Positions 1 to 64,000 of a stretch of DNA of 64,000 nucleotides are shown in pieces. Position 1 is the first letter of the stretch, and every line of letters starts with the position of its first letter. The translations under genes and the position numbers were made by a program. The notes under the pieces are model-generated. The model was not told where the DNA came from. It worked only from the letters and a program-made list of their open reading frames with translations, and searched no databases. The DNA is from Clostridia bacterium. GTDB lineage: Bacteria > Bacillota > Clostridia > Christensenellales > QALW01. The stretch lies in the NCBI GenBank assembly GCA_017502165.1, contig JAFVVO010000019.1, positions 63,415-127,414 on the forward strand, given 5' to 3'.

Positions 1-840
1 AACGAGCATAGCCGCCTTGTTAACCTGGTAGGGCACCTGATTGATTACAATAAGCTTTTTGCCGTTTTGCGCATTTTCAATAGAAACGTTTGCGCGCATA
101 ATAAGCTTTCCGCCGCCCGTTGCGTAAGCGTCACGAATAGCCTCACCGTTGGTAATTAAGCCGCCGGTGGGGAAGTCGGGACCCTTAATATATTTCATCA
201 TTTCGTCAAGTGAAATACGGGGGTTATCAATCTGTGCAATAATACCATCAATAACTTCACCAAGGTTATGGGTAGGAATATTTGTGGCAAGACCTACCGC
301 AATACCCGTTGCACCGTTAACCAAAAGGTTAGGAAATCTGCCCGGAAGAATATCGGGCTCTTTCCTTGTATCGTCAAAGTTAAGTGACCAGCTTACCGTG
401 TCCTTTTCAATGTCACGAAGAAGCTCAAGGGCAAGGGGAGCCATTCTGGCCTCTGTGTAACGGAAAGCGGCGGCAGAGTCACCGTCAATGGAGCCAAAGT
501 TGCCGTGACCGTCAACCAAGGGTGCGCGCATAACGAAATCCTGCGCCATACGAACCATGGTTTCGTAAATTGAAGAGTCACCGTGGGGGTGGTATTTTGC
601 CATGGTTTCGCCTACGATATTTGCCGATTTCTTAAAGGGCTTATCGGGGGTAAGACCCTGCTCGTACATAACGTAAAGCACACGGCGCTGAACGGGCTTT
701 AAGCCGTCTTCAACACGGGGCAGAGCACGCTCTAAAATTACGTGTTCGGAATAGGGAATCATGGAATTGTGCATAACGCTTTCCATGGTTTGAGTAAGAA
801 TTATACTGTTATCAACTATAACGTCGTTTTTCTTTGCCAT
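1..840 (-). CDS. parC: Type II topoisomerase subunit A, probably topoisomerase IV ParC (5' part only, runs off window)
   Basis: Own translation from ATG at 840: MAKKNDVIV...RALPRVEDGLKPVQRR...KYHPHGDSSIY...DGHGNFGSIDGDSAAAFRYTEAR. TAATG overlap with the upstream B subunit. ParC rather than GyrA is inferred from the plsY context; the C-terminus is not visible. Confidence 0.85.
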   Translation of the reverse strand, partial: MAKKNDVIVDNSIILTQTMESVMHNSMIPYSEHVILERALPRVEDGLKPVQRRVLYVMYEQGLTPDKPFKKSANIVGETMAKYHPHGDSSIYETMVRMAQDFVMRAPLVDGHGNFGSIDGDSAAAFRYTEARMAPLALELLRDIEKDTVSWSLNFDDTRKEPDILPGRFPNLLVNGATGIAVGLATNIPTHNLGEVIDGIIAQIDNPRISLDEMMKYIKGPDFPTGGLITNGEAIRDAYATGGGKLIMRANVSIENAQNGKKLIVINQVPYQVNKAAMLV

Positions 841-2801
841 TATTTCAATGCCCCCGTATCCTTTGCAAATTCGTCAACCTTGTTAAAGTTGGCGTTTTCG
901 ATAATGTACTGTCTGCGAACATCAACCTTGTCGCCCATCAAAACGGTAACTAAACGCTCTGCCTCGGTAGCGTCCTGAATGGTAACCTGCACCAAGGTGC
1001 GCTTTTCGGGATTCAAGGTAGTTTCCCAAAGCTGCTCGGGGTCCATTTCACCAAGACCCTTATAACGCTGAATAACGTAGCCTCTGCCCATTTTTTCTGC
1101 GGCGGCAATACGTTCTTCGTCAGAATAGCAATAAACTAATTCCTTTGTGGAATTTTTCTCTAATCTATAAAGAGGGGGAGTGCCAATATAAACGTGACCT
1201 TCGGTTATTAACGGTTTCATATAACGGTAGAAGAAGGTCAGAAGCAGTGAACGGATATGTCCGCCGTCCTGGTCGGCATCGGCAAGAATGATAATCTTGT
1301 GGTATTTGAGAAGCGAAATATCAAAATCGTCGTCAATACCTGTGCCCAGTGCGGTAATAAGAGAACAATATTCTTCGTTGCCGAGAATTTGCTCAATACG
1401 GCGCTTTTCACTGTTTGCAGGCTTTCCGCGAAGAGGAAGAATTGCCTGGAAACGACGGTCTCTGCCTTGCTTTGCGCTACCGCCTGCAGAGTCACCCTCA
1501 ACGATAATAAGCTCGTTTTGCTCAGGACGGCGTCCTGTGCAGGAGGCAAGCTTGCCGACAAGTGCGGTTACGTCAAGACTGTTTTTCTTTCTTGCAATAT
1601 CCTTTGCCTTTTTAGCGGCTTCGCGGACCTTTGCGGCGGCAACTGCCTTGGCTAAAATAAGTGAGCCGATAGCCTGATTTTTAGGATCGTCCAAGAACTT
1701 TTCAAGCTGCTCGGAAATAATTGCTTCAACTGCAGGGCGTGCTTCAACGGAGCCAAGCTTTGACTTGGTCTGACCTTCAAACTGAATATTCTGCATTTTA
1801 ATAGCGATAATAGCCGTCATACCTTCACGGAAATCCTCACCCGTAAAGTTAGGGTCTTTTTCCTTTAATACTTCGGTGCGACGGGCATAGTCGTTAAGTA
1901 CCTTTGTAACGGCACTTCTGAAGCCCGTCTCGTGAGTACCGCCCTCCTTTGTGGGAATGTTGTTTACAAAGGATACGATATTTTCGTTGTAGGAATCGGT
2001 GTACTGAATAGCGGCTTCCGCGCGGATTCCGTTATATTCACCCTTAAAGAAGATAGGCTCGTCAAAAACGGGGGTTTTGCCTTCGTTGGAGTACTTAACA
2101 AAGTCACGAAGTCCTCCCTGATAGCAGTAATGCTTTTCGTTTTCCTTGCCTTCGCGAGTGTCAATCAGATTGATTTTAATACCTGCATTTAAGAAGGCAA
2201 GCTCCTTTAATCTGCGTGCGATAGTTTCAAAATTAAAGGTTACCGTGCCGAAAACCAGCTTGTCGGGCTTAAAGGAAACCAATGAGCCGTGCTTGGCGCA
2301 GGTACCAACCTTAGCAAGATGGGATTTTGTAGCGCCTGAGATAATGCTTTTTTTATCTTCTGTGTACTGACGCTCAAATTCTGCACGGTAGGTTTTATAA
2401 TCCTTATAAACCTCAACGGTGGTCCACTCAGAAAGAGCGTTAACTACCGATGCGCCTACACCGTGAAGTCCTCCGCTGTATTCGTATTGGGCATTATCGA
2501 ATTTTCCGCCTGCGTGAAGCTGTGTAAAAATAACTTCAACACCTGAAATTCCTTTCTGAGGGTGAATGTCAACGGGCATACCGCGTCCGTTATCCTCAAC
2601 CGACGCAACGTTGTCAGAAGAAAGAGTAACGGTAATTTCATCGGCAAAGCCGTTAGCAGCTTCGTCAATTGCGTTGTCAACGATTTCCCAAAGAAGATGG
2701 TGCATACCGTCAGGTCCGGTAGTGCCGATATACATACCGGGACGCATACGAACTGCGTCCAAGCCCTCAAGAATTTTTATATCTTTTGCATTATAAGCCA
2801 T
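840..2801 (-). CDS. parE: Type II topoisomerase subunit B, probably ParE
   Basis: GHKL motifs (EIVDNAIDE, DNGRGMP, GGLHGVGASVVNALS), TOPRIM EGDSAGG and DADQDG, QRYKGLGEM. ParE versus GyrB is inferred from context. Confidence 0.85.
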   Translation of the reverse strand: MAYNAKDIKILEGLDAVRMRPGMYIGTTGPDGMHHLLWEIVDNAIDEAANGFADEITVTLSSDNVASVEDNGRGMPVDIHPQKGISGVEVIFTQLHAGGKFDNAQYEYSGGLHGVGASVVNALSEWTTVEVYKDYKTYRAEFERQYTEDKKSIISGATKSHLAKVGTCAKHGSLVSFKPDKLVFGTVTFNFETIARRLKELAFLNAGIKINLIDTREGKENEKHYCYQGGLRDFVKYSNEGKTPVFDEPIFFKGEYNGIRAEAAIQYTDSYNENIVSFVNNIPTKEGGTHETGFRSAVTKVLNDYARRTEVLKEKDPNFTGEDFREGMTAIIAIKMQNIQFEGQTKSKLGSVEARPAVEAIISEQLEKFLDDPKNQAIGSLILAKAVAAAKVREAAKKAKDIARKKNSLDVTALVGKLASCTGRRPEQNELIIVEGDSAGGSAKQGRDRRFQAILPLRGKPANSEKRRIEQILGNEEYCSLITALGTGIDDDFDISLLKYHKIIILADADQDGGHIRSLLLTFFYRYMKPLITEGHVYIGTPPLYRLEKNSTKELVYCYSDEERIAAAEKMGRGYVIQRYKGLGEMDPEQLWETTLNPEKRTLVQVTIQDATEAERLVTVLMGDKVDVRRQYIIENANFNKVDEFAKDTGALK

Positions 2802-2816
2802 CAGATAACCTCCGAA

Positions 2817-3455
2817 TTATTTGAATATATCAACTTTCTTTTCTTCGCCTTTAATTAAACGCACAAGGTTTTGTCTGTGCATAAATACCATAAGAACGAA
2901 TAAGAACCACAAAACACATATTTCGATTATATCGCCCTGAGCGTCAAAAATGGTGTACGCCGTTGCCGATAAAAACATAATCGACATTGAAACAACCGAG
3001 TAAAGACGGATATAAATATTTGAAATTGCCGCAATGGCAATAAAAATAACGCCTAAAATAGGATTCATAACCGCTAAAAGACCAAGAGAGCTTGAAACCC
3101 CCTTGCCGCCCTTAAAGCCCATCGTAACGGGGAAATTGTGGCCAAGAATGGAAGCGACGCCGCCAACGAAGATTTCAGGGGAAGTAAAACCGTAGAAAAT
3201 GTTGAAATCTTCAAAGGTCTTACCTAAAATAACGTAGCCTAAAATTGCCGCTATAACGGTTTTAAGTGCGTCACCCAAGAAAACGGGTACTGCGTACTTT
3301 AAGCCGAAATTGCGCAAAATGTTAGTTGCTCCCGCATTACCGCTGCCAAGAGTGCGGATGTCCTTATTGGCAAGCTTTTTTGCCATTAAGTTTGAGCAGG
3401 AAATGTTTCCTAAAAAGTAACCGATTAAAATAGCAAGAATATACCGAAAAACCAT
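2817..3455 (-). CDS. plsY: Glycerol-3-phosphate acyltransferase PlsY
   Basis: GSGNAGATN and GHNFP..FKGGKGV motifs; multi-TM; follows der. Confidence 0.95.
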   Translation of the reverse strand: MVFRYILAILIGYFLGNISCSNLMAKKLANKDIRTLGSGNAGATNILRNFGLKYAVPVFLGDALKTVIAAILGYVILGKTFEDFNIFYGFTSPEIFVGGVASILGHNFPVTMGFKGGKGVSSSLGLLAVMNPILGVIFIAIAAISNIYIRLYSVVSMSIMFLSATAYTIFDAQGDIIEICVLWFLFVLMVFMHRQNLVRLIKGEEKKVDIFK

Positions 3456-4777
3456 TAATCTTCTTTCTCCTTTTCTCTCAATATCAGGTTAATGGGTGTG
3501 CCTCTGAAGCCAAAAGCTTCGCGGAAGCTGTTTTCAAGATATCTTTTGTATGAAAAGTGCATTAAGTTTGCGTCATTTACAAATAAAATAAACGTTGGGG
3601 GCTTAATTGCAACCTGGGCCGCATATTTGATTTTAAGCCGTCTGCCGTTTTTGGTGGGCGGCTCGTTTAACATTAAAGCGTCGGAAAGGGTATCGTTAAG
3701 TACGCCCGTTGAAATGCGCTTTGAAGCAGATTCGTTGATCTCATCTACCATAGACAAAATCTTGTGGGTGCGCTGTCCCGTCTGGGCAGAAATGAAAATG
3801 TAGTCAACGTAATCCATAAACGCTAAATCTGCGCGCATTTTCTTTTTGAATTTTTCGCTTGTATTTGTATCCTTTTCAATCAAATCCCATTTGTTAACCA
3901 CTATAAGCGCCGCCTTGCCCTGCTCCTTTACGAAGCCTGCAATCTTAACGTCCTGCTCGGTCATACCTGCGCTTGCGTCAAGCACGATTAAAGCTACGTC
4001 GCAACGGCGGATAGCGTCAAGTGAACGGATAACGCTGTAGCGTTCTATGGTACCGTCGTCAACGGACTTCTTTCTGCGGATACCTGCGGTATCAATCAAA
4101 ACGTACTTTTTGCCGTCCTTTTCAAAGGGAGTGTCGATAGCATCTCGGGTAGTGCCGGGAATATTACTTACTATTGAACGGTTCTGACCTAAAAGCTTGT
4201 TAACAAGCGAGGATTTTCCTGCGTTAGGCTTGCCCACTACGGCAATTTTGATTGTGTCGTCGTTTGCCTCTTCCTCCAGGTTGTGGGGGAAGTTTTCAAC
4301 GATTCTGTCAAGCAAATCACCAATTCCCAGCATATTAAGTGCGGAAATGGCGCAAGGCTCGCCTAAACCGAGGGAATAGAAATCGTAAACGTTGTCGTCC
4401 TGAGTAGGACCGTCAACCTTGTTAACAACTAAAATGATGTTATCGTGCTTCTTGCGAAGAAAATCGGCAACGTCGCTGTCGGCTGAAAGCATACCCTGAC
4501 GGGCATCGGTAAAAAACAGAATAACGTCAGCCGTTTCAACGGCAATTTCTGCCTGCTTCAGCATTTCGGAATAGAAAACGTCGTCGCTTTTCAGCTCAAT
4601 ACCGCCCGTATCAACTAAAGTGAAGGTGTAGTCCAGCCAAGTAACGTCGGTGTAGATTCTGTCTCTCGTTACGCCGGGAGTATCTTCTACTATGGACAGG
4701 CGCTTGCCTGACATTTTATTAAAGAACGTGGATTTTCCCACGTTAGGTCTGCCAACTATGGCAACAAGTGGCTTCAT
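3455..4777 (-). CDS. der: Ribosome biogenesis GTPase Der/EngA
   Basis: Two G-domains (GRPNVGKS, GKPNAGKS, DTGG/DTAG, NKVD/NKWD) and a KH-like C-terminus. Confidence 0.97.
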   Translation of the reverse strand: MKPLVAIVGRPNVGKSTFFNKMSGKRLSIVEDTPGVTRDRIYTDVTWLDYTFTLVDTGGIELKSDDVFYSEMLKQAEIAVETADVILFFTDARQGMLSADSDVADFLRKKHDNIILVVNKVDGPTQDDNVYDFYSLGLGEPCAISALNMLGIGDLLDRIVENFPHNLEEEANDDTIKIAVVGKPNAGKSSLVNKLLGQNRSIVSNIPGTTRDAIDTPFEKDGKKYVLIDTAGIRRKKSVDDGTIERYSVIRSLDAIRRCDVALIVLDASAGMTEQDVKIAGFVKEQGKAALIVVNKWDLIEKDTNTSEKFKKKMRADLAFMDYVDYIFISAQTGQRTHKILSMVDEINESASKRISTGVLNDTLSDALMLNEPPTKNGRRLKIKYAAQVAIKPPTFILFVNDANLMHFSYKRYLENSFREAFGFRGTPINLILREKEKED

Positions 4778-4818
4778 TTTGTTTCTCCTTAATTGTTCGC
4801 CTAAAAAATTATCTGAAA

Positions 4819-6123
4819 TTACTGAACGCCTAAAATAGCCTTTACAAAGGCAGCGCCGTTGTTTTCAACGGGAGTAATTTTCTTGTTTATCCAGTTTTCA
4901 ACGTCCTTAACGGTTAAATCGTCAAGGAATTTGTTGTCCTGCCGAAGCATAACGTCGCAGATAAAGGTTTCCGAGCCCGTATCCTTGCCGTCAAGCTGAA
5001 CGGCAATATCTCTGCCGGTAAGCAAGCCCGTAACGGTAACGGATTCTCCAAAGAAAAAGTTAGTTATGGGGAAAATGTTAACCGTAAGATTGGGGAAATG
5101 CTCGTTCAATATGTCACAAATCTCTCTCATAAAGCCTGCGGCGGAAACGCCCGTTGCAATGGAAACCTTTCTGTCGGGTATCCAGGGAGGCATTTCGGGA
5201 ATAAAATCCAAAACCTCCTGCCTGAACTTCGCTAAAAGTCCCACGCCGTTTTCAATCTGCACGAAATCCTCGTATTCACTTGCCTGGGGCACGGGAATAC
5301 CTGCTAAAACGTAAAATTCATCTGATGGGAAAATGAAACGGGTACCCTTAAATTCAAGGCAGCTTTCCTGCCATTTTGTTATTTCTTCTACAATGTGCTT
5401 AGCGTCGGCACTTGTAAAGCGCTTAAGCTTTGATAATTTCTTTCTGTGATACGTCAGCCCCACGGGAACTATCGCCAAGGATTCGCAATAGGGGTGAAGA
5501 GTATATAAATCCTCAAAGGTCTGGCGAAGGTGGAAGCCGTCGTTAATTTCGGGACAAAGCACCACTTGTGTGTGGAAATGAATGCCCGCATCGGCAAAAC
5601 GGCGCAAAATTGCCATAATATCCTGAGCCTTAGGGTTACCAAGCATAAATCTTCTCAGCTCTAAGTCCGTTGCGTGCACGGAAATATAAAGGGGAGAAAT
5701 ATGCTGGTCGATAATACGCTGAATTTCCGCTTCGGAAACGTTGGTTAAGGTTACGAAGTTTCCGAACAAAACGCTCATACGCCAATCGTCGTCCTTAACG
5801 TAGAGGGTAGAACGCATATTGGGAGGAAGCTGGTCAACAAAGCAGAAAATACACTTGTTACAGCAATTACGCATAGTTAATAGATCGTTTTCAAAGCTTA
5901 AGCCCAAATGCTCGTGGTCGTATTTCTCAATATCGTAAATCACCGCTTCCTGAGTTTCACCGTCAATAACGGTTATAGACAACTCATTCATAGAGTCATA
6001 ATACTGATAATCCAACAAATCGCGAACGGGTTGTTCGTTCATGGCAACTAAAAAGTCACCCGCCTTTATGCCAAGCTCCTGGCAAACAGAATTTTCATCA
6101 ACGCCGATAATTTTATGACGCAT
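4819..6123 (-). CDS. DUF512-family PDZ/radical-SAM-like Fe-S protein
   Basis: N-terminal PDZ-like segment, CCNKCIFCFVDQLP, YVKDDDWRMS, QIENGVG; typical neighbour of der. Confidence 0.88.
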   Translation of the reverse strand: MRHKIIGVDENSVCQELGIKAGDFLVAMNEQPVRDLLDYQYYDSMNELSITVIDGETQEAVIYDIEKYDHEHLGLSFENDLLTMRNCCNKCIFCFVDQLPPNMRSTLYVKDDDWRMSVLFGNFVTLTNVSEAEIQRIIDQHISPLYISVHATDLELRRFMLGNPKAQDIMAILRRFADAGIHFHTQVVLCPEINDGFHLRQTFEDLYTLHPYCESLAIVPVGLTYHRKKLSKLKRFTSADAKHIVEEITKWQESCLEFKGTRFIFPSDEFYVLAGIPVPQASEYEDFVQIENGVGLLAKFRQEVLDFIPEMPPWIPDRKVSIATGVSAAGFMREICDILNEHFPNLTVNIFPITNFFFGESVTVTGLLTGRDIAVQLDGKDTGSETFICDVMLRQDNKFLDDLTVKDVENWINKKITPVENNGAAFVKAILGVQ

Positions 6124-6158
6124 AAAAATCTCCTTAAATCAAAAATAATCAAAGTGGC

Positions 6159-6980
6159 TTAATCTCTTAAAATAGGAAGCACCGTTTCAAAATCAACTCC
6201 GTACCAAACGGAATCGGGGTTGTTTACGGAAGCCATCATAGCTTCAAACGTGAAGTTTACTGCCGTTTCCAGCGCTTTTTCAAGAGGCTTTTCATTAACA
6301 ATGCAGGAAAATAAAACCGACGCAAAAACGTCACCCGTGCCGTGAAAAACTCTGTCTATCTTCTGCTTAAGACAGCAATAAAACTCGTTTGTGCGTGCAT
6401 TAAAGGCAACGGCACCGCTTTTACCGCTCAGCTCTACTCCCGTAAGTACGCAAACGGGGCAGTATGCGTCAGTTAATTTCATAAGCACGGTTTTAACGTC
6501 TTCAAGGGAAGAATATTCAAGGCTTCCGTCTTTGCCTAACAAAAAGCTTGCTTCCGTTACGTTGGGAACGATTATATCTGCCTTTAAGCAAAGCTCCTTG
6601 ATTTTTTCGGGCAGGTCAGCGCCAATGCCGGAATAAAGCCTGCCGTTATCACCCATAACGGGATCAACAAGTACGGGAGAGTTGCTTCTGCGGAAGCGGT
6701 CAATGAAATTTGATGCCACGTTAACCTGGTCAACCGAGCCTAAATAACCGGTATATATTCCGTCAAAGGTAAAATCGTGCTTAATAAACTGCTCAATGAT
6801 TTTAACTGAGTTATCCGTTAAATCAAAGGATTCAAAGGAATCAAAGGCAGTGTGGTTAGAAAGCAGGGTAGTGGGAATGGGGCAAGCTTCAATTCCGCAG
6901 GCGGAAATAATGGGCAGGGCAACCGTAAGGGCACATTTGCCAACGCAGGAAATATCCTGCAAAGTTACTATACGCTTCAT
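6159..6980 (-). CDS. pdxK: Pyridoxamine/pyridoxal kinase
   Basis: Start reassigned to ATG 6980 (MKRIVTLQDISCVGKC) after a GAGGAG RBS; TGYLGS, VDPVMGDNG, PNVTEA, GTGD. Confidence 0.88.
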   Translation of the reverse strand: MKRIVTLQDISCVGKCALTVALPIISACGIEACPIPTTLLSNHTAFDSFESFDLTDNSVKIIEQFIKHDFTFDGIYTGYLGSVDQVNVASNFIDRFRRSNSPVLVDPVMGDNGRLYSGIGADLPEKIKELCLKADIIVPNVTEASFLLGKDGSLEYSSLEDVKTVLMKLTDAYCPVCVLTGVELSGKSGAVAFNARTNEFYCCLKQKIDRVFHGTGDVFASVLFSCIVNEKPLEKALETAVNFTFEAMMASVNNPDSVWYGVDFETVLPILRD

Positions 6981-6981
6981 T

Positions 6982-7284
6982 TTACTCCTCAAAATCAAAA
7001 AGGAAACGCTCGCAAGCAAAGGGGCGAATAAACTTGTCGGCAACTTCCACGTGGTCGGGATGTACTTGATAGGCTTTAAGGGCATCAACCGACGTAAAGG
7101 TGCTGTCAAGCATCATTTCCGCATTTGAAGGCGCCATTGGTGAAATATTAAGCTTGATCTCGGTTAATCCGTCAATTTTGCCTAAAAGACCTTCAAGCGC
7201 AGCCTTGGCGTTTAGCTTGATTTGGTGCTTTTCTTCAGGAGAAAATTCGTCCTTTAGCTTCCACAGAATAACGTGCTTAACCAT
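6982..7284 (-). CDS. Dabb-family stress-responsive alpha/beta barrel protein
   Basis: MVKHVILWKLK...YQVHPDH...FDFE pattern. Confidence 0.88.
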   Translation of the reverse strand: MVKHVILWKLKDEFSPEEKHQIKLNAKAALEGLLGKIDGLTEIKLNISPMAPSNAEMMLDSTFTSVDALKAYQVHPDHVEVADKFIRPFACERFLFDFEE

Positions 7285-7466
7285 AATACTACCTCGCTAT
7301 AATATATAATAAGACATATTGAATATATTATAACAGAAAATTCCTAATTGTTAAAGCACTTTTTTTCAAAAAGCGAATTTACATTAAATAAAATCTGTGA
7401 TAAAATAATAAAAAGCCTTGCGACAGAACGAAATCGAGAGACAAACGGTGTTTCAGAGGAATTGAA

Positions 7467-9185
7467 ATGTTAAAATTACTGAAATTTCTAAAATACTATA
7501 AAAAGGAAACGGTGCTTGGTCCGTTGCTCAAGCTTGCGGAAGCTCTTTTGGAGCTTTTTGTACCGCTTGTTATTTCCGCCTTGATTGACGTGGGCATTAA
7601 CGGCGAAGCAGGGCAGGGGTACATAATTAAAATGTGCCTTATTTTAGTTGCCTTCGGTGCCTTCGGTCTTGCCTTCAGCGTTACGGCGCAGTTTTTTGCC
7701 GCAAAAGCGGCGGTAGGCTTTACAAGAAGAATACGCGAAAAGCTTTTTGCGCATATTCAGAGGCTGGGCTATCCTGAACTTGATGCTCTGGGCACCTCCA
7801 CTATGGTAACCCGCCTTACAAGTGATATGAATCAGATTCAAAACGGTGTTAACCTCTCATTGCGTCTGTTGCTTCGTTCACCCTTTGTGGTCTTCGGCGC
7901 AATGATTATGGCGTTTTTTGTTGACGTTCAGCTTGCACTTATTTTCGTTGTAGTAATTCCCGTTTTAGCAATCGTAGTTTTTTCAATAATGCTTGCATCC
8001 ATTCCCCTTTATAAGAAGGTACAACAGAAGTTGGACTCTGTTTTGGCAAGCGTTCGCGAAAATTTAACGGGAGTTCGAGTTGTCCGCGCCTTCTGCAAGG
8101 AGGAGGATGAGCAACAAAACTTCAACGATAAAAACAGAGAGCTTGTTTCAAAACAAGTGACTGTTGGCCGAATATCTGCACTTATGAACCCATTAACATA
8201 CGTTATAATAAATCTTGCTATTGCGTATCTTATTTACTCCGGCGCCATAAGTGTTGAGGCAGGGGTAATTTCTCAAGGGGCATTGGTAGCGCTTTATAAC
8301 TATATGTCGCAGATTCTCGTTGAGCTCATTAAGCTTGCAAGCCTTATTATCACCATAACCCGCTCCTTTGCCTGCGGAAACAGAGTGCAGGCGGTGCTTG
8401 AAATTGAGCCAAGCCAGAAAAACGGAAGCAATAGGGAATTTGATTTTTCCGCTGATGCGGTGGAATTTGAAAACGTTTCCTTAGTTTACGGCACCGACCG
8501 CGAGCCAAGCATTGAAAACGTTACCTTTTCCGCGTCAGCAGGGCAGGTTATTGGCATTATCGGCGGTACCGGCTCAGGCAAAACAAGTGTGGTAAATTTA
8601 ATACCGCGCTTTTATGACGCCACAAGCGGTACTGTCAAGGTGTTCGGTAAGGACGTAAAGGACTGTGATACGGATGCTCTCCGCGCCTTAATAGGTGTTG
8701 TTCCGCAGAAAAATGAATTGTTTAAGGGCACCATAAGAGAGAATCTTCTTTGGGGCAACGAAAACGCAACCGAGCAGGAGCTTGAACGCGCCATCTTGTT
8801 GGCGCAAGCCCAGGACGTTGTTGCAAGCAAGGAGGGCGGACTCGATTCTATAATTGAGCAACGGGGCAGAAACCTCTCGGGAGGTCAACGTCAGCGCCTT
8901 ACCATTGCGAGAGCGCTTGTTAAGAATCCCAAAATTCTCATTTTAGACGATAGCGCCTCCGCCCTTGACTACGCCACCGACGCCCGTCTTCGCAAGGCAA
9001 TAAAGGAACTTGACGCAACGGTATTCGTGGTTTCACAGAGAACCTCGTCCATTCGCAATGCAGACAAGATCATCGTTCTTGATGACGGTGCGGTTTTAGG
9101 TCAGGGAACTCACGAGGAGCTCCTTGCAACCTGCCCGATCTATAGTGAAATACACTTTTCTCAGACAAAGGAGGAAAGAGTATGA
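7467..9185 (+). CDS. Heterodimeric ABC exporter subunit (TMD+NBD, degenerate Walker B)
   Basis: Multi-TM domain, GGTGSGKT, LSGGQRQR, ILDDS. Confidence 0.93.
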   Translation: MLKLLKFLKYYKKETVLGPLLKLAEALLELFVPLVISALIDVGINGEAGQGYIIKMCLILVAFGAFGLAFSVTAQFFAAKAAVGFTRRIREKLFAHIQRLGYPELDALGTSTMVTRLTSDMNQIQNGVNLSLRLLLRSPFVVFGAMIMAFFVDVQLALIFVVVIPVLAIVVFSIMLASIPLYKKVQQKLDSVLASVRENLTGVRVVRAFCKEEDEQQNFNDKNRELVSKQVTVGRISALMNPLTYVIINLAIAYLIYSGAISVEAGVISQGALVALYNYMSQILVELIKLASLIITITRSFACGNRVQAVLEIEPSQKNGSNREFDFSADAVEFENVSLVYGTDREPSIENVTFSASAGQVIGIIGGTGSGKTSVVNLIPRFYDATSGTVKVFGKDVKDCDTDALRALIGVVPQKNELFKGTIRENLLWGNENATEQELERAILLAQAQDVVASKEGGLDSIIEQRGRNLSGGQRQRLTIARALVKNPKILILDDSASALDYATDARLRKAIKELDATVFVVSQRTSSIRNADKIIVLDDGAVLGQGTHEELLATCPIYSEIHFSQTKEERV

Positions 9186-10915
9186 GCCTTCAGACGTTAA
9201 AAAAAGTTCTTAAATATTTAGGAAAATACAAGATATTACTGTTCATTTCCGTGTTGCTTTCTGCAGTGTGGGTAATTTTAACTCAGTACGTTCCAATTTT
9301 GGTAGGAAAAGCCATTGACAAGGTCGTTGGCATCGGCAACGTTGACCTTGCAGGTGTGGTTACCGTTTTAATTGAAGCGGTTATCATTACGGGAATAGTT
9401 GCCCTCCTTCAATGGATTACGGGCACGCTTAACAACAAAATAACCTTCGGTGTTGTTAAGGATATCCGCACCTCCGCCTTTAACAAAATTCAACAGCTTC
9501 CCATTAAGTATATTGATTCCCATCCCGGCGGTGAAATTGTAAGCAGAATCATTTCCGATACGGAACAGTTTGCCGACGGCTTGTTGCTGGGCTTTACCCA
9601 ACTGTTCACGGGAGTTGTAACCATTATAACCACCTTGGTTTTCTTGTTTACGCTTTCCTGGCAAACGGCAGTTGCGGTAATGCTTTTAACTCCATTATCG
9701 CTTTTCGTAGCTAACTTTATAGCAAAGCGCACCTATTCGATGTTTAAGCGTCAGTCGGAAACGAGAGGTGAGCAAACGGCTTTAATTGACGAAATGATTT
9801 CGGGAGCAAAAACCGTTAAAGCTTTTTCGCGGGAAAAGCACGTTGAAGAAAAATTCAACGAAATTAACGCCCGCTTAGAAGAAGAGTCACTTAAGGCAAC
9901 CTTCTTTTCCTCTCTTACGAATCCTTCAACACGCTTTATTAACAGCGTGGTTTACGCCTGCGTAGCGCTTTTAGGAGGCTTGATGGCAATTTTCGGCGGA
10001 GGAATGACCGTTGGCGGACTTTCCTGCTGTCTTAATTATGCAAACCAATACACCAAGCCCTTTAACGAAATTTCCTCGGTTATAACGGAAATTCAAAACG
10101 CATTTGCCTGCGCTTCAAGAGTGTTTGAGCTTATTGAGGAGCCTCCCAGAAGCAAGGACGGTGACGAGGAGTTAACTGACGTTGAGGGCGTAATAGAGCT
10201 TGAAAACGTTTCCTTTGCCTATAGCAAGGAAAGACCGCTAATACAAAATCTCAATTTATCCGTTGCAAGCGGAAAGCGTGTTGCAATCGTCGGTCCTACG
10301 GGATGCGGAAAAACCACCCTTATAAACCTTTTGATGAGGTTTTACGACGTTGACGAGGGCGCAATTTCCGTTGACGGCAAAAATATAAATCAGGTAACAA
10401 GAAAGAGTCTTCGCACCAGCTACGGTATGGTTTTGCAGGAAACGTGGCTTAAATCGGGCACCATAAAGGAAAATATTGCCTTTGGTAAGGAAGACGCTAC
10501 GGACGAAGAAATCATTGCCGCCGCAAAAGCCGCCCATGCACATACCTTTATTAAGAGAATGCCCAATGGATACGATACCGTCATCGGTGAGGACGGCGGA
10601 AGCTTATCTCAGGGCCAAAAACAGCTTTTATGTATTGCACGAATTATGCTTTCACTTCCGCCAATGCTTATTTTGGACGAAGCCACCTCAAGCATTGATA
10701 CGAGAACAGAGCAGAAAATTCAGTCTGCCTTCCAAAAAATGATGCAGGGCAGAACAAGCTTTATAGTTGCTCACCGCCTTTCGACCATTGAAAGCGCTGA
10801 CGTTATCTTGGTTATGAAGGACGGTAACGTTATCGAGCAGGGCACTCACAAGGAGCTGCTTGATAAAAAAGGCTTCTATTTTGAACTTTATAACAGTCAG
10901 TTTGAGCAAGCGTAA
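9182..10915 (+). CDS. Heterodimeric ABC exporter subunit (TMD+NBD)
   Basis: GPTGCGKT, LSQGQKQ, ILDEAT; 4-nt overlap with its partner. Confidence 0.93.
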   Translation: MSLQTLKKVLKYLGKYKILLFISVLLSAVWVILTQYVPILVGKAIDKVVGIGNVDLAGVVTVLIEAVIITGIVALLQWITGTLNNKITFGVVKDIRTSAFNKIQQLPIKYIDSHPGGEIVSRIISDTEQFADGLLLGFTQLFTGVVTIITTLVFLFTLSWQTAVAVMLLTPLSLFVANFIAKRTYSMFKRQSETRGEQTALIDEMISGAKTVKAFSREKHVEEKFNEINARLEEESLKATFFSSLTNPSTRFINSVVYACVALLGGLMAIFGGGMTVGGLSCCLNYANQYTKPFNEISSVITEIQNAFACASRVFELIEEPPRSKDGDEELTDVEGVIELENVSFAYSKERPLIQNLNLSVASGKRVAIVGPTGCGKTTLINLLMRFYDVDEGAISVDGKNINQVTRKSLRTSYGMVLQETWLKSGTIKENIAFGKEDATDEEIIAAAKAAHAHTFIKRMPNGYDTVIGEDGGSLSQGQKQLLCIARIMLSLPPMLILDEATSSIDTRTEQKIQSAFQKMMQGRTSFIVAHRLSTIESADVILVMKDGNVIEQGTHKELLDKKGFYFELYNSQFEQA

Positions 10916-10929
10916 ATAAATCACAAAAA

Positions 10930-10969
10930 AACACCTATGAAGCAAGTTAGCTCATAGGTGTTATTTTTT
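10930..10969. terminator. Bidirectional intrinsic terminator
   Basis: AACACCTATGA...TCATAGGTGTT stem with A/T runs between convergent genes. Confidence 0.8.
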
Positions 10970-11021
10970 GCAGTTAAATTATTTTGCAGTTAAATTATTT
11001 TTTCAGTTAAATTATTTTTGC
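10961..11021. repeat. Short tandem repeat, about 3.5 copies of 16-18 bp
   Basis: TTATTTTTTGCAGTTAAA / TTATTTTGCAGTTAAA / TTATTTTTTCAGTTAAA / TTATTTTTGC. Confidence 0.8.
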
Positions 11022-11449
11022 TCGTAGGCTTTGATTTTTTCCAATCTCTGCTTGTGATGGGCACCCACAAAGGCAGCGCCAAGCCAAGCGTCAACAATAT
11101 CAAGGGCCAGGTTTACGCCCGTAACTCTTGCACCCAGGGCAAGCACGTTACTGTCGTTATGTTCTCTTGTTGTGTGGGCAGAATAGGTGTCCGAGCAAAG
11201 CGAGCAACGGATTCCCTTAACCTTGTTTGCGGCAATGCTCATTCCAATGCCCGTTCCGCAAATTAAAATACCCTTTTCAAATTCGCCCTTAGCAACACTT
11301 TCAGCTAAAGGAAAGGCAATATCGGGATAGTCAACCGCATCAGCAGAGGGGCAACCGAAATCAACGCATTCAATACCCTTCTTTTTCAGGTGCTTAATAA
11401 TTTCAAGCTTTAATTTATATCCGCCATGGTCACAACCGATAGCAATCAT
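11012..11449 (-). CDS. rpiB: Ribose-5-phosphate isomerase B
   Basis: IGCDHGG, CGTGIG, ANKVKGIR, REHNDSNVL. Confidence 0.95.
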   Translation of the reverse strand: MIAIGCDHGGYKLKLEIIKHLKKKGIECVDFGCPSADAVDYPDIAFPLAESVAKGEFEKGILICGTGIGMSIAANKVKGIRCSLCSDTYSAHTTREHNDSNVLALGARVTGVNLALDIVDAWLGAAFVGAHHKQRLEKIKAYEQK

Positions 11450-11670
11450 TGTTCTTCCTCCTGAACCTCGTCAGCGGCAAGGAATTTATTTATAAGGTCT
11501 AACAGAGAATCACAGTCAACGTTGTGCACCATACAAGCCTCCTCCAGAGTTTCCATCTGGGCGCTGGGGCAAGCAATGCAGAACATACCGTGGCCTAAGA
11601 AAAGGGCGGCAAGCTCCGAATTCATCTCCATAATTTCACCGATAGTATTTTGTTTTGTAGCCTGTTTCAT
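11446..11670 (-). CDS. DUF1858-family protein
   Basis: Start at ATG 11670 after GGAG; TIGEIM...GMFCIACPSAQMETLEEACMVH. Confidence 0.85.
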   Translation of the reverse strand: MKQATKQNTIGEIMEMNSELAALFLGHGMFCIACPSAQMETLEEACMVHNVDCDSLLDLINKFLAADEVQEEEQ

Positions 11671-11707
11671 TCTAAAATCTCCTTTGGCTTTTATCATTAC
11701 AAGAAAT

Positions 11708-11736
11708 ATTATACCTTCAAACGTTATTTTTGTCAA
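11708..11736 (-). promoter_or_regulatory. Sigma-A promoter for DUF1858-rpiB
   Basis: TTGACA-N17-TATAAT on the minus strand. Confidence 0.8.
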
Positions 11737-11866
11737 TTTTCATAAGAATTTTTTGTATTGTTTTTTCTTGTTTTGTAATAAGCACCTTTTCGACAAAAGC
11801 TTCTCTTTCAAAAACGGAGCAAACAAGGTAACATAATGCTGAAAATAAATTTTAAGGGGTGCTTTT

Positions 11867-12661
11867 ATGGGAAGAGTAATAGTGGTAACCTCCGGAAAGG
11901 GAGGTGTGGGCAAAACAACCGCGTGCGCCAACGTAGGCTTTGCCTTGGCAAAGGCAGGCAAGGAAGTTTTGCTTATTGATACTGATTTAGGCTTAAGAAA
12001 TTTAGATACGGTTTTAGGTCTTGAAAACAGAATAGTCTTCGACATCGTTGACGTTGTAGAAAACAAGTGCCGAATTAAGCAGGCAATAATTCGGGACAAG
12101 CGTACGGAGCATTTGAATTTAATGCCTGCCAGCCAGACGAGAGATAAAAACGCAATTACAGAAAAACAGATGATAGATTTGCTTTCTGAGCTGAAAAATC
12201 AATATGATTTTATTCTGCTTGATTGCCCCGCAGGAATTGAACAGGGCTTCAAAAACGCCATAGCAGGAGCCGACGAGGCCATTGTAATCTGCACGCCCGA
12301 GGTTTCCTCCGTTCGTGATGCCGACAGAGTTATCGGGCTTATGGCGTCAAGCGAAATTGCTCACATTTCCTTGGTGGTAAACAGAATTAAGCCTGAGCTT
12401 GTGCGGTCAGGGGATATGCTTTCTCTTGAAGATGTAGAAGACATTTTAGGACAAAAAGCCATTGGTGCGGTGTATGATGATGCAAGTATTGTCCGTGCAA
12501 CCAATTTAGGTGAAGCGGCGGTAAATATTCCTAACAGCAAGGCGGGCAGAGAATATGAAAACATAGCAAAGCGTCTGCTTGGTGAAAATATCCCCATAAC
12601 CAATTCAAATGCCTTCGGGGCGTTTATTGACAAGCTTTTCGGCAAAAAAGCGGTTGGCTAA
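11867..12661 (+). CDS. minD: Septum site-determining ATPase MinD
   Basis: SGKGGVGKTT, DLGLRNLD, DCPAGIEQGF, PEVSSVRDADR, C-terminal amphipathic helix. Confidence 0.95.
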   Translation: MGRVIVVTSGKGGVGKTTACANVGFALAKAGKEVLLIDTDLGLRNLDTVLGLENRIVFDIVDVVENKCRIKQAIIRDKRTEHLNLMPASQTRDKNAITEKQMIDLLSELKNQYDFILLDCPAGIEQGFKNAIAGADEAIVICTPEVSSVRDADRVIGLMASSEIAHISLVVNRIKPELVRSGDMLSLEDVEDILGQKAIGAVYDDASIVRATNLGEAAVNIPNSKAGREYENIAKRLLGENIPITNSNAFGAFIDKLFGKKAVG

Positions 12662-12673
12662 GGGGGAAAAACA

Positions 12674-12931
12674 ATGTTTGGATTTTTCAGAAAAAGAAAA
12701 GGAACTAGCAAAAATACGGCAAAGCAACGGCTTACTGCCGTAATTTCCCGCGACAGAGCAAACGTTTCGGCAGAGTTTTTACTTAAAATGACCGCGGACA
12801 TAATCTCCGCCGCAGTAAAATACATCGAACCTGATTTTGACGCGGTAAGCGTGCGAATCGAGCGCACCGGCACCGGCGCCTGCCTTTGCGCAAAGTTACC
12901 AGTTGTTGCGTATAAACAGTTGGGGGGATAA
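12674..12931 (+). CDS. minE: Cell division topological specificity factor MinE
   Basis: SKNTAKQRLTAVISRDR; follows minD. Confidence 0.85.
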   Translation: MFGFFRKRKGTSKNTAKQRLTAVISRDRANVSAEFLLKMTADIISAAVKYIEPDFDAVSVRIERTGTGACLCAKLPVVAYKQLGG

Positions 12932-12988
12932 AAAAGGGGCGAATAGTAAATAATTCACCCTTATGAATTGCGTTATGCTTTATGTTAA

Positions 12989-13822
12989 TTACTTAAGATA
13001 GAATTTATAATCTTTATTTACTAAAGTGTAATCACTTATTTGTATGGAAGAAAGATTTCCATTGTTAATAAAAAATCTTGCAAAATTCATTATGGAATGA
13101 TATTCAATTTCGCGTAGCATGCTATGATATTTGGGATGAATGATTTCATATCTAAATTTGTTCCAACCAGGGATTTCGCTTCTGTTTGGCTTTACGCGAT
13201 CCCCTAATCGCATAGCACTTCCAATGTATATTTGCTTGTGTGTTTCGTCAATAAGGTAATAAACAACAAAATTCACATTCTCATGCTTATATAAATCAGA
13301 GATGTCTATCCATTTTGTTGATTTTGTTATGAAACTGTTTTCAAAAGTTGTGTTGCTTAACCAGCCGAATACATTTTCTTCAACAAGTTTTTTGAAAATA
13401 TTATCGTAGGGGGTTTCAATCTTAATAAAAGTTTCTAAAAGGATGTGATCTTTATCTTGAGGCTTGAGAATCACTACTTCTTGTGAGCCACCTAATAAGT
13501 GGGTAATATAATACTCTTGTTTTTCTTTTGCATCAAAATTTTGACTTTCTATTGCAAAGTATGATTGTATAAACTCTTGCTTTAATGAGGCAAGTAAACT
13601 GTCGCTCTTATCCCATCGAAGTTGATATACAGCGGTTGCACCTTTCCGATTCACATGGGATAATCTCGCAGGATATTCTTTCTTTTTCCAAAGAATAGTT
13701 ACATCTCGGCTTGCGCCCAATCCCACGGGAGAATCAAAAATAAAATCGGCTACATAGTTATTCGGAATAGTTAAACCATATTTAAAAAATGATTTATCAA
13801 TTTTCTTATAGTATTCTCTCAT
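12989..13822 (-). CDS. Two-domain protein with C-terminal GIY-YIG nuclease domain (AT-rich insertion)
   Basis: VVYYLIDETHKQIYIGSA..L..R and a downstream LREIE helix fit GIY-YIG; N-terminal ~150 aa unassigned; visibly lower GC than the flanks. Confidence 0.65.
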   Translation of the reverse strand: MREYYKKIDKSFFKYGLTIPNNYVADFIFDSPVGLGASRDVTILWKKKEYPARLSHVNRKGATAVYQLRWDKSDSLLASLKQEFIQSYFAIESQNFDAKEKQEYYITHLLGGSQEVVILKPQDKDHILLETFIKIETPYDNIFKKLVEENVFGWLSNTTFENSFITKSTKWIDISDLYKHENVNFVVYYLIDETHKQIYIGSAMRLGDRVKPNRSEIPGWNKFRYEIIHPKYHSMLREIEYHSIMNFARFFINNGNLSSIQISDYTLVNKDYKFYLK

Positions 13823-13858
13823 AACGGAACATCCTTTTGGTATATAAAGTTTATAAGT

Positions 13859-13887
13859 ATTATATCACAGAATTTTCTACAAATCAA
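13859..13887 (-). promoter_or_regulatory. Sigma-A promoter for the GIY-YIG gene
   Basis: TTGATT-N17-TATAAT with TG extension. Confidence 0.65.
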
Positions 13888-13946
13888 GATTTGGTGGTTG
13901 TAAAAAAAGCGGTTTTTCAATTAAAAAATAACTTTCACATAATAAG

Positions 13947-13975
13947 TTGAAAAATTTTTCTCTATATGTTATAAT
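13947..13975 (+). promoter_or_regulatory. Sigma-A promoter for rodA
   Basis: TTGAAA-N17-TATAAT with TG extension. Confidence 0.65.
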
Positions 13976-14013
13976 ATTAAAAACTAACCTCAAAATTCAG
14001 CGGAGAGAAGTAT

Positions 14014-15159
14014 ATGTGGCTTTTTGATAAGAGAAAACTGCATAATATCGAGTACGTGTTGCTCATTATAGTCGGGGCGCTTTGTCTGTTTGGCCTTATT
14101 GCCATTATTGCCGCATTGGCGGACGCGTCACCAAGCGGCGAGGAAACAACTCTGCTTGAAAAGCTTTCGCGTCTTAATTTCGTTACGGCACGAAAACATT
14201 TGATTTGGATTGCTATAAGTACGGTGGTAATGGCATGTATTGCAATGCTTGATTATCACATTTATTCAAAAATATGGGCGTTCGTTTTAATCGTGTGCTT
14301 AGGCTTAATAGTGCTTACGTCGTTTTTCGGCGTTGTCCGTGGCGGAACACGAGGCTGGATAGCAATTACCGAAGATTTCTACTTTCAGCCAACGGAAGTT
14401 GGTAAGCTTGCGCTTATTCTGATTTTAGCAAAAACCATTTCGCAAAAGGAAAGCCTTGATAAATTCCGTGATTTGTGGACTACAATCGGCGCAATGGGCT
14501 TGTTTGTTGCCGCATTATTGACACAAATGGACGTAGGAACATCACTTGTATATGTGTTCATATTTGCAGTAATGCTGTTTATAGGCGGAATGAGATGGAA
14601 GCACATACTTATTATGGTAGGCGTATGCATTGCTTGTTGTGTTGCGATATGGTTTATTTTAGGTGAGGCGCAACAGAGCCGAATCATCAATTTCTTAAGC
14701 GGCGAAGACGTTGGTCAGCTTAAATATTCGAAAATTGCAATAGGCTCAGGCGGATTTTTCGGTAAAGGAATTTTAGGTCTTGATTCCATAAGCCAGTCGG
14801 GAGACATTCCTGCAATCCACACCGACTTTATCTTCTCAGCCATCGGCGAATCCATGGGCTTTATTGGGGGAATCCTCTTAATCGGTCTTTATACGGCAAT
14901 GGAAATAAGAATGTGGTATCTTATTCAGCATAAGGCACACGACCGTTACGGCAAAATGATTATTGTTGGCGTTATGGCAATGTTTATGTTCCACATTTTT
15001 GAAAATATCGGTATGGTTATGGGTATTATGCCCATTACGGGAATCCCCTTGCCGTTCGTTTCCTACGGCGGCTCAAGTATGCTTACCAATATGATTGGTA
15101 TCGGCCTCGTTGAAAGCGTTTGTATGAATAGACCCATTGAGCCCTTTACAAGTGAATAA
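14014..15159 (+). CDS. rodA: SEDS peptidoglycan glycosyltransferase RodA
   Basis: FQPTEVGK, AIGSGG, HTDFIFS, PITGIPLPFVSYGGSS; min-rodA-spoIVF context. Confidence 0.88.
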   Translation: MWLFDKRKLHNIEYVLLIIVGALCLFGLIAIIAALADASPSGEETTLLEKLSRLNFVTARKHLIWIAISTVVMACIAMLDYHIYSKIWAFVLIVCLGLIVLTSFFGVVRGGTRGWIAITEDFYFQPTEVGKLALILILAKTISQKESLDKFRDLWTTIGAMGLFVAALLTQMDVGTSLVYVFIFAVMLFIGGMRWKHILIMVGVCIACCVAIWFILGEAQQSRIINFLSGEDVGQLKYSKIAIGSGGFFGKGILGLDSISQSGDIPAIHTDFIFSAIGESMGFIGGILLIGLYTAMEIRMWYLIQHKAHDRYGKMIIVGVMAMFMFHIFENIGMVMGIMPITGIPLPFVSYGGSSMLTNMIGIGLVESVCMNRPIEPFTSE

Positions 15160-15182
15160 TTCTGCTTCAAGGCAATTAAAAG

Positions 15183-15229
15183 AATAAAATTTGTCCCCCG
15201 CACATAAGGTTGTGTGGGGGTGTTTTTTT
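15183..15229 (+). promoter_or_regulatory. Possible sigma-E promoter for spoIVFAB overlapping a rodA terminator hairpin
   Basis: ATA-N16-CATAAGGT; CCCCCGCACA/TGTGTGGGGG stem followed by a T-run. Confidence 0.45.
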
Positions 15230-15767
15230 GTTTAATCAGCATAAGCAAATCATATCAATCGCTCTGGTGCTTTTAACGGCTTTTATCGGCTTGTACGTTG
15301 CTTTCGGCTCGGGGGAGTTTGCTCAGAACGTAAAATACGCGGTGGAAATGAGCTTGGAGGAGGACTTCAAAATCAAGGAGAGCCTGGGGCAAGTGTTTTT
15401 AGCGCAAAAAAATCAAGACAGTCAGCAGGTTTCGGGGTCTGCTACGGTGTTAACCCTTAAGCGCCCCATGGAAATAGAGCCTGAGCTGATCGATTACCTT
15501 GGAGATAAGGCACTAAAATTTAATTGCGAAAAATATGCCGCCGTTTCGTCAAGCGGTGCAGGAAAAATTGAAACCGTTGAAAACAACAGAATAACCGTCC
15601 GCCATTATGACGGTAAATTAAGTATTTACTCAAACGTTGGAAGCTTGGTCAGAGCAGGTGACACGGTTGAGCAGGGGGAATGTATCGGATTTGCTAAGGA
15701 AGACGTCATATTCCGCCTAAGTGAAAATTGCGTGTTCCTCAATCCTTTAGATTATTTCGTTGCGTAA
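15228..15767 (+). CDS. spoIVFA: SpoIVFA-like M23/LytM-domain membrane protein
   Basis: TTG start after GGGGGTG; N-terminal TM; M23-like C-terminus (ITVRHYDG..VRAGDTVEQGECIG..NPLDY); upstream of spoIVFB. Confidence 0.65.
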   Translation: MFNQHKQIISIALVLLTAFIGLYVAFGSGEFAQNVKYAVEMSLEEDFKIKESLGQVFLAQKNQDSQQVSGSATVLTLKRPMEIEPELIDYLGDKALKFNCEKYAAVSSSGAGKIETVENNRITVRHYDGKLSIYSNVGSLVRAGDTVEQGECIGFAKEDVIFRLSENCVFLNPLDYFVA

Positions 15768-16599
15768 CGTGAGAATTTTCGGTATAAAAATAAAAATACA
15801 TCCTTCAATGCTGGGATGTATTTTGCTTTGGATTCTTTCGGGAAATGCAAGTGCAGGGCTTACCCTTTTTCTTGTGTTACTTTTGCACGAGCTTGCCCAC
15901 GGAATCATAGCCAATCTTTTAGGAATGAAAACGGAAAGCATCACCTTTTATCTTTTTGGCGGTGAAGCGGAAATAAGGGGCATAGGGGATAATTTTGCCC
16001 AAGAGGGTATTGTTGCCGCAATAGGCCCTATCGCAAGCGTTTTAACGGGCTTTCTGTGGCAGAAAATGAGCCAAAGCGGCATAGCTCCTCCGTGGGAAGA
16101 TTTTGTTCAGTATTCCTACGCAATCGGTGTCTTTAATTTACTTCCCGTGTATCCCCTTGACGGCGGAAGAATACTGTGCGCAGGATTAAAGGGAGCCTTG
16201 GGAGAAAAACGCGGCAAAAAAATTTGCCTTTGGTTTGGGCTTGCTTGCTCAGCCTTGTTTTTTATTTTCAGCCTTTTTATATTGGTGAAATATAAAAAAA
16301 GTACAACAGTAGTAATGGCGGCATTTATGCTTACCGCTTCCGCCCAAGCAATGAAAATACCGAAGGTTATGCCAAGCAGGGAAAAGGTTTGGCGCAATAA
16401 AGACGTAAAAATTATTAAATTATCCTGCGATACGCCTTTAACTGACGCTTTTAACGAATTTGGCGGCGGAAAATTTTTTATCGTTCTGTTAGAAAATGAA
16501 AACGGCAGGATAGAGGGAGCCTTAACGGAAAAGGAGATTTTCAACGGTCTGCTTTTAGACAGCAGGCAAACTCTTAAACAATTAAAAAAGCATTTATGA
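15760..16599 (+). CDS. spoIVFB: SpoIVFB-like M50 intramembrane metalloprotease
   Basis: HELAH, FGG, NLLPVYPLDGGR and a CBS-like C-terminus. Confidence 0.85.
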   Translation: MRNVRIFGIKIKIHPSMLGCILLWILSGNASAGLTLFLVLLLHELAHGIIANLLGMKTESITFYLFGGEAEIRGIGDNFAQEGIVAAIGPIASVLTGFLWQKMSQSGIAPPWEDFVQYSYAIGVFNLLPVYPLDGGRILCAGLKGALGEKRGKKICLWFGLACSALFFIFSLFILVKYKKSTTVVMAAFMLTASAQAMKIPKVMPSREKVWRNKDVKIIKLSCDTPLTDAFNEFGGGKFFIVLLENENGRIEGALTEKEIFNGLLLDSRQTLKQLKKHL

Positions 16600-16625
16600 T
16601 GCGCTAAACGTATCATAAATGCTTT
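16587..16625. terminator. Bidirectional terminator between spoIVFB and dusB
   Basis: AAAGCATTTATGAT...ATCATAAATGCTTT inverted repeat. Confidence 0.75.
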
Positions 16626-17572
16626 CAGTCAAGACTTCTGAGATATTCAATTAAAGAAATAAATTCTTCCTTCGTTTTAATATTCATTATGCCGTTTCTG
16701 ATTGAAGCGGCATTTTTCATTCCGTGGGTGTACCAGGCAATATGCTTTCTCATCTGAAGCATAGCCGTATGCTCACCCTTTGCGTCGATCAGGTCAAGCC
16801 CGTGCTTAAGGGCAACGTCAAGCTTTTCCTGATGGGAAAGAGAAAATGACTCACATTGCAAAAAGGCAAGAATTTCTGCAAAAATCCAAGGTCTTCCCTG
16901 GGCGGCACGGCCTATCATAACTGCGTCACAGCCGGTAAAGGAAAGCATTTTTTCGCAGGAAACACCTCCGGAAACGTCACCGTTACCGATAACGGGAATC
17001 GAAACGTTTTCTTTTACCGCTTTAATTACGTCAAGGCTTGCTTTTCCGCTATAGCCCTGGGTAGTAGTTCTGCCGTGAACAGTAATTGCGCTTGCGCCCG
17101 CTTCCTCTAAGCCAAAGGCAAATTTATCGGCGTAAACCGAATCCCAGCCTGCACGTATCTTAACGGTAACGGGCTTATCCGTGCTTTCAACGCAGGCGGA
17201 AACTATTTCCTTTGCCAAGGGCAGATCCTTCATTAATGCGCTGCCCTCGCCGTTGGAAATTATTTTTCTTGCAGGGCAACCCATATTTATGTCTATTACG
17301 TCAAACGCGTCAAAAACGGGGTTTTTAAGCTGCTGCGCCATAGTTTCAGGGCAGGAACCGAAAATTTGTGCGGCTTCAGGGTGCGTGTTCGAAGGAGCAA
17401 GCAGTTCTGCCGTTGCGTTGCTGTCGTAAAACAGTCCCTTTGCGCTGACCATTTCAGTAACGGTAAAGGCGGCGCCAAAATCATAACAGATTTTGCGGTA
17501 AACGCTATCCGTAACGCCTGCCATAGGCGCTAAAATCAATTTATTTTTAAGAAACACGTTTTTTATTTTCAT
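16625..17572 (-). CDS. dusB: tRNA-dihydrouridine synthase DusB
   Basis: LAPMAGVTD, DINMGCP, VTVKIR, VHGR, GNGD, MIGRAA. Confidence 0.95.
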   Translation of the reverse strand: MKIKNVFLKNKLILAPMAGVTDSVYRKICYDFGAAFTVTEMVSAKGLFYDSNATAELLAPSNTHPEAAQIFGSCPETMAQQLKNPVFDAFDVIDINMGCPARKIISNGEGSALMKDLPLAKEIVSACVESTDKPVTVKIRAGWDSVYADKFAFGLEEAGASAITVHGRTTTQGYSGKASLDVIKAVKENVSIPVIGNGDVSGGVSCEKMLSFTGCDAVMIGRAAQGRPWIFAEILAFLQCESFSLSHQEKLDVALKHGLDLIDAKGEHTAMLQMRKHIAWYTHGMKNAASIRNGIMNIKTKEEFISLIEYLRSLD

Positions 17573-18300
17573 ATTTTGTGCATCTCCGGAAGCTTGTTTC
17601 TGAAAACGGTGTAATATGAAAATCCGCAGCTTTCAAGCATCTGCTTTGCAAGGGCAAAATTGTTGCCTACAAATTTAGGATTGCTTGCATTTGAGCCAAT
17701 CGTAACAATTTCACCGCCGAATTCACGGAAGCGTGCAAGAATGTTTTTATCAAACAGTGATTTTTCACCTAAGAGAGAGGCGTCAAGCTCCAGTCCCTTT
17801 CCGCAATAAGCCGTGCGCATTAAAATGCTGTCGAATAAATCGGGAAATTCTCTGTAGCACAAGGCGGGGGATGGGTAATAAGCGTATTTTCCCGGGGCGG
17901 CTATTGAGCCTAAGCAAGAAAAATCAAAGGCGGCATCAAGAGAATCAAACACCTTCAGAAGATATTTTTCGTATGCCTCTGCTCTGGAACGGGCGGAATA
18001 ATATTCAAGAGAGCGGATATCGTTTCCCTCAACGGTTAAAACGGAATTTACAACGTAGTCGTATGAGCGCGACAGAATTTCAAGAGCTAAACGGCTATGA
18101 GTTTCATATTCAAAGGGAACAATAGCGCCTGATAAAATTTCAAGACTTTTATGGGTCAATTTTCTGCATTTTTCGCTTTCAAGGGGAAAAACAACATGCT
18201 CAGTAAAGCACAGACCCGATAAATCTGTCTGCTTTGCCTGAGCATAGCAAAGGGATATGTAGTTCTTATCGTTGCTTGAGCAAACGTTACAATCAAACAT
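17569..18300 (-). CDS. PHP-domain (HisJ-like) protein with degenerate metal ligands
   Basis: Likely start MFDCNVCS at 18300; FTEH, YDYVVNSV, GKGLELD, GGEIVTIGSNAS follow the HisJ-family layout. Confidence 0.7.
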   Translation of the reverse strand: MFDCNVCSSNDKNYISLCYAQAKQTDLSGLCFTEHVVFPLESEKCRKLTHKSLEILSGAIVPFEYETHSRLALEILSRSYDYVVNSVLTVEGNDIRSLEYYSARSRAEAYEKYLLKVFDSLDAAFDFSCLGSIAAPGKYAYYPSPALCYREFPDLFDSILMRTAYCGKGLELDASLLGEKSLFDKNILARFREFGGEIVTIGSNASNPKFVGNNFALAKQMLESCGFSYYTVFRNKLPEMHKI

Positions 18301-18308
18301 AAAATACC

Positions 18309-19154
18309 TCAGTCGGCAGGCTTCCAGTTCCATTTTTTGCAGGCTTCAAGCCAAACACCGTCATCAAGCGGGTGGGTGGAAACGCCTTTAGCCTTTGCAA
18401 GATTAAATACGTACCTGGCAAAGCCGATTATATATTGCCTGCCCTTTGACATTTCCTTGTAAGCAATCTGTCCCCAGATAGAGCTATCCCAAAGACCGCG
18501 GTCAACGTATTCCTGCTTAATCTTTTCACCGTCGTAATAAACGTGGTTAAGCTCAAAGGAGAACTGATTTTTTGAAACGTTCAAAATGGCGTAGTCCGCC
18601 CTGAAGGCTTCACCCTTCTGGCTCAAGCCTACAGAGCCGGGGTTAAGCACAAGCTTATCGTTATGTAAATAAGAAAACTGATAATGGTTATGTCCGCACA
18701 GAAGAATGTTCTCGTCTATGCTTTCAAGGCATTCGTTCAGGCGGGCAGGCTCATTGTAATAAAGAAGCTCACGAACGTTGTCGGGAGAGCCGTGCACCAG
18801 ACGGACGGATATGTCACCGTCCTTAACGGTTAACTGATTAGGCGCTTCCATAACGAATTTTTTAGCATCACCCTCAAGGAAAGCGATGGAATCACGCATA
18901 AACTTCCATTGAAGTGCCGTTTGCGTTTCACCAAAGCCTAAAAAATGCTCTCTAGCTAATTCTTCTCGGTTTCCTGCAATCATAACGGCATCTTTTTCTA
19001 AAAGCAAATTGATTACTTTGTCGGGGGAAGGGCCGTCGCCAACGTTGTCTCCAAGAACAAGAATCTTGTCGTATCTTGATGCGGGAACTTTATTCAGTAT
19101 GGCTTCGAGGGCAACTATATTGCCGTGTATATCAGATAAAACAAGATACTTCAC
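18309..19154 (-). CDS. Calcineurin-like metallophosphoesterase
   Basis: SDIHGN, LGDNVG, GNRE, VHGSP, CGHNH, NPGSVG. Confidence 0.9.
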   Translation of the reverse strand: MKYLVLSDIHGNIVALEAILNKVPASRYDKILVLGDNVGDGPSPDKVINLLLEKDAVMIAGNREELAREHFLGFGETQTALQWKFMRDSIAFLEGDAKKFVMEAPNQLTVKDGDISVRLVHGSPDNVRELLYYNEPARLNECLESIDENILLCGHNHYQFSYLHNDKLVLNPGSVGLSQKGEAFRADYAILNVSKNQFSFELNHVYYDGEKIKQEYVDRGLWDSSIWGQIAYKEMSKGRQYIIGFARYVFNLAKAKGVSTHPLDDGVWLEACKKWNWKPAD

Positions 19155-19156
19155 AA

Positions 19157-20632
19157 TCAGCCCTCCAAATTGGTGAAGGGACTGAGTCTGAAAATAACCT
19201 TACCGATAACGTAATCCTTGCTGATAGGACCAAGCTCCTCGCTGTCGGTGGAGTTTCTTCTGTTGTCGCCTAAAACGTAAATGCAATCAACGGGAACGAT
19301 ATATTCCTCAATATCATTTCCGGGGGCCTTGATGTAATCTTCTTCAACAACCACGTCGTTAACGTAAAGAACGCCCTCGGTCACGCGGATTCTGTCACCG
19401 CCTAAGCCGATTACACGCTTAACGTACATATCGTTGTAGCCGGCGGTGTTGTATTCGCAGATTATAATGTCACCCCGTTCAACCTCGGAGAAATAATATG
19501 CGCATTTTGAAACAAAAAGCTTTTCACCCGTTGAAAGGGTGGGCATCATGCTGGGACCGTCAACCGTTGCAATTACGAAAACAAACATACGCAAGAAAAT
19601 TGCAATGGCTACCGCAAGAGTAATGGTTAACATCCAGCTTAAAACAGCTTTAACGGTGCGCGCTTTTTTAGGATTGCGGTTTGAGGGAAGCGAAAGTCTG
19701 TATCTGATGTGAGGACCGTTTTTGCCGGTAAACACGTAGGGAGTTTCAAAGGAAGCTAAAACGGGAGTATTCTTTATGTCCTCAAATTTAGTTAAGCCCG
19801 CAAAAACATCGTCATCTGCCTTGGAAACGGTAAATTCCGCTTCCTGATCAAGAATATTGTCCTCCAAGGCTTTCGTTGCCATTTCAACGTCGCTTTCGTC
19901 GGCAACCACTTCTTCAACAAAGAATTCCTCAATAACGGGCTCTGTATCCTCGATGATTTCATCGTCGCCAGGCTCCTTGAGGGTTTCGTCTTCAATAGTT
20001 TCCTCAACGAATTCGTCCTCGATAACTTCCTCAACAGTTTCGTTTTCGATTTCCTCTTCAATAGCGTCTTCGATGATTTCCTCTTCAACAGCGTCTTCAA
20101 CGGTTTTGTTTTCGATAGCGTCTTCAACGATTTCCTCTTCAATAGCTTCTTCAACAGTTTTGTTTTTGATAGCGTCTTCGATGATTTCCTCTTCAACAGT
20201 TTCCTCGATGATTTTGTCTTCGGTTGCTTCCGAAATAAGCTCTTCAGGAATGGGCTCTGTAATTTCCTCCTGCTCGGTTTCGGAGGGGACATATACGGTG
20301 TCCTCGTTTAAGTCCTTATGCAAATCGGGAGAAGTATCCTTTTCTGCTTTCTTTTGCTCTTCGGCTAATGCCGCCGTGGCTTCAACAAAGAATTCGTCGG
20401 AGGCTTCGTTGGCAAACAAAGAAAGCTGAGCACCCGAGAAGGACTCGTCCTCGTCAGCGTTTTTGTTCGAGGCTATAGCTACTGCTTCCTCCTGTGCAAA
20501 AACGTTAATGATAGAGAAATATTCTTCTTCCGAAGACGCCTCCTGGGCAACGCTTTCAGATAATTCGTCGCTATTTAAGCCTTGTTCACTTTCAAAATCA
20601 AACAAGTTGAAGGAATTGTTTTTCTTACCCAT
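19157..20632 (-). CDS. lepB: Signal peptidase I with a long acidic N-terminal extension
   Basis: GPSMMPTL, YVKRVIG, VLGDNRRNSTDS after a single TM; likely start MGKKNN at 20632. Confidence 0.88.
   Translation of the reverse strand: MGKKNNSFNLFDFESEQGLNSDELSESVAQEASSEEEYFSIINVFAQEEAVAIASNKNADEDESFSGAQLSLFANEASDEFFVEATAALAEEQKKAEKDTSPDLHKDLNEDTVYVPSETEQEEITEPIPEELISEATEDKIIEETVEEEIIEDAIKNKTVEEAIEEEIVEDAIENKTVEDAVEEEIIEDAIEEEIENETVEEVIEDEFVEETIEDETLKEPGDDEIIEDTEPVIEEFFVEEVVADESDVEMATKALEDNILDQEAEFTVSKADDDVFAGLTKFEDIKNTPVLASFETPYVFTGKNGPHIRYRLSLPSNRNPKKARTVKAVLSWMLTITLAVAIAIFLRMFVFVIATVDGPSMMPTLSTGEKLFVSKCAYYFSEVERGDIIICEYNTAGYNDMYVKRVIGLGGDRIRVTEGVLYVNDVVVEEDYIKAPGNDIEEYIVPVDCIYVLGDNRRNSTDSEELGPISKDYVIGKVIFRLSPFTNLEG
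19960..20225 (-). repeat. Degenerate intragenic repeats encoding an acidic tract
   Basis: EEEIIEDAIKNKTVEEAI / EEEIVEDAIENKTVEDAV / EEEIIEDAI; recurrent DNA unit TCTTCGATGATTTCCTCTTCAA. Confidence 0.8.
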
Positions 20633-20633
20633 T

Positions 20634-20822
20634 TTAATCTTCTGCCTTAATAATATTTTTTGTTCTTTTTTTGCATTCCTCACGGTCCAGCATAATCAAA
20701 CGGCCGCAGCCTAAGCATTTGAGCTTTATGTCTGCTCCGGAACGAACACAGGACCATTCGTTACTTCCGCAAGGGTGAGGCTTGCGAGTTATAACCGTGT
20801 CACCTACGTTTATTTCAAACAT
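20634..20822 (-). CDS. DUF951-family protein
   Basis: VGDTVITRKPHPCGSNEW..RSGADIKLKCLGCGR. Confidence 0.9.
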   Translation of the reverse strand: MFEINVGDTVITRKPHPCGSNEWSCVRSGADIKLKCLGCGRLIMLDREECKKRTKNIIKAED

Positions 20823-20906
20823 ATTTCCACCAAAAATAAAATTTATTTATATATTATACTTTATAAAACGAAAAAGTTCAATCAAAAAATACAAAATATC
20901 AAAACG

Positions 20907-22736
20907 CTACTGTAATTTTGCAAGACGCTCAATGGCGGCGGCAAACATTTTTGCGCTGATACGTAAATCCTCGATAAAAATGCTTTCGTTAGACTGATGC
21001 GCCATATGAGGACGGTCTAAAAATTGCACGCCGAAGGCAACCGCTTTTCCGGGGAAGGCTCTTGCGTACGTTCCGCCGCCGATAGCAAGGGGCTGATCGT
21101 CACGGTTTGTATATTCTCTGTAAACGTCCATAAGCGTGCTTACCAAGGGAGAATCTGCGTCAACGTGGTGGGGAGGCTGAGAATGTTCAACCTCAAAATC
21201 CCAGGAGTGAGGCAGGGCAGACTGCAAAAGTGCTGAAATATCGGCAAAGGAATAGGTAACGGGATAGCGGATATCAATAACGATTTTGCAATCATCGTCG
21301 TTCATTTCGGGGTAAAGCGGGTTTTTACCAATAAAGCACATACCGAGGTTCAAGGTCAAGGGACCTGAAATATCGTCGTAAAGCTTAAGGTTTGCGCCTT
21401 TTCCGTCGGTAGAATCAACAAAAATACTCATAACATCTTTAACGAATTTTCCCTGGCTGTCCTTTAAGTCTAAAGCGTCAAGCACCTTAAAAAGCTGGAA
21501 GAATGCGTTTACGCCCTCTTCGGGAGTTGAACCGTGGGCAGAAACACCAAGGGAAGTAAGTTCCAGAACGTTTCCGTTAATGGTATAGGCAACGTTTCGC
21601 TCATCAAGGAAAAGGGAATCTAACTTGTCCGCAAATTTTTCAACATCACCGATAACGGTGGCAGTTGCTTTGTCGGGCACCATATTAGGTCGCATTCCGC
21701 CCTGAACGTAAAGCTGATATTCACCTTCTTCAAGGTTGGTATTAATTTCAAAGAAGCCCATACCCTTTTCGGTAATAATAACGGGATATTCGCCGTCGGG
21801 AGTAAAAGCTAAATCGGGAGACTCCTCTGATTCAACGTATTTGTCCATACAAGCCCAGCCGCTCTCCTCGTCACAACCGAAAATAAGACGGATTCTGCAA
21901 GGGATTTCACCAAGAGATTCCTTAACTGCCGCAACCGAATAAATGGCGGCAACGCAGGGTCCCTTATCGTCAATGGCGCCTCGGCCGAAAATTTCTTCGT
22001 CGGTAATAACAGCAGTAAAGGGGTCAGTACTCCAACCGTCAGAGGCAGGAACAACGTCAAGATGGCAAAGAATACCGATAAGTTTTTCGCCTTCACCGAT
22101 TTCAGCCCAACCGCAGTAATTATCAACATTTTTCGTTCTCATACCGAATCTTTCGCAAAGCTTTAAGGTTTCCTCAAGAGCCTTTGCGCAGGGCTCGCCA
22201 AAGGGCATATTATCCTTTGGCTCAGCTTTAACAGAAGGAATAGCAATAAGCTTCTGCAAATCAATCAGCATTGAGTCAAAATTGCTTTCAATAAAAGCAT
22301 CGGTTTTGCGGGTGCATTTAAGATATGCCAGCATATTTTCGTTAAGAGCAAGGGAATATTTTTTACCGTTTGCAAAAACCGTACAGGCTTTTTGTCCATA
22401 TGGATACAAGCGCTTGCCGCAGGCGGAAGCCTCGATTTTTTCTACCGAGCCCTTGTCGATTTTAATCTGTTTAATGCAACGGGAGCCTGATTTTTGTTCA
22501 ATTGACAAAACGTCACCGTCAAAGGAATATTCGTAGGAGCAAAAAAGAGGCTTTAACACAAAATATCCGATTAAGAATAGTGCAAGGAAGCTTCCCGCAG
22601 TCCAAACGGTAGGATTGGAAAAGGATAAAAGAGTAAAGCCGATAAAAGCGCCCATAACGGCAACAATTAAAAGAATAATTAAAGCAAGCGCTTTAATAAA
22701 GCCTAAGGACTTTGGTTTGCAGGTTTGGTTAAGCAT
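20907..22736 (-). CDS. pepV: M20 dipeptidase PepV fused to an N-terminal 2-TM membrane domain
   Basis: CHLDVVPA, GRGAIDDKGP, GCDEESG, FTPD, HGSTPEEG, GGGTYAR, HQSNE; extra ~140 aa N-terminus with 2 TM and YEYSF. Confidence 0.85.
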   Translation of the reverse strand: MLNQTCKPKSLGFIKALALIILLIVAVMGAFIGFTLLSFSNPTVWTAGSFLALFLIGYFVLKPLFCSYEYSFDGDVLSIEQKSGSRCIKQIKIDKGSVEKIEASACGKRLYPYGQKACTVFANGKKYSLALNENMLAYLKCTRKTDAFIESNFDSMLIDLQKLIAIPSVKAEPKDNMPFGEPCAKALEETLKLCERFGMRTKNVDNYCGWAEIGEGEKLIGILCHLDVVPASDGWSTDPFTAVITDEEIFGRGAIDDKGPCVAAIYSVAAVKESLGEIPCRIRLIFGCDEESGWACMDKYVESEESPDLAFTPDGEYPVIITEKGMGFFEINTNLEEGEYQLYVQGGMRPNMVPDKATATVIGDVEKFADKLDSLFLDERNVAYTINGNVLELTSLGVSAHGSTPEEGVNAFFQLFKVLDALDLKDSQGKFVKDVMSIFVDSTDGKGANLKLYDDISGPLTLNLGMCFIGKNPLYPEMNDDDCKIVIDIRYPVTYSFADISALLQSALPHSWDFEVEHSQPPHHVDADSPLVSTLMDVYREYTNRDDQPLAIGGGTYARAFPGKAVAFGVQFLDRPHMAHQSNESIFIEDLRISAKMFAAAIERLAKLQ

Positions 22737-22739
22737 TTT

Positions 22740-23327
22740 TTATTCCTCCGTAATTAATGATTTCAAAAATTCTCGTGCTTCAGGGGTATGGTCACCCTGA
22801 GTCAGCACCGCATAAACGTCGCTTTGAAGGGATATAAGAGTTGCTCCCGTGTCTGTTACGGGAAGATTTTTAACCGGCAGCGCATAAAGAACGCCGTCTT
22901 TATAGCAGCACTCCTCAAATGTGCCTTCTATCTCCAGCGGAACGGCACTTTTAATTGAGTAAACGGTTTCGAGCAGATTTTTATTTACGAAAACAATTTC
23001 GGTGTTTTTGCTTTGAACAAGGAACTGTACGTAGTCGGCAAAGGTGTAATTTTCAATGGTTTGAACAAACTCGGTGGCGTCGGCATAATCAAGGGCGGAA
23101 ATTCCCACGTGCTTAACTTGCGTAACGTTCTTAACGTGCTTTTCCATCTGAGGATTACTCTCCGACGAAAGCACCGAATCAATCAAAATGATTTCAATAC
23201 CGTCCTTTGCGGAATTAAGCTGAGAAACCACGTCGTGCACGGTGGAGGACACCACGAAAACCGCAAAAATCAAAACTAATATTATGCTCCAGGAATGGTA
23301 GAGAGCGTATTTTAATTTTTCTATCAT
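22740..23327 (-). CDS. Membrane-anchored hypothetical protein, SBP-like fragment
   Basis: N-terminal TM; VPLE..GVLYALPV..VYAVL..EAREFLKSL; resembles its neighbour. Confidence 0.6.
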   Translation of the reverse strand: MIEKLKYALYHSWSIILVLIFAVFVVSSTVHDVVSQLNSAKDGIEIILIDSVLSSESNPQMEKHVKNVTQVKHVGISALDYADATEFVQTIENYTFADYVQFLVQSKNTEIVFVNKNLLETVYSIKSAVPLEIEGTFEECCYKDGVLYALPVKNLPVTDTGATLISLQSDVYAVLTQGDHTPEAREFLKSLITEE

Positions 23328-23989
23328 ATATTATCTCCAACGATTGCTTTCAATACTTGCTTTGAGTCTTCTATCCTTTTTGAGCCCTTGTAAATAACGG
23401 CAATAACCCGCGCATCAAGGGAAATTCCATCTAAAGCGAAGGTATCTTCTTCTGCAGGCATAATAGGCAAAGGCTGACCTAAGCCTACAAATTCTGAGGT
23501 GCCTAAGTTAATAAGACCTTCTGTTTTACAGCTTGTTACGTCAATACCGTAGATGTTGCCGTCGGAGGCGCATATTCCTTCGGAAAATGTGTCGTCAAGA
23601 GGCACAAGCATATTGTTTTTAAGAAGCACGGAATAAAATATTTCGTTATCTACCAGCAGAATATCACCTTGGGAAGCGCCAAGACGGGTGGCAATCTGTG
23701 ACCAGCCGCTTTGTCCTTGGGTAATAGTAATCTGCTCGTTGCCCACCTGATTTGATAGATAAACGGACACCTCAAAATCGGGAACGGCGGGGAATTGTTT
23801 TTTTAATTCTTCCGCCCATTTTTCACCGTCGGCACCGGCAATATTAGTTTGGTACGCCAAAATAATCAGTCTGTCACGAAAGGCGTAAAGATAATTCTGC
23901 CTTAAAAAGAATATTCCCGTTGTAATGCAAACGGTAAGAATAAGGCAGATGGCAGTCACAAATATTCGTTTTTTAACGTTATTTTCCAT
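23324..23989 (-). CDS. Membrane-anchored hypothetical protein, SBP-like fragment
   Basis: N-terminal TM; GDILLVD..LVPLDD..GNIYGIDV..VIAVI..KQVLKAI. Confidence 0.6.
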   Translation of the reverse strand: MENNVKKRIFVTAICLILTVCITTGIFFLRQNYLYAFRDRLIILAYQTNIAGADGEKWAEELKKQFPAVPDFEVSVYLSNQVGNEQITITQGQSGWSQIATRLGASQGDILLVDNEIFYSVLLKNNMLVPLDDTFSEGICASDGNIYGIDVTSCKTEGLINLGTSEFVGLGQPLPIMPAEEDTFALDGISLDARVIAVIYKGSKRIEDSKQVLKAIVGDNI

Positions 23990-24110
23990 ATTTCACACCT
24001 AAAAATATTCGGTATCAGACCGTACTAAATATAATTATACTATATTATTTGATTTATGTACATAAAAATTTTAGTGAAATTCTGCAATAACTTTCCCTGC
24101 TTGGAAAAAC

Positions 24111-24147
24111 AAAAAGAACCTGCCGAAATTTTCAGCAGATTCTTTTT
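24111..24147 (-). terminator. Terminator after rmuC
   Basis: AAAAAGAACCTGC...GCAGATTCTTTTT imperfect stem. Confidence 0.6.
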
Positions 24148-24159
24148 TACTTGTGATTA

Positions 24160-25422
24160 TCAGTCTTCCTCGGGAAGAAATACGATTTCCTCGTCAGCAG
24201 GGGCCAGGGAGTCAGCCTTGCCTAAAAGGGTATCTATTCTGTAGCAACGCTTCGTAGCCTCTTCAATGTTGCTTGATGCGGAATCAAGCTTCTTTCTCGT
24301 CTGCTCCAAAAGCTCGGCAAACTTACCGAAATTCTTCTTAAAGCTCGCCAAAAGCTTGGTGATTTCGCTTGTTCTCTTTTGAATTGCCAGGGTCTTAAAT
24401 CCAAGCTGAAGGCTGTTCAGGAACGCTCCTATGGTGGTAGGACCTGCAACCGTTACGCGCATTTCTCTTTGTAAAACTTCACAAAGACCGCTTTTACGGG
24501 CAACTTCGGCATAAAGACCTTCGCTGGGAAGGTACATAATCGCAAAGTCGGTGGTGTGGGGAGGGTCAATGTATTTATCGCGAATAGTCTTTGCGCAAAG
24601 CTTAATGGTAGCCTCAAGGCTTTTGCTTGCGCTTTCAATTGCGGCGGTGTCACCTGCCTCCGAAGCATCGCAAAGGCGCTGATACTCTTCAATGGGAAAT
24701 TTACAGTCAATGGGAAGATACACAATATCGTTGTTTTCGTTGTTAGGCAGGCAAATGCAAAACTCGACGATATTATTCTTTCTCGGGTTGGGCTTAACGT
24801 TGCGCTTGTACTGCTCCGGTGAAAGCACCTGAGAAAGCAGATTGTCAAGGGCAACTTCGCCCCAGGTACCGCGGACTTTAACGTTGGTAAGGGCACTTTT
24901 AAGGTCACCGACGCTTGAAGCAAGGGTCTGCATTTCACCAAGGCCTTTATAAACGCTTTCAAGCTGCTTGCCAACGGTTTCAAAGCTTTCGGTAAGACGC
25001 TTTTCCAAGGTAGAAGAAAGCTTTTCATCAACAGTTTCACGCATCTTTTCAAGTTTTTCGGCGTTATCGGTCTGAATAGAGCGAAGGTTATTCTCCATGC
25101 TTCTGCGCATCTCGTCAAGCTGACGGCGCTCCGCCTCGGCATTTTCGCGCATTGAAGCAGAAAACTCCTTCATTTGATTTTGAAGCTGAGTAATTTGCTG
25201 ATTTACCGTAGTGTTTACTGCGGAATTATATGAGGCGAGAGTTGCGTTTATTTCCTTTCGAAGCTCGCTGTTTTGCTGAAGCAACAAATTTTTAAGTGCC
25301 TCGTTTTCTTTTCGCAGGTCCTCCTTTAATTCACCGCTGTCCTTGTTTTTGTTAAGAGCAACTAAAACAACTACTAAAAGTGCGGCTATAACGGCAATTC
25401 CTGCTAAAATTGCGTATTCCAT
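24160..25422 (-). CDS. rmuC: DNA recombination protein RmuC
   Basis: TM plus coiled coil; RGTWGEV, LPIDCKFP, TTDFAIMYLPSEGLYAE, GPTT. Confidence 0.93.
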   Translation of the reverse strand: MEYAILAGIAVIAALLVVVLVALNKNKDSGELKEDLRKENEALKNLLLQQNSELRKEINATLASYNSAVNTTVNQQITQLQNQMKEFSASMRENAEAERRQLDEMRRSMENNLRSIQTDNAEKLEKMRETVDEKLSSTLEKRLTESFETVGKQLESVYKGLGEMQTLASSVGDLKSALTNVKVRGTWGEVALDNLLSQVLSPEQYKRNVKPNPRKNNIVEFCICLPNNENNDIVYLPIDCKFPIEEYQRLCDASEAGDTAAIESASKSLEATIKLCAKTIRDKYIDPPHTTDFAIMYLPSEGLYAEVARKSGLCEVLQREMRVTVAGPTTIGAFLNSLQLGFKTLAIQKRTSEITKLLASFKKNFGKFAELLEQTRKKLDSASSNIEEATKRCYRIDTLLGKADSLAPADEEIVFLPEED

Positions 25423-25431
25423 AAATTCCTC

Positions 25432-27231
25432 CTATTTATTTGAAAGGGCGTTATACTGGCTCATATTAAGCTCGTAATAAATACCCTTTTTCTTCATAAG
25501 CTCTTCGTGGGTGCCCTCTTCAGCGATTCCTTTATTACAAATGCACATTATTTTGTCGGCGTTTTTGATTGTAGAAAGTCTATGGGCAATAACGAAGCTT
25601 GTTCTGCCCGAAAGCACTTCCTTCAACGCCTTTTGAACAAGCAGCTCGGTCTGAGTATCAATGTTACTGGTAGCTTCATCTAAAATAAGTATTTTAGGAT
25701 CTGTTAAAATTACGCGAGCAAATGAAAGCAACTGTCTTTCGCCGGAAGAAAGACTTGTCCCACGTTCATCAAGATGAGTGTAGTAGCCGTTGGGCAGTTT
25801 TTTGATAAAATCTGCAGCATAAACTTTTTCTGCGGCTAAGATACATTCTTCGTCCGTAGCCTCAGGCCTGCCGTAACGGATATTATCAATAACGGTACCT
25901 GAGAAAATAAATGAATCCTGCATCATAACGCCAACCTGGGTGCGAAGCGATGAAAGCGTAACGTCCTTAACATTATGCCCGTCGATTAAAACGCTTCCTG
26001 CTGAAACGTCATAAAACCTTGAAAGCAGGTTAACCACGGTGGTTTTTCCTGCACCCGTGGGACCTACAAAGGCGGCCATTTCACCGGGGGCAACGGAAAA
26101 GGAAACGTTTTCTAAGATATTTTCGCTTCCGTCGTAGGAGAATGTAACGTTTTTGTATTCCACGCACCCCGAAATCTGAGGCAGGGGATAGGCGTCGGGG
26201 GCATCCTTGATGTCTGCAGGAGTATCCATCGTTTCAAAAACCTTTTCAATATTGCCTGTTGCCTCACTGAATTGGTTAAATATAAGCATAAATGACGAAA
26301 TAGGTTGCCAGAAACGAGTTAAATAGGCGCAAAATGCGGTTAAAGCTCCAAGAGTCATGGTGCCCTGCTCGATGTTTCCTATGGAAACGTAATAAACTAA
26401 AATGATGCTGATGGCAGAGAAAATATCTACTGCGGGGATAATTGAGGTTGCGGAGAGATGCTGCTTGAAATAAACGTTGTTAACTTCGCCGTCAAGGCGG
26501 TCAAGCTCTGAAAGATTTTCATCCTTTCGGTTAAAGGCTTGAGTAATTGTAACGCCCATAATGTTTTCGTGAATGTAAGCGGTGCGGTTACTTGCCTTCG
26601 TGCGCAAAAGTCGGGCAAATTTAGCAATCAGCAGGCGCATAAACATAATGAAGATGATTAGCGGAAGTAACACTGAAAAGCTTAATAAGAATAAGCGCCA
26701 GTTAAGTGAAACAAGAATTACGATTATACAAACGAGCGTAAAGAAATCAACAAACAACTGTATAAGAGAAGATGAAAGCAAGCCTGCAAGACCGTCAATA
26801 TAGCTTGTAACACGTACTAAAATTTTTCCTGCAGGGCGGTCATCGAAGAATTTGAAGGAGAGAGTCTGCAGATGCGCGAAAATTTCGTTTCGTATGTCGT
26901 TAATTGAGTTGTGCCCTAATTTTGAAATGGTGCGAACTCGAAGGGAGGACAGAAAAACGTTCAAAATCAGCATTACACCTGCGGAAATAACCACCGTAAG
27001 CATAACGGCAGTATTATTGTAAAAGCTACCCTCAGGTGCAAGAACATCGTCAATTATCCATTGAGTAATCAAGGGCCAAAGAAGAGAAATAAGTACGTTT
27101 ACCACTAAAAGACAGATTCCCCCAAGGAAAAGCTTGTTGTAGGGAAGCATATACTTAAATAACCGCTTAAGCAGTGACGTGCTTATTTTTACGGTATCCT
27201 TTTCGTCGTCAGAATATCTGTTGCGTGCCAT
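25432..27231 (-). CDS. Heterodimeric ABC exporter subunit
   Basis: GPTGAGKT, LSSGERQ, ILDEATS. Confidence 0.92.
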   Translation of the reverse strand: MARNRYSDDEKDTVKISTSLLKRLFKYMLPYNKLFLGGICLLVVNVLISLLWPLITQWIIDDVLAPEGSFYNNTAVMLTVVISAGVMLILNVFLSSLRVRTISKLGHNSINDIRNEIFAHLQTLSFKFFDDRPAGKILVRVTSYIDGLAGLLSSSLIQLFVDFFTLVCIIVILVSLNWRLFLLSFSVLLPLIIFIMFMRLLIAKFARLLRTKASNRTAYIHENIMGVTITQAFNRKDENLSELDRLDGEVNNVYFKQHLSATSIIPAVDIFSAISIILVYYVSIGNIEQGTMTLGALTAFCAYLTRFWQPISSFMLIFNQFSEATGNIEKVFETMDTPADIKDAPDAYPLPQISGCVEYKNVTFSYDGSENILENVSFSVAPGEMAAFVGPTGAGKTTVVNLLSRFYDVSAGSVLIDGHNVKDVTLSSLRTQVGVMMQDSFIFSGTVIDNIRYGRPEATDEECILAAEKVYAADFIKKLPNGYYTHLDERGTSLSSGERQLLSFARVILTDPKILILDEATSNIDTQTELLVQKALKEVLSGRTSFVIAHRLSTIKNADKIMCICNKGIAEEGTHEELMKKKGIYYELNMSQYNALSNK

Positions 27232-27246
27232 AAAATCACCCCCGCT

Positions 27247-29040
27247 CTAAATGGAGTTGAGAATATTGGAATATTGCTCTGAATAAATCTCAAAATACTT
27301 CTGTTTCATAGCAACCAACTCCTCGTGAGTGCCACGCTCTACAATTTTGCCCCGGTCTAAAACTATAATTTCGTCACAGTTCATTACCGAGGAAATTCTG
27401 TGGGCAATAATTATCTTCGTTTTGTTGGGGAAGCTTTCGTTTAAGGCGCTGTAGAGCCTTTTTTCAGTCTCCATATCAAGAGCGCTTGTAGCATCGTCGA
27501 AAATCATAACGGGAGAGTCAAACAATAAGGCTCTCGCAATGGAAATTCTCTGCTTTTGTCCTCCCGAAAGTCCCATTCCGCGCTCACCAATAATTGTATC
27601 GTATCCATCAGGTGTATCCATTATAAAACTGTGTGCTTGCGCTATTTCTGCACACTTGCGCACATCATCAATCGTCGCGTTTGAACGGCCGTACGCTATG
27701 TTTTTTGCTATTGTTTCGGAAAAGAGAAAAACGTCTTGGGGAACAAGGGCAAAGCAGGCGCGCAAATCGGGAAGATAAAGGTCCTGCACGTTGTTGGAAT
27801 TAATATAAACACCGCCTGAGGTAACGTCGTAAAACCTTGTAATAAGGTTCGTTAAAAAGGATTTTCCGCTACCGGTTTTGCCGATTATACCAAGGGATTT
27901 TCCCTGAGGAATATCAATGTTGATATTCTCTAATATGGGGGTTCCCGCAATGGAAATGCTTGCATCTTTAAGTTGAATATGTACGGAATCTTTTTTCACA
28001 TTCTTAGCATTGGGCTTAGAGGATACGGTTGAGCCCATTTCCAAAAAGTGAAGCACCTTCTGGCTGCTTACAACGACCTGCTGAGCGGCGCTGACCCAGT
28101 TGGTCATTTGCTCAAAGGGCAGAAGAATGTAAGCAAGATATCCGCTGAAGGCAACGAATTCCGCAATAGTCATAACAAGAGAGGGATTTTCCACACTTAA
28201 GTTCGCGTTTATAACGAAGATTGCGCCTATGGCGGTAAGCAGCACGTTGGGTAAAACGCTGATAATACCTACCGGAACGTAGTTCTTACTCCACAGCTTC
28301 ATTGTATTTATGCCGTGAAGACGGTAATCGTTACTTTTTTGAGCAAATTTTTCAGTTTCTGCCTTTTCTTGTGCAAAGGATTTAACAACGCGGATGCCGT
28401 TTATGTTTTCCTGAGCGAAGGAATTAAGGCTTGCGCTTGCTTCACGCACAAGACTGTACTGTCGGCGGAAGGAGGAGCCGCTTCGTTTTGTAAAAAACAT
28501 AAGGGGAAGTGCGAAAATATAGGCGCCCAGCATCATAAAAGGGTTCATTTGCCAAATCATTACGCTTGCAAAAATGAAGCCTAACAGAGACTCAATAATA
28601 GAGGGGAGCGTTACGAAATAGAATTGCTTTATCATTTCGGTGTCGTGGTTGATAACGGTCAGAAAATTACCCGTATTTTCGCCGCGGATAAACTCCTGCG
28701 ACTGTTTCAGGAAGCAATCGAAAACGTCTCTGCGTAATTTGCAGGCAATTTTTGCCGAAAAAACAGTCATCATATAAGAACGCCCGTAGGAAACTCCCTG
28801 CCGAATAAGCACTATCAAAAGCCAGGAGACCGCAAGAACAACAAAAAGCTGTTTTTTATCGGCGGGAATAAAACCCAAAAGTGAAAAAGGAGTATCGCCG
28901 ATTACCGAAGCTGTTATGTGCTTGGTTATTTGAGGAAGCAACATAGCAAGGAGAACCGTAATGATTCCCATCAGCAGATACAGTAACGTGACACCCATAT
29001 AAGGCTTAAAATAGGGGAAAAGCTTTTTCAGTGTTGACAT
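27247..29040 (-). CDS. Heterodimeric ABC exporter subunit (degenerate Walker B)
   Basis: Start MSTLKK at 29040 after GGAGGTG; GKTGSGKS, LSGGQKQR, IFDDATS. Confidence 0.92.
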   Translation of the reverse strand: MSTLKKLFPYFKPYMGVTLLYLLMGIITVLLAMLLPQITKHITASVIGDTPFSLLGFIPADKKQLFVVLAVSWLLIVLIRQGVSYGRSYMMTVFSAKIACKLRRDVFDCFLKQSQEFIRGENTGNFLTVINHDTEMIKQFYFVTLPSIIESLLGFIFASVMIWQMNPFMMLGAYIFALPLMFFTKRSGSSFRRQYSLVREASASLNSFAQENINGIRVVKSFAQEKAETEKFAQKSNDYRLHGINTMKLWSKNYVPVGIISVLPNVLLTAIGAIFVINANLSVENPSLVMTIAEFVAFSGYLAYILLPFEQMTNWVSAAQQVVVSSQKVLHFLEMGSTVSSKPNAKNVKKDSVHIQLKDASISIAGTPILENINIDIPQGKSLGIIGKTGSGKSFLTNLITRFYDVTSGGVYINSNNVQDLYLPDLRACFALVPQDVFLFSETIAKNIAYGRSNATIDDVRKCAEIAQAHSFIMDTPDGYDTIIGERGMGLSGGQKQRISIARALLFDSPVMIFDDATSALDMETEKRLYSALNESFPNKTKIIIAHRISSVMNCDEIIVLDRGKIVERGTHEELVAMKQKYFEIYSEQYSNILNSI

Positions 29041-29094
29041 ATAAACACCTCCCACAAACCAAGGGGGAATTTTGAACAAGATTTGTTCTCGTTA

Positions 29095-29123
29095 ATATTA
29101 CAATAAACAAAATGGGATGTCAA
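29095..29123 (-). promoter_or_regulatory. Sigma-A promoter for the ABC exporter pair
   Basis: TTGACA-N17-TAATAT. Confidence 0.6.
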
Positions 29124-29380
29124 TACCCCAAAGAACAAAAAATTAAAAAAATTTCCGTTTTTATCAATAAAAAAGAAAAATGCAAAGGAAGGAAAAAGGA
29201 CAGATAGAAAAGCGAATAAATAATGCTTTGCAAAAAAACGCGAAAAGGCGGAAAAAATGAAAAAATAAAATGTAAATATTTTTTTAACGGATGCTAAATA
29301 AATAGTAAAAACCCCCGTAATTACTGGGGTTTTCGCGAAATAAAAAAATGATAAAAAACAAAAAAATTTCTTGTTGGATA

Positions 29381-29409
29381 TTGACTTTGAGAGTCTTTAG
29401 TGGTATTAT
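29381..29409 (+). promoter_or_regulatory. Sigma-A promoter of the carbohydrate uptake operon
   Basis: TTGACT-N17-TATTAT with TG extension and A-rich upstream region. Confidence 0.65.
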
Positions 29410-29514
29410 ATGATAGATATTATGTATCAGTATGCTCGAAAAGTACTCCTTATTATTATATATTAGGGGATTTTTCTGCAAAACAGTTTATTTTTAGCAT
29501 TCAGGAGGAACAAC

Positions 29515-32500
29515 ATGAAGTCTTTGTTTAGCAAGATGCTCGTATTGGTTTTAGTGCTTGCAATGGCTGTATCGGTGTTCGCTATAGTTGCTCAGGCAAC
29601 TCCCGCAGCCGATTCCGCTCAAAGCACACAGAATCAGACCGGCACTACGAATGAAGAAGGCGGAGCTGGGCTTACGGTAGAGGACCCGGAAGCTTTTTAC
29701 AGCAAAATAGGTACTGAAGACGATTACGCCGCGTACCTTAAAGCTCACAGCGACGCTGCAAGACCTAACAAACAGATTTTATTAAAGGGAGAAAATGCCG
29801 TTCAGTTTAACGGTGAAACCGGTGAAATCATCGGCAAGCTTCCTATGATAAAGAGAGCATCACAGAATACACCCGCTGATCTTCGTGACGGCGCATTATT
29901 CTATGATGAAGGTATCTGCGGTTGGGTGGTTAACATCACCGAAGCAGGCTGGTACAACGTAACGTTGTCTTACCTTGCCTACGATGAGCTTACTTATACT
30001 GTTGACGGTGTTCAGTATACCGTTACCAGCAAGAGCTCTGACGTTCAGCGCAGATTCTATATCGACTATAAAATTCCTTTCTATGAAGCACGTCAGGTAA
30101 ACTTTGAACGTGTTTGGAAGGATGCAAGCGTTTTGTTGGTTGACTCTCAGACCAATAACGAAAAGAGACCTTATCAGTCCGAAACTGAGCAGTGGCAAAC
30201 TCTTTCTGTGCGCGACTATATGGGATATGAAAGCGAGCCCTTCAAGTTCTATCTTTCAGAAGGCACTCACACTATCGCATTCGGCGCAATCAAGGAAGGT
30301 ATGCTTGTTGAATACGCAATGCTTCATCAGGTTGAGCAGGCTCCTACCTATGCTGAGTTAAAGGCTCAGTATGCTCAGGAGGGTAAAACCAAGGTTCAGG
30401 GCGTAAAGAATCTTTACGTTCAGGCTGAAGGCTTGCACAATCCCGAAACCTATCTTGGCGCACAGGCAGAGACCTTCCTTACTACTGACCTTGTAAACAA
30501 ATACAACAATTACATCAATCCTCTTGATACTACAGCTTATGACGTAACAAAGGATCCTACCTTTGCAATACTTAAATCGTCACCCACGCTTTACGGTATT
30601 ACCGACAGATCCTCACCTGCAAGTGTGCCTTACAGCCACAGCAAGATCAGATATAATACCATCGGCGGTGACAAGTGGCAGAGCCCAAACCAGTGGATCG
30701 AGTGGTCGTTTGACGTTGAAAAAGCAGGCTTATACGCCATCAGCTTCAAGGCGCGTCAGAACATCCTTAACGGTATGCACACCACCCGTAAGCTTACCAT
30801 TAACGGCGAAGTTCCTTGCCAGGAAGCATTGAATATTACCTTCCTCTACGGTAACTCCTTCAATATGTACACTCTTGGCGACGAGAATGAAACCTTCTAT
30901 TTCTACCTTGAAGAAGGAAAGAACTCCATTCGTCTTGAAACAACCCTTGGCGATTTGGGCGGAATGCTTGCAAAGGCAGAAGCAAGTCTTGCAAATCTTA
31001 ATAAGGCTTACAGAAGAATCCTTATGATTACAAGTGCTTCTCCCGACCCCAACCGTAACTATCAGCTTAACGTAATGGTTCCCGACGCTCTTCAGATCCT
31101 TAAGGATGAATATGTTGTTCTTTCAAACCTTGAAAAGGAATTTATTGAGGTGTTCGGCGCAGACGCAGGCGCTCAGCTCTCAACCATTAAGTCAATGATG
31201 CTTCTGCTTGAGCAGATGAATGAGGACCATAACAAGATCGGTGAAATGTTCACGAGCCTTAAGGACTCCATTGCTTCAATGGGTACATGGCTTAACGATA
31301 TGAGTGAAACTCCCTTGGAGCTTGACTATTTCGTTATTACCACCGAAGAAAATCTTGGCTACACCAGTGCAGATAATACTGTTGTTCCCGGTAAGGAAGA
31401 GCTTGTTTCACCGAAGTCAACCTTCTTTGCAAGCGTGCTTCACGAAATCCGTTCCTTCATCGCATCCTTCACCGAAGACTACGATAACATCGGCGGAACA
31501 GTTGCTCAAGACGGTCAGCAGCCCGTTAAGGTTTGGCTTGAAACAGGCGCAGGTCTTACCGGCTCCCGTGATAACGCAACCATTCTTAAACAGCTTATCG
31601 ACGATATGTTCACAAAGGATACGGGCATTATAGTAGAAACCCGTCTTGTTGCAGGCGGCTCACTTCTTCCCTCAGTCCTTTCAGGCATCGGCCCCGAGAT
31701 TTGCTTGTCCCGTAGCGCAGTTGACGCTGTTAACTATGCATTCCGCGGCGCAGTTATGAACCTTGCCAACGAAGAGCTGTTCCCCGATTATAAAGACGTT
31801 CTTCTTAACGAAGAAAGATATGCTTACAGTGCTATCGAGCCCTTTAAGTTCGGCAAAGGCATTTACGCAGTTCCCGAAACTCAGGACTTCTTTATGACCT
31901 TCTACCGTACCGACATTCTCGAGGAGCTTAACCTTACACCTCCTAAGACCTGGCAGGACGTATATAATATAATAGGTCATCTTCAGCATAAGCAAATGAC
32001 CTTTGCTATGCCCGTTCCCGTAGTTGGCGCAGTAGGCTCAGGTAACCTTTCCTACGCTATGTTCCTTTATCAGAAGGGCGGCACCTATTACAACGAAGAT
32101 TACAGTGCAACAGCACTTACCACCGACGCAGCGCTTGACGCTTTCAAGGAATGGACCGGCTTCTATACTCAGCAGGACCTTCCCAATACCTATGACTTTG
32201 CAAACCGTTTCAGAACCGGTGAAGTTCCCGTAGGTATCGCAAGCTACAGCCAGTATTCACAGCTTGCAGTTTTCGCACCTGAAATTCAGGGCTTGTGGGA
32301 GTTCTCATTAGTTCCCGGCACACCTCAGGTTGACGAAAACGGCGCACCCGTGCTTGACGAGAACGGTCAGCAGATTATTGACCGCTCCTGCGCAAGTAAC
32401 ACATCAGGCTGCGTAATGCTTTCAATCGACACCACCAATGAAGAGGGCGTAAAGAGAGCACAGCGTGCTTGGAAGTTTATGACCTGGTGGACAGGTGAAG

Positions 32501-32838
32501 AAGCTCAGTATCGCTTCGGTACTGAAATCGAAAGCTTGCTTGGCGCAGCAGCCCGTTATCAGACTGCAAACCTTAAGGCTATGAAGCGTCTTCCCTGGGA
32601 TAAGGCTTCAATGGATATGATTCAGGAGCAGTGGTCACACACCAAAGGCATTCCTCAGGTACCCGGCGGCTACTACACCGCACGTAACATTGAGTTTGCC
32701 TGGAAGGAAGTTATTAACAACGCTGCTGCAGAAGCAAACACCACCTTCGTTGAATACGTTGGTAAGATTGACGATGAAATCACACGTAAGCGTGAAGAAT
32801 TCAAAGACAAGATTGCAGAAATGTTAGGAAAGGAGTAA
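29515..32838 (+). CDS. Giant extracellular solute-binding protein (two CBM-like beta domains, helical linker, sugar SBP domain)
   Basis: Signal peptide; repeated W.V.I.EAG.Y / W.FDVEKAGLY and FYLSEGTH / FYLEEGKN motifs; C-terminal CUT1 SBP (YAVPETQ, FYRTDIL, PKTWQD). Confidence 0.85.
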   Translation: MKSLFSKMLVLVLVLAMAVSVFAIVAQATPAADSAQSTQNQTGTTNEEGGAGLTVEDPEAFYSKIGTEDDYAAYLKAHSDAARPNKQILLKGENAVQFNGETGEIIGKLPMIKRASQNTPADLRDGALFYDEGICGWVVNITEAGWYNVTLSYLAYDELTYTVDGVQYTVTSKSSDVQRRFYIDYKIPFYEARQVNFERVWKDASVLLVDSQTNNEKRPYQSETEQWQTLSVRDYMGYESEPFKFYLSEGTHTIAFGAIKEGMLVEYAMLHQVEQAPTYAELKAQYAQEGKTKVQGVKNLYVQAEGLHNPETYLGAQAETFLTTDLVNKYNNYINPLDTTAYDVTKDPTFAILKSSPTLYGITDRSSPASVPYSHSKIRYNTIGGDKWQSPNQWIEWSFDVEKAGLYAISFKARQNILNGMHTTRKLTINGEVPCQEALNITFLYGNSFNMYTLGDENETFYFYLEEGKNSIRLETTLGDLGGMLAKAEASLANLNKAYRRILMITSASPDPNRNYQLNVMVPDALQILKDEYVVLSNLEKEFIEVFGADAGAQLSTIKSMMLLLEQMNEDHNKIGEMFTSLKDSIASMGTWLNDMSETPLELDYFVITTEENLGYTSADNTVVPGKEELVSPKSTFFASVLHEIRSFIASFTEDYDNIGGTVAQDGQQPVKVWLETGAGLTGSRDNATILKQLIDDMFTKDTGIIVETRLVAGGSLLPSVLSGIGPEICLSRSAVDAVNYAFRGAVMNLANEELFPDYKDVLLNEERYAYSAIEPFKFGKGIYAVPETQDFFMTFYRTDILEELNLTPPKTWQDVYNIIGHLQHKQMTFAMPVPVVGAVGSGNLSYAMFLYQKGGTYYNEDYSATALTTDAALDAFKEWTGFYTQQDLPNTYDFANRFRTGEVPVGIASYSQYSQLAVFAPEIQGLWEFSLVPGTPQVDENGAPVLDENGQQIIDRSCASNTSGCVMLSIDTTNEEGVKRAQRAWKFMTWWTGEEAQYRFGTEIESLLGAAARYQTANLKAMKRLPWDKASMDMIQEQWSHTKGIPQVPGGYYTARNIEFAWKEVINNAAAEANTTFVEYVGKIDDEITRKREEFKDKIAEMLGKE

Positions 32839-32845
32839 GAAAAGA

Positions 32846-33790
32846 ATGGCTGTCTCAAAAGAAGCAAAAGCTAAAAACAAAGCGTTCTTCTCTGACTGGT
32901 TAAAATATCAGTTCAAGGAAATGCGCAAAAACGGTGGCTTGTATCTTTTCATGCTCCCGTACCTGCTTATATTTGTAACCTTTACAGTTTTACCCGTTAT
33001 CGTTGCAATTTACTTCAGCTTTACCTACTTTAACGTTCTTGAGCCTCCCCAGTGGACCGGTTTTGAGAACTATATCAGGCTGTTTACTGCTGATGACTTG
33101 TTTATGACCGCATTTAAGAACACAATGTTCTTTGCAGTTATTATCGGTCCCGGCGGATATCTTCTTTCACTGTTCTTTGCATGGCTTATTAACGAACTCA
33201 GCAGAAGAGCCAGAGTTATTATGACTATCTTCTACTATGCTCCTTCTCTTGCCAGTGCATTGCCCATCTGGAAGATTATATTCTCCTCCGACCAATACGG
33301 CTTACTTAACGGCTTCTTGATGAATACCGGTATTACATACACCAACATCAAGTGGCTTGAAGACGTAAACTACATCGTGCCCTGCTGCTTATTCGTTATT
33401 TTGTGGGGCTCACTGGGAACCAGCTTCCTTACGTTCATTGCAGGTTTGCAGAACGTTGACAGAACTCTTTACGAGGCAGGCGCCATCGACGGCGTTAAAA
33501 ACCGTTGGCAAGAGCTTTGGTACATTACCTTACCTTATATGAAGCCTCAGCTTATGTTCGGTGCGGTTATGAGTATTACCGGCGCTTTCTCAGTAGGTGG
33601 TGCAATTACCAACCTGGTAGGTTATCCCTCTCAGGACTACGTAGCCCACACACTTATTCACCACATGGAAGACTATGCAAACCAACGAATGGAATTAGGT
33701 TATGCTTGTGCCATTACGGTGCTCTTGTTCTTGTTACAGCTTGTAACTAACAAGATAATTAAAAGATTACTTTCGAAGGTGGGTGAGTAA
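32846..33790 (+). CDS. Carbohydrate ABC permease (MalF-like)
   Basis: LYEAGAIDG..WYITLP EAA motif. Confidence 0.92.
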   Translation: MAVSKEAKAKNKAFFSDWLKYQFKEMRKNGGLYLFMLPYLLIFVTFTVLPVIVAIYFSFTYFNVLEPPQWTGFENYIRLFTADDLFMTAFKNTMFFAVIIGPGGYLLSLFFAWLINELSRRARVIMTIFYYAPSLASALPIWKIIFSSDQYGLLNGFLMNTGITYTNIKWLEDVNYIVPCCLFVILWGSLGTSFLTFIAGLQNVDRTLYEAGAIDGVKNRWQELWYITLPYMKPQLMFGAVMSITGAFSVGGAITNLVGYPSQDYVAHTLIHHMEDYANQRMELGYACAITVLLFLLQLVTNKIIKRLLSKVGE

Positions 33791-33793
33791 GAT

Positions 33794-34639
33794 ATGGCAA
33801 AAAAACTTAGCCGCTCAGGAGCGGGTAACTTCCTCGGAATTGCTTTCCTGTGTGTAATAGCAGTTCTGATGGTTCTTCCTATGGTTTATGCCGTTGGTAA
33901 CTCATTCAAGCCTATGGACGAATTATTCAAATTCCCTCCCACCATTCTTCCAAGAAGATGGGTTACAACAAACTATACTGACTTGTTTGTTTTAATGGGT
34001 AACTCTTGGGTACCTTTCTCAAGATACTTCTTTAACACCATATTTATTACGTCAGTCGGCACCTTCGGTCAGATCGTTTGCTGCTCACTTTGCGCATATC
34101 CCTTGGCTATGTACAATTTCCCCGGCAGAAAAATGATTTCCGGCATGATTGTTACCGCACTTATGTTCAACGGTACAGTTCTTTGGCTTCCCTTGTTTAT
34201 GATTAAGGCAGGCCTTGGTATGATTGATACCTACTGGGCAATTATAATTCCCACGTTTGGTTCGTCAATGGGTATGTACCTTATGCAACAGTTTATGTCG
34301 CAGATACCCAAATCACTTGTTGAGGCAGCTCGTATCGACGGTGCAGGAAGCTTCAAAATTTTCTGGACAATCGTTCTTCCTCAGGTTAAATCAGCTTGGC
34401 TTACGCTTATGATTTTCTCCGTTCAGGGCCTTTGGAACACCGGTGCTTCAGTATTTATTCAAAGTGAATCACTCAAAACACTGCCTTACGCTCTTTCACA
34501 GATCGTTTCAACCGGTATTGCACGTCAGGGTGTTGCTAACGCAATTTCGGTTATTATGATGGCAGTTCCCATTACAACATTTATTATTTCACAGAGTAAC
34601 ATTATTGAAACAATGGCTACTTCCGGTATGAAGGATTAA
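33794..34639 (+). CDS. Carbohydrate ABC permease (MalG-like)
   Basis: LVEAARIDGA..IVLP. Confidence 0.92.
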   Translation: MAKKLSRSGAGNFLGIAFLCVIAVLMVLPMVYAVGNSFKPMDELFKFPPTILPRRWVTTNYTDLFVLMGNSWVPFSRYFFNTIFITSVGTFGQIVCCSLCAYPLAMYNFPGRKMISGMIVTALMFNGTVLWLPLFMIKAGLGMIDTYWAIIIPTFGSSMGMYLMQQFMSQIPKSLVEAARIDGAGSFKIFWTIVLPQVKSAWLTLMIFSVQGLWNTGASVFIQSESLKTLPYALSQIVSTGIARQGVANAISVIMMAVPITTFIISQSNIIETMATSGMKD

Positions 34640-34653
34640 GGAGGGTACAGATA

Positions 34654-36537
34654 ATGAAATTAAAGAAAATTGCATTTCTGATGCTTTCCGCTATGCTTAC
34701 GCTCGCTCTTTCAATAAGCGCGTTTGCAGCTCCGTATCAGAACTACACCATTACAGAATCGGGTGTTTATCCCGAGCCCCAGGCTTACGTGCCTGACGCG
34801 GTTATTAACAGCGGCGTTATCGGCCTTGAAAATCTTGAAGGCGTTGCAATCAAAACACCTCAGGATATGACCTTGTTTAAGGCAAACGGCTTCATCCTTA
34901 TTTCAGATACGGGAAACAAGAGAGTTATCGTTCTTGATAAGGATATGCGTACTGTTAAACAGATTATTTCCACTTGGACAAAGGACGGGGTGGAGGATAC
35001 GTTCCTTAATCCCAACGGTCTCTTTATTCACGAGGAAAAACAGCTTCTCTTCGTTTGTGATACCGACAACAAGCGTATCGTAAGCTTTGCGTTTGATGCG
35101 GAAACCGAGCTTTTCTCCTTCGTAAGAACTTACGACGATCCCGATATTTCAAAGTATTTCTCCGAGGATTATCAGGAGGGCGACGTTGTTGTAACAGAAA
35201 CTCCCGCACCTACCCCCGAAGCAACTCCCGACCAGGAGGCTGAAGGCGATGGGGCAGAGGGAGAAACCGACGGCGAAACCGATGGCGAAAATACTGACGG
35301 TGAAGCCACTGACGGCGAAAATGCCGATACTCCCGGTGATGACGAAATCGAAATTGACAACAGCTCCGGTTCATCATCTTCTTCAAGCGCACAGGTAACC
35401 TACAAACCCTTAAAGGTTGTAGTTGACGGCGCTATGCGTATGTTCGTAGTTTCCAAGGATTGCTATCAGGGCCTTGTTGAGCTTAACGACAACGGTGAAT
35501 TTACAAAGTTCTACGGTGCAACAAGAACAAAGCAGTCACTTTCCGCATTGCTTAACCGCTTGTTCTCTGCCGAAGCAAAGGCAAAGCGTCAGCAGAACCT
35601 TTCAACAGAATACAGCAACATCACCATGGATGATAACGGATTTATTTACGGTACCATCTCACAGCTTAAGCTTACTGACCTTACCGATCATTTTACTTCA
35701 AAGGCTGAAATCGGTGCGGCATTGAGAAAGCTTAACGCTGCCGGCTCCGACGTTCTTAAGCGTACCGGCATCATTCCTCCCTCGGGAGATAAGGGTGACG
35801 AAAAGAACAGATCAACCTATTCTTATCTGTGCGACGTTACCGTTTCCAAAAACGGATTAACCAGCGTGCTTGACTCACAAAAGGGCAGAGTATTTACCTA
35901 CACCAATACCGGTGAGCTGCTTTACGTTTTCGGCGCGTTAGGACAGAAAATCACTCAGGTAGGTGAGGATAAGGGCTCATCAAGAGAAGAGCAGATAGGT
36001 TACACAAAGGGTACCAACCTTACACCCACCGCAATTCAGCTGCTTAACGATGATGAAACAATCGTTATTCTTGACTCTCAGGGCGCACAGCTTACCACCT
36101 ATAAGCCCACCGAATACGGCTTAATTCTTCGCGAAGCAATTAACAGCCACGAGGAACGCCGTTATGACGATGCAGTTGCGGCTTGGAACAAGGTTTTAGG
36201 TATGTCTTCAAACTCTGCATTAGCTTACAGAGGCGTAGGTAAGATTTCATATCTTAACGCTTCCAAATATAATGTAGAAGATGAAACGGTTGAGGATCTT
36301 CGTGAAGCACAGCGTACCGAAAAACAAAGACTGTATCTTGAAGCAGCCGATTACTTTATGAAAGGCTACTCTCAGGAGGAATACGGTAAAGCATTCTATA
36401 AATACAGAGACCTTGTTTTAGAAGGTATTATGCCTTACTTAATGTGGGCAATCATTATAGTGGCAGTAGGAACACTCCTGCTTGGCTGGTATAAGAAATT
36501 CAAGAGATTTGTTGAGACAGGAGGTAAAAATCAGTAA
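34654..36537 (+). CDS. Secreted NHL beta-propeller/TPR protein with C-terminal TM anchor
   Basis: Signal peptide; ISDTGNKRV and VCDTDNKRI NHL repeats; TPR-like AWNKVL..LAYRGVG; C-terminal TM. Confidence 0.82.
   Translation: MKLKKIAFLMLSAMLTLALSISAFAAPYQNYTITESGVYPEPQAYVPDAVINSGVIGLENLEGVAIKTPQDMTLFKANGFILISDTGNKRVIVLDKDMRTVKQIISTWTKDGVEDTFLNPNGLFIHEEKQLLFVCDTDNKRIVSFAFDAETELFSFVRTYDDPDISKYFSEDYQEGDVVVTETPAPTPEATPDQEAEGDGAEGETDGETDGENTDGEATDGENADTPGDDEIEIDNSSGSSSSSSAQVTYKPLKVVVDGAMRMFVVSKDCYQGLVELNDNGEFTKFYGATRTKQSLSALLNRLFSAEAKAKRQQNLSTEYSNITMDDNGFIYGTISQLKLTDLTDHFTSKAEIGAALRKLNAAGSDVLKRTGIIPPSGDKGDEKNRSTYSYLCDVTVSKNGLTSVLDSQKGRVFTYTNTGELLYVFGALGQKITQVGEDKGSSREEQIGYTKGTNLTPTAIQLLNDDETIVILDSQGAQLTTYKPTEYGLILREAINSHEERRYDDAVAAWNKVLGMSSNSALAYRGVGKISYLNASKYNVEDETVEDLREAQRTEKQRLYLEAADYFMKGYSQEEYGKAFYKYRDLVLEGIMPYLMWAIIIVAVGTLLLGWYKKFKRFVETGGKNQ
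35195..35390 (+). repeat. Low-complexity intragenic insert (Pro/Thr, TDGE repeats, poly-Ser)
   Basis: ETPAPTPEATP..GETDGETDGENTDGEATDGEN..SSGSSSSSS; repeated GACGGCGAAA. Confidence 0.75.
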
Positions 36538-37178
36538 TGGAAAAGCTTAAAAACTTTGGCACAGACCTTAAATATGCTTTCCACGTGATAACCCATCCTC
36601 TCGACGGTTTCTGGGATTTGAAGCATGAAAAACGCGGCAGATCGTATATCGCACTTATTTTCCTGGTGTTATACGTAATTACCGACATTTTGAACAAACA
36701 GTTCAACAATTACACCTTTAATGAATTAAAGGTTGCACCGCAGGATATTGATTTAATCGGAACCTTCTTCTCAGTGGCATTGATCGTAGGCATTTGGGTT
36801 GCTGCCAACTGGGGTCTCACAACCTTGTTTGACGGCGAAGGAAGTATGAAAGACATTTTCATTTACACCGGCTATTCAATGTTACCTTTGGTGCTTTCAC
36901 AGATAATACTTATTCCCTTAACAAACGTTCTTACTGTAAATGAAGCAACTATCGTTTCGCTCATTACCGTTTTAGGTATTGGTTGGACGGCAATATTGCT
37001 CTATACGGGAACAATGACCACCCACCAGTATTCAGGCGGTAAAACCTTTATCATTCTTTTAGCGGTTTTACTTGGTATGGTTATTATCGTTTTCGTAGGC
37101 GTGTTGTTCTTCTTCCTCGTGCAGGAAATCTGGAACTTCGGCTTCACTATATACAGAGAATTAGAACTCAGAAGGTAA
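36537..37178 (+). CDS. Yip1-family membrane protein
   Basis: HPLDGFWDLKHEKRG, ANWGLTTLFDGEG; 5 TM. Confidence 0.82.
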   Translation: MEKLKNFGTDLKYAFHVITHPLDGFWDLKHEKRGRSYIALIFLVLYVITDILNKQFNNYTFNELKVAPQDIDLIGTFFSVALIVGIWVAANWGLTTLFDGEGSMKDIFIYTGYSMLPLVLSQIILIPLTNVLTVNEATIVSLITVLGIGWTAILLYTGTMTTHQYSGGKTFIILLAVLLGMVIIVFVGVLFFFLVQEIWNFGFTIYRELELRR

Positions 37179-37189
37179 CGGAGGTAGAG

Positions 37190-39901
37190 ATGAAAATGAA
37201 TAAAAAGATTATTTCTGCCTTACTTATCGCATTACTCATTCTTCCTACACTCCTGTTTACAGGCTGTACGGTTGAAGAGTCGGAAGGCTATCTTACGCCT
37301 GAAAATAAGGAACCCTTATACGAATTTGCTAATGATGCAAAAACCTTTGTTCGTGAGGATTCCGATGGCGACACAACGTTTACCTTAGTTGAAGAGAATG
37401 AAAAATACGAATTCTACTTCAGCGCTGACATTCTTGAAATTGCCTTAAAGAGCAAAACAACGGGTGAAATTTGGTATTCCAACCCTGCGCCCTCTGCAAG
37501 AAACGAAGGCATCAAGAGTGAAATGAGCAGCCAGGTTGCGCTGTTCTACCTTAATAAAAAGGACGGCAGTCAGAATACCCTTGAGAGCTATCTTGACTGT
37601 GTTCTTAACTACGATGAGGAAACCGGCATCAACCAGTTTTACGTAGTTAACCATAACGGAAATCTCCGTGTTGTTTACATCTTAGGTCAGATCAAGCCCG
37701 ATTATATTGTTCCTACCTGCTTAGAGGGCTCCATTGCCGAAGAGTATATTGAAAAGCTTAAGGCAAGCTCAAACAATGACCATCGCAGTCAGGCAAGACT
37801 TATCAGCGGCGGTAGTATGTACGCAAAGGTTACCCCTGCAGTTTGGGATACCTACACCGTTGATATCCAGAATGAATACCTTGCCATTGTACCTAATATG
37901 GGCACAATGATTAAGGAAGGCAAAACCGTTTACATCATCAAGGATCAGACTAAGCTTTATAATACCGAGCGTATGAAGAAGCTTCAGGCAGCTTTCGTAG
38001 AAGAGCTTGGAATGACTCTTGAAAAGCGTGACGAAATGAACGCAGAGTTCGGCGTAGTTATCGAGCCTGCCAAGACCTTCTGGATTCCCGTTGATTACGA
38101 CTTAACCGAAACCGGACTTAAGGTTACTATTCCTAATGAAGAAATTCATTACGATACTAACGCTTTTGCCATTGCTTCCATCGACCTTCTGCAGTACTTC
38201 GGTTCTGCATCAAAGCAGGAAGAGGGTTATATGTTCGTTCCTGACGGCTCAGGCGCAATCGTTAACTTCAACAACGGCAAAACAAACATTACCAGAGAAA
38301 TCCGTGTTCAGCTTTACGGCCTTGACGACGGACGTGAATATACCACCAAGCCCTTCTCCAATGAGGGTGCGTATCTTCCCGTATTTGGTATTAAAAAGGC
38401 AAACAGTGCGTTGTTTGGCATTATCGAAAGCGGTGATACCAATGCAACGGTTATTGCCGATATCGCAGGCAAAAACGTTTCAGCAGTTGACCGCAACAGA
38501 TGCTACACCAGCTTCAGAATGTCAGAATATGAGGAACTGCAGTTTAAGAGCGCAGGCAAAACCTCAAGAATTTATCAGTATAAGATGAACTCAGCTGATA
38601 TTACCGTTAGCTATTCAATTTTAGATAACGAAAAAGCTGATTACAACGGTATGGCGGAATTCTACCGCAATTATCTTGTGGATAAGGGAGCATTAAAGCA
38701 GAAGGATTACACAAACGTTCCCTTCAACATCGAGCTTATCGGTGCTTATGACCACAAGACCGCTTTCCTTGGCGTAGGCTATACGGAAATGCGCGCAATT
38801 ACCACCTTCCAGCAGTGCAAGGAGCTTATTAAGAAGCTCAGCGACAACGGCATTAAAAACGTATCCATCAACTACAGAGGTTGGGCAAACGACGGCTTAA
38901 GAAACAGCGTATTCAATAAGGTTAAGGTTGTTAAGAGCCTTGGCGGAGAAGAAGCGCTTAAGGATATGTTGGCTTATGCTGAAGGCTTAGGCGTTAAGGT
39001 TTACCTTGAAACCGAGCTTGCTTTGGTATTTAAGGAAAAGTCATTCAGCGGCTACAACACCTTTACTCAGGCATCACGTCTCGTTACCCGTGACGTTGCA
39101 CATCATTATCAGTACGTAAACGACTGGAACACTCAGTCAAAAACTAACGTGGCAACAATTGTTTCACCTTCCGTTATTTACAATATTGATAGTGAAGACA
39201 ATACAAAGAGCTTTGCTTCCAAGCTTCTTGAGGATATGAACAAGATTGATATCAAGTCAGTAAGCCTTGGCAGTATGGGAACTAACCTTCCCGGTAACTA
39301 TAACATTAAAGATTTCTATGATAGAGAAAAGACCGCTAAAACCTATGCAGCAGTTGCTCAGAAGTATAGCGAGACAATGAACGTAATGAGCAAGGGCACC
39401 AACAAGTATATGCTTCCTTACGTTGACTCCATCTTTGAAATCAGTAACACAAGCAGTAACTTTAACCTTGCTGATCAGTCAGTACCCTTCTATCAGATGG
39501 TAATTCACGGATATATCGAATATTCCGGTGAACCTATTAACCTTAACGGTGACACTCGCAGAACCTTCCTTCAGGCAGTTGAAGCAGGTGCAGGCTTGTA
39601 TTACCGCTGGTGCTACGTAACAAACGACGCAGTTCAGGAGCTTTGGTTTGACGGTATGTACTCATTAAGCTATGAGTCCTGGTTCGATGAGGCAGTTGAA
39701 TTATACAAGGAGTATAACGATATGCTTGCTTCAACCGCAGGTGCTCAGATGATCAGACATGAGGCTGTTGCTGAAAACGTTAACAAAATTACTTACAGCA
39801 ACGGCGTTGAAGTTTACGTAAACTATAATGACTATGCTTATACTGCTGCAGACGGCACAGTTGTTGAGGCAGAATCTTTTGCAAAAGGAGGTAATAACTG
39901 A
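37190..39901 (+). CDS. DUF5696-like lipoprotein (putative glycoside-hydrolase-like fold)
   Basis: Lipobox LFTGC; WYSNP, GYMFVPDGSGA, PVFG, YRGW, VPFYQMVIHGYIEY, YVNY. Confidence 0.78.
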   Translation: MKMNKKIISALLIALLILPTLLFTGCTVEESEGYLTPENKEPLYEFANDAKTFVREDSDGDTTFTLVEENEKYEFYFSADILEIALKSKTTGEIWYSNPAPSARNEGIKSEMSSQVALFYLNKKDGSQNTLESYLDCVLNYDEETGINQFYVVNHNGNLRVVYILGQIKPDYIVPTCLEGSIAEEYIEKLKASSNNDHRSQARLISGGSMYAKVTPAVWDTYTVDIQNEYLAIVPNMGTMIKEGKTVYIIKDQTKLYNTERMKKLQAAFVEELGMTLEKRDEMNAEFGVVIEPAKTFWIPVDYDLTETGLKVTIPNEEIHYDTNAFAIASIDLLQYFGSASKQEEGYMFVPDGSGAIVNFNNGKTNITREIRVQLYGLDDGREYTTKPFSNEGAYLPVFGIKKANSALFGIIESGDTNATVIADIAGKNVSAVDRNRCYTSFRMSEYEELQFKSAGKTSRIYQYKMNSADITVSYSILDNEKADYNGMAEFYRNYLVDKGALKQKDYTNVPFNIELIGAYDHKTAFLGVGYTEMRAITTFQQCKELIKKLSDNGIKNVSINYRGWANDGLRNSVFNKVKVVKSLGGEEALKDMLAYAEGLGVKVYLETELALVFKEKSFSGYNTFTQASRLVTRDVAHHYQYVNDWNTQSKTNVATIVSPSVIYNIDSEDNTKSFASKLLEDMNKIDIKSVSLGSMGTNLPGNYNIKDFYDREKTAKTYAAVAQKYSETMNVMSKGTNKYMLPYVDSIFEISNTSSNFNLADQSVPFYQMVIHGYIEYSGEPINLNGDTRRTFLQAVEAGAGLYYRWCYVTNDAVQELWFDGMYSLSYESWFDEAVELYKEYNDMLASTAGAQMIRHEAVAENVNKITYSNGVEVYVNYNDYAYTAADGTVVEAESFAKGGNN

Positions 39902-40815
39902 TGAAAAAACCAAGGTCTTATAAATTAGGCTTAATGACAAGACGTTCTTTGTCAGGCTGGCTCTTCGTATTACCCTTCCTTATCGGTTTGATATTCTTCG
40001 TATTATCACCCCTTTATACTGCATTGGTTCTTTCCTTTAACTCACAGTCCTTTAACGACGTTACGGGAATTACAAGCCTTGTACCGTTGGGACGTCACGG
40101 CTTTGAAGCATATTTTAATGCACTTCAGTCACAGGGCGATTTCATTACTCATCTGTTAGAATCTCTTTCAGAAATGATAATTATGGTTCCCACGACGCTT
40201 ATCTTCAGCTTCCTTATGGCTAACGTTCTTAACCAGAACTTCTTTGGAAGAACCTTCTTCCGTGCAGTATTGTTCATGCCTGTTATTACTTCAGCAGGTG
40301 TTGCGGCTTCAATGCTTGCCGGTGAAACCGGTGTTGACTCCGGACAGATGTCTTCAGTTGGCTCTCAGGCTATGAACTTAGCGGGAAGTATTCAGGATTC
40401 CATCGGCGGCACCTTTGGTAACTTTATCGGAACTGCTTTTGATAAGCTTACGGTAATTATTAACGGTGCAGGTGTTCCGACACTTATTTTCCTTGCTGGC
40501 TTACAGACCATTTCACCCTCAATCTTTGAATCTTCAAAGGTTGAAGGTGCAACCGGTTGGGAAAACTTCTGGAAGATTACTTTCCCCATGATTAGTCCTA
40601 TGATTCTCGTTAATACGGTATATATCTTAATTGATAACCTTTGCGGAATGACCAATCCTATGCTTGCATATTTGTTTGACCAGCAAGGAAAGGGAGCTAC
40701 CGGTGTAGCGCAGTATGACCTTATGGCTATGAGCTGGATGTATTTCTTGGTTACTGCAGTTATTATCGGCGCAGTTTCAGCGGTTATTTCGAAACTCGTT
40801 TATTATGAGAACTAA
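39901..40815 (+). CDS. Carbohydrate ABC permease
   Basis: FLAGLQTISPSIFESSKVEGATGWENFWKITFP. Confidence 0.9.
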   Translation: MKKPRSYKLGLMTRRSLSGWLFVLPFLIGLIFFVLSPLYTALVLSFNSQSFNDVTGITSLVPLGRHGFEAYFNALQSQGDFITHLLESLSEMIIMVPTTLIFSFLMANVLNQNFFGRTFFRAVLFMPVITSAGVAASMLAGETGVDSGQMSSVGSQAMNLAGSIQDSIGGTFGNFIGTAFDKLTVIINGAGVPTLIFLAGLQTISPSIFESSKVEGATGWENFWKITFPMISPMILVNTVYILIDNLCGMTNPMLAYLFDQQGKGATGVAQYDLMAMSWMYFLVTAVIIGAVSAVISKLVYYEN

Positions 40816-40828
40816 GGGGGTGTAGAGA

Positions 40829-41866
40829 ATGGAAAAGACAGAAAACGTAAAACGCACTAACGAAGTTGGCGCTGAAGAGGTTGATAACTTCGTGATACCT
40901 ACACTCACTACTTGGCAGAAAATAAAGAGATTTATTTTAGGCAAAAGAGTGCTTGGCTTCGGCTGGGGCATTATTCGTACGATACTTTTATTAGGTATTG
41001 CTTACCTTATCATTTATCCCTTGCTTATTACCTTAATAACGTCATTTATGTCTTCTGCAGACGTTTATGACCCCACGGTAATTCTTATCCCCACTTCAAT
41101 TAACATAAATACGTATGTTGCTATGTGGAGATATGCTGAAATTCCTACACTTTATCTTAATTCCTTTGTTTCGTCCATTAGCTTGGCAGTGCTTCAGATG
41201 TGCTCCTGTATGTTGGTTGCTTATGGATTAGCAAGATTTAAGTTTAAGGGAAATAACTTTATTTTCCTTATGTGTATCTTTACACTTATGGTACCCATTC
41301 AGATGCTTACCACCTCAATGTATTTCAGATATAAGACCTTTAACCCCTTATATATGTTCTCATTCGGTGAGCAGCTTTCAATGGTTCCCAATATCGACCT
41401 TACTCGCGGTTGGACGGCTATCGGATTGCTTTCAGCAACTGCAACGATGTACAGAAACGGCTTGTTCGTGTTCTTGCTTCGTCAGTATTTCGTTAACCAG
41501 CCTAAAGAGCTTGAGGAGGCTGCATATATCGACGGCGCAGGTCCTTTCAGAACCTTCGTTCAGGTTATGCTTCCCAGTGCAACGCCTATGCTTGTAACTG
41601 TTTTCCTGTTCGCTCTCGTTTGGCAGTACAATGATATTTACTATATCACAATGCTGAATCCCACTGCAGAGGTTATGGCAACACGAATTTCAAGTATGGG
41701 TTCAAGCTTCGTAAGTTCAGTTCTTCACATTTCAGGTGACCAAGTTCTGAACTCCTTGTATCAATCGGCTTGTACGGTTATGCACGTAGCGCCCATCGTA
41801 GTTATTTATTGCTTTGGCCAGAAATTCTTCGTTCAAAGTATTGAACGCTCAGGTATGGTTGGCTAA
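40829..41866 (+). CDS. Carbohydrate ABC permease
   Basis: PKELEEAAYIDGAG..VMLP; QKFFVQSIERSG. Confidence 0.9.
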   Translation: MEKTENVKRTNEVGAEEVDNFVIPTLTTWQKIKRFILGKRVLGFGWGIIRTILLLGIAYLIIYPLLITLITSFMSSADVYDPTVILIPTSININTYVAMWRYAEIPTLYLNSFVSSISLAVLQMCSCMLVAYGLARFKFKGNNFIFLMCIFTLMVPIQMLTTSMYFRYKTFNPLYMFSFGEQLSMVPNIDLTRGWTAIGLLSATATMYRNGLFVFLLRQYFVNQPKELEEAAYIDGAGPFRTFVQVMLPSATPMLVTVFLFALVWQYNDIYYITMLNPTAEVMATRISSMGSSFVSSVLHISGDQVLNSLYQSACTVMHVAPIVVIYCFGQKFFVQSIERSGMVG

Positions 41867-41875
41867 TAAAAAAAT

Positions 41876-41908
41876 AAGGCATATTGCTAATGCAGTATGC
41901 CTTTTTTT
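41876..41908. terminator. Bidirectional terminator between the uptake operon and csfB
   Basis: AAGGCATATTGC-TAAT-GCAGTATGCCTT followed by a T-run. Confidence 0.8.
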
Positions 41909-41915
41909 GTTAATT

Positions 41916-42074
41916 TTATTCAAATATTTTTTTTAGCTTGCTTACGCACTTATTATAGCCTGATGAATGTACCTGGGCGGTGAGAATTTTCCATTCGCAG
42001 TCAGAACAGATGTACTTGCCCAAAATTTTAAGATTATCGTTTTTTTCCTTTTCGCAGATGCAGCACTTGCTCAT
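41916..42074 (-). CDS. csfB: Sigma-G inhibitor Gin/CsfB (52 aa, absent from the ORF track)
   Basis: MSKCCICEKEKNDNLKILGKYICSDCEWKILTAQVHSSGYNKCVSKLKKIFE: CxxC..ICxxCE..Y..KLK pattern; GAGGTG RBS. Confidence 0.8.
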   Translation of the reverse strand: MSKCCICEKEKNDNLKILGKYICSDCEWKILTAQVHSSGYNKCVSKLKKIFE

Positions 42075-42146
42075 TTTATCACCTCAAAATAATTATGAAT
42101 AACTTTTTTGTATTATATTCAATAAGATGATAAAAGGTTAAAAATA

Positions 42147-42171
42147 CCCCCGACAGAGCTTTTGTCGGGGG
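42147..42171 (-). terminator. Terminator of the rfbA-kinase unit
   Basis: CCCCCGACA/TGTCGGGGG stem followed by TATTTTT on the minus strand. Confidence 0.75.
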
Positions 42172-42176
42172 CGTCT

Positions 42177-42881
42177 TTATTCGGATTCTGACATTACCTT
42201 ATATGCAAGGCGGGCGGCATTCTCATCGGGCAGGCAACGAAGCCTGTAAAAAGGAACCGTTGCAATTAACTTATCCAATAGCGTAAGCAAGGCACCGGTT
42301 TTATCAGAGCCTGCTCTGCGAAGGGTTTGGGAAAGGATTAACTGCAAAATTTCTATTGGAGACGTAATTCGCTCAATAGAATTTTCCTTTGCGCGCTCAA
42401 TAAAGCAAATAGCCTTAAGGGGAACCTTGTGGTCTACGTTAAGATCCGTTTTACCGCTCCAGGGAGTACCGTAGGCGTAAAACTTACCGTTCTCAAGGCG
42501 AAGGGCAGGCTTATCGTCATTAAGGATAACAGCACCCTCAAAAGCTTTCAACCAAAGACTCGTGTGGGTGGATTTTCCCGTGCCCGAGTCAGCTGAAAAC
42601 AAGTAAGCGTTACCGTTATACTCTACGGCTGAAGCGTGCAAAACCAAACTGTTTCTCAAAAGAAGCTGTGAAGCAAAATCCTTGCCTAAGGTTACGTAAA
42701 CAAGGCTTTCCCAATTACCATCGGGGTGAGAAGCAAGAAATTTGTCGATGCGTTCCTGAGGGAAGCTTAAGGTAAAATCAGGAGAATCAGACGGGGAAGC
42801 TAAATACTTCTCCGCCTTCTTAAGCAGCTTTCCTCTGCAAAGCATATTTACCGTAAAATCGGCAATTTTATACGTTTTCAT
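42177..42881 (-). CDS. HPr-kinase-like P-loop kinase of the type found with PqqD/RRE genes
   Basis: LHASAV, SADSGTGKST, ILNDD, YGTPWSGK; lacks the N-terminal domain of canonical HprK. Confidence 0.82.
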   Translation of the reverse strand: MKTYKIADFTVNMLCRGKLLKKAEKYLASPSDSPDFTLSFPQERIDKFLASHPDGNWESLVYVTLGKDFASQLLLRNSLVLHASAVEYNGNAYLFSADSGTGKSTHTSLWLKAFEGAVILNDDKPALRLENGKFYAYGTPWSGKTDLNVDHKVPLKAICFIERAKENSIERITSPIEILQLILSQTLRRAGSDKTGALLTLLDKLIATVPFYRLRCLPDENAARLAYKVMSESE

Positions 42882-43774
42882 TAAAACTTTTTATTTCTTT
42901 CAGCAAGATTAAGAATATATTTACCGTAATCACTGGTCTTGGTTTCTTCACCTAAAGCCTTTAACTGCTCGGTTGTGATAAAGCCTCTGCGCCAAGCAAT
43001 TTCCTCAATACAGGAAATGTAGAAGCCCTGAAGGGACTGAACTGCCTGAACGTAGGAGGAGGCGGTAAGCATACCTTCGGGAGTGCCGGTGTCAAGCCAA
43101 GCCATACCTCTGCCCATTAAAATAACGTTCAACTCACGGCTCTCAAGGTAAGCGTTGTTAACTGCGGTGATTTCGATTTCGCCGCGGGCGGAGGGTTTAA
43201 CGTTTTTAGCAATTTCAATTACGCGGTTATCGTAGAAATAAAGACCGGGAACAGCAAAGTTGCTTTTGGGGAATTCGGGCTTTTCTTCAATGGAAATAAC
43301 CTTGTGGTTTTCGTCAAACTCTACTACACCGAAAGCGCGGGGATCAGATACGGGATAACCAAAGATGGTTGCACCGGTTTCAAGAGTTTTCGCGCGGAAC
43401 AGAAGCTGTGAGAAGTTTTGACCGTAGAATACGTTGTCACCTAAGATAAGGCAAACATTGTCCTCGCCAATAAACTCTTCACCGATAATAAATGCGTCAG
43501 CAAGGCCTCTGGGGGAGTCCTGAACGGCATAGGTGATAGAAATGCCTAAGCGTGAACCGTCACCTAAAAGACGGCGGTAAAGGGGAGTGTCTTCCGGAGT
43601 GGAAATAATAAGAATCTCATCAATTCCCGCAAGAAGTAAAACCGAAAGGGGATAATAGATAAGAGGTTTGTCGTAAATGGGTAATAACTGCTTTGAGATA
43701 ACCTTTGTCATGGGATAAAGGCGAGTGCCCTTACCGCCAGCAAGAATAATACCTTTTGTTTTTTTATTAGTCAT
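42881..43774 (-). CDS. rfbA: Glucose-1-phosphate thymidylyltransferase
   Basis: [48 protein letters not shown]. Confidence 0.95.
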
Positions 43775-43881
43775 TATGTTTTCCTCCGAGTTGAATGTGT
43801 TTTTTTATGCCTTTGCACAAAAATACGGGCTATAGGATCATCACCAAGAATTAAACCCGTCTGATTAAATTCTGTACAATA

Positions 43882-43910
43882 ATTATATCACTTAATGCCC
43901 GTTTTTGCAA
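43882..43910 (-). promoter_or_regulatory. Internal sigma-A promoter for rfbA-kinase
   Basis: TTGCAA-N17-TATAAT with TG extension. Confidence 0.6.
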
Positions 43911-43914
43911 TACG

Positions 43915-44175
43915 TTATTCAAAAATGTCCAATTCTTTTAATTTTGAAATAAAAGCGTCCGTGTCCTTTTTAGCAGTTTCAGCGTCAATATCATACTCGT
44001 GGGTCAACGCTTCTGCCACCGCATCTTTGTCTGCTCCGTCGGTGAGCAGGCTCCACATAAAAACACCGGTGTCGTTCAGCGTAAGCATTCCTTCAAAGCT
44101 TGAGGAAGCGCTTGATGAAATAATAACGTTGACGCCTGCAACCCGGCGCAAAACAAAGCTGTTCTTAATTTTCAT
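43915..44175 (-). CDS. Stand-alone PqqD-family RiPP recognition element (86 aa)
   Basis: MKIKNSFVLRRVAG..LNDTGVFMWSLL..EYDIDAETAKKDTDAFISKL; start ATG 44175 after GGGAG. Confidence 0.88.
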   Translation of the reverse strand: MKIKNSFVLRRVAGVNVIISSSASSSFEGMLTLNDTGVFMWSLLTDGADKDAVAEALTHEYDIDAETAKKDTDAFISKLKELDIFE

Positions 44176-44229
44176 AAAAACTCCCGCAAAGTTAAAAATA
44201 TATTGTGTTAAAAGTTTTTTAACAAGCAT

Positions 44230-44259
44230 ATTATACAGTATGCGCAATAGCTGTGTCAA
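44230..44259 (-). promoter_or_regulatory. Sigma-A promoter for the PqqD/RRE gene
   Basis: TTGACA-N18-TATAAT. Confidence 0.75.
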
Positions 44260-44328
44260 GTCTAAAAGCCGTTTTGATATCTTGTGAATTTTATATAAAA
44301 AATAAAAGATAAAAAATAAAAAAAACGA

Positions 44329-44357
44329 TTGACATACCATTTATGCCGTGCTATAAT
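44329..44357 (+). promoter_or_regulatory. Consensus sigma-A promoter for the small peptide gene
   Basis: TTGACA-N17-TATAAT, TG extension, A-tract UP element at 44297-44325. Confidence 0.85.
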
Positions 44358-44423
44358 ACGGGTGTATAAAAATAATGCTCTATTTATGTGCTTGAATAAA
44401 ATAGGAATAGGAGATTGATTACA

Positions 44424-44540
44424 ATGAAAAAGCAGTATACATCACCTGAAGTTGAAGTTTTAGAACTCAAGAATGCCAGCATTTTAACAGAAGTACTTGA
44501 AGAAGGCGGCTTTGACGACGTAACACCCGAAGAATCCTGA
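44424..44540 (+). CDS. Putative RiPP precursor peptide, 38 aa (absent from the ORF track)
   Basis: MKKQYTSPEVEVLELKNASILTEVLEEGGFDDVTPEES; AGGAG RBS; own promoter and terminator; YxxP leader next to an RRE. Confidence 0.8.
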   Translation: MKKQYTSPEVEVLELKNASILTEVLEEGGFDDVTPEES

Positions 44541-44586
44541 TAGGTCTATTTTAATATAGGCTTGATTTTCTATGCATTTAATTATT

Positions 44587-44610
44587 AAAATGAGCCGATA
44601 GGCTCATTTT
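44587..44610 (+). terminator. Terminator after the peptide gene
   Basis: AAAATGAGCC-GATA-GGCTCATTTT perfect hairpin. Confidence 0.8.
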
Positions 44611-44651
44611 GCATTTTTGGCAGATTTTATCAAATAATATCAAAATATATC

Positions 44652-44683
44652 AAAAAAACAGATGCAAAGTGCATCTGCTTTTT
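44652..44683 (-). terminator. Terminator of the ileS operon
   Basis: CAGATGCA-AAG-TGCATCTG with A/T runs. Confidence 0.7.
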
Positions 44684-44685
44684 GT

Positions 44686-45396
44686 TTATTCAATATTCAG
44701 CTTAAATAACGTCCAAGGGGCAATTTCGGGGGGATAGCAAATAAATTGCATGGATTCCTTCTTAGTCGGATGAATAAGCGCAAGCTTTACGGAATAAAGG
44801 GCAAGCTGTTGACCTTTTTTGTTGATTCCGAAGCCGTAACGCTGGTCACCCCAAAGGGGACAGCCAATATGCGCCATCTGAACGCGAATCTGGTGTGAAC
44901 GGCCCGTTTCAAGCTTAACCTGAAGAAGTGAAAGAGTGCCCTCGGGCGTTTCTGCCTTTTGTAAAAGCTTATAATTAAGAATTGCCTTTTTAGCGCCTTC
45001 AACGGACTGCGGAACAACCTCAACCGTGTTGGTGCGCTCGTTCTTTTTAAGGTAGTTAACAAGTCTGCCTGCAGTTTCTCTCGGAACACCGCGAACAACG
45101 CAATAATAGGTGCGCTTGAGCTCGTTTTCCTTTAACTGTTCAGCTAAACGGGAAGCGGCTTTTGATGTACGGGCAAAAACTGCCAAGCCGCCTGCAGGAC
45201 GGTCTAAACGGTGAACAAGACCTAAATACGCTTCACCGGGCTTGTTGTATTTAACGCGTACGTATTCCTTAAGTGCGGCGTGCATTGATTCGTCACCGGT
45301 GGCGTCACCTGCAATAATCATATTTTGAGGCTTTTCAGCAACTATTATGTGATTGTCTTCGTATAAAATCTCAAACATATTTTTTACCTTTCCCAT
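44686..45396 (-). CDS. RluA-family pseudouridine synthase
   Basis: LYEDNHII, VHRLDRPAGG, ETGRSHQIRVQ, GDQRYG. Confidence 0.93.
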   Translation of the reverse strand: MGKVKNMFEILYEDNHIIVAEKPQNMIIAGDATGDESMHAALKEYVRVKYNKPGEAYLGLVHRLDRPAGGLAVFARTSKAASRLAEQLKENELKRTYYCVVRGVPRETAGRLVNYLKKNERTNTVEVVPQSVEGAKKAILNYKLLQKAETPEGTLSLLQVKLETGRSHQIRVQMAHIGCPLWGDQRYGFGINKKGQQLALYSVKLALIHPTKKESMQFICYPPEIAPWTLFKLNIE

Positions 45397-46244
45397 CTTC
45401 CTGAAGCACCGCAGGGAAGAATAATATTGCCGTGCTTTGCCTTTAAGCCAATTTCCTGCGCGTCAACCTTGCCGCCGAAACGGGAGCAAATGGTCTTTTC
45501 GATAACGTTGCGAAGAACTAACGGCTGAAGTCCTGTAGTGTAGCTGTTTAACAGTAAGAATAAGGGCTCGTCAGAAAGAATTTGCGCGCAGCTTTCCATA
45601 AAGGGATAGAGCATTTCTTCAAGATGCCACAATTCTCCGCCGGGACCTCTGCCATAGCTTGGGGGGTCAAGAATAATACCGTCGTACTTGTTGCCGCGTC
45701 GAATCTCACGCTGAACGAACTTAAGACAGTCGTCGGTTATCCAACGCACAGGAGCGTCGGAAAGACCTGATGCCGCAAGGTTTTCCTTGCCGATGGCAAT
45801 CATGTTTTTTGCCGCATCAACGTGGCAAACCCGTGCACCTGCAGAAGCGCAGGCAACGGTTGCTCCGCCGGTATAACCAAAGAGGTTAAGCACGTTAATG
45901 GGACGGTTGGCGTTTTTAATTAATCCGCGCATCCAATCCCAGTTAACCGCTTGCTCGGGGAAAAGTCCCGTATGCTTAAAGCCCATGGGGCGAACGGTAA
46001 AGGTTAAGTCTCGCCAGGAAACGTTCCAGGAATCAGGAACTTTTTTCAGAAAATCCCACCCGCCGCCGCCTAAGGAGGAGCGCTTATAAATGGCGTGAAT
46101 ATTCTTTTTGTTTAATTGTTCGGAGTATGGCCAGATAACCTGAGGGTCGGGGCGAAGGAGAACAACGTTCTTCCAACGCTCCAGCTTCATACCGTCACCG
46201 GTATCAAGCAACTCATAATCCTGCCAGGAATCAGTTACTAACAT
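45384..46244 (-). CDS. Class I SAM-dependent methyltransferase (RlmI/K-like)
   Basis: Start MLVTD at 46244 (TGATG overlap); HTGLFPEQ, LNLFGYTGG, ILDPPSYG. Confidence 0.88.
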   Translation of the reverse strand: MLVTDSWQDYELLDTGDGMKLERWKNVVLLRPDPQVIWPYSEQLNKKNIHAIYKRSSLGGGGWDFLKKVPDSWNVSWRDLTFTVRPMGFKHTGLFPEQAVNWDWMRGLIKNANRPINVLNLFGYTGGATVACASAGARVCHVDAAKNMIAIGKENLAASGLSDAPVRWITDDCLKFVQREIRRGNKYDGIILDPPSYGRGPGGELWHLEEMLYPFMESCAQILSDEPLFLLLNSYTTGLQPLVLRNVIEKTICSRFGGKVDAQEIGLKAKHGNIILPCGASGRWER

Positions 46245-49200
46245 CAGATTTTTTCCATAGATATAACGCACTTAAGGTCGTTAATATCCCATTCTTTATT
46301 ATTTTCAAGGGGCTCGCCAACTGAAACGGAATCAGCAAGGCAATCGTCTGCGATTGAAGCGGCGTAAGCTTCAACAACCTCTTTAATCTTACCGTCAGCG
46401 GTGATTACAAGGTTAATGTGGTCTGTAACTTCATAGCCCGTTTCCTTACGCATGGTCTGAATCTTGGAAACAAGCTCACGCATATAACCTTCGGAAATAA
46501 GCTCGTCGGTAAGGTTGTTGTCGAGAACTACCGTGATTTCAGAATCGCTCTGAGCGGTAAAGCCTGATTTGTTTGCAGGAGTAATAAGTAAATCCTCCTG
46601 AGTAAGAATAACCTCGTTTGAGTCAATATCAAGCTTGATACTGCCTTCTGCGTTAAGCTGACGCATTAAAGCGGAGCCGTCTGCAGTAGCAAGCGTTTTG
46701 CCGATAAGACCAACTAATTTGCCATACTTAGGACCTACGGTGCGAAGCTGTGGCTTAAAGGTATAGGTGATGAAATCACTTGAATCGTCGGTAAACTTAA
46801 CTTCCTTAACATTTAACTCGTCTTCAATTTCCTTGCAGAACATTTCGGGAAGCACCTTGGCGCCGCTGATGAAAAGGGTCTGAAGGGGCTGACGGTTTTT
46901 AATGTTTGCGTCGTTTCTGCAAGCACGGCCGAGAGCAACTGCCTTAAGAAGATAATCCATATTATCTTCAAGCTCTTTGTCAATCCAAGCGGTGTTAGAG
47001 GCGGGGAATGAACAAAGATGAACGCTTTCGGGTGCAGTAGAGTCAACAGAGCAAACAATGTTGCGGTAAATTTCTTCAGCAACGAAAGGAGTATAAGGAG
47101 CGGTGATCTTTGTTAAGGTTTCTAAAACGGTGTAAAGAGTCATATAAGCGTTAATCTTATCCTGAGTCATTTCCTTGCCCCAGTAACGCTCACGGCCTCT
47201 GCGGATATACCAGTTAGAAAGTTCGTCAACAAAATCGTTCATAGCTCTTGCGGTTTCGGTTATGCGATAGTTTTCAAGTCCTTCGTCAACAAAAGCAATA
47301 AGGCTCTGAAGACGGGAGAGAATCCACTTATCCATAACGGAAAGCTTGTCGTATTCTAAGGTGTATTTAGTTGGATCAAACTTATCGATATTTGCATACA
47401 TAACGTAGAAAGCGTAGGTGTTCCACAAAGTACCCATATACTTTCTCTGTGCTTCGCTTACGGCTTCACCGTAGAAACGGGAGGGAAGCCAGGGAGAAGA
47501 GCCTGTGTAGAAATACCAACGAACTGCGTCAGCACCCTGCTTATCAAGAATGCTCCAGGGGTCAACAACGTTGCCCTTGTGCTTGCTCATCTTGATGCCG
47601 TCCTTGTCGTTAACGTGACCTAAAACGATGCAGTTTCTGAAAGGTGCCTTGTCAAAGAGCAAGGTTGAAATTGCCAAAAGTGTATAGAACCAACCGCGAG
47701 TCTGGTCGATTGCCTCACTTATGAAATCAGCGGGGAAGAGCTTATCGAAAAGCTCCTTGTTTTCAAAGGGGTAGTGTAACTGCGCAAAGGGCATGGAACC
47801 GCTATCAAACCAGCAGTCAATAACCTCAGGTGCACGGTGCATTTCGCGTCCGCACTTTTCGCACTTGATGGTAAGAGGATCAAGGAAAGGTTTATGAAGC
47901 TCAATATCCTTGTCACAGCCCGTTAATTTAACAAGCTCTTCTCTTGAGCCTACGGTGTGGAAGTGGCCGCACTCACATTCCCAAACGGGAAGAGGAGTAC
48001 CCCAATAACGCTCACGGGAAAGACCCCAGTCAATAACGTTTTCAAGGAAGTTGCCCATTCTGCCGTCCTTAATGCTTTCGGGAATCCAGTTAACAGAACG
48101 GTTGTTGCGGATAAGCTGTTCTTTAACGGCAGTCATCTTAATAAACCAAGTGCTGCGTGCGTAGTAAATAAGAGGAGTATCGCATCTCCAGCAGAAAGGA
48201 TAGCTGTGAGTAAATTCAACTGCGCGAACAAGCTTGCCCTGCTCTTCCAGGTCTTTGATAATAACCTTGTCAGCATCTTTAATGAACATTCCTGCATAGG
48301 GAGTAGCTTCATCAACAAAGCAGCCCTGAGCATTGATAAGCTGAACGAAGGGAAGATCGTTTTCTCTTCCAACACGCGCGTCGTCCTCACCGAATGCGGG
48401 AGCAATGTGTACGATACCTGAGCCTGCATCAAGTGTAACGTAATCGTCGGCAACAACGTACCAGGCGCGTTTGTTGGTTTTTGCAAAGTCGAATAAGGGC
48501 TCGTAGTCCAAGCCGCAAAGGTCAGCACCAAGAAGAGTCTTTGTTACTGTTGCGCCTTCACCTAAAGCGCTTTCAAGCAATGCCTTTGCGCAAATATAGG
48601 TTTTGCCCTCAAAATCAGCATAAACGTATTCTTCTTTTGCGTTAACGCAAAGTGCAACGTTAGAGGGAAGCGTCCAGGGAGTTGTGGTCCAGGCAAGAAG
48701 GAAGGTGTTATCCTCGCCCTTAACCTTAAATGCAACGAAAACGCTGGTTTCCTTAACGTCTTTATAACCTTGGGCAACCTCGTGAGAAGAAAGGGCAGTG
48801 CCGCAACGGGGACAATAGGGAACAACCTTGTGTCCTTTATATAAAAGTCCCTTGTCGGCAATAGTTTTAAGTGCCCACCATTCGCTTTCAATGTAATCGT
48901 CCTCATAGGTTACGTAGGGATGCTCCATATCAACCCAGTAACCTACACGGTCACTCATTTTCTCCCATTCGCCCTGATATTTCCAAACGCTTTCCTTGCA
49001 ACGCTCAATAAAGGGCTCGATACCAAAATCTTCGATCTGAGGCTTGCCGCTGATGCCAAGCTGCTTTTCAACCTCAAGCTCAACGGGAAGACCGTGAGTA
49101 TCCCAACCTGCCTTACGAAGAATGTGGTAACCCTTCATAGTGCGGTATCTGGGAATAATATCCTTAATAACACGGGTAAGAATGTGACCGATATGGGGCT

Positions 49201-49357
49201 TTCCGTTGGCGGTGGGAGGACCGTCATAGAAAGTAAACTCTTCATTACCCTCGTTTTTTTCTGTGCTGCGCTGGAAGACGTTATTTTCCTTCCAGAATTC
49301 AAGAATTTCTTTTTCCCTGTCAACAAAATTAAGACCGGAATCAACTTTTTTGTACAT
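46244..49357 (-). CDS. ileS: Isoleucyl-tRNA synthetase (IleRS2-type)
   Basis: Start MYKKVDS after GGAGG; FYDGPPTANG, HIGH, WTTTPWTLP, KMSKH; no C-terminal Zn finger. Confidence 0.95.
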   Translation of the reverse strand: MYKKVDSGLNFVDREKEILEFWKENNVFQRSTEKNEGNEEFTFYDGPPTANGKPHIGHILTRVIKDIIPRYRTMKGYHILRKAGWDTHGLPVELEVEKQLGISGKPQIEDFGIEPFIERCKESVWKYQGEWEKMSDRVGYWVDMEHPYVTYEDDYIESEWWALKTIADKGLLYKGHKVVPYCPRCGTALSSHEVAQGYKDVKETSVFVAFKVKGEDNTFLLAWTTTPWTLPSNVALCVNAKEEYVYADFEGKTYICAKALLESALGEGATVTKTLLGADLCGLDYEPLFDFAKTNKRAWYVVADDYVTLDAGSGIVHIAPAFGEDDARVGRENDLPFVQLINAQGCFVDEATPYAGMFIKDADKVIIKDLEEQGKLVRAVEFTHSYPFCWRCDTPLIYYARSTWFIKMTAVKEQLIRNNRSVNWIPESIKDGRMGNFLENVIDWGLSRERYWGTPLPVWECECGHFHTVGSREELVKLTGCDKDIELHKPFLDPLTIKCEKCGREMHRAPEVIDCWFDSGSMPFAQLHYPFENKELFDKLFPADFISEAIDQTRGWFYTLLAISTLLFDKAPFRNCIVLGHVNDKDGIKMSKHKGNVVDPWSILDKQGADAVRWYFYTGSSPWLPSRFYGEAVSEAQRKYMGTLWNTYAFYVMYANIDKFDPTKYTLEYDKLSVMDKWILSRLQSLIAFVDEGLENYRITETARAMNDFVDELSNWYIRRGRERYWGKEMTQDKINAYMTLYTVLETLTKITAPYTPFVAEEIYRNIVCSVDSTAPESVHLCSFPASNTAWIDKELEDNMDYLLKAVALGRACRNDANIKNRQPLQTLFISGAKVLPEMFCKEIEDELNVKEVKFTDDSSDFITYTFKPQLRTVGPKYGKLVGLIGKTLATADGSALMRQLNAEGSIKLDIDSNEVILTQEDLLITPANKSGFTAQSDSEITVVLDNNLTDELISEGYMRELVSKIQTMRKETGYEVTDHINLVITADGKIKEVVEAYAASIADDCLADSVSVGEPLENNKEWDINDLKCVISMEKI

Positions 49358-49367
49358 ATTTACCTCC

Positions 49368-49585
49368 AAAGAAAAAATAAGCCTTGTGCGTTTGGAAACG
49401 GCACAAGACAAACCACCAAAATCGCGCGTACTAACATACGGTGTTGCGTAATGTGCAACTGACATCGGCAGCTACTTGATTCGCCACCGCCTCTGGCAAG
49501 TGATACCTTAAAAACACCGCTGCGTATTCGCACCAACCATACGCTCTCTGAAAGCTTTTTGTTATTAAGACGCGTCTTGATAAAT
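49368..49585 (-). ncRNA. Ile T-box riboswitch leader
   Basis: AGAGAGC..GGTGCGAA stem I boxes, ATC specifier candidate, GGTGG T-box core, GTCTTGTGC/GCACAAGGC terminator plus U-run; upstream TTTACA-N17-TATAAT. Confidence 0.75.
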
Positions 49586-49761
49586 GAGTTTATATATTTA
49601 ATACATTCATATTATATATAATAACCGCTTTTTTGTAAAGTAAAAGTTTCACAATTTTAATTGGTATAATGTTTGACAACTACGAGGCGAAAATGATATA
49701 ATAACGTTACATATTACTTTAGAAAAAGTAACGGAAATAAATGAATCGGGGAGCGAGCTTT

Positions 49762-50361
49762 ATGGAACAAAAAGAAGAAAATATTCAAAGAGTGGATAAT
49801 AAGCCTGCTTCCATATATTCTATTTTTGTTTTTGCACTGGTTTTTTTATTCGTTTATATCTTTTACCCGCAGATTTCTATGGTTATTCCGTTTTTAGGCC
49901 AAAACGTTACAATAGAAACCAACTATTCCTCGCTTTCGCAAAACGATATTGCCGGAGCGGAATATGTCGTCATTGCAACTGCCAAGGAAAAAGGGTCGAT
50001 TATAACCGACCGTATAGCCGGTGATATTGACGTTTATGCTTTGGTGGACGTTGAATGCGTTGAGGTTCTTAAGGGCGAGGCTAAAGCGGGAGACAAGCTT
50101 CAGGTGGCGCAATTAGGCGGAAGTACCTTAATAAAAAATCCCAAATCAAACATTAAAACCAAGTATAACGTAAGGTATGCAGATTGCGCAAATATTGAAG
50201 TAGGAAATACGTACCTGCTCTTTATTGACGGCGGCTGCAACGTTATTCAGGGAGCATACGGTTGCTTCAGGCAAACGGAAAACGGCTCCTTTGCCGATAA
50301 TAAAGGACGGGTTTATACAAAAGAGGCTATACTGAATATGGTTTCGGAGGCAACGCAGTGA
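49762..50361 (+). CDS. Hypothetical membrane-anchored protein
   Basis: Likely start MEQKEE after GGGGAG; single TM; VEVLKG..QLGG..YLLF beta domain. Confidence 0.65.
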   Translation: MEQKEENIQRVDNKPASIYSIFVFALVFLFVYIFYPQISMVIPFLGQNVTIETNYSSLSQNDIAGAEYVVIATAKEKGSIITDRIAGDIDVYALVDVECVEVLKGEAKAGDKLQVAQLGGSTLIKNPKSNIKTKYNVRYADCANIEVGNTYLLFIDGGCNVIQGAYGCFRQTENGSFADNKGRVYTKEAILNMVSEATQ

Positions 50362-52442
50362 AAAGATTTTTATTAAAACTTGTTGTGTTAACGGTATCCG
50401 TTACGGCGTTGCTTTTAATATGCACCTCCTGCGTAGGATATTCCTATGACGGTGTTGCAACGGCATATCTTAATGCCTTTACGCGCTTCGATTACGAAAA
50501 GATGTACGATATGCTTACTCCCGGCTCTCAAGGCAGAGTTGATTACGAAGAGTTCGTTGAATATCACAAAAAGGTTTACGATACTCTTAAAATCCAATCC
50601 GTTTCCGTTCAGCGCGGAGAATCGGTAGATAACGGCATATCAAAATCTTACGATTACACCGCTACCTTCAAGTCTGCAGAATACGGTGAATTTACCTTTG
50701 ATATGCAGCTTGAGGTTTATAAAAAGGCAAAGTTCTATTTAGTTGCCTGGACGCCTGCCAACGTGGTTTCCTCAATGAATTGGAACGATAGAATTTTTCT
50801 TTCCGAAACCTTAGGAAAGCGTGGAGAAATATTTGACCGTGACGGCAGAGTAATAGTTAAAAACGATTATGCAATAACCGTTTATGCCGATAAAAGCAAA
50901 ATTGAAGGCAGAGAAGATTCGGTTTGCGCTCAGGTAGCCAATATCCTTAAGCTTGAGAGTGATGCGGTAAAGAAAAGCCTGAGCAAATCCTACGGTACAA
51001 CGGGCATTCTTGCAACCTTGTTCAAGGGTGAGCTTACTGCAGAGCAGGAGACGGCTCTGCTGGAAATTGAAAGCGTTAAAATCGACAGGGATTCCATTAC
51101 TCCCATCAGATATTATCCCTACGGAGAGGCTCTTGCACAAACCTTAGGGTATGCCACACCGGTCACGGAAACTGATCGGGAAAAGGAAGAATATAAGTTC
51201 CTCGATGAAGGCGTCAGAGTAGGAAGAAGCGGTCTTGAAGCGGCGTTTGACAGTTACCTTCAAGGTAAAAAGGGAATGCAGATATATCTGCTTTCCGATG
51301 ACAGTAAGCGGAAAACCGTTTTATACGAAAAGCCTGCCCAGGACGGATATGATCTTAAGCTTACGGTAGACATTCTTTTGCAGAAATCCGTAACCGATTA
51401 TATGAACGAGCATTATAAAAGCTCTTCAGGTACCGCAACGGTTATTGAGCCTACCACGGGCGCGGTTATAACTATGGTAAGCTATCCAAGCTATAATGCC
51501 AACGTTTACGCCTTTGATAAGGCAACAAATTACGGCGATTTGTTCCAGAACAAGCAAACACCTCTGCTTAACAGAAACATTCAAGGCACCTATCCGCCGG
51601 GCTCGATATTTAAGTCGGTTATGGCGTGCATAGGTCTTGATACGAATACTGTTGCAACCTCAACCATTTTCCCTTACGAAAATGAAATTCAGTATTATAC
51701 TGCGGAAAAGGAGCGTTGGCGTCCTGCAGGCAGTAATTGGTCAAATTATATTATCCGTCAGTCCTTCCCCAATGCAGGATATAAGGGCAGACTTGATATG
51801 AACAGAGGCCTTATCTGGTCGGATAATATTTACTTCGGTTGGCTCGCCATGAAGGTGGGCAAGACCAATATGATAAATTATGCTACAAAGATAGGCATTG
51901 GGGAACAGCTTCCCTTTGAACTTAACGTGAAAAAGGCCCAGCTTGCCAACGATTTCAAGACTCTTAACAGTCAGAAATTGCTTGCAGATACGGGCTTTGG
52001 GCAGGGAGAAATGCTCTTTACACCCCTGCAATTATGCTCTACCTTTTCTATGTTTGGAAATTCAGGTACTATAATGCAACCATATATTGTGCAAAGTATT
52101 TGCACCACCAATGAATTTGGTGAACTTGAAGAAATTAACGTCACCGAGCCAAAGGTCTTCAAGAAGGCTTTCGGTGAAACCGTAACTTCTGCTGTGCGCG
52201 CTATACTTGAAAAAACAGCAACGCAGGGTACCGGTAAAAGCGGTGTTCGAGGACTTAGCTCCATGCGAATTGCCGCCAAAACAGGTACTGCTCAAACAAG
52301 CGCGAACTCCACGGGTGAGGTTGGCTGGTACGCCGGCATTGTTATTGAAGGCGGAGAAAAATCCGCCGTGCTTGTAAGCGCCGATGAAGGCGACTTAAAG
52401 TTTGCTTGCGTAAATCATATTTTCAGTCAACTGAAAAACTAA
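50358..52442 (+). CDS. Class B penicillin-binding protein with NTF2-like (MecA_N) domain
   Basis: RGEIFDRDG, RYYPYG, GSIFK (SxxK), SDN, KTGTA. Confidence 0.9.
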   Translation: MKRFLLKLVVLTVSVTALLLICTSCVGYSYDGVATAYLNAFTRFDYEKMYDMLTPGSQGRVDYEEFVEYHKKVYDTLKIQSVSVQRGESVDNGISKSYDYTATFKSAEYGEFTFDMQLEVYKKAKFYLVAWTPANVVSSMNWNDRIFLSETLGKRGEIFDRDGRVIVKNDYAITVYADKSKIEGREDSVCAQVANILKLESDAVKKSLSKSYGTTGILATLFKGELTAEQETALLEIESVKIDRDSITPIRYYPYGEALAQTLGYATPVTETDREKEEYKFLDEGVRVGRSGLEAAFDSYLQGKKGMQIYLLSDDSKRKTVLYEKPAQDGYDLKLTVDILLQKSVTDYMNEHYKSSSGTATVIEPTTGAVITMVSYPSYNANVYAFDKATNYGDLFQNKQTPLLNRNIQGTYPPGSIFKSVMACIGLDTNTVATSTIFPYENEIQYYTAEKERWRPAGSNWSNYIIRQSFPNAGYKGRLDMNRGLIWSDNIYFGWLAMKVGKTNMINYATKIGIGEQLPFELNVKKAQLANDFKTLNSQKLLADTGFGQGEMLFTPLQLCSTFSMFGNSGTIMQPYIVQSICTTNEFGELEEINVTEPKVFKKAFGETVTSAVRAILEKTATQGTGKSGVRGLSSMRIAAKTGTAQTSANSTGEVGWYAGIVIEGGEKSAVLVSADEGDLKFACVNHIFSQLKN

Positions 52443-52455
52443 GGAGGTCTCTATT

Positions 52456-53511
52456 ATGGGAAAAAAAGAAGGTAACGTTATTACTCGCCTTTTGCGCAGA
52501 TGGTTTTTAGATGCATTCAGCGCAATGGCACTTGGCGTATTTGCTACGCTTTTGATGGGAACGATCATCGGGCAGATAGGCGCATGGACAAAGCTTGACA
52601 TGCTTATTAAGCTCGGCACCTTTGCCAAAAACGGCTTTGTAGTAGGTGCGGCGATCGGTGTTGCAGTTGCCAACGGCTTGAAGGTTAAGCCCTTGGTAAT
52701 GTTCTCCGCGGCGGTTTGCGGCGCGGTAGGCTATTCTGACGGAGGTCCGTTGGGCGCTTATGTTGCCGCTTTAATCGGAAGCGAGCTTGCAAATCTCGTT
52801 GCAGGTAAAACTCATTTCGACATTATTTTAGTTCCTGCAGTAAGCATTTTAACCGGCGGCACAGTAGGCTTGTTTACAGGTCCCTACATTGATGCCTTCT
52901 GCGATTGGATAGGCTTACAGATCAAGCTTTCTATGGAACTGCAGCCTATTTTAATGGGAATGATAGTTTCCTGCGTAATGGGGCTTGCTTTAACTGCGCC
53001 CATTTCAAGCGCGGCTATTTCAACGGTAGTTTTCACTCAAGGACTTTATGCAGGAAATGAGCGGGCAATTGCCTTGGCGGCAGGTGCGGCAACGGTGGGT
53101 TGCTGCTGTCAGATGGTAGGCTTTGCGGTTTCCTCTTACCGTGAAAACGGCTTCAGCGGCCTTCTTGCTCAAGGCTTGGGCACTTCAATGCTTCAGGTGC
53201 CTAACATTATGAAGCATCCCTTAATACTTATTCCCCCAACCTTAACTTCAATAATTCTCGGCGCAGTTTCAGCCCTTGACTTTGTTGGTATGGCAAACGG
53301 CCCCGGAGTTTACGGCGGTATGGGAACCTGCGGCTTAGTAGGCCCTGCGGGCATGTGGGGATATATGATGCCAAACGGCTTCGATTGGCTTATTTTCGTT
53401 AAAATCGTGCTTATGTGCGTTATCTTGCCTGCTGTTTTATCCTTTGCTATTTCAGAGGCTATGCGTAAATTAGGCTGGATTAAAAGCGGAGATATGAAGC
53501 TGGACTTATAA
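52456..53511 (+). CDS. PTS EIIC_2-like membrane protein
   Basis: MALGVFATLL, PISSAA, QGLGTSMLQVPNI, GMGTCGLVG. Confidence 0.85.
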   Translation: MGKKEGNVITRLLRRWFLDAFSAMALGVFATLLMGTIIGQIGAWTKLDMLIKLGTFAKNGFVVGAAIGVAVANGLKVKPLVMFSAAVCGAVGYSDGGPLGAYVAALIGSELANLVAGKTHFDIILVPAVSILTGGTVGLFTGPYIDAFCDWIGLQIKLSMELQPILMGMIVSCVMGLALTAPISSAAISTVVFTQGLYAGNERAIALAAGAATVGCCCQMVGFAVSSYRENGFSGLLAQGLGTSMLQVPNIMKHPLILIPPTLTSIILGAVSALDFVGMANGPGVYGGMGTCGLVGPAGMWGYMMPNGFDWLIFVKIVLMCVILPAVLSFAISEAMRKLGWIKSGDMKLDL

Positions 53512-53516
53512 TTATC

Positions 53517-53550
53517 AAAAGTACCCGAACAAAACCGTTCGGGTATTTTT
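53517..53550 (+). terminator. Intrinsic terminator
   Basis: TACCCGAAC/GTTCGGGTA followed by a T-run. Confidence 0.75.
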
Positions 53551-53626
53551 ATAAAATAGTGCTTTATTTTAGCGTAAAAATGTAGTATAATGTAAATATC
53601 AATTTTAATCGTTAACAGAGGTAAAT

Positions 53627-54229
53627 ATGAAAAAATGTTTATTGGCAGCTGTTCTTGCTGTTGTGTTTGTTTTATCAGGTTGTGCTGCAGGTGTAGAGCC
53701 TATGGAATTTCGTGGCATTTACGATAAGGAAATAGTGCTTAACCGTATTGAAATTCTCAACCAAAAAGAAAGAACCGAAATTGATCTTGATAAGGTGACC
53801 GTTGCGCCCAACAAGGAAGCAACTGAAATCTGGGAGCTTGAAACGGAATACGTTTTCCTTCGTTATATGTTTGACGGCTCTCAGGTAGAGGGCTTCTTTG
53901 AAGACGTTGATGCAACTGCCGAAAAGAAGGCCACGGAAATGCTCGGTGATATGCTGAAGATATTTTCTGATAAGTATCACGATAAAAGCTTTGAAAATAA
54001 TGCCTTAAGCTCCCTTGTTCCCGCCGAGGAGCTGAGTGATTACACTGTTGACAGACTTGATGAAAATCCTCAGAGGGTTATTAATCTTATAGGCGACGGC
54101 GAATGTAAATTGTACGCCAAGACCTTTTCTGCACAGGGCTACAACGTTATTTTTGAAAAGCGTGTACGCACCTACGCGGACGGCACGCAGAAAATCGATT
54201 TATATTTTTTAGGTGATAAAAATGGATAA
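53627..54229 (+). CDS. Hypothetical lipoprotein
   Basis: Lipobox VLSGC; GAGG RBS. Confidence 0.75.
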   Translation: MKKCLLAAVLAVVFVLSGCAAGVEPMEFRGIYDKEIVLNRIEILNQKERTEIDLDKVTVAPNKEATEIWELETEYVFLRYMFDGSQVEGFFEDVDATAEKKATEMLGDMLKIFSDKYHDKSFENNALSSLVPAEELSDYTVDRLDENPQRVINLIGDGECKLYAKTFSAQGYNVIFEKRVRTYADGTQKIDLYFLGDKNG

Positions 54230-54758
54230 TTTGAAAAATCAGGCATCTCAGGCAATTAAAGAAATTCTTGCTCAGGCAAACGTTAAGGCAGGCGGACTGT
54301 TTGTGGTAGGCTGCTCCTCAAGTGAAATCGTAGGCGGAAAAATAGGCAAGGACTCAAGCATTGACGCGGCAAAAGAGGTCTTTGAGGGCATTTATTCCGT
54401 ACTGCAGGAGCAGGGAATTTTCCTTGCGGCACAGTGTTGTGAGCATTTGAACCGCGCTATTATTTTGGAGAGGGAAGCGGCTGAAAAATTCGGTTACGAA
54501 ATAGTAAGCGTAGTACCTCAGCCTAAGGCAGGCGGCTCCTTCGCCACAACGGCCTACAACAGATTTACCGATCCCGTAGCCGTTGAATTCGTCAAGGCGG
54601 ACGCAGGTGCAGATATTGGCGGCACCTTAATAGGAATGCACTTAAAGCACGTTGCGGTGCCGGTCAGAATTTCCTTTGATAAAATAGGTCAGGCACAGCT
54701 GCTTGCGGCAAGAACAAGACCTAAGTTTATCGGCGGTGAAAGAGCAAAATATAACTGA
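54222..54758 (+). CDS. UPF0340/YwlG-family protein
   Basis: VGCSSSE, QCCEHLNRA, PKAGGS, DIGGTLIGMH, RPKFIGGERA. Confidence 0.9.
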   Translation: MDNLKNQASQAIKEILAQANVKAGGLFVVGCSSSEIVGGKIGKDSSIDAAKEVFEGIYSVLQEQGIFLAAQCCEHLNRAIILEREAAEKFGYEIVSVVPQPKAGGSFATTAYNRFTDPVAVEFVKADAGADIGGTLIGMHLKHVAVPVRISFDKIGQAQLLAARTRPKFIGGERAKYN

Positions 54759-54791
54759 TACAATTTTTAATTCGAGTTTCAGGAGAAATTT

Positions 54792-56705
54792 ATGCAACAC
54801 GGATTTGGGTTTGGACCTTCTAACAGGCAGATAAACGATAAAAACAGAATACCGAAGCCGAAAAGTGTAAAAGAAATTCCGTCGTACCTTAGAAAGCTTA
54901 CGACCACCTTCTTTACCAGGCTGTTCTATATTTTCGGTCTGGTCTGGGAAACGAAGCCCTTAATACTTGTTTTAATGGTTTTAATTGCCCTGATAAATGG
55001 TATTTTACCCGTTGTCGGCGCATATATTACTGCACAGATAATCAACAGATTAGCGGAGTCAATACAAGGCGTTCCCGTTGAATTAAGTGCCTTAGGTGCG
55101 CTTTTTATCGGTCAGTTTGCGTACTTGTTTTTCAGCAGAGTTACCACGGAAATCAACAGAATACTGTCTAATCTTTCGGGCGAAATGGTTACTAATCACA
55201 TTCGCCGAAAAATTATGCGCAAGGCAAAGGAAATTGACGTTGCCTGCTTTGATTTGCCCGATTTTTACGAAAGACTTGAAAATGCCAACAGAGAAGCAGG
55301 GATGCGTCCCATACAGATACTTAACGCCAGCCTTAACATTATAAGCACCACCGTTAGCATGATAAGCTTTATTATCATACTTATAAATGTAAGCTTTTGG
55401 ACGCCGTTTCTTGTGGGAATCCTTGCATTGCCCTCTGCAATAGTTAATTTTATTTTCCGCAAGAAAACAGTCAACTATATGCGCAGACGGTCTAAGGCAA
55501 GACGACAGATGAATTACTATTCCTCGTCGGTGGTAAACAAGGATATGGTTAAGGAAATGCGTCTGCTCGGCTTGAACGATGAGTTTGAAAAGCGTTACGA
55601 TTCCGTTTTTGCCGATTATTTTTCAGGATTAAAGAGAATAATACTGTCCGAGGGAATATGGAACGTTGGATTTACTCTGTTGCGCATACTTGTTTCCTGC
55701 AGTTTGTTCTTCTTTATTGCTATGCTCGTTCTCGATAAGCAAATTCAGATTGGTGATTATTCCTATTATACCGGCGCTCTGTCGTCCATTGCTACGGGAG
55801 TAAGCACATTTATTTCGGGAACCTCTACGGTGTACGAGGGTACGCTTTTTATTGAAAATCTTATAACCTTTATGAAGCAAAAGCCGTCGGTGGTGCCATT
55901 GGGCGAAGGAATTATGCCCGAGACCGGCGTAGGCCACACCATTGAGTTTGTTGACGTTACCTTTAAGTATCCGGGAAGTGACAAGGCGGTTTTAGAGCAT
56001 TTTAATTTCAAGCTTGAAAAGGGTGAAACCGTAGCGCTGGTGGGACTTAACGGCGCAGGCAAAACAACTATCATTAAGCTTCTTACAAGGCTTTACGACG
56101 TAACTGACGGCGTAATTCTTCTTGACGGAAGAGACATAAGAGAATATAACGTTAAAGCACTTTACGATCTGTTCGGCATAGTTTTCCAGGATTTTGGAAA
56201 GTACGCCTTTACCGTTGAAGAAAACATTCGCTTCGGCAAAATAAATAAAAATGCGGATTTTTCTCAGGTGGAAAACGCATCCGTTCAAAGTGATGCCAAG
56301 GACTATATTGATTCGTTGCCCTTTGGATTTGATACTCCGCTTACAAGATTTTTTGAGGACGAGGGAACTGAGCTTTCAATGGGGCAATGGCAGAAGCTTG
56401 CGGTGGCAAGAGCCTTTTATTCGGATTCGGACATAATTATTCTCGATGAGCCAACTGCATCTTTAGATGCTTTGGCAGAGCAGGAGATTTTCCGCCAGTT
56501 TGATGTTTTGAGAAAAGACAAAACTACCTTGTTCGTTTCACACCGACTTTCCAGCGCAGTTGACGCGGACAGAATAGTGGTTGTTAAGGGTGGAAAAATC
56601 ATTGAAGACGGCAATCACAGTCGCTTAATGGAGCAAAATGGGGAATATGCACGAATGTTTGAAGCACAGGCAAAAAAATATAGAGCAAAAGTAACAAAAA
56701 TATGA
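54792..56705 (+). CDS. ABC exporter, fused TMD+NBD
   Basis: GLNGAGKT, LSMGQWQK, ILDEPTA, SHR. Confidence 0.92.
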   Translation: MQHGFGFGPSNRQINDKNRIPKPKSVKEIPSYLRKLTTTFFTRLFYIFGLVWETKPLILVLMVLIALINGILPVVGAYITAQIINRLAESIQGVPVELSALGALFIGQFAYLFFSRVTTEINRILSNLSGEMVTNHIRRKIMRKAKEIDVACFDLPDFYERLENANREAGMRPIQILNASLNIISTTVSMISFIIILINVSFWTPFLVGILALPSAIVNFIFRKKTVNYMRRRSKARRQMNYYSSSVVNKDMVKEMRLLGLNDEFEKRYDSVFADYFSGLKRIILSEGIWNVGFTLLRILVSCSLFFFIAMLVLDKQIQIGDYSYYTGALSSIATGVSTFISGTSTVYEGTLFIENLITFMKQKPSVVPLGEGIMPETGVGHTIEFVDVTFKYPGSDKAVLEHFNFKLEKGETVALVGLNGAGKTTIIKLLTRLYDVTDGVILLDGRDIREYNVKALYDLFGIVFQDFGKYAFTVEENIRFGKINKNADFSQVENASVQSDAKDYIDSLPFGFDTPLTRFFEDEGTELSMGQWQKLAVARAFYSDSDIIILDEPTASLDALAEQEIFRQFDVLRKDKTTLFVSHRLSSAVDADRIVVVKGGKIIEDGNHSRLMEQNGEYARMFEAQAKKYRAKVTKI

Positions 56706-56713
56706 AAAAACGG

Positions 56714-56742
56714 TTGACAATGAAAATGCTTTGTGCTATCAT
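56714..56742 (+). promoter_or_regulatory. Sigma-A promoter for the sortase locus
   Basis: TTGACA-N17-TATCAT with TG extension. Confidence 0.7.
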
Positions 56743-56783
56743 AAATTCAAAGTAATGTTTAATTAAGAAAGGAATAGATAATT

Positions 56784-57320
56784 ATGAAAAAATTAATCGT
56801 TATTCTTGCTATTATCTCATTAGTTGTATGCAGCATGTTTACCGTTTCTGCAGCAACCGAGGATGATTTAATTGCAAAGCTTAAAGAAATTCCTGCTGCA
56901 AATAACGAACAGTTCCTTAACGGCGCAATTAAGCTTATTAAGGAAGAAAAGTTCACTGAAGAAGAAATCAACAAACTTATCCCCTTGTTAGAAGAAGCTA
57001 AAACCGTTCTTCCCGAGGATAAGGGTACTGCTGCAAGAGATTACACCGATGCTCAGGTTGATAAGGTTTTCGAACTTCTTGATGAAGCTTGCGAAATCAC
57101 CGGCTGCTCATACGAAACCACAATTGATAAGAACAATGACTACGGTATTGTTCTTTACGGTTCCGACAATGAAGTTAAGCTTGAGTACACCGACGGTAAA
57201 GTAAACGCTACCGGTGTTGAAAGTGCAAACAATGCTTCCGTAATTTATCTTGTTGCCGGCGTACTTGTACTTGCTGCTGCTGGTGCTGTAATCGTTATGC
57301 GCAAGAGAGAGAATGCATAA
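56784..57320 (+). CDS. Putative sortase-anchored surface protein
   Basis: Signal peptide; C-terminal VNATG, hydrophobic helix and RKRE tail. Confidence 0.7.
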   Translation: MKKLIVILAIISLVVCSMFTVSAATEDDLIAKLKEIPAANNEQFLNGAIKLIKEEKFTEEEINKLIPLLEEAKTVLPEDKGTAARDYTDAQVDKVFELLDEACEITGCSYETTIDKNNDYGIVLYGSDNEVKLEYTDGKVNATGVESANNASVIYLVAGVLVLAAAGAVIVMRKRENA

Positions 57321-57338
57321 TTAAGGATTGATTATTTT

Positions 57339-58025
57339 ATGAAGAATAACGGCGTTGCAAGGCATATAATTATGCTTTGTGCGCCTTTTCTTTTATATGC
57401 GGTATCAGTGGTTTTGATTTCTTTATTTGTGTTTACTGCATTTATTGAGCCTTCGTCAATTTGGGGCGCGGTAATGTCAGGCGGAAATAAGATAGAATCA
57501 AACGATCAGGGCGTCGACCATAACATTGATTACGTTAAACCGTCACCTATAGTGCAAGAAGAAAAGGCGTATTACAATTTAGAAGAATTTCCCATAATTA
57601 AATGGGGCAAAAAATGGGCAACCATAAGCGTACCGTATCTTGGCGCAAAGGATATCGGTGTATATGAAGGCGACTCCTTGAGAATGCTCAATTACGGCAT
57701 AGTGCATTATTATTTTTCAAAAATGCCCGGGCAAGGCGGCAACTGCGTGCTGTCCTTCCACGTTAACAGACAGAAGGAGCTGTATTACCTGGAGGATCTA
57801 CCCATAGGTGAGCTTATAGAAATAAATGCTTCTTACGGCAAATACGTTTACAAGGTTACGTCCAAGGACGTTTTTGCATCTAACGATTCCACACTTATTA
57901 CAAGGGACGAAGGGGAAATGCTCACTATCTATACCTGTTATCCTAAGCAGGGACCCTACCGTAAGAAACGAATTGCTATTACCGGTCTGCTTGTTGAAGA
58001 GCTGAGCGACCCGACCTGGAGGTAA
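57339..58025 (+). CDS. Sortase (class D-like)
   Basis: N-terminal TM; PGQGGNCVLSFH (His), LTIYTCYP (Cys), KKRIAI (Arg). Confidence 0.88.
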   Translation: MKNNGVARHIIMLCAPFLLYAVSVVLISLFVFTAFIEPSSIWGAVMSGGNKIESNDQGVDHNIDYVKPSPIVQEEKAYYNLEEFPIIKWGKKWATISVPYLGAKDIGVYEGDSLRMLNYGIVHYYFSKMPGQGGNCVLSFHVNRQKELYYLEDLPIGELIEINASYGKYVYKVTSKDVFASNDSTLITRDEGEMLTIYTCYPKQGPYRKKRIAITGLLVEELSDPTWR

Positions 58026-58027
58026 GT

Positions 58028-58969
58028 ATGCGGAAAACAGAATATGCACGTCCGCGTACGTGGAAAAAAATTATACGCTTTTCTCTTGACGTTTTAGCGG
58101 CAATTCTTATTTTGTGCGCTGTGCTTTGCACCTTCTCATCAAGGTTTTTGCTGAACACAGAGGCGTATAAAAGCGTTGTAATAACCGAGGAATTTGATTC
58201 TGCGGTGATTAAAAGCATCGAAGAAAGCATTGAAGCATCAAGCTCCATAGTAGAAATACCTTCCGAGGTCGTGCTTGAAGCAGTTGACAGAAATAGGCTA
58301 ATAGCATACTGCCACGAGTATACCTTATCGTTTATTGATGCGGCTATAGAAAATAAGGAGTTTGCTCCTGAGCCGTTCCAAAGTGACAAGCTTAAGGATG
58401 CCATTTTTAAGCAGATGGAAGAGTACAGTGAGGTAGCAGTTGTAACCGAAGAGGAAGCCAACGCGGTTTATGAATATACTCTTGAAAATATTCAGCAAAC
58501 ACTTACGTATATTCCCAAGCTGATATTAAATGCAATGCCCTCAGCAGCAAGAATTCTTTCTGCCTTAGCAATTACGCAGAAGTTGGAAGCGGTTTTCTAT
58601 GCTCTGGCGGCAGTGGTAATAGTAAGTAATTTTTTGTTTGGCAAAAACGGACATTTGCTTGACGTTTTCTTTGGAACAAGTGCGGCAGTATGGGTTGCTC
58701 TTTGTACGGTGGAAATCCCTCTTTTAATGGTAACTCTGTACAATATTCCCTCAAGGCTTGCTTTAAGCAAAACTACCTTCTATTACCTTGTTAAAGGCGT
58801 TTTTGATATGCTTTTTGCCCGCTCGGCATTAGTCTTTGGTATTGCGCTGGCAATAGCTACAGCGGCTCTTGTTATTGCGGTAATTCTCATTACAAAAAAG
58901 AGAAAACAACAAACGAGAGAGGATAAAACAGAGCGGTTTTATCGGGTACACTTTGAAAAAGAAGAATAA
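58028..58969 (+). CDS. Hypothetical membrane protein
   Basis: One N-terminal and about three C-terminal TM segments; co-transcribed with the sortase. Confidence 0.7.
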   Translation: MRKTEYARPRTWKKIIRFSLDVLAAILILCAVLCTFSSRFLLNTEAYKSVVITEEFDSAVIKSIEESIEASSSIVEIPSEVVLEAVDRNRLIAYCHEYTLSFIDAAIENKEFAPEPFQSDKLKDAIFKQMEEYSEVAVVTEEEANAVYEYTLENIQQTLTYIPKLILNAMPSAARILSALAITQKLEAVFYALAAVVIVSNFLFGKNGHLLDVFFGTSAAVWVALCTVEIPLLMVTLYNIPSRLALSKTTFYYLVKGVFDMLFARSALVFGIALAIATAALVIAVILITKKRKQQTREDKTERFYRVHFEKEE

Positions 58970-58992
58970 TTTCAAAAAACAATAAAAAACAG

Positions 58993-59021
58993 TTGACAAA
59001 AAACCATAAAAGTAGTAACAT
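58993..59021 (+). promoter_or_regulatory. Sigma-A promoter of the infC operon
   Basis: TTGACA-N17-TAACAT. Confidence 0.7.
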
Positions 59022-59029
59022 AACTAAGC

Positions 59030-59140
59030 AAAGTAGAAGCCGCCCGCTTCTCACCTGTCAGCAAATGCGCTGCACACGGTTACTTAATGGCATTTTTGTT
59101 ATTGTATGCGGGTAGCTTGTGCTATCCGCATTATTTATTT
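59030..59140 (+). ncRNA. Ribosomal protein L20 leader
   Basis: AGTAGAAGC..CCCGCTTCTCACC motif and a GCGGGTAGC/GCTATCCGC stem with U-rich tail, upstream of infC. Confidence 0.75.
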
Positions 59141-59154
59141 TGGAGGTGTTCAAC

Positions 59155-59658
59155 ATTACTGAATTAGCGATAAATGATGAAATAAGAGAAAAAGAAGTTC
59201 GTCTTATCGGGACTGATGGTGCTCAGTTGGGTATCGTTTCTATTGAGCAGGCTATGCGTATGGCTGAACAGGAGGAATTAGACCTTTGTTTGATTTCGCC
59301 TAAGGCAGTACCGCCCGTTTGCAAAATTATGGATTACGGCAAATACCGTTTCGAAGCACAAAAGAGGGAAAAGGAAAACCGTAAAAATCAAAAGGTTATT
59401 GCCTTACACGAAATTCAGCTTTCCGCAACAATCGAAAAGCATGATATGGAGACAAAGGCAAAGAAGGCAAGAGAATTTATTAAAGCCGGCGATAAGGTTA
59501 AGGTTTCAATCAGATTCCGTGCCCGTCAGATAACTCACCCCGAAATCGGTCATCAAATTATGTCGCTCTTTTGCGAAATGTTGGAAGACGTTGCCAAGGT
59601 AGAGAAGAAGCCCGCGTTAGAGGGCAGAAATCTCATAATGATAATGTCTGCATTATAA
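59155..59658 (+). CDS. infC: Translation initiation factor IF-3 (ATT start)
   Basis: INDEIREKEVRLI, PPVCKIMDYGKY, GDKVKVSIRFR; ATT 6 nt after GGAGGTG. Confidence 0.95.
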   Translation: MTELAINDEIREKEVRLIGTDGAQLGIVSIEQAMRMAEQEELDLCLISPKAVPPVCKIMDYGKYRFEAQKREKENRKNQKVIALHEIQLSATIEKHDMETKAKKAREFIKAGDKVKVSIRFRARQITHPEIGHQIMSLFCEMLEDVAKVEKKPALEGRNLIMIMSAL

Positions 59659-59680
59659 AACTTTTAGGAGGTAAAATACT

Positions 59681-59881
59681 ATGCCAAAAATGAAAACTCA
59701 CAGAGGTGCGGCTAAAAGATTTTCACTTACCGCTACCGGAAAAGTAAAGAGAGGTAAGGCTTACAGAAGCCATATCTTAACCAAGAAGTCAACCAAGAGA
59801 AAGAGAAATTTACGTCAGGGTGGCTATATTGCAGCTTGTGAAGCAGCAAATATCCGCAGCCTTATCCCTTATAAAAAGTAA
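59681..59881 (+). CDS. rpmI: 50S ribosomal protein L35
   Basis: [14 protein letters not shown]. Confidence 0.97.
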
Positions 59882-59900
59882 GTTTTAGGAGGAAAGAAAA

Positions 59901-60251
59901 ATGAGAATTAAAAGAGCAGTAAACACTAAAAAGAATCATAAAAAGGTCCTGAAACTTGCTAAAGGCTACTTTGGTGCTAAGAGCAGACAGTTCCGTGTAG
60001 CAAATCAGGCTGTTATGAAGTCACAGGCTTATGCATACGTAGGCCGTAAGTTAAAGAAGAGAGATTTCCGTGCTCTCTGGATCACCCGTATCAATGCTGC
60101 TGCAAGAATGAACGGTCTTAACTACAGCAAGCTTATCAATGGTCTTAAGAAGGCCGGTATTGAAATCAACCGTAAGATGCTTGCAGAATTGGCTGTTTAT
60201 AACGCTGAAGCATTTGCACAGCTTGCAGAAATTGCAAAGAAGAGCCTTTAA
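59901..60251 (+). CDS. rplT: 50S ribosomal protein L20
   Basis: [33 protein letters not shown]. Confidence 0.97.
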
Positions 60252-60259
60252 TAAAAGTT

Positions 60260-60293
60260 GTGCGCAATGTTATTAACGTTGCGCACTTTTTTT
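60260..60293 (+). terminator. Terminator after rplT
   Basis: GTGCGCAA/TTGCGCAC followed by a T-run. Confidence 0.75.
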
Positions 60294-60302
60294 AGGTGTA
60301 AT

Positions 60303-61064
60303 ATGCAAAAAATAACGAGTACGTCAAACGAAAAAATAAAGTTCTTAAAAACCTTAAAAAGTAAAAAGGGCAGAGAAGAATCGGGCACTTATTTACTTGA
60401 AGGCAAGAGATCGGTGCTTGATGCTGTTAAGCACAACGTAAAATTTGCACGTATACTTATTCAGGAGGGCTATGAGCTTGACTTTGAGCCTGACTGTGAG
60501 GTGCTTGAGGTTTCACGCCACGTGCTTGAAGCACTTTCAGAGGTTTCTGCACCGGAGGGTATTATTGCTCAGGCTGTTATGCAGGACCTTACCTTTGATG
60601 CAAGCAAAATTGAAGGCCTTGTGGTTTTTCTCGATAGGTTGCAGGACGCAGGCAATGTAGGTACAATTATCCGCACCTGCGATGCGGCAGGCGTTGGCGC
60701 GGTGGTGCTTTCACAAAACTGTGTTGAGGTGTTTAACCCCAAAACTATTCGGGCAACTATGAGCTCTATCTTCAACGTTCCCGTAATGGTGGCAGAAGAT
60801 AGCATCAAGGCACTTGAAAGTCTTAAAGACTCAGGCTACACCGTATATTCTGCGGCGCTTGGGGGAGAGAACTTTTATTCGGTTGATAAAATAGATAAAA
60901 ATAAAAGCTGTATTGTAATAGGCAACGAGGGCAACGACATTTGTGATGAGATTTTAGAAATTTCTGATAAAATCATTGAGTTACCCATGCGTGGCGGAGC
61001 AGAATCACTTAATGCCGCCATTGCTTTAGGCGTGCTTGTTTACGGCTTTATGTTCCGTAATTAA
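60303..61064 (+). CDS. TrmH/SPOUT RNA methyltransferase
   Basis: Start MQKITS; QDAGNVGTIIR, IGNEG, LPM..ESLNAA. Confidence 0.92.
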   Translation: MQKITSTSNEKIKFLKTLKSKKGREESGTYLLEGKRSVLDAVKHNVKFARILIQEGYELDFEPDCEVLEVSRHVLEALSEVSAPEGIIAQAVMQDLTFDASKIEGLVVFLDRLQDAGNVGTIIRTCDAAGVGAVVLSQNCVEVFNPKTIRATMSSIFNVPVMVAEDSIKALESLKDSGYTVYSAALGGENFYSVDKIDKNKSCIVIGNEGNDICDEILEISDKIIELPMRGGAESLNAAIALGVLVYGFMFRN

Positions 61065-61076
61065 GGAGGAAATAAA

Positions 61077-61823
61077 ATGTCAGGACATTCCAAATGGGCT
61101 AATATTAAAAATAAAAAGGCTAAAACCGACGCTCAGAAGGGTAAAATCTTCACCAAAATAGGCAGAGAGCTGGCAGTTGCAGTTAAGGCAGGCGGTCCCG
61201 ATCCCTCGGTTAACTCAAAGCTTGCTGACGTTATTGCAAAGGCAAAGGCAAACAACATGCCTAATGACACCATTTCTCGTAGTATTAAGAAGGCTGCAGG
61301 TGAAGGTGACGGCGCGAACTATGAAGAGCTTGTTTACGAAGGCTACGGTCCTGCAGGCGTTGCCGTTATCGTTGAGCTTCTTACTGATAACCGTAACCGT
61401 ACCGCAGGTGAAATCCGTCATATTTTCGATAAGGCAGGCGGCTCCATGGGCGCAACCGGTTGCGTTAGCTGGATGTTTGATAAAAAGGGCATCATTGTAG
61501 TTGCAAAGAGTGATTCCGTTGATGAAGAAGAGCTTATGATGAGCGCGCTTGACGTGGGCGCAGAGGATTTTGTTCCTCAGGATGAGTCCTATGAAATCTA
61601 TACTAAGCCCGAAGATTTTTCTTACGTTCGTCAGGCTCTTGAAGAAGAGGGATATGAATTCCTTGAAGCACAGACCGATATGGTTCCCCAGAATACTGTT
61701 GCTGTTTCGGGAGACGACGTGCTTAAGAAGATTTACTGGATGCTTGATCAATTCGACGATCACGACGACGTTCAGAACGTTTATCATAACGCAGAGCTTC
61801 CTGAAGAAGAGGAAGAAGAGTAA
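61077..61823 (+). CDS. YebC/PmpR-family protein
   Basis: [35 protein letters not shown]. Confidence 0.96.
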
Positions 61824-61832
61824 TTTAGTTTT

Positions 61833-61859
61833 TAAGGACCGAGAAAAATCGGTCCTTTA
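61833..61859 (+). terminator. Hairpin terminator after yebC
   Basis: AAGGACCGA/TCGGTCCTT. Confidence 0.6.
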
Positions 61860-61941
61860 TCACATTTATTGTAGGGCAAGAGCTCTAATTTTCTTTAATT
61901 ATTCTGAAGTGTTTATTTGAAAGCTTTGCCATCGAGGAAAA

Positions 61942-62871
61942 ATGTTTATTATCTATTTTTTTATTGCAATACTTTTAATATTTATATCGGTACTTTTATA
62001 TATCTATAATCTTGCATTTTATAATCCCCCAAGCAAGAGAATTAAAAAGCATTTCCGAGCCAGAGGGGAGCAATATGATGCAGTACGGGAAAAATTAGAT
62101 GCTACCACCAAGACCGTAAGCGAGGCCGAGTTTCAACCGGTTGAGATTATTGCACAGGACGGTGTAAAGCTTCGGGGAAAGTATTATCATTACGCTGACG
62201 GCGCTCCAATGGACATAATTTTTCACGGCTACCGCAGCAGAGCAAACCACGATTGCGGCGGCGGATATTTGCTTGCAAGGGATTTGGGGCATAACGTGAT
62301 TTTGCCCGACCAGAGAGCCCACGGTGAAAGCGGAAGCAATACCATCACCTTCGGCATCAAGGAAAGATACGATTGTCTTGAATGGATAAAGTTTGCTTGC
62401 ACCATGCAGCCCGACGTTAAGATTGTAATTTCAGGCGTTTCAATGGGAGCTGCAACGGTGCTTATGGCAAGTGAATTGGATTTACCCGAAAACGTTAAGG
62501 GAATTATAGCCGACTGCGCCTTTTCTTCACCTATTGAAATTATTTTGATGGAAAGCGAAAAAATGGGTATTCCCAAACAGCTTGCAAAGCCCTTTATTAA
62601 GCTTTCAGCAAGGCTTATGGGAGGCTTTAACGTAGAGGAAGCAAGCGCCAGGGAAGCCGTAAAAAATGCGAAGGTGCCCATTTTGCTTGTTCACGGAGAG
62701 GATGATAAATTTGTTCCCTGCAGAATGAGCTATGATATTTACGAAAACTGCACGGGTGATAAAAAACTTATTACCTTTGAAGGTGCAGGACACGGCTTAA
62801 GCTTTTTAGTTGATGCCGAAAGGTATAAAAAAGAAATTAACGAATTCAAAAACCGAGTAAATAATAATTAA
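61942..62871 (+). CDS. Alpha/beta hydrolase with N-terminal anchor
   Basis: FHGY, DQRAHGES, GVSMG, HGEDD, GAGH. Confidence 0.9.
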   Translation: MFIIYFFIAILLIFISVLLYIYNLAFYNPPSKRIKKHFRARGEQYDAVREKLDATTKTVSEAEFQPVEIIAQDGVKLRGKYYHYADGAPMDIIFHGYRSRANHDCGGGYLLARDLGHNVILPDQRAHGESGSNTITFGIKERYDCLEWIKFACTMQPDVKIVISGVSMGAATVLMASELDLPENVKGIIADCAFSSPIEIILMESEKMGIPKQLAKPFIKLSARLMGGFNVEEASAREAVKNAKVPILLVHGEDDKFVPCRMSYDIYENCTGDKKLITFEGAGHGLSFLVDAERYKKEINEFKNRVNNN

Positions 62872-62922
62872 AAACTACATAAAAGACGAAAAGTTGGACA
62901 AATTAACAACGAGGTGTTATTT

Positions 62923-63021
62923 ATGTGGTTTGTTTGGCTTTTAATAGGTCTTGTCACGGGCGGATTTTTCGGAGTAGTGGGAATGTGCCTTGTGCAGATT
63001 AACAGTTTAAGAAGAAATTAA
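62923..63021 (+). CDS. Small membrane protein, DUF3789-like (32 aa, absent from the ORF track)
   Basis: MWFVWLLIGLVTGGFFGVVGMCLVQINSLRRN; GAGGTG RBS; hairpin TAAACGGTC/GACCGTTTA directly after the stop. Confidence 0.65.
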   Translation: MWFVWLLIGLVTGGFFGVVGMCLVQINSLRRN

Positions 63022-63153
63022 TGGTAAACGGTCGCAAGACCGTTTATTATTTTTGTAAAGAAAATAAATTTGTGGCAGAAAATGTTTATTTATGGTACAA
63101 TACCTATAATGAATTATAAATGTATATAAAGATTCCATAAGGAGTTAAAGTAA

Positions 63154-64000
63154 ATGGACGTTTTATACTTTTTTGAGGGAATCCGTACCGATTTCGGCAA
63201 CGCGTTCTTTTCTGCCATTACCACCTTGGGAGAAGAAACAGCTTTTATCGTTATCGGACTGATTTTCCTTTGGTGCATTAACAAAAAACAAGGATATTAC
63301 CTTTTAAGCGTGGGAATTTTAGGTACTATAATCAACCAATTTTTGAAAATAGTGTTCTGTATTCCTCGTCCCTGGGTGCTCGATAAGAATTTTACCGTTG
63401 TTGAAGGCGCCAAGAAAATGGCTACAGGCTATTCCTTCCCAAGCGGACACACTCAGGTTGGAGTGGGGCTTTTTGCGGGCATCGGAATGTTCCTTAAAAA
63501 CAAATGGGCAAAAATCGGCTGCGTAATTTTGTGCGTGCTTGTGCCCGTTTCAAGAATGTATCTTGGCGTACATACGCCCCTTGATGTAGGGGTATCCATT
63601 ATCGTTGCTCTGGCGCTTTCGCTTTTACTGTATCCCGTTGCCCACAGTAAAAATGAAAATTGGCTTTCTATATTGTTCGGTGCGGTGGTACTGCTTCAGC
63701 TTGCGTCACTGTTATTTATGAATTTCTTTCCCTTCTCACAAGCCGTTGACCCTGCCGAAATAGCTCATAGCCGCGAAAACGCATCAAAAATGTTTGGCTG
63801 CGCGGTAGGCTTATTAACCTGCTACGAGCTTGACAGAAGAAAGCTCAAGTACTGCATCTCGGCTCCCGTTTGGGCGCAGATATTAAAGGTGGCGTTGGGC
63901 CTAATACCCATTTTAGCCATAAAGGCGCTTCTGAAGGAGCCTCTGTATGTACTGTTCGTTAATGAAAATGTTGCCGATTTCGTGCGGTATTTGTTAATTG
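63154..64000 (+). CDS. PAP2-family phosphatase (3' end outside window)
   Basis: Own translation: LKIVFCIPRP, SFPSGH, SRMYLGVH; AAGGAG RBS. Confidence 0.9.
   Translation, partial: MDVLYFFEGIRTDFGNAFFSAITTLGEETAFIVIGLIFLWCINKKQGYYLLSVGILGTIINQFLKIVFCIPRPWVLDKNFTVVEGAKKMATGYSFPSGHTQVGVGLFAGIGMFLKNKWAKIGCVILCVLVPVSRMYLGVHTPLDVGVSIIVALALSLLLYPVAHSKNENWLSILFGAVVLLQLASLLFMNFFPFSQAVDPAEIAHSRENASKMFGCAVGLLTCYELDRRKLKYCISAPVWAQILKVALGLIPILAIKALLKEPLYVLFVNENVADFVRYLLI

Follow-up and report, generated by a model that had tools for sequence, protein, structure and literature searches.

A gene for a 38-amino-acid peptide stands divergent from a pqqD-rfbA-kinase operon in a 64,000-nucleotide stretch of DNA from a Clostridia bacterium (hereafter, the window), which raises the question of what this set of genes makes and whether rfbA has a part in it. 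The initial annotation had described a cyclase-less RiPP-like module, and the peptide ORF, the RRE (PqqD) gene, rfbA and the kinase gene were all found where it had placed them. From gene content, homology, motif conservation and co-occurrence within the genus, we conclude that the system is probably a Clostridial member of the Linear Polyphosphorylated Peptide (LPP) RiPP family whose genes are physically split. This family has been in print since May 2026 (Popov et al., Nat Commun 2026; PMC13381572), and the system is not of a new kind.

As described for that family, an LPP pathway comprises a YxxP-leader precursor, a discrete RRE, a kinase that is HprK-like, a SipW/SpI-like leader peptidase, an NTP transferase and a pump resembling MsbA, with no cyclase; the leader follows the logic YxxPxV...T(-1), and a Ser near the core start, no more than 2-3 residues beyond that Thr, is polyphosphorylated (PMC13381572). 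MS of the Paenibacillus alginolyticus product revealed a linear, polyphosphorylated, leader-cleaved peptide. In that system a single Ser is polyphosphorylated, the YxxP motif is bound, cleavage after T-1 depends on the RRE, and the kinase does not accept Thr (PMC13381572). The linear phosphopeptide that had been proposed for the window therefore has a demonstrated counterpart in a homologous system.

The peptide gene and the divergent operon

The features of the window that bear on the question are the following.

44329..44357, plus strand: promoter-like site of the peptide gene (TTGACA-17-TATAAT, TG before the -10; 12/12 matches)
44424..44540, plus strand: putative LppA-like precursor peptide, 38 aa (ORF and peptide-profile matches)
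44586..44611, plus strand: terminator-like hairpin 3' of the peptide gene (sequence scan)
44230..44259, minus strand: promoter-like site of the pqqD-rfbA-kinase operon (TTGACA-18-TATAAT; 12/12 matches)
43915..44175, minus strand: predicted discrete RRE, LppB-like PqqD-family protein, 86 aa from an internal ATG (PF05402, E 4.3e-16)
42881..43774, minus strand: rfbA, glucose-1-phosphate thymidylyltransferase (TIGR01207, 461.2 bits against a cut-off of 360.65)
42177..42881, minus strand: predicted LppK-like, HprK-like P-loop peptide kinase, 234 aa (His and GxGKST signature)
42146..42172, minus strand: terminator-like hairpin 3' of the kinase gene (sequence scan)

The two perfect 12/12 sigma-70-type sites point away from each other (44329-44357 on the plus strand, 44259-44230 on the minus strand), and a GGAG that can serve as RBS lies upstream of the peptide ATG. 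A profile of related peptides matched the window peptide with E 2e-10; in a separate search of the whole genome it returned exactly one match, with E 4.5e-10. Taken together, the promoters, the hairpin, the GGAG and the single profile match place this ORF beyond chance. The initial annotation had called the precursor hidden, which it is not: gene callers find it, and the exact 38-aa protein is present, unnamed, on 8 contigs in a public protein collection. Comparison of the peptide profile with PDB sequences gave only chance-level matches (E >= 0.3).

The N-terminal part of the peptide contains YTSPEV (Y5-T-S-P8-E-V10), a YxxPx[V/L/I] motif whose Pro is invariant in a 21-peptide alignment. The predicted cleavage Thr is T22, at Tyr+17, the position that it occupies in most relatives. 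The predicted core that follows is acidic and 16 aa long, starts with E-V-L and ends in S38, its only Ser. A weak match to lasso_PadeA_fam was also observed (E 0.011, residues 2-16).

On the other strand, the best solved relative of the RRE was LppB itself (9x8z_B, E 1.5e-4). Residues N34, Y61, D71 and F75, the equivalents of LppB N33, Y60, D70 and F74, are invariant in 16 sequences of the genus. N33 and D70 of LppB hold the Pro kink and the Tyr of the leader, and paeninodin-type RREs carry Gly at the N33 position (PMC13381572).

The kinase was harder to place with profiles. A model search that had been suggested for both proteins confirmed the PqqD domain (PF05402), but for the kinase it gave only weak HprK-related matches, to ScmC (E 1.7e-6) and HprK-related kinase A (E 1.4e-5), far under the cut-offs (27.6 against 125 bits and 24.4 against 200 bits). 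These two, TIGR04249 and TIGR04352, were the only NCBIfam models touched by the kinase. They belong to the cassettes that Haft defined in silico (SynChlorMet ScmC/ScmD and HprK-related kinase A), which resemble the window in pairing a P-loop HprK-related protein with a PqqD-family protein, whereas the scores set the window kinase apart. Haft's HprK-related/PqqD cassettes carry radical SAM/SPASM partners. All kinase homologues among those listed bear the precomputed Pfam tag PF27840; against a Pfam library lacking PF27840 the window kinase had no match, and its profile matched no PDB sequence at E up to 1. An hhalign comparison with the genome's own HPrK/P aligned only the His/P-loop signature (27 columns, E 7e-4, probability 26%). 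The AF2 model of the kinase was confident (pLDDT 92.2), and close relatives of the protein are encoded at no fewer than 593 genome loci.

The ATG of the kinase gene shares one base with the rfbA stop. In two metatranscriptome runs only short contigs were found, lying on rfbA; one of them, of 244 nt, bridges the rfbA/kinase junction, DNA carry-over being possible. rfbA is probably co-transcribed with the RRE and kinase genes. The same runs gave no contig on the peptide gene, and contigs of this kind cannot show absence.

Proposed partner enzymes elsewhere in the genome and the split lasso alternative

The search of the genome for partners acting in trans recovered both the S24/S26-type peptidase and the NTP_transf_5 protein that had been proposed, on two other contigs of the source genome (G000).

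G000:C12:72704-73453: second RRE fused to a SipW-like, putatively LppS-like peptidase (PqqD domain PF05402, E 1.2e-9)
G000:C3:11468-12619: NTP_transf_5 protein, putatively LppN-like (PF14907, E 1.2e-42; the only copy in the genome)

In all, the genome has two RREs and just one each of kinase, peptidase, NTP_transf_5 protein and precursor, and all the enzyme genes are intact and retain their catalytic motifs. In cassettes of other genomes the peptidase is a protein of ~150 aa. Its profile aligned the SM-P, HR and GDN motifs with signal peptidase I (4me8, E 0.004) and SEC11C (7p2q, E 0.019), and the Peptidase_S24 model matched six of 13 members. The Ser, His and Asp are invariant among the members and retained in the RRE-peptidase fusion of this genome. 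Judged from these alignments, the ~150-aa protein is a SipW/SEC11-like peptidase. The likeness of the window kinase and the fusion peptidase to LppK and LppS of P. alginolyticus was drawn from context and description.

The leader and the kinase also recall the phosphorylated lasso clusters of the paeninodin/pseudomycoidin type, which share an MKK-Y-x-x-P leader start, an acidic core and a discrete B1-type RRE; they also have an HprK-like kinase that acts on the linear precursor and an NTP transferase by which the phosphate receives a hexose (PMC8498205; on paeninodin also PMC7533575). An ordinary lasso cluster, split so that the cyclase and the B2 peptidase fall in unassembled sequence, would be in keeping with a leader that resembles those of the paeninodin family and with an assembly that is a 44-contig draft, 96.45% complete. 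We consider this very improbable. Across the whole 96.45%-complete assembly there was no match to PF13471, the B2 peptidase model, and the sole PF00733 match (23 bits) was a GMP-synthase-type PP-loop protein, so that neither the Asn-synthase-like cyclase nor the transglutaminase-like B2 peptidase of those clusters was found; the leader peptidase of this genome is of the SipW-like kind and not a B2. In the RRE, the LPP-type Asn stands in place of the paeninodin-type Gly, and the leader is YxxP and not WxxP. The family also appears cyclase-less in other genomes, one of them complete. When five other cassette-bearing genomes were checked, two had only sub-25-bit PF00733 matches, and in the complete genome (G062, Ca. 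Formimonas, locus L079) every PF00733 match lay >1 Mb from the cassette; for two drafts, the PF00733 matches were counted without regard to position relative to the cassette. When 26 large neighbours of distant cassettes were scanned with Pfam, Asn_synthase was not among the 25 families listed out of 45. The initial description of a cyclase-less, RRE-dependent, kinase-bearing system that is not an ordinary lasso cluster thus held when extended to the whole assembly.

The likeness to the LPP systems of P. alginolyticus and other Bacilli takes in the YxxPxV motif and the Thr at the predicted cleavage site; a discrete RRE in which the Asn and Asp fixing the Pro kink and Tyr are present; a putatively HprK-like kinase, a SipW/SpI-like Ser-His-Asp peptidase and an NTP_transf_5-type transferase; no macrolactam cyclase; and an association with surface-polysaccharide genes. 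The published cluster is one operon, lppA-K-B-S-D-N, whereas here the genes occupy at least three loci. There are two RREs, one encoded with the kinase and the other fused or adjacent to the peptidase, and a housekeeping rfbA lies inside the RRE-kinase operon. The leader consensus also differs (PE[IV]E[IV]..F..E.[IV]LT-x-S), and near its core start the window peptide is without a Ser. A search for a cassette-type exporter found none: with a cassette-exporter profile, the best ABC exporter of the genome reached 326 bits, whereas cassette members score 621 or more; a generic exporter may serve instead of the MsbA-like pump. The published genome survey concerns Bacilli, and the main text of that paper never uses the word Clostridia (PMC13381572), whereas the window belongs to a gut Clostridia MAG lineage.

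On the LPP reading, the 38-aa ORF would be the LppA-like precursor, whose leader YTSPEV would be bound by the discrete LppB-like RRE, and the 234-aa P-loop protein would act as the LppK-like kinase, phosphorylating a Ser of the core. The RRE-SipW/SpI-like Ser-His-Asp fusion on C12 would remove the leader, most likely after T22, and the LppN-like NTP_transf_5 protein on C3 may attach another group to the phosphate. With no macrolactam cyclase, the product would stay linear, as a short, very acidic peptide. That the window peptide undergoes the same chemistry as the P. alginolyticus LPP, and on which Ser, is inferred by analogy.

Distribution of the system and the choice of the acceptor Ser

Conserved peptides do accompany homologous RRE and kinase genes, as a survey of gene neighbourhoods revealed. 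Among 20 genomes of the genus besides the source genome, the kinase was present in 17, as were the RRE2 with the peptidase and the peptide family (1-14 copies each); the NTP_transf_5 protein was present in 14. In three of the 20 (G009, G017 and G020), kinase, peptides, peptidase and NTP_transf_5 were all not found. Peptide, kinase and peptidase thus co-vary exactly within the genus, although these genomes share kinship and are not independent, so that the counts overstate the support. This exact co-variation speaks against the idea that the peptide is unrelated and that RmlA, or another protein, is what the PqqD protein and the kinase act on, in the manner of an HPrK/P-like regulatory Ser kinase. 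The tight operon with rfbA would suit such an activity, and HPrK/P is itself a protein kinase, but outside the clade the kinase/RRE pair occurs without rfbA, and the homologous published kinase acts on a peptide (PMC13381572); we regard it as extremely improbable.

Farther away, we surveyed kinase loci of other genomes, the 80 closest, within a 5-kb span. Kinase, RRE and the ~150-aa peptidase occurred together in 41 of them; the remainder had kinase and RRE without the peptidase (19), kinase and peptidase (12) or the kinase alone (8). The next commonest neighbours in these cassettes were an ABC exporter (PF00664+PF00005) and NTP_transf_5. A recognisable precursor stood beside the enzymes in just 17 of the 80 distant loci and in five of the 18 near ones.

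The related peptides also bear on which Ser is modified. The initial annotation took the C-terminal Ser as the defining acceptor, and lasso-type HprK-like kinases do phosphorylate such a residue (PMC8498205). It was found in only two of 41 unique related peptides, and as a family hallmark it is ruled out; the conserved Ser of the family lies instead at core +2, in a T-x-S junction after the predicted cleavage Thr (20 of the 41). Since the window peptide has no Ser at core +2 and the published kinase rejects Thr, phosphorylation in the window would have to use S38 or not take place.

The second of these outcomes would be expected if the copy in the window were a decaying or repurposed remnant, in which the loss of the acceptor Ser has put an end to maturation as an LPP and the single precursor serves, for example, as a leader-only decoy or an RRE regulator. 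The missing +2 Ser, the presence of one precursor against up to 14 in relatives, the failure to find a cassette-type exporter and the lack of secreted C-terminal-domain proteins (see below) in the source genome are all in line with this. However, the enzyme genes are intact with their catalytic motifs, and the peptide gene has a consensus promoter, an RBS and a terminator. The nearest relative (L035) keeps a similar peptide at the same place, likewise with one Ser near its C-terminus, and the use of a C-terminal Ser by lasso-type kinases (PMC8498205) provides a precedent for S38. Decay or repurposing therefore appears quite unlikely to us.

The embedded rfbA and the secreted proteins of relatives

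The presence of rfbA within the operon had been taken as a functional tie to nucleotide-sugar metabolism. If rfbA were a working part of the pathway, the operon would supply dTDP-glucose (or dTDP-rhamnose via rmlBCD), which the NTP_transf_5 protein or another transferase would place on the phospho-Ser, giving a phosphoglycopeptide linked to surface-glycan metabolism; this is compatible with the LPP explanation. Several observations favour it. In the window, as in 17 of the 18 loci of relatives, rfbA separates the RRE gene from the kinase gene; its stop overlaps the kinase start, and the 244-nt RNA-library contig bridges these last two genes. In a heterologous host, no activity was seen for the published LppN, for which the authors suspect an out-of-cluster partner making a rare substrate, and the LPP clusters of Bacilli are located in capsule loci (PMC13381572). 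In other Clostridia, cassettes adjoin CpsB/CapC and SLH-domain genes.

On the other hand, the identity of rfbA in relatives is 81-93%, against 48-59% for the kinase and 37-60% for the RRE, which is a housekeeping pattern. In the three genomes where the system was not found, rfbA is retained (88-90% identity) among unrelated flanking genes; in one relative (L039) the RRE gene directly adjoins the kinase gene; and outside the clade rfbA was nearby in only one of 70 loci, five genes off. A promoter-like site also lies between pqqD and rfbA. With a single equivalog-level match genome-wide, rfbA encodes the only RmlA of the genome; the gene is the orphan that it had been called only in the sense that rmlB sits on a different contig. 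We consider participation of rfbA in the pathway unlikely. It would rather be a housekeeping RmlA gene that came to stand between the RRE and kinase genes once, in the ancestor of the genus and its sister genus, the single origin of this order being taken from a quick kinase tree. The proposed tie to nucleotide-sugar metabolism comes down to a gene order that arose once in the lineage, while rfbA persists where the system does not, and a role as carrier or tag for surface glycans is speculation.

A different lead came from the precursors of relatives, which, unlike those of Bacilli, occur in several scattered copies and are tied to genes for secreted proteins: most copies sit behind genes whose products have a common, unnamed C-terminal domain. 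No such protein was found in the source genome. Readthrough or fusion of the peptide with the upstream protein is ruled out, as each peptide has an RBS and a start of its own and the frames differ. It is conceivable, though we hold it improbable, that the LPP-type peptides of this Clostridial lineage are partner molecules of secreted proteins rather than free antibiotics. Each dispersed precursor would share its transcript with the gene of a secreted protein, carbohydrate-active or adhesin-like, that has the common two-repeat C-terminal domain, and one central machinery (RRE-RmlA-kinase, RRE-peptidase and NTP transferase) would mature them all. The acidic phospho(glyco)peptide, with a dTDP-sugar from the embedded rfbA, would then be a surface anchor, a ligand or an export/activation cofactor recognised by the domain. 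If true, LPPs would thereby gain a first biological role.

The description of the LPP family dates only from 2026 and concerns Bacilli; this locus would extend the family widely into gut and rumen Clostridia. It suggests that an LPP pathway can operate with its genes dispersed and that these are acquired and lost as a set, and in one genus the precursors have multiplied behind genes for secreted enzymes with a common new C-terminal domain. The link to this domain and the embedded RmlA gene offer testable leads to the role of the phosphopeptide and to what the silent NTP transferase needs.

The window genes and the LPP family

All four genes recognized in the initial annotation were confirmed at their positions. 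The precursor ORF had been called hidden; it is indeed uncharacterized, but the exact 38-aa protein is present, unnamed, in a public protein collection, from eight contigs. The locus comprises the following features.

44424-44540, + strand: ORF of the 38-aa precursor peptide
43915-44175, − strand: PqqD gene, a discrete RRE of 86 aa when read from an ATG inside a longer open frame (PF05402, E 4.3e-16)
43882-43910, − strand: promoter-like site in the pqqD/rfbA gap (10/12 matches, TG-extended)
42881-43774, − strand: rfbA (TIGR01207, 461 bits; cut-off 360.65)
42177-42881, − strand: P-loop kinase gene, 234 aa, whose ATG overlaps the rfbA stop by 1 base
41916-42074, − strand: Gin gene (sigma-G inhibitor; PF10764, E 4.1e-10), just 3' of the kinase operon

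The 250-nt spacer between the peptide gene and the operon contains two 12/12 sigma-70-type sites pointing apart, and a terminator-like hairpin lies 3' of the peptide gene and another 3' of the kinase gene. Judged from the sequence, these signals are consistent with an operon of three genes and a small peptide gene transcribed on its own, and the site at 43882-43910 could allow RRE-independent expression of rfbA and the kinase. A 244-nt gut metatranscriptome contig matches 42728-42971 with five differences and covers the rfbA stop/kinase start junction; it is a weak hint of co-transcription, with DNA carry-over or a related strain as a possible source. The Gin gene, found in synteny at this position in most relatives, identifies the host as spore-forming.

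The central proposal, a linear phosphopeptide system, was upheld: the window genes belong to the Linear Polyphosphorylated Peptide (LPP) family of RiPPs, defined by Popov et al. (Nat Commun 2026; PMC13381572). As described in the main text of that paper, the core set consists of LppS (a SipW-like signal peptidase of archaeal type), LppB (a discrete RRE), LppK (an HprK-like kinase), LppN (an NTP transferase) and LppD (an MsbA-like pump), with no cyclase, and the precursors have 35-200 aa and the leader motif YxxPxVLxHQxIxFETxxS. With the P. alginolyticus cluster in B. subtilis, the peptide was cleaved after T-1 and bore as many as four phosphates on S3; LppS activity required LppB, LppN had no effect in this host, and the authors consider the final product and biological role unknown (PMC13381572).

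The closest solved structure to the window RRE is LppB (9x8z_B, E 1.5e-4), with the lasso RREs TfuB1 and TbiB1 marginally behind. In the alignment to 9x8z_B, residues N33, Y60, D70 and F74 of LppB correspond to N34, Y61, D71 and F75, which are invariant in 16/16 genus RRE sequences. In LppB, the leader's Tyr and Pro kink are held in place by N33 and D70 (PMC13381572). The window RRE has Asn at position 34, whereas the paeninodin-type RREs are reported to have Gly there (PMC13381572). No model of the local Pfam collection recognized the kinase, which gave sub-threshold matches only (ScmC, E 1.7e-6; HprK-related kinase A, E 1.4e-5) and retains the His and the GxGKST signature. In an hhalign comparison with the true HPrK/P of the same genome, the signature aligned, with the alignment extending over just 27 columns (probability 26%, E 7e-4). 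The AF2 model is confident (pLDDT 92.2).

The peptide matches the paeninodin-family precursor model weakly (residues 2-16, E 0.011). Its motif is Y5xxP8xV10, with a Thr at Tyr+17, as in most relatives. A T-x-S junction is found in 20 of 41 unique related peptides; in the window peptide the Thr is followed by E-V-L, without this junction, and the sole core Ser is the final residue. Since only 2/41 of the related peptides end in Ser, the details that had been rested on a C-terminal Ser were not borne out.

Kinase neighborhoods and lasso machinery

The kinase has at least 7794 relatives at E 0.001 among 8000 scored candidates; as 50%-identity clusters, there are 9727 at E 0.001 and 412 at E 1e-30. 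Among the 120 matches listed, all carry the precomputed tag PF27840.1 and one is fused to a PqqD domain. A pattern scan with one genome per species confirmed at least 593 of 600 candidate stretches, and the best 80 were retained. The hosts are almost all gut and rumen Clostridia MAGs, together with Ca. Formimonas. The records are otherwise from Bacillota, but two kinase-bearing contigs (L091 and L122) bear the labels 'uncultured planctomycete' and 'uncultured Bacteroides sp.', which could reflect mis-binning or transfer.

All ORFs of the best 80 loci were clustered de novo and then searched with cluster-derived profiles, within a limit of 5 kb from the kinase. The kinase was accompanied by both PqqD and a ~150-aa protein in 41/80 loci, by PqqD without this protein in 19, by the ~150-aa protein in 12, and by neither in 8; an ABC exporter (PF00664+PF00005) and NTP_transf_5 (PF14907) were the next most frequent neighbors. 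By itself, the ~150-aa protein had no Pfam or NCBIfam match. Its profile matches 4me8, a signal peptidase I (E 0.004), and 7p2q, the eukaryotic SEC11C (E 0.019), aligning SM-P, HR and GDN; Ser, His and Asp are invariant, and 6 of 13 of these proteins touch Peptidase_S24. Two genus genomes contain a second kinase paralogue (L045, G008:C65; L046, G002:C102; 43-44% identity over residues 63-232), with no PqqD match within 5 kb.

The claim that the system is cyclase-less was sustained in the window's own genome (44 contigs, 1.83 Mb, 96.45% complete), where no PF13471 was found and the sole PF00733 match, at 23 bits, is a GMP-synthase-type PP-loop protein. PF00733 was also searched in five distant genomes bearing a cassette, that is, clustered kinase, RRE and peptidase genes. 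In two of them all matches were below 25 bits, and for L079, whose genome (G062, Ca. Formimonas) is complete, each match lies more than 1 Mb from the cassette; the other two, both drafts, have matches whose positions relative to the cassettes are unmapped. Across the first three of these five genomes, the cassettes have no accompanying cyclase.

A split pathway with an embedded rfbA

A search of the rest of the genome for in-trans partners, as had been suggested, located two.

G000:C12:72704-73453 (= L158:1305-2054), − strand: PqqD domain fused to a SipW-like peptidase, 249 aa (PF05402, E 1.2e-9), catalytic motifs kept, directly adjoining groEL
G000:C3:11468-12619: NTP_transf_5 protein (PF14907, E 1.2e-42), beside polysaccharide-type genes

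By profile search the genome encodes a single precursor, kinase, peptidase and NTP_transf_5, and two RREs; no cassette-type exporter was found (best 326 bits versus at least 621 for cassette members). Among 20 other genomes of the genus, the kinase, the peptide family (1 to 14 copies) and the second RRE with peptidase each occur in 17 and NTP_transf_5 in 14, and none of the four was found in G009, G017 and G020 (94-98% complete); because the genomes are kin, this co-occurrence is a pattern and not a statistic. The second RRE and the peptidase are separate neighboring genes in most relatives and are fused in about five genomes.

The gene rfbA, the sole RmlA equivalog of the genome (rmlB is on contig C5), lies between RRE and kinase in the window and in 17/18 relatives' loci; in L039 the RRE directly adjoins the kinase, and in a sister-genus locus (L044 = L069) the order is RRE, peptidase, rfbA, kinase. 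Across relatives' loci rfbA is 81-93% identical, versus 48-59% for the kinase and 37-60% for the RRE. A quick ML tree built from 80 kinases places the 10 with rfbA between RRE and kinase on one side of one branch (SH-aLRT 99-100). We take rfbA to be a housekeeping gene that was captured a single time by the RRE-kinase operon; a role in supplying the NTP transferase is possible, though unsupported. Comparison did not bear out the details previously built on rfbA, given its housekeeping pattern and its retention in the three genomes without the system (88-90% identity, unrelated flanking genes).

Precursors and secreted proteins in relatives

LppA-like precursor genes are scattered through the relatives' genomes, with up to 14 per genome. 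We sampled 20 of 73 peptide matches (L138-L157, from genus genomes G006-G019). At 16 of these loci the peptide gene adjoins a gene for a secreted, signal-peptide-bearing protein of 357-991 aa with a common ~270-aa C-terminal domain; two more run into contig ends. The protein gene terminates just 5' of the peptide gene in 15/16. Of the 12 junctions measured, 11 have a gap of 11-18 nt and one has a 1-nt overlap; the frames differ and every peptide gene has its own Shine-Dalgarno. The ~270-aa domain had no Pfam match, and its predicted structure (pLDDT 90.8) shows two repeats, each a beta-sandwich plus a helical hairpin. It also occurs on 1093-1839-aa proteins with GH3, PF13204/PF16586, LRR or PA14 modules; no protein with this domain was found in the window's genome.

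Very large proteins likewise lie 5' of precursor and kinase in other genera (L077, L083, L096, L107). At L107:893-6118, a 1604-aa protein ends in ~16 residues similar to the core of a precursor encoded ~250 nt 3', both being Gly/Trp/Glu-rich with a similar terminal motif, and L091 has two large proteins 5' of the kinase with acidic, aromatic tails. From these sequences, the large proteins may themselves bear LPP-like tails.

The published LPP survey covered Bacilli (80/9173 genomes; PMC13381572). The words 'Clostridia', 'rhamnose' and 'thymidylyltransferase' are absent from its main text, while the supplements may list Clostridial members, and our literature search found no further paper using the family name. 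New here are the split, two-RRE, rfbA-embedding Clostridial layout of the LPP system and the linkage of its precursors to secreted proteins in relatives.
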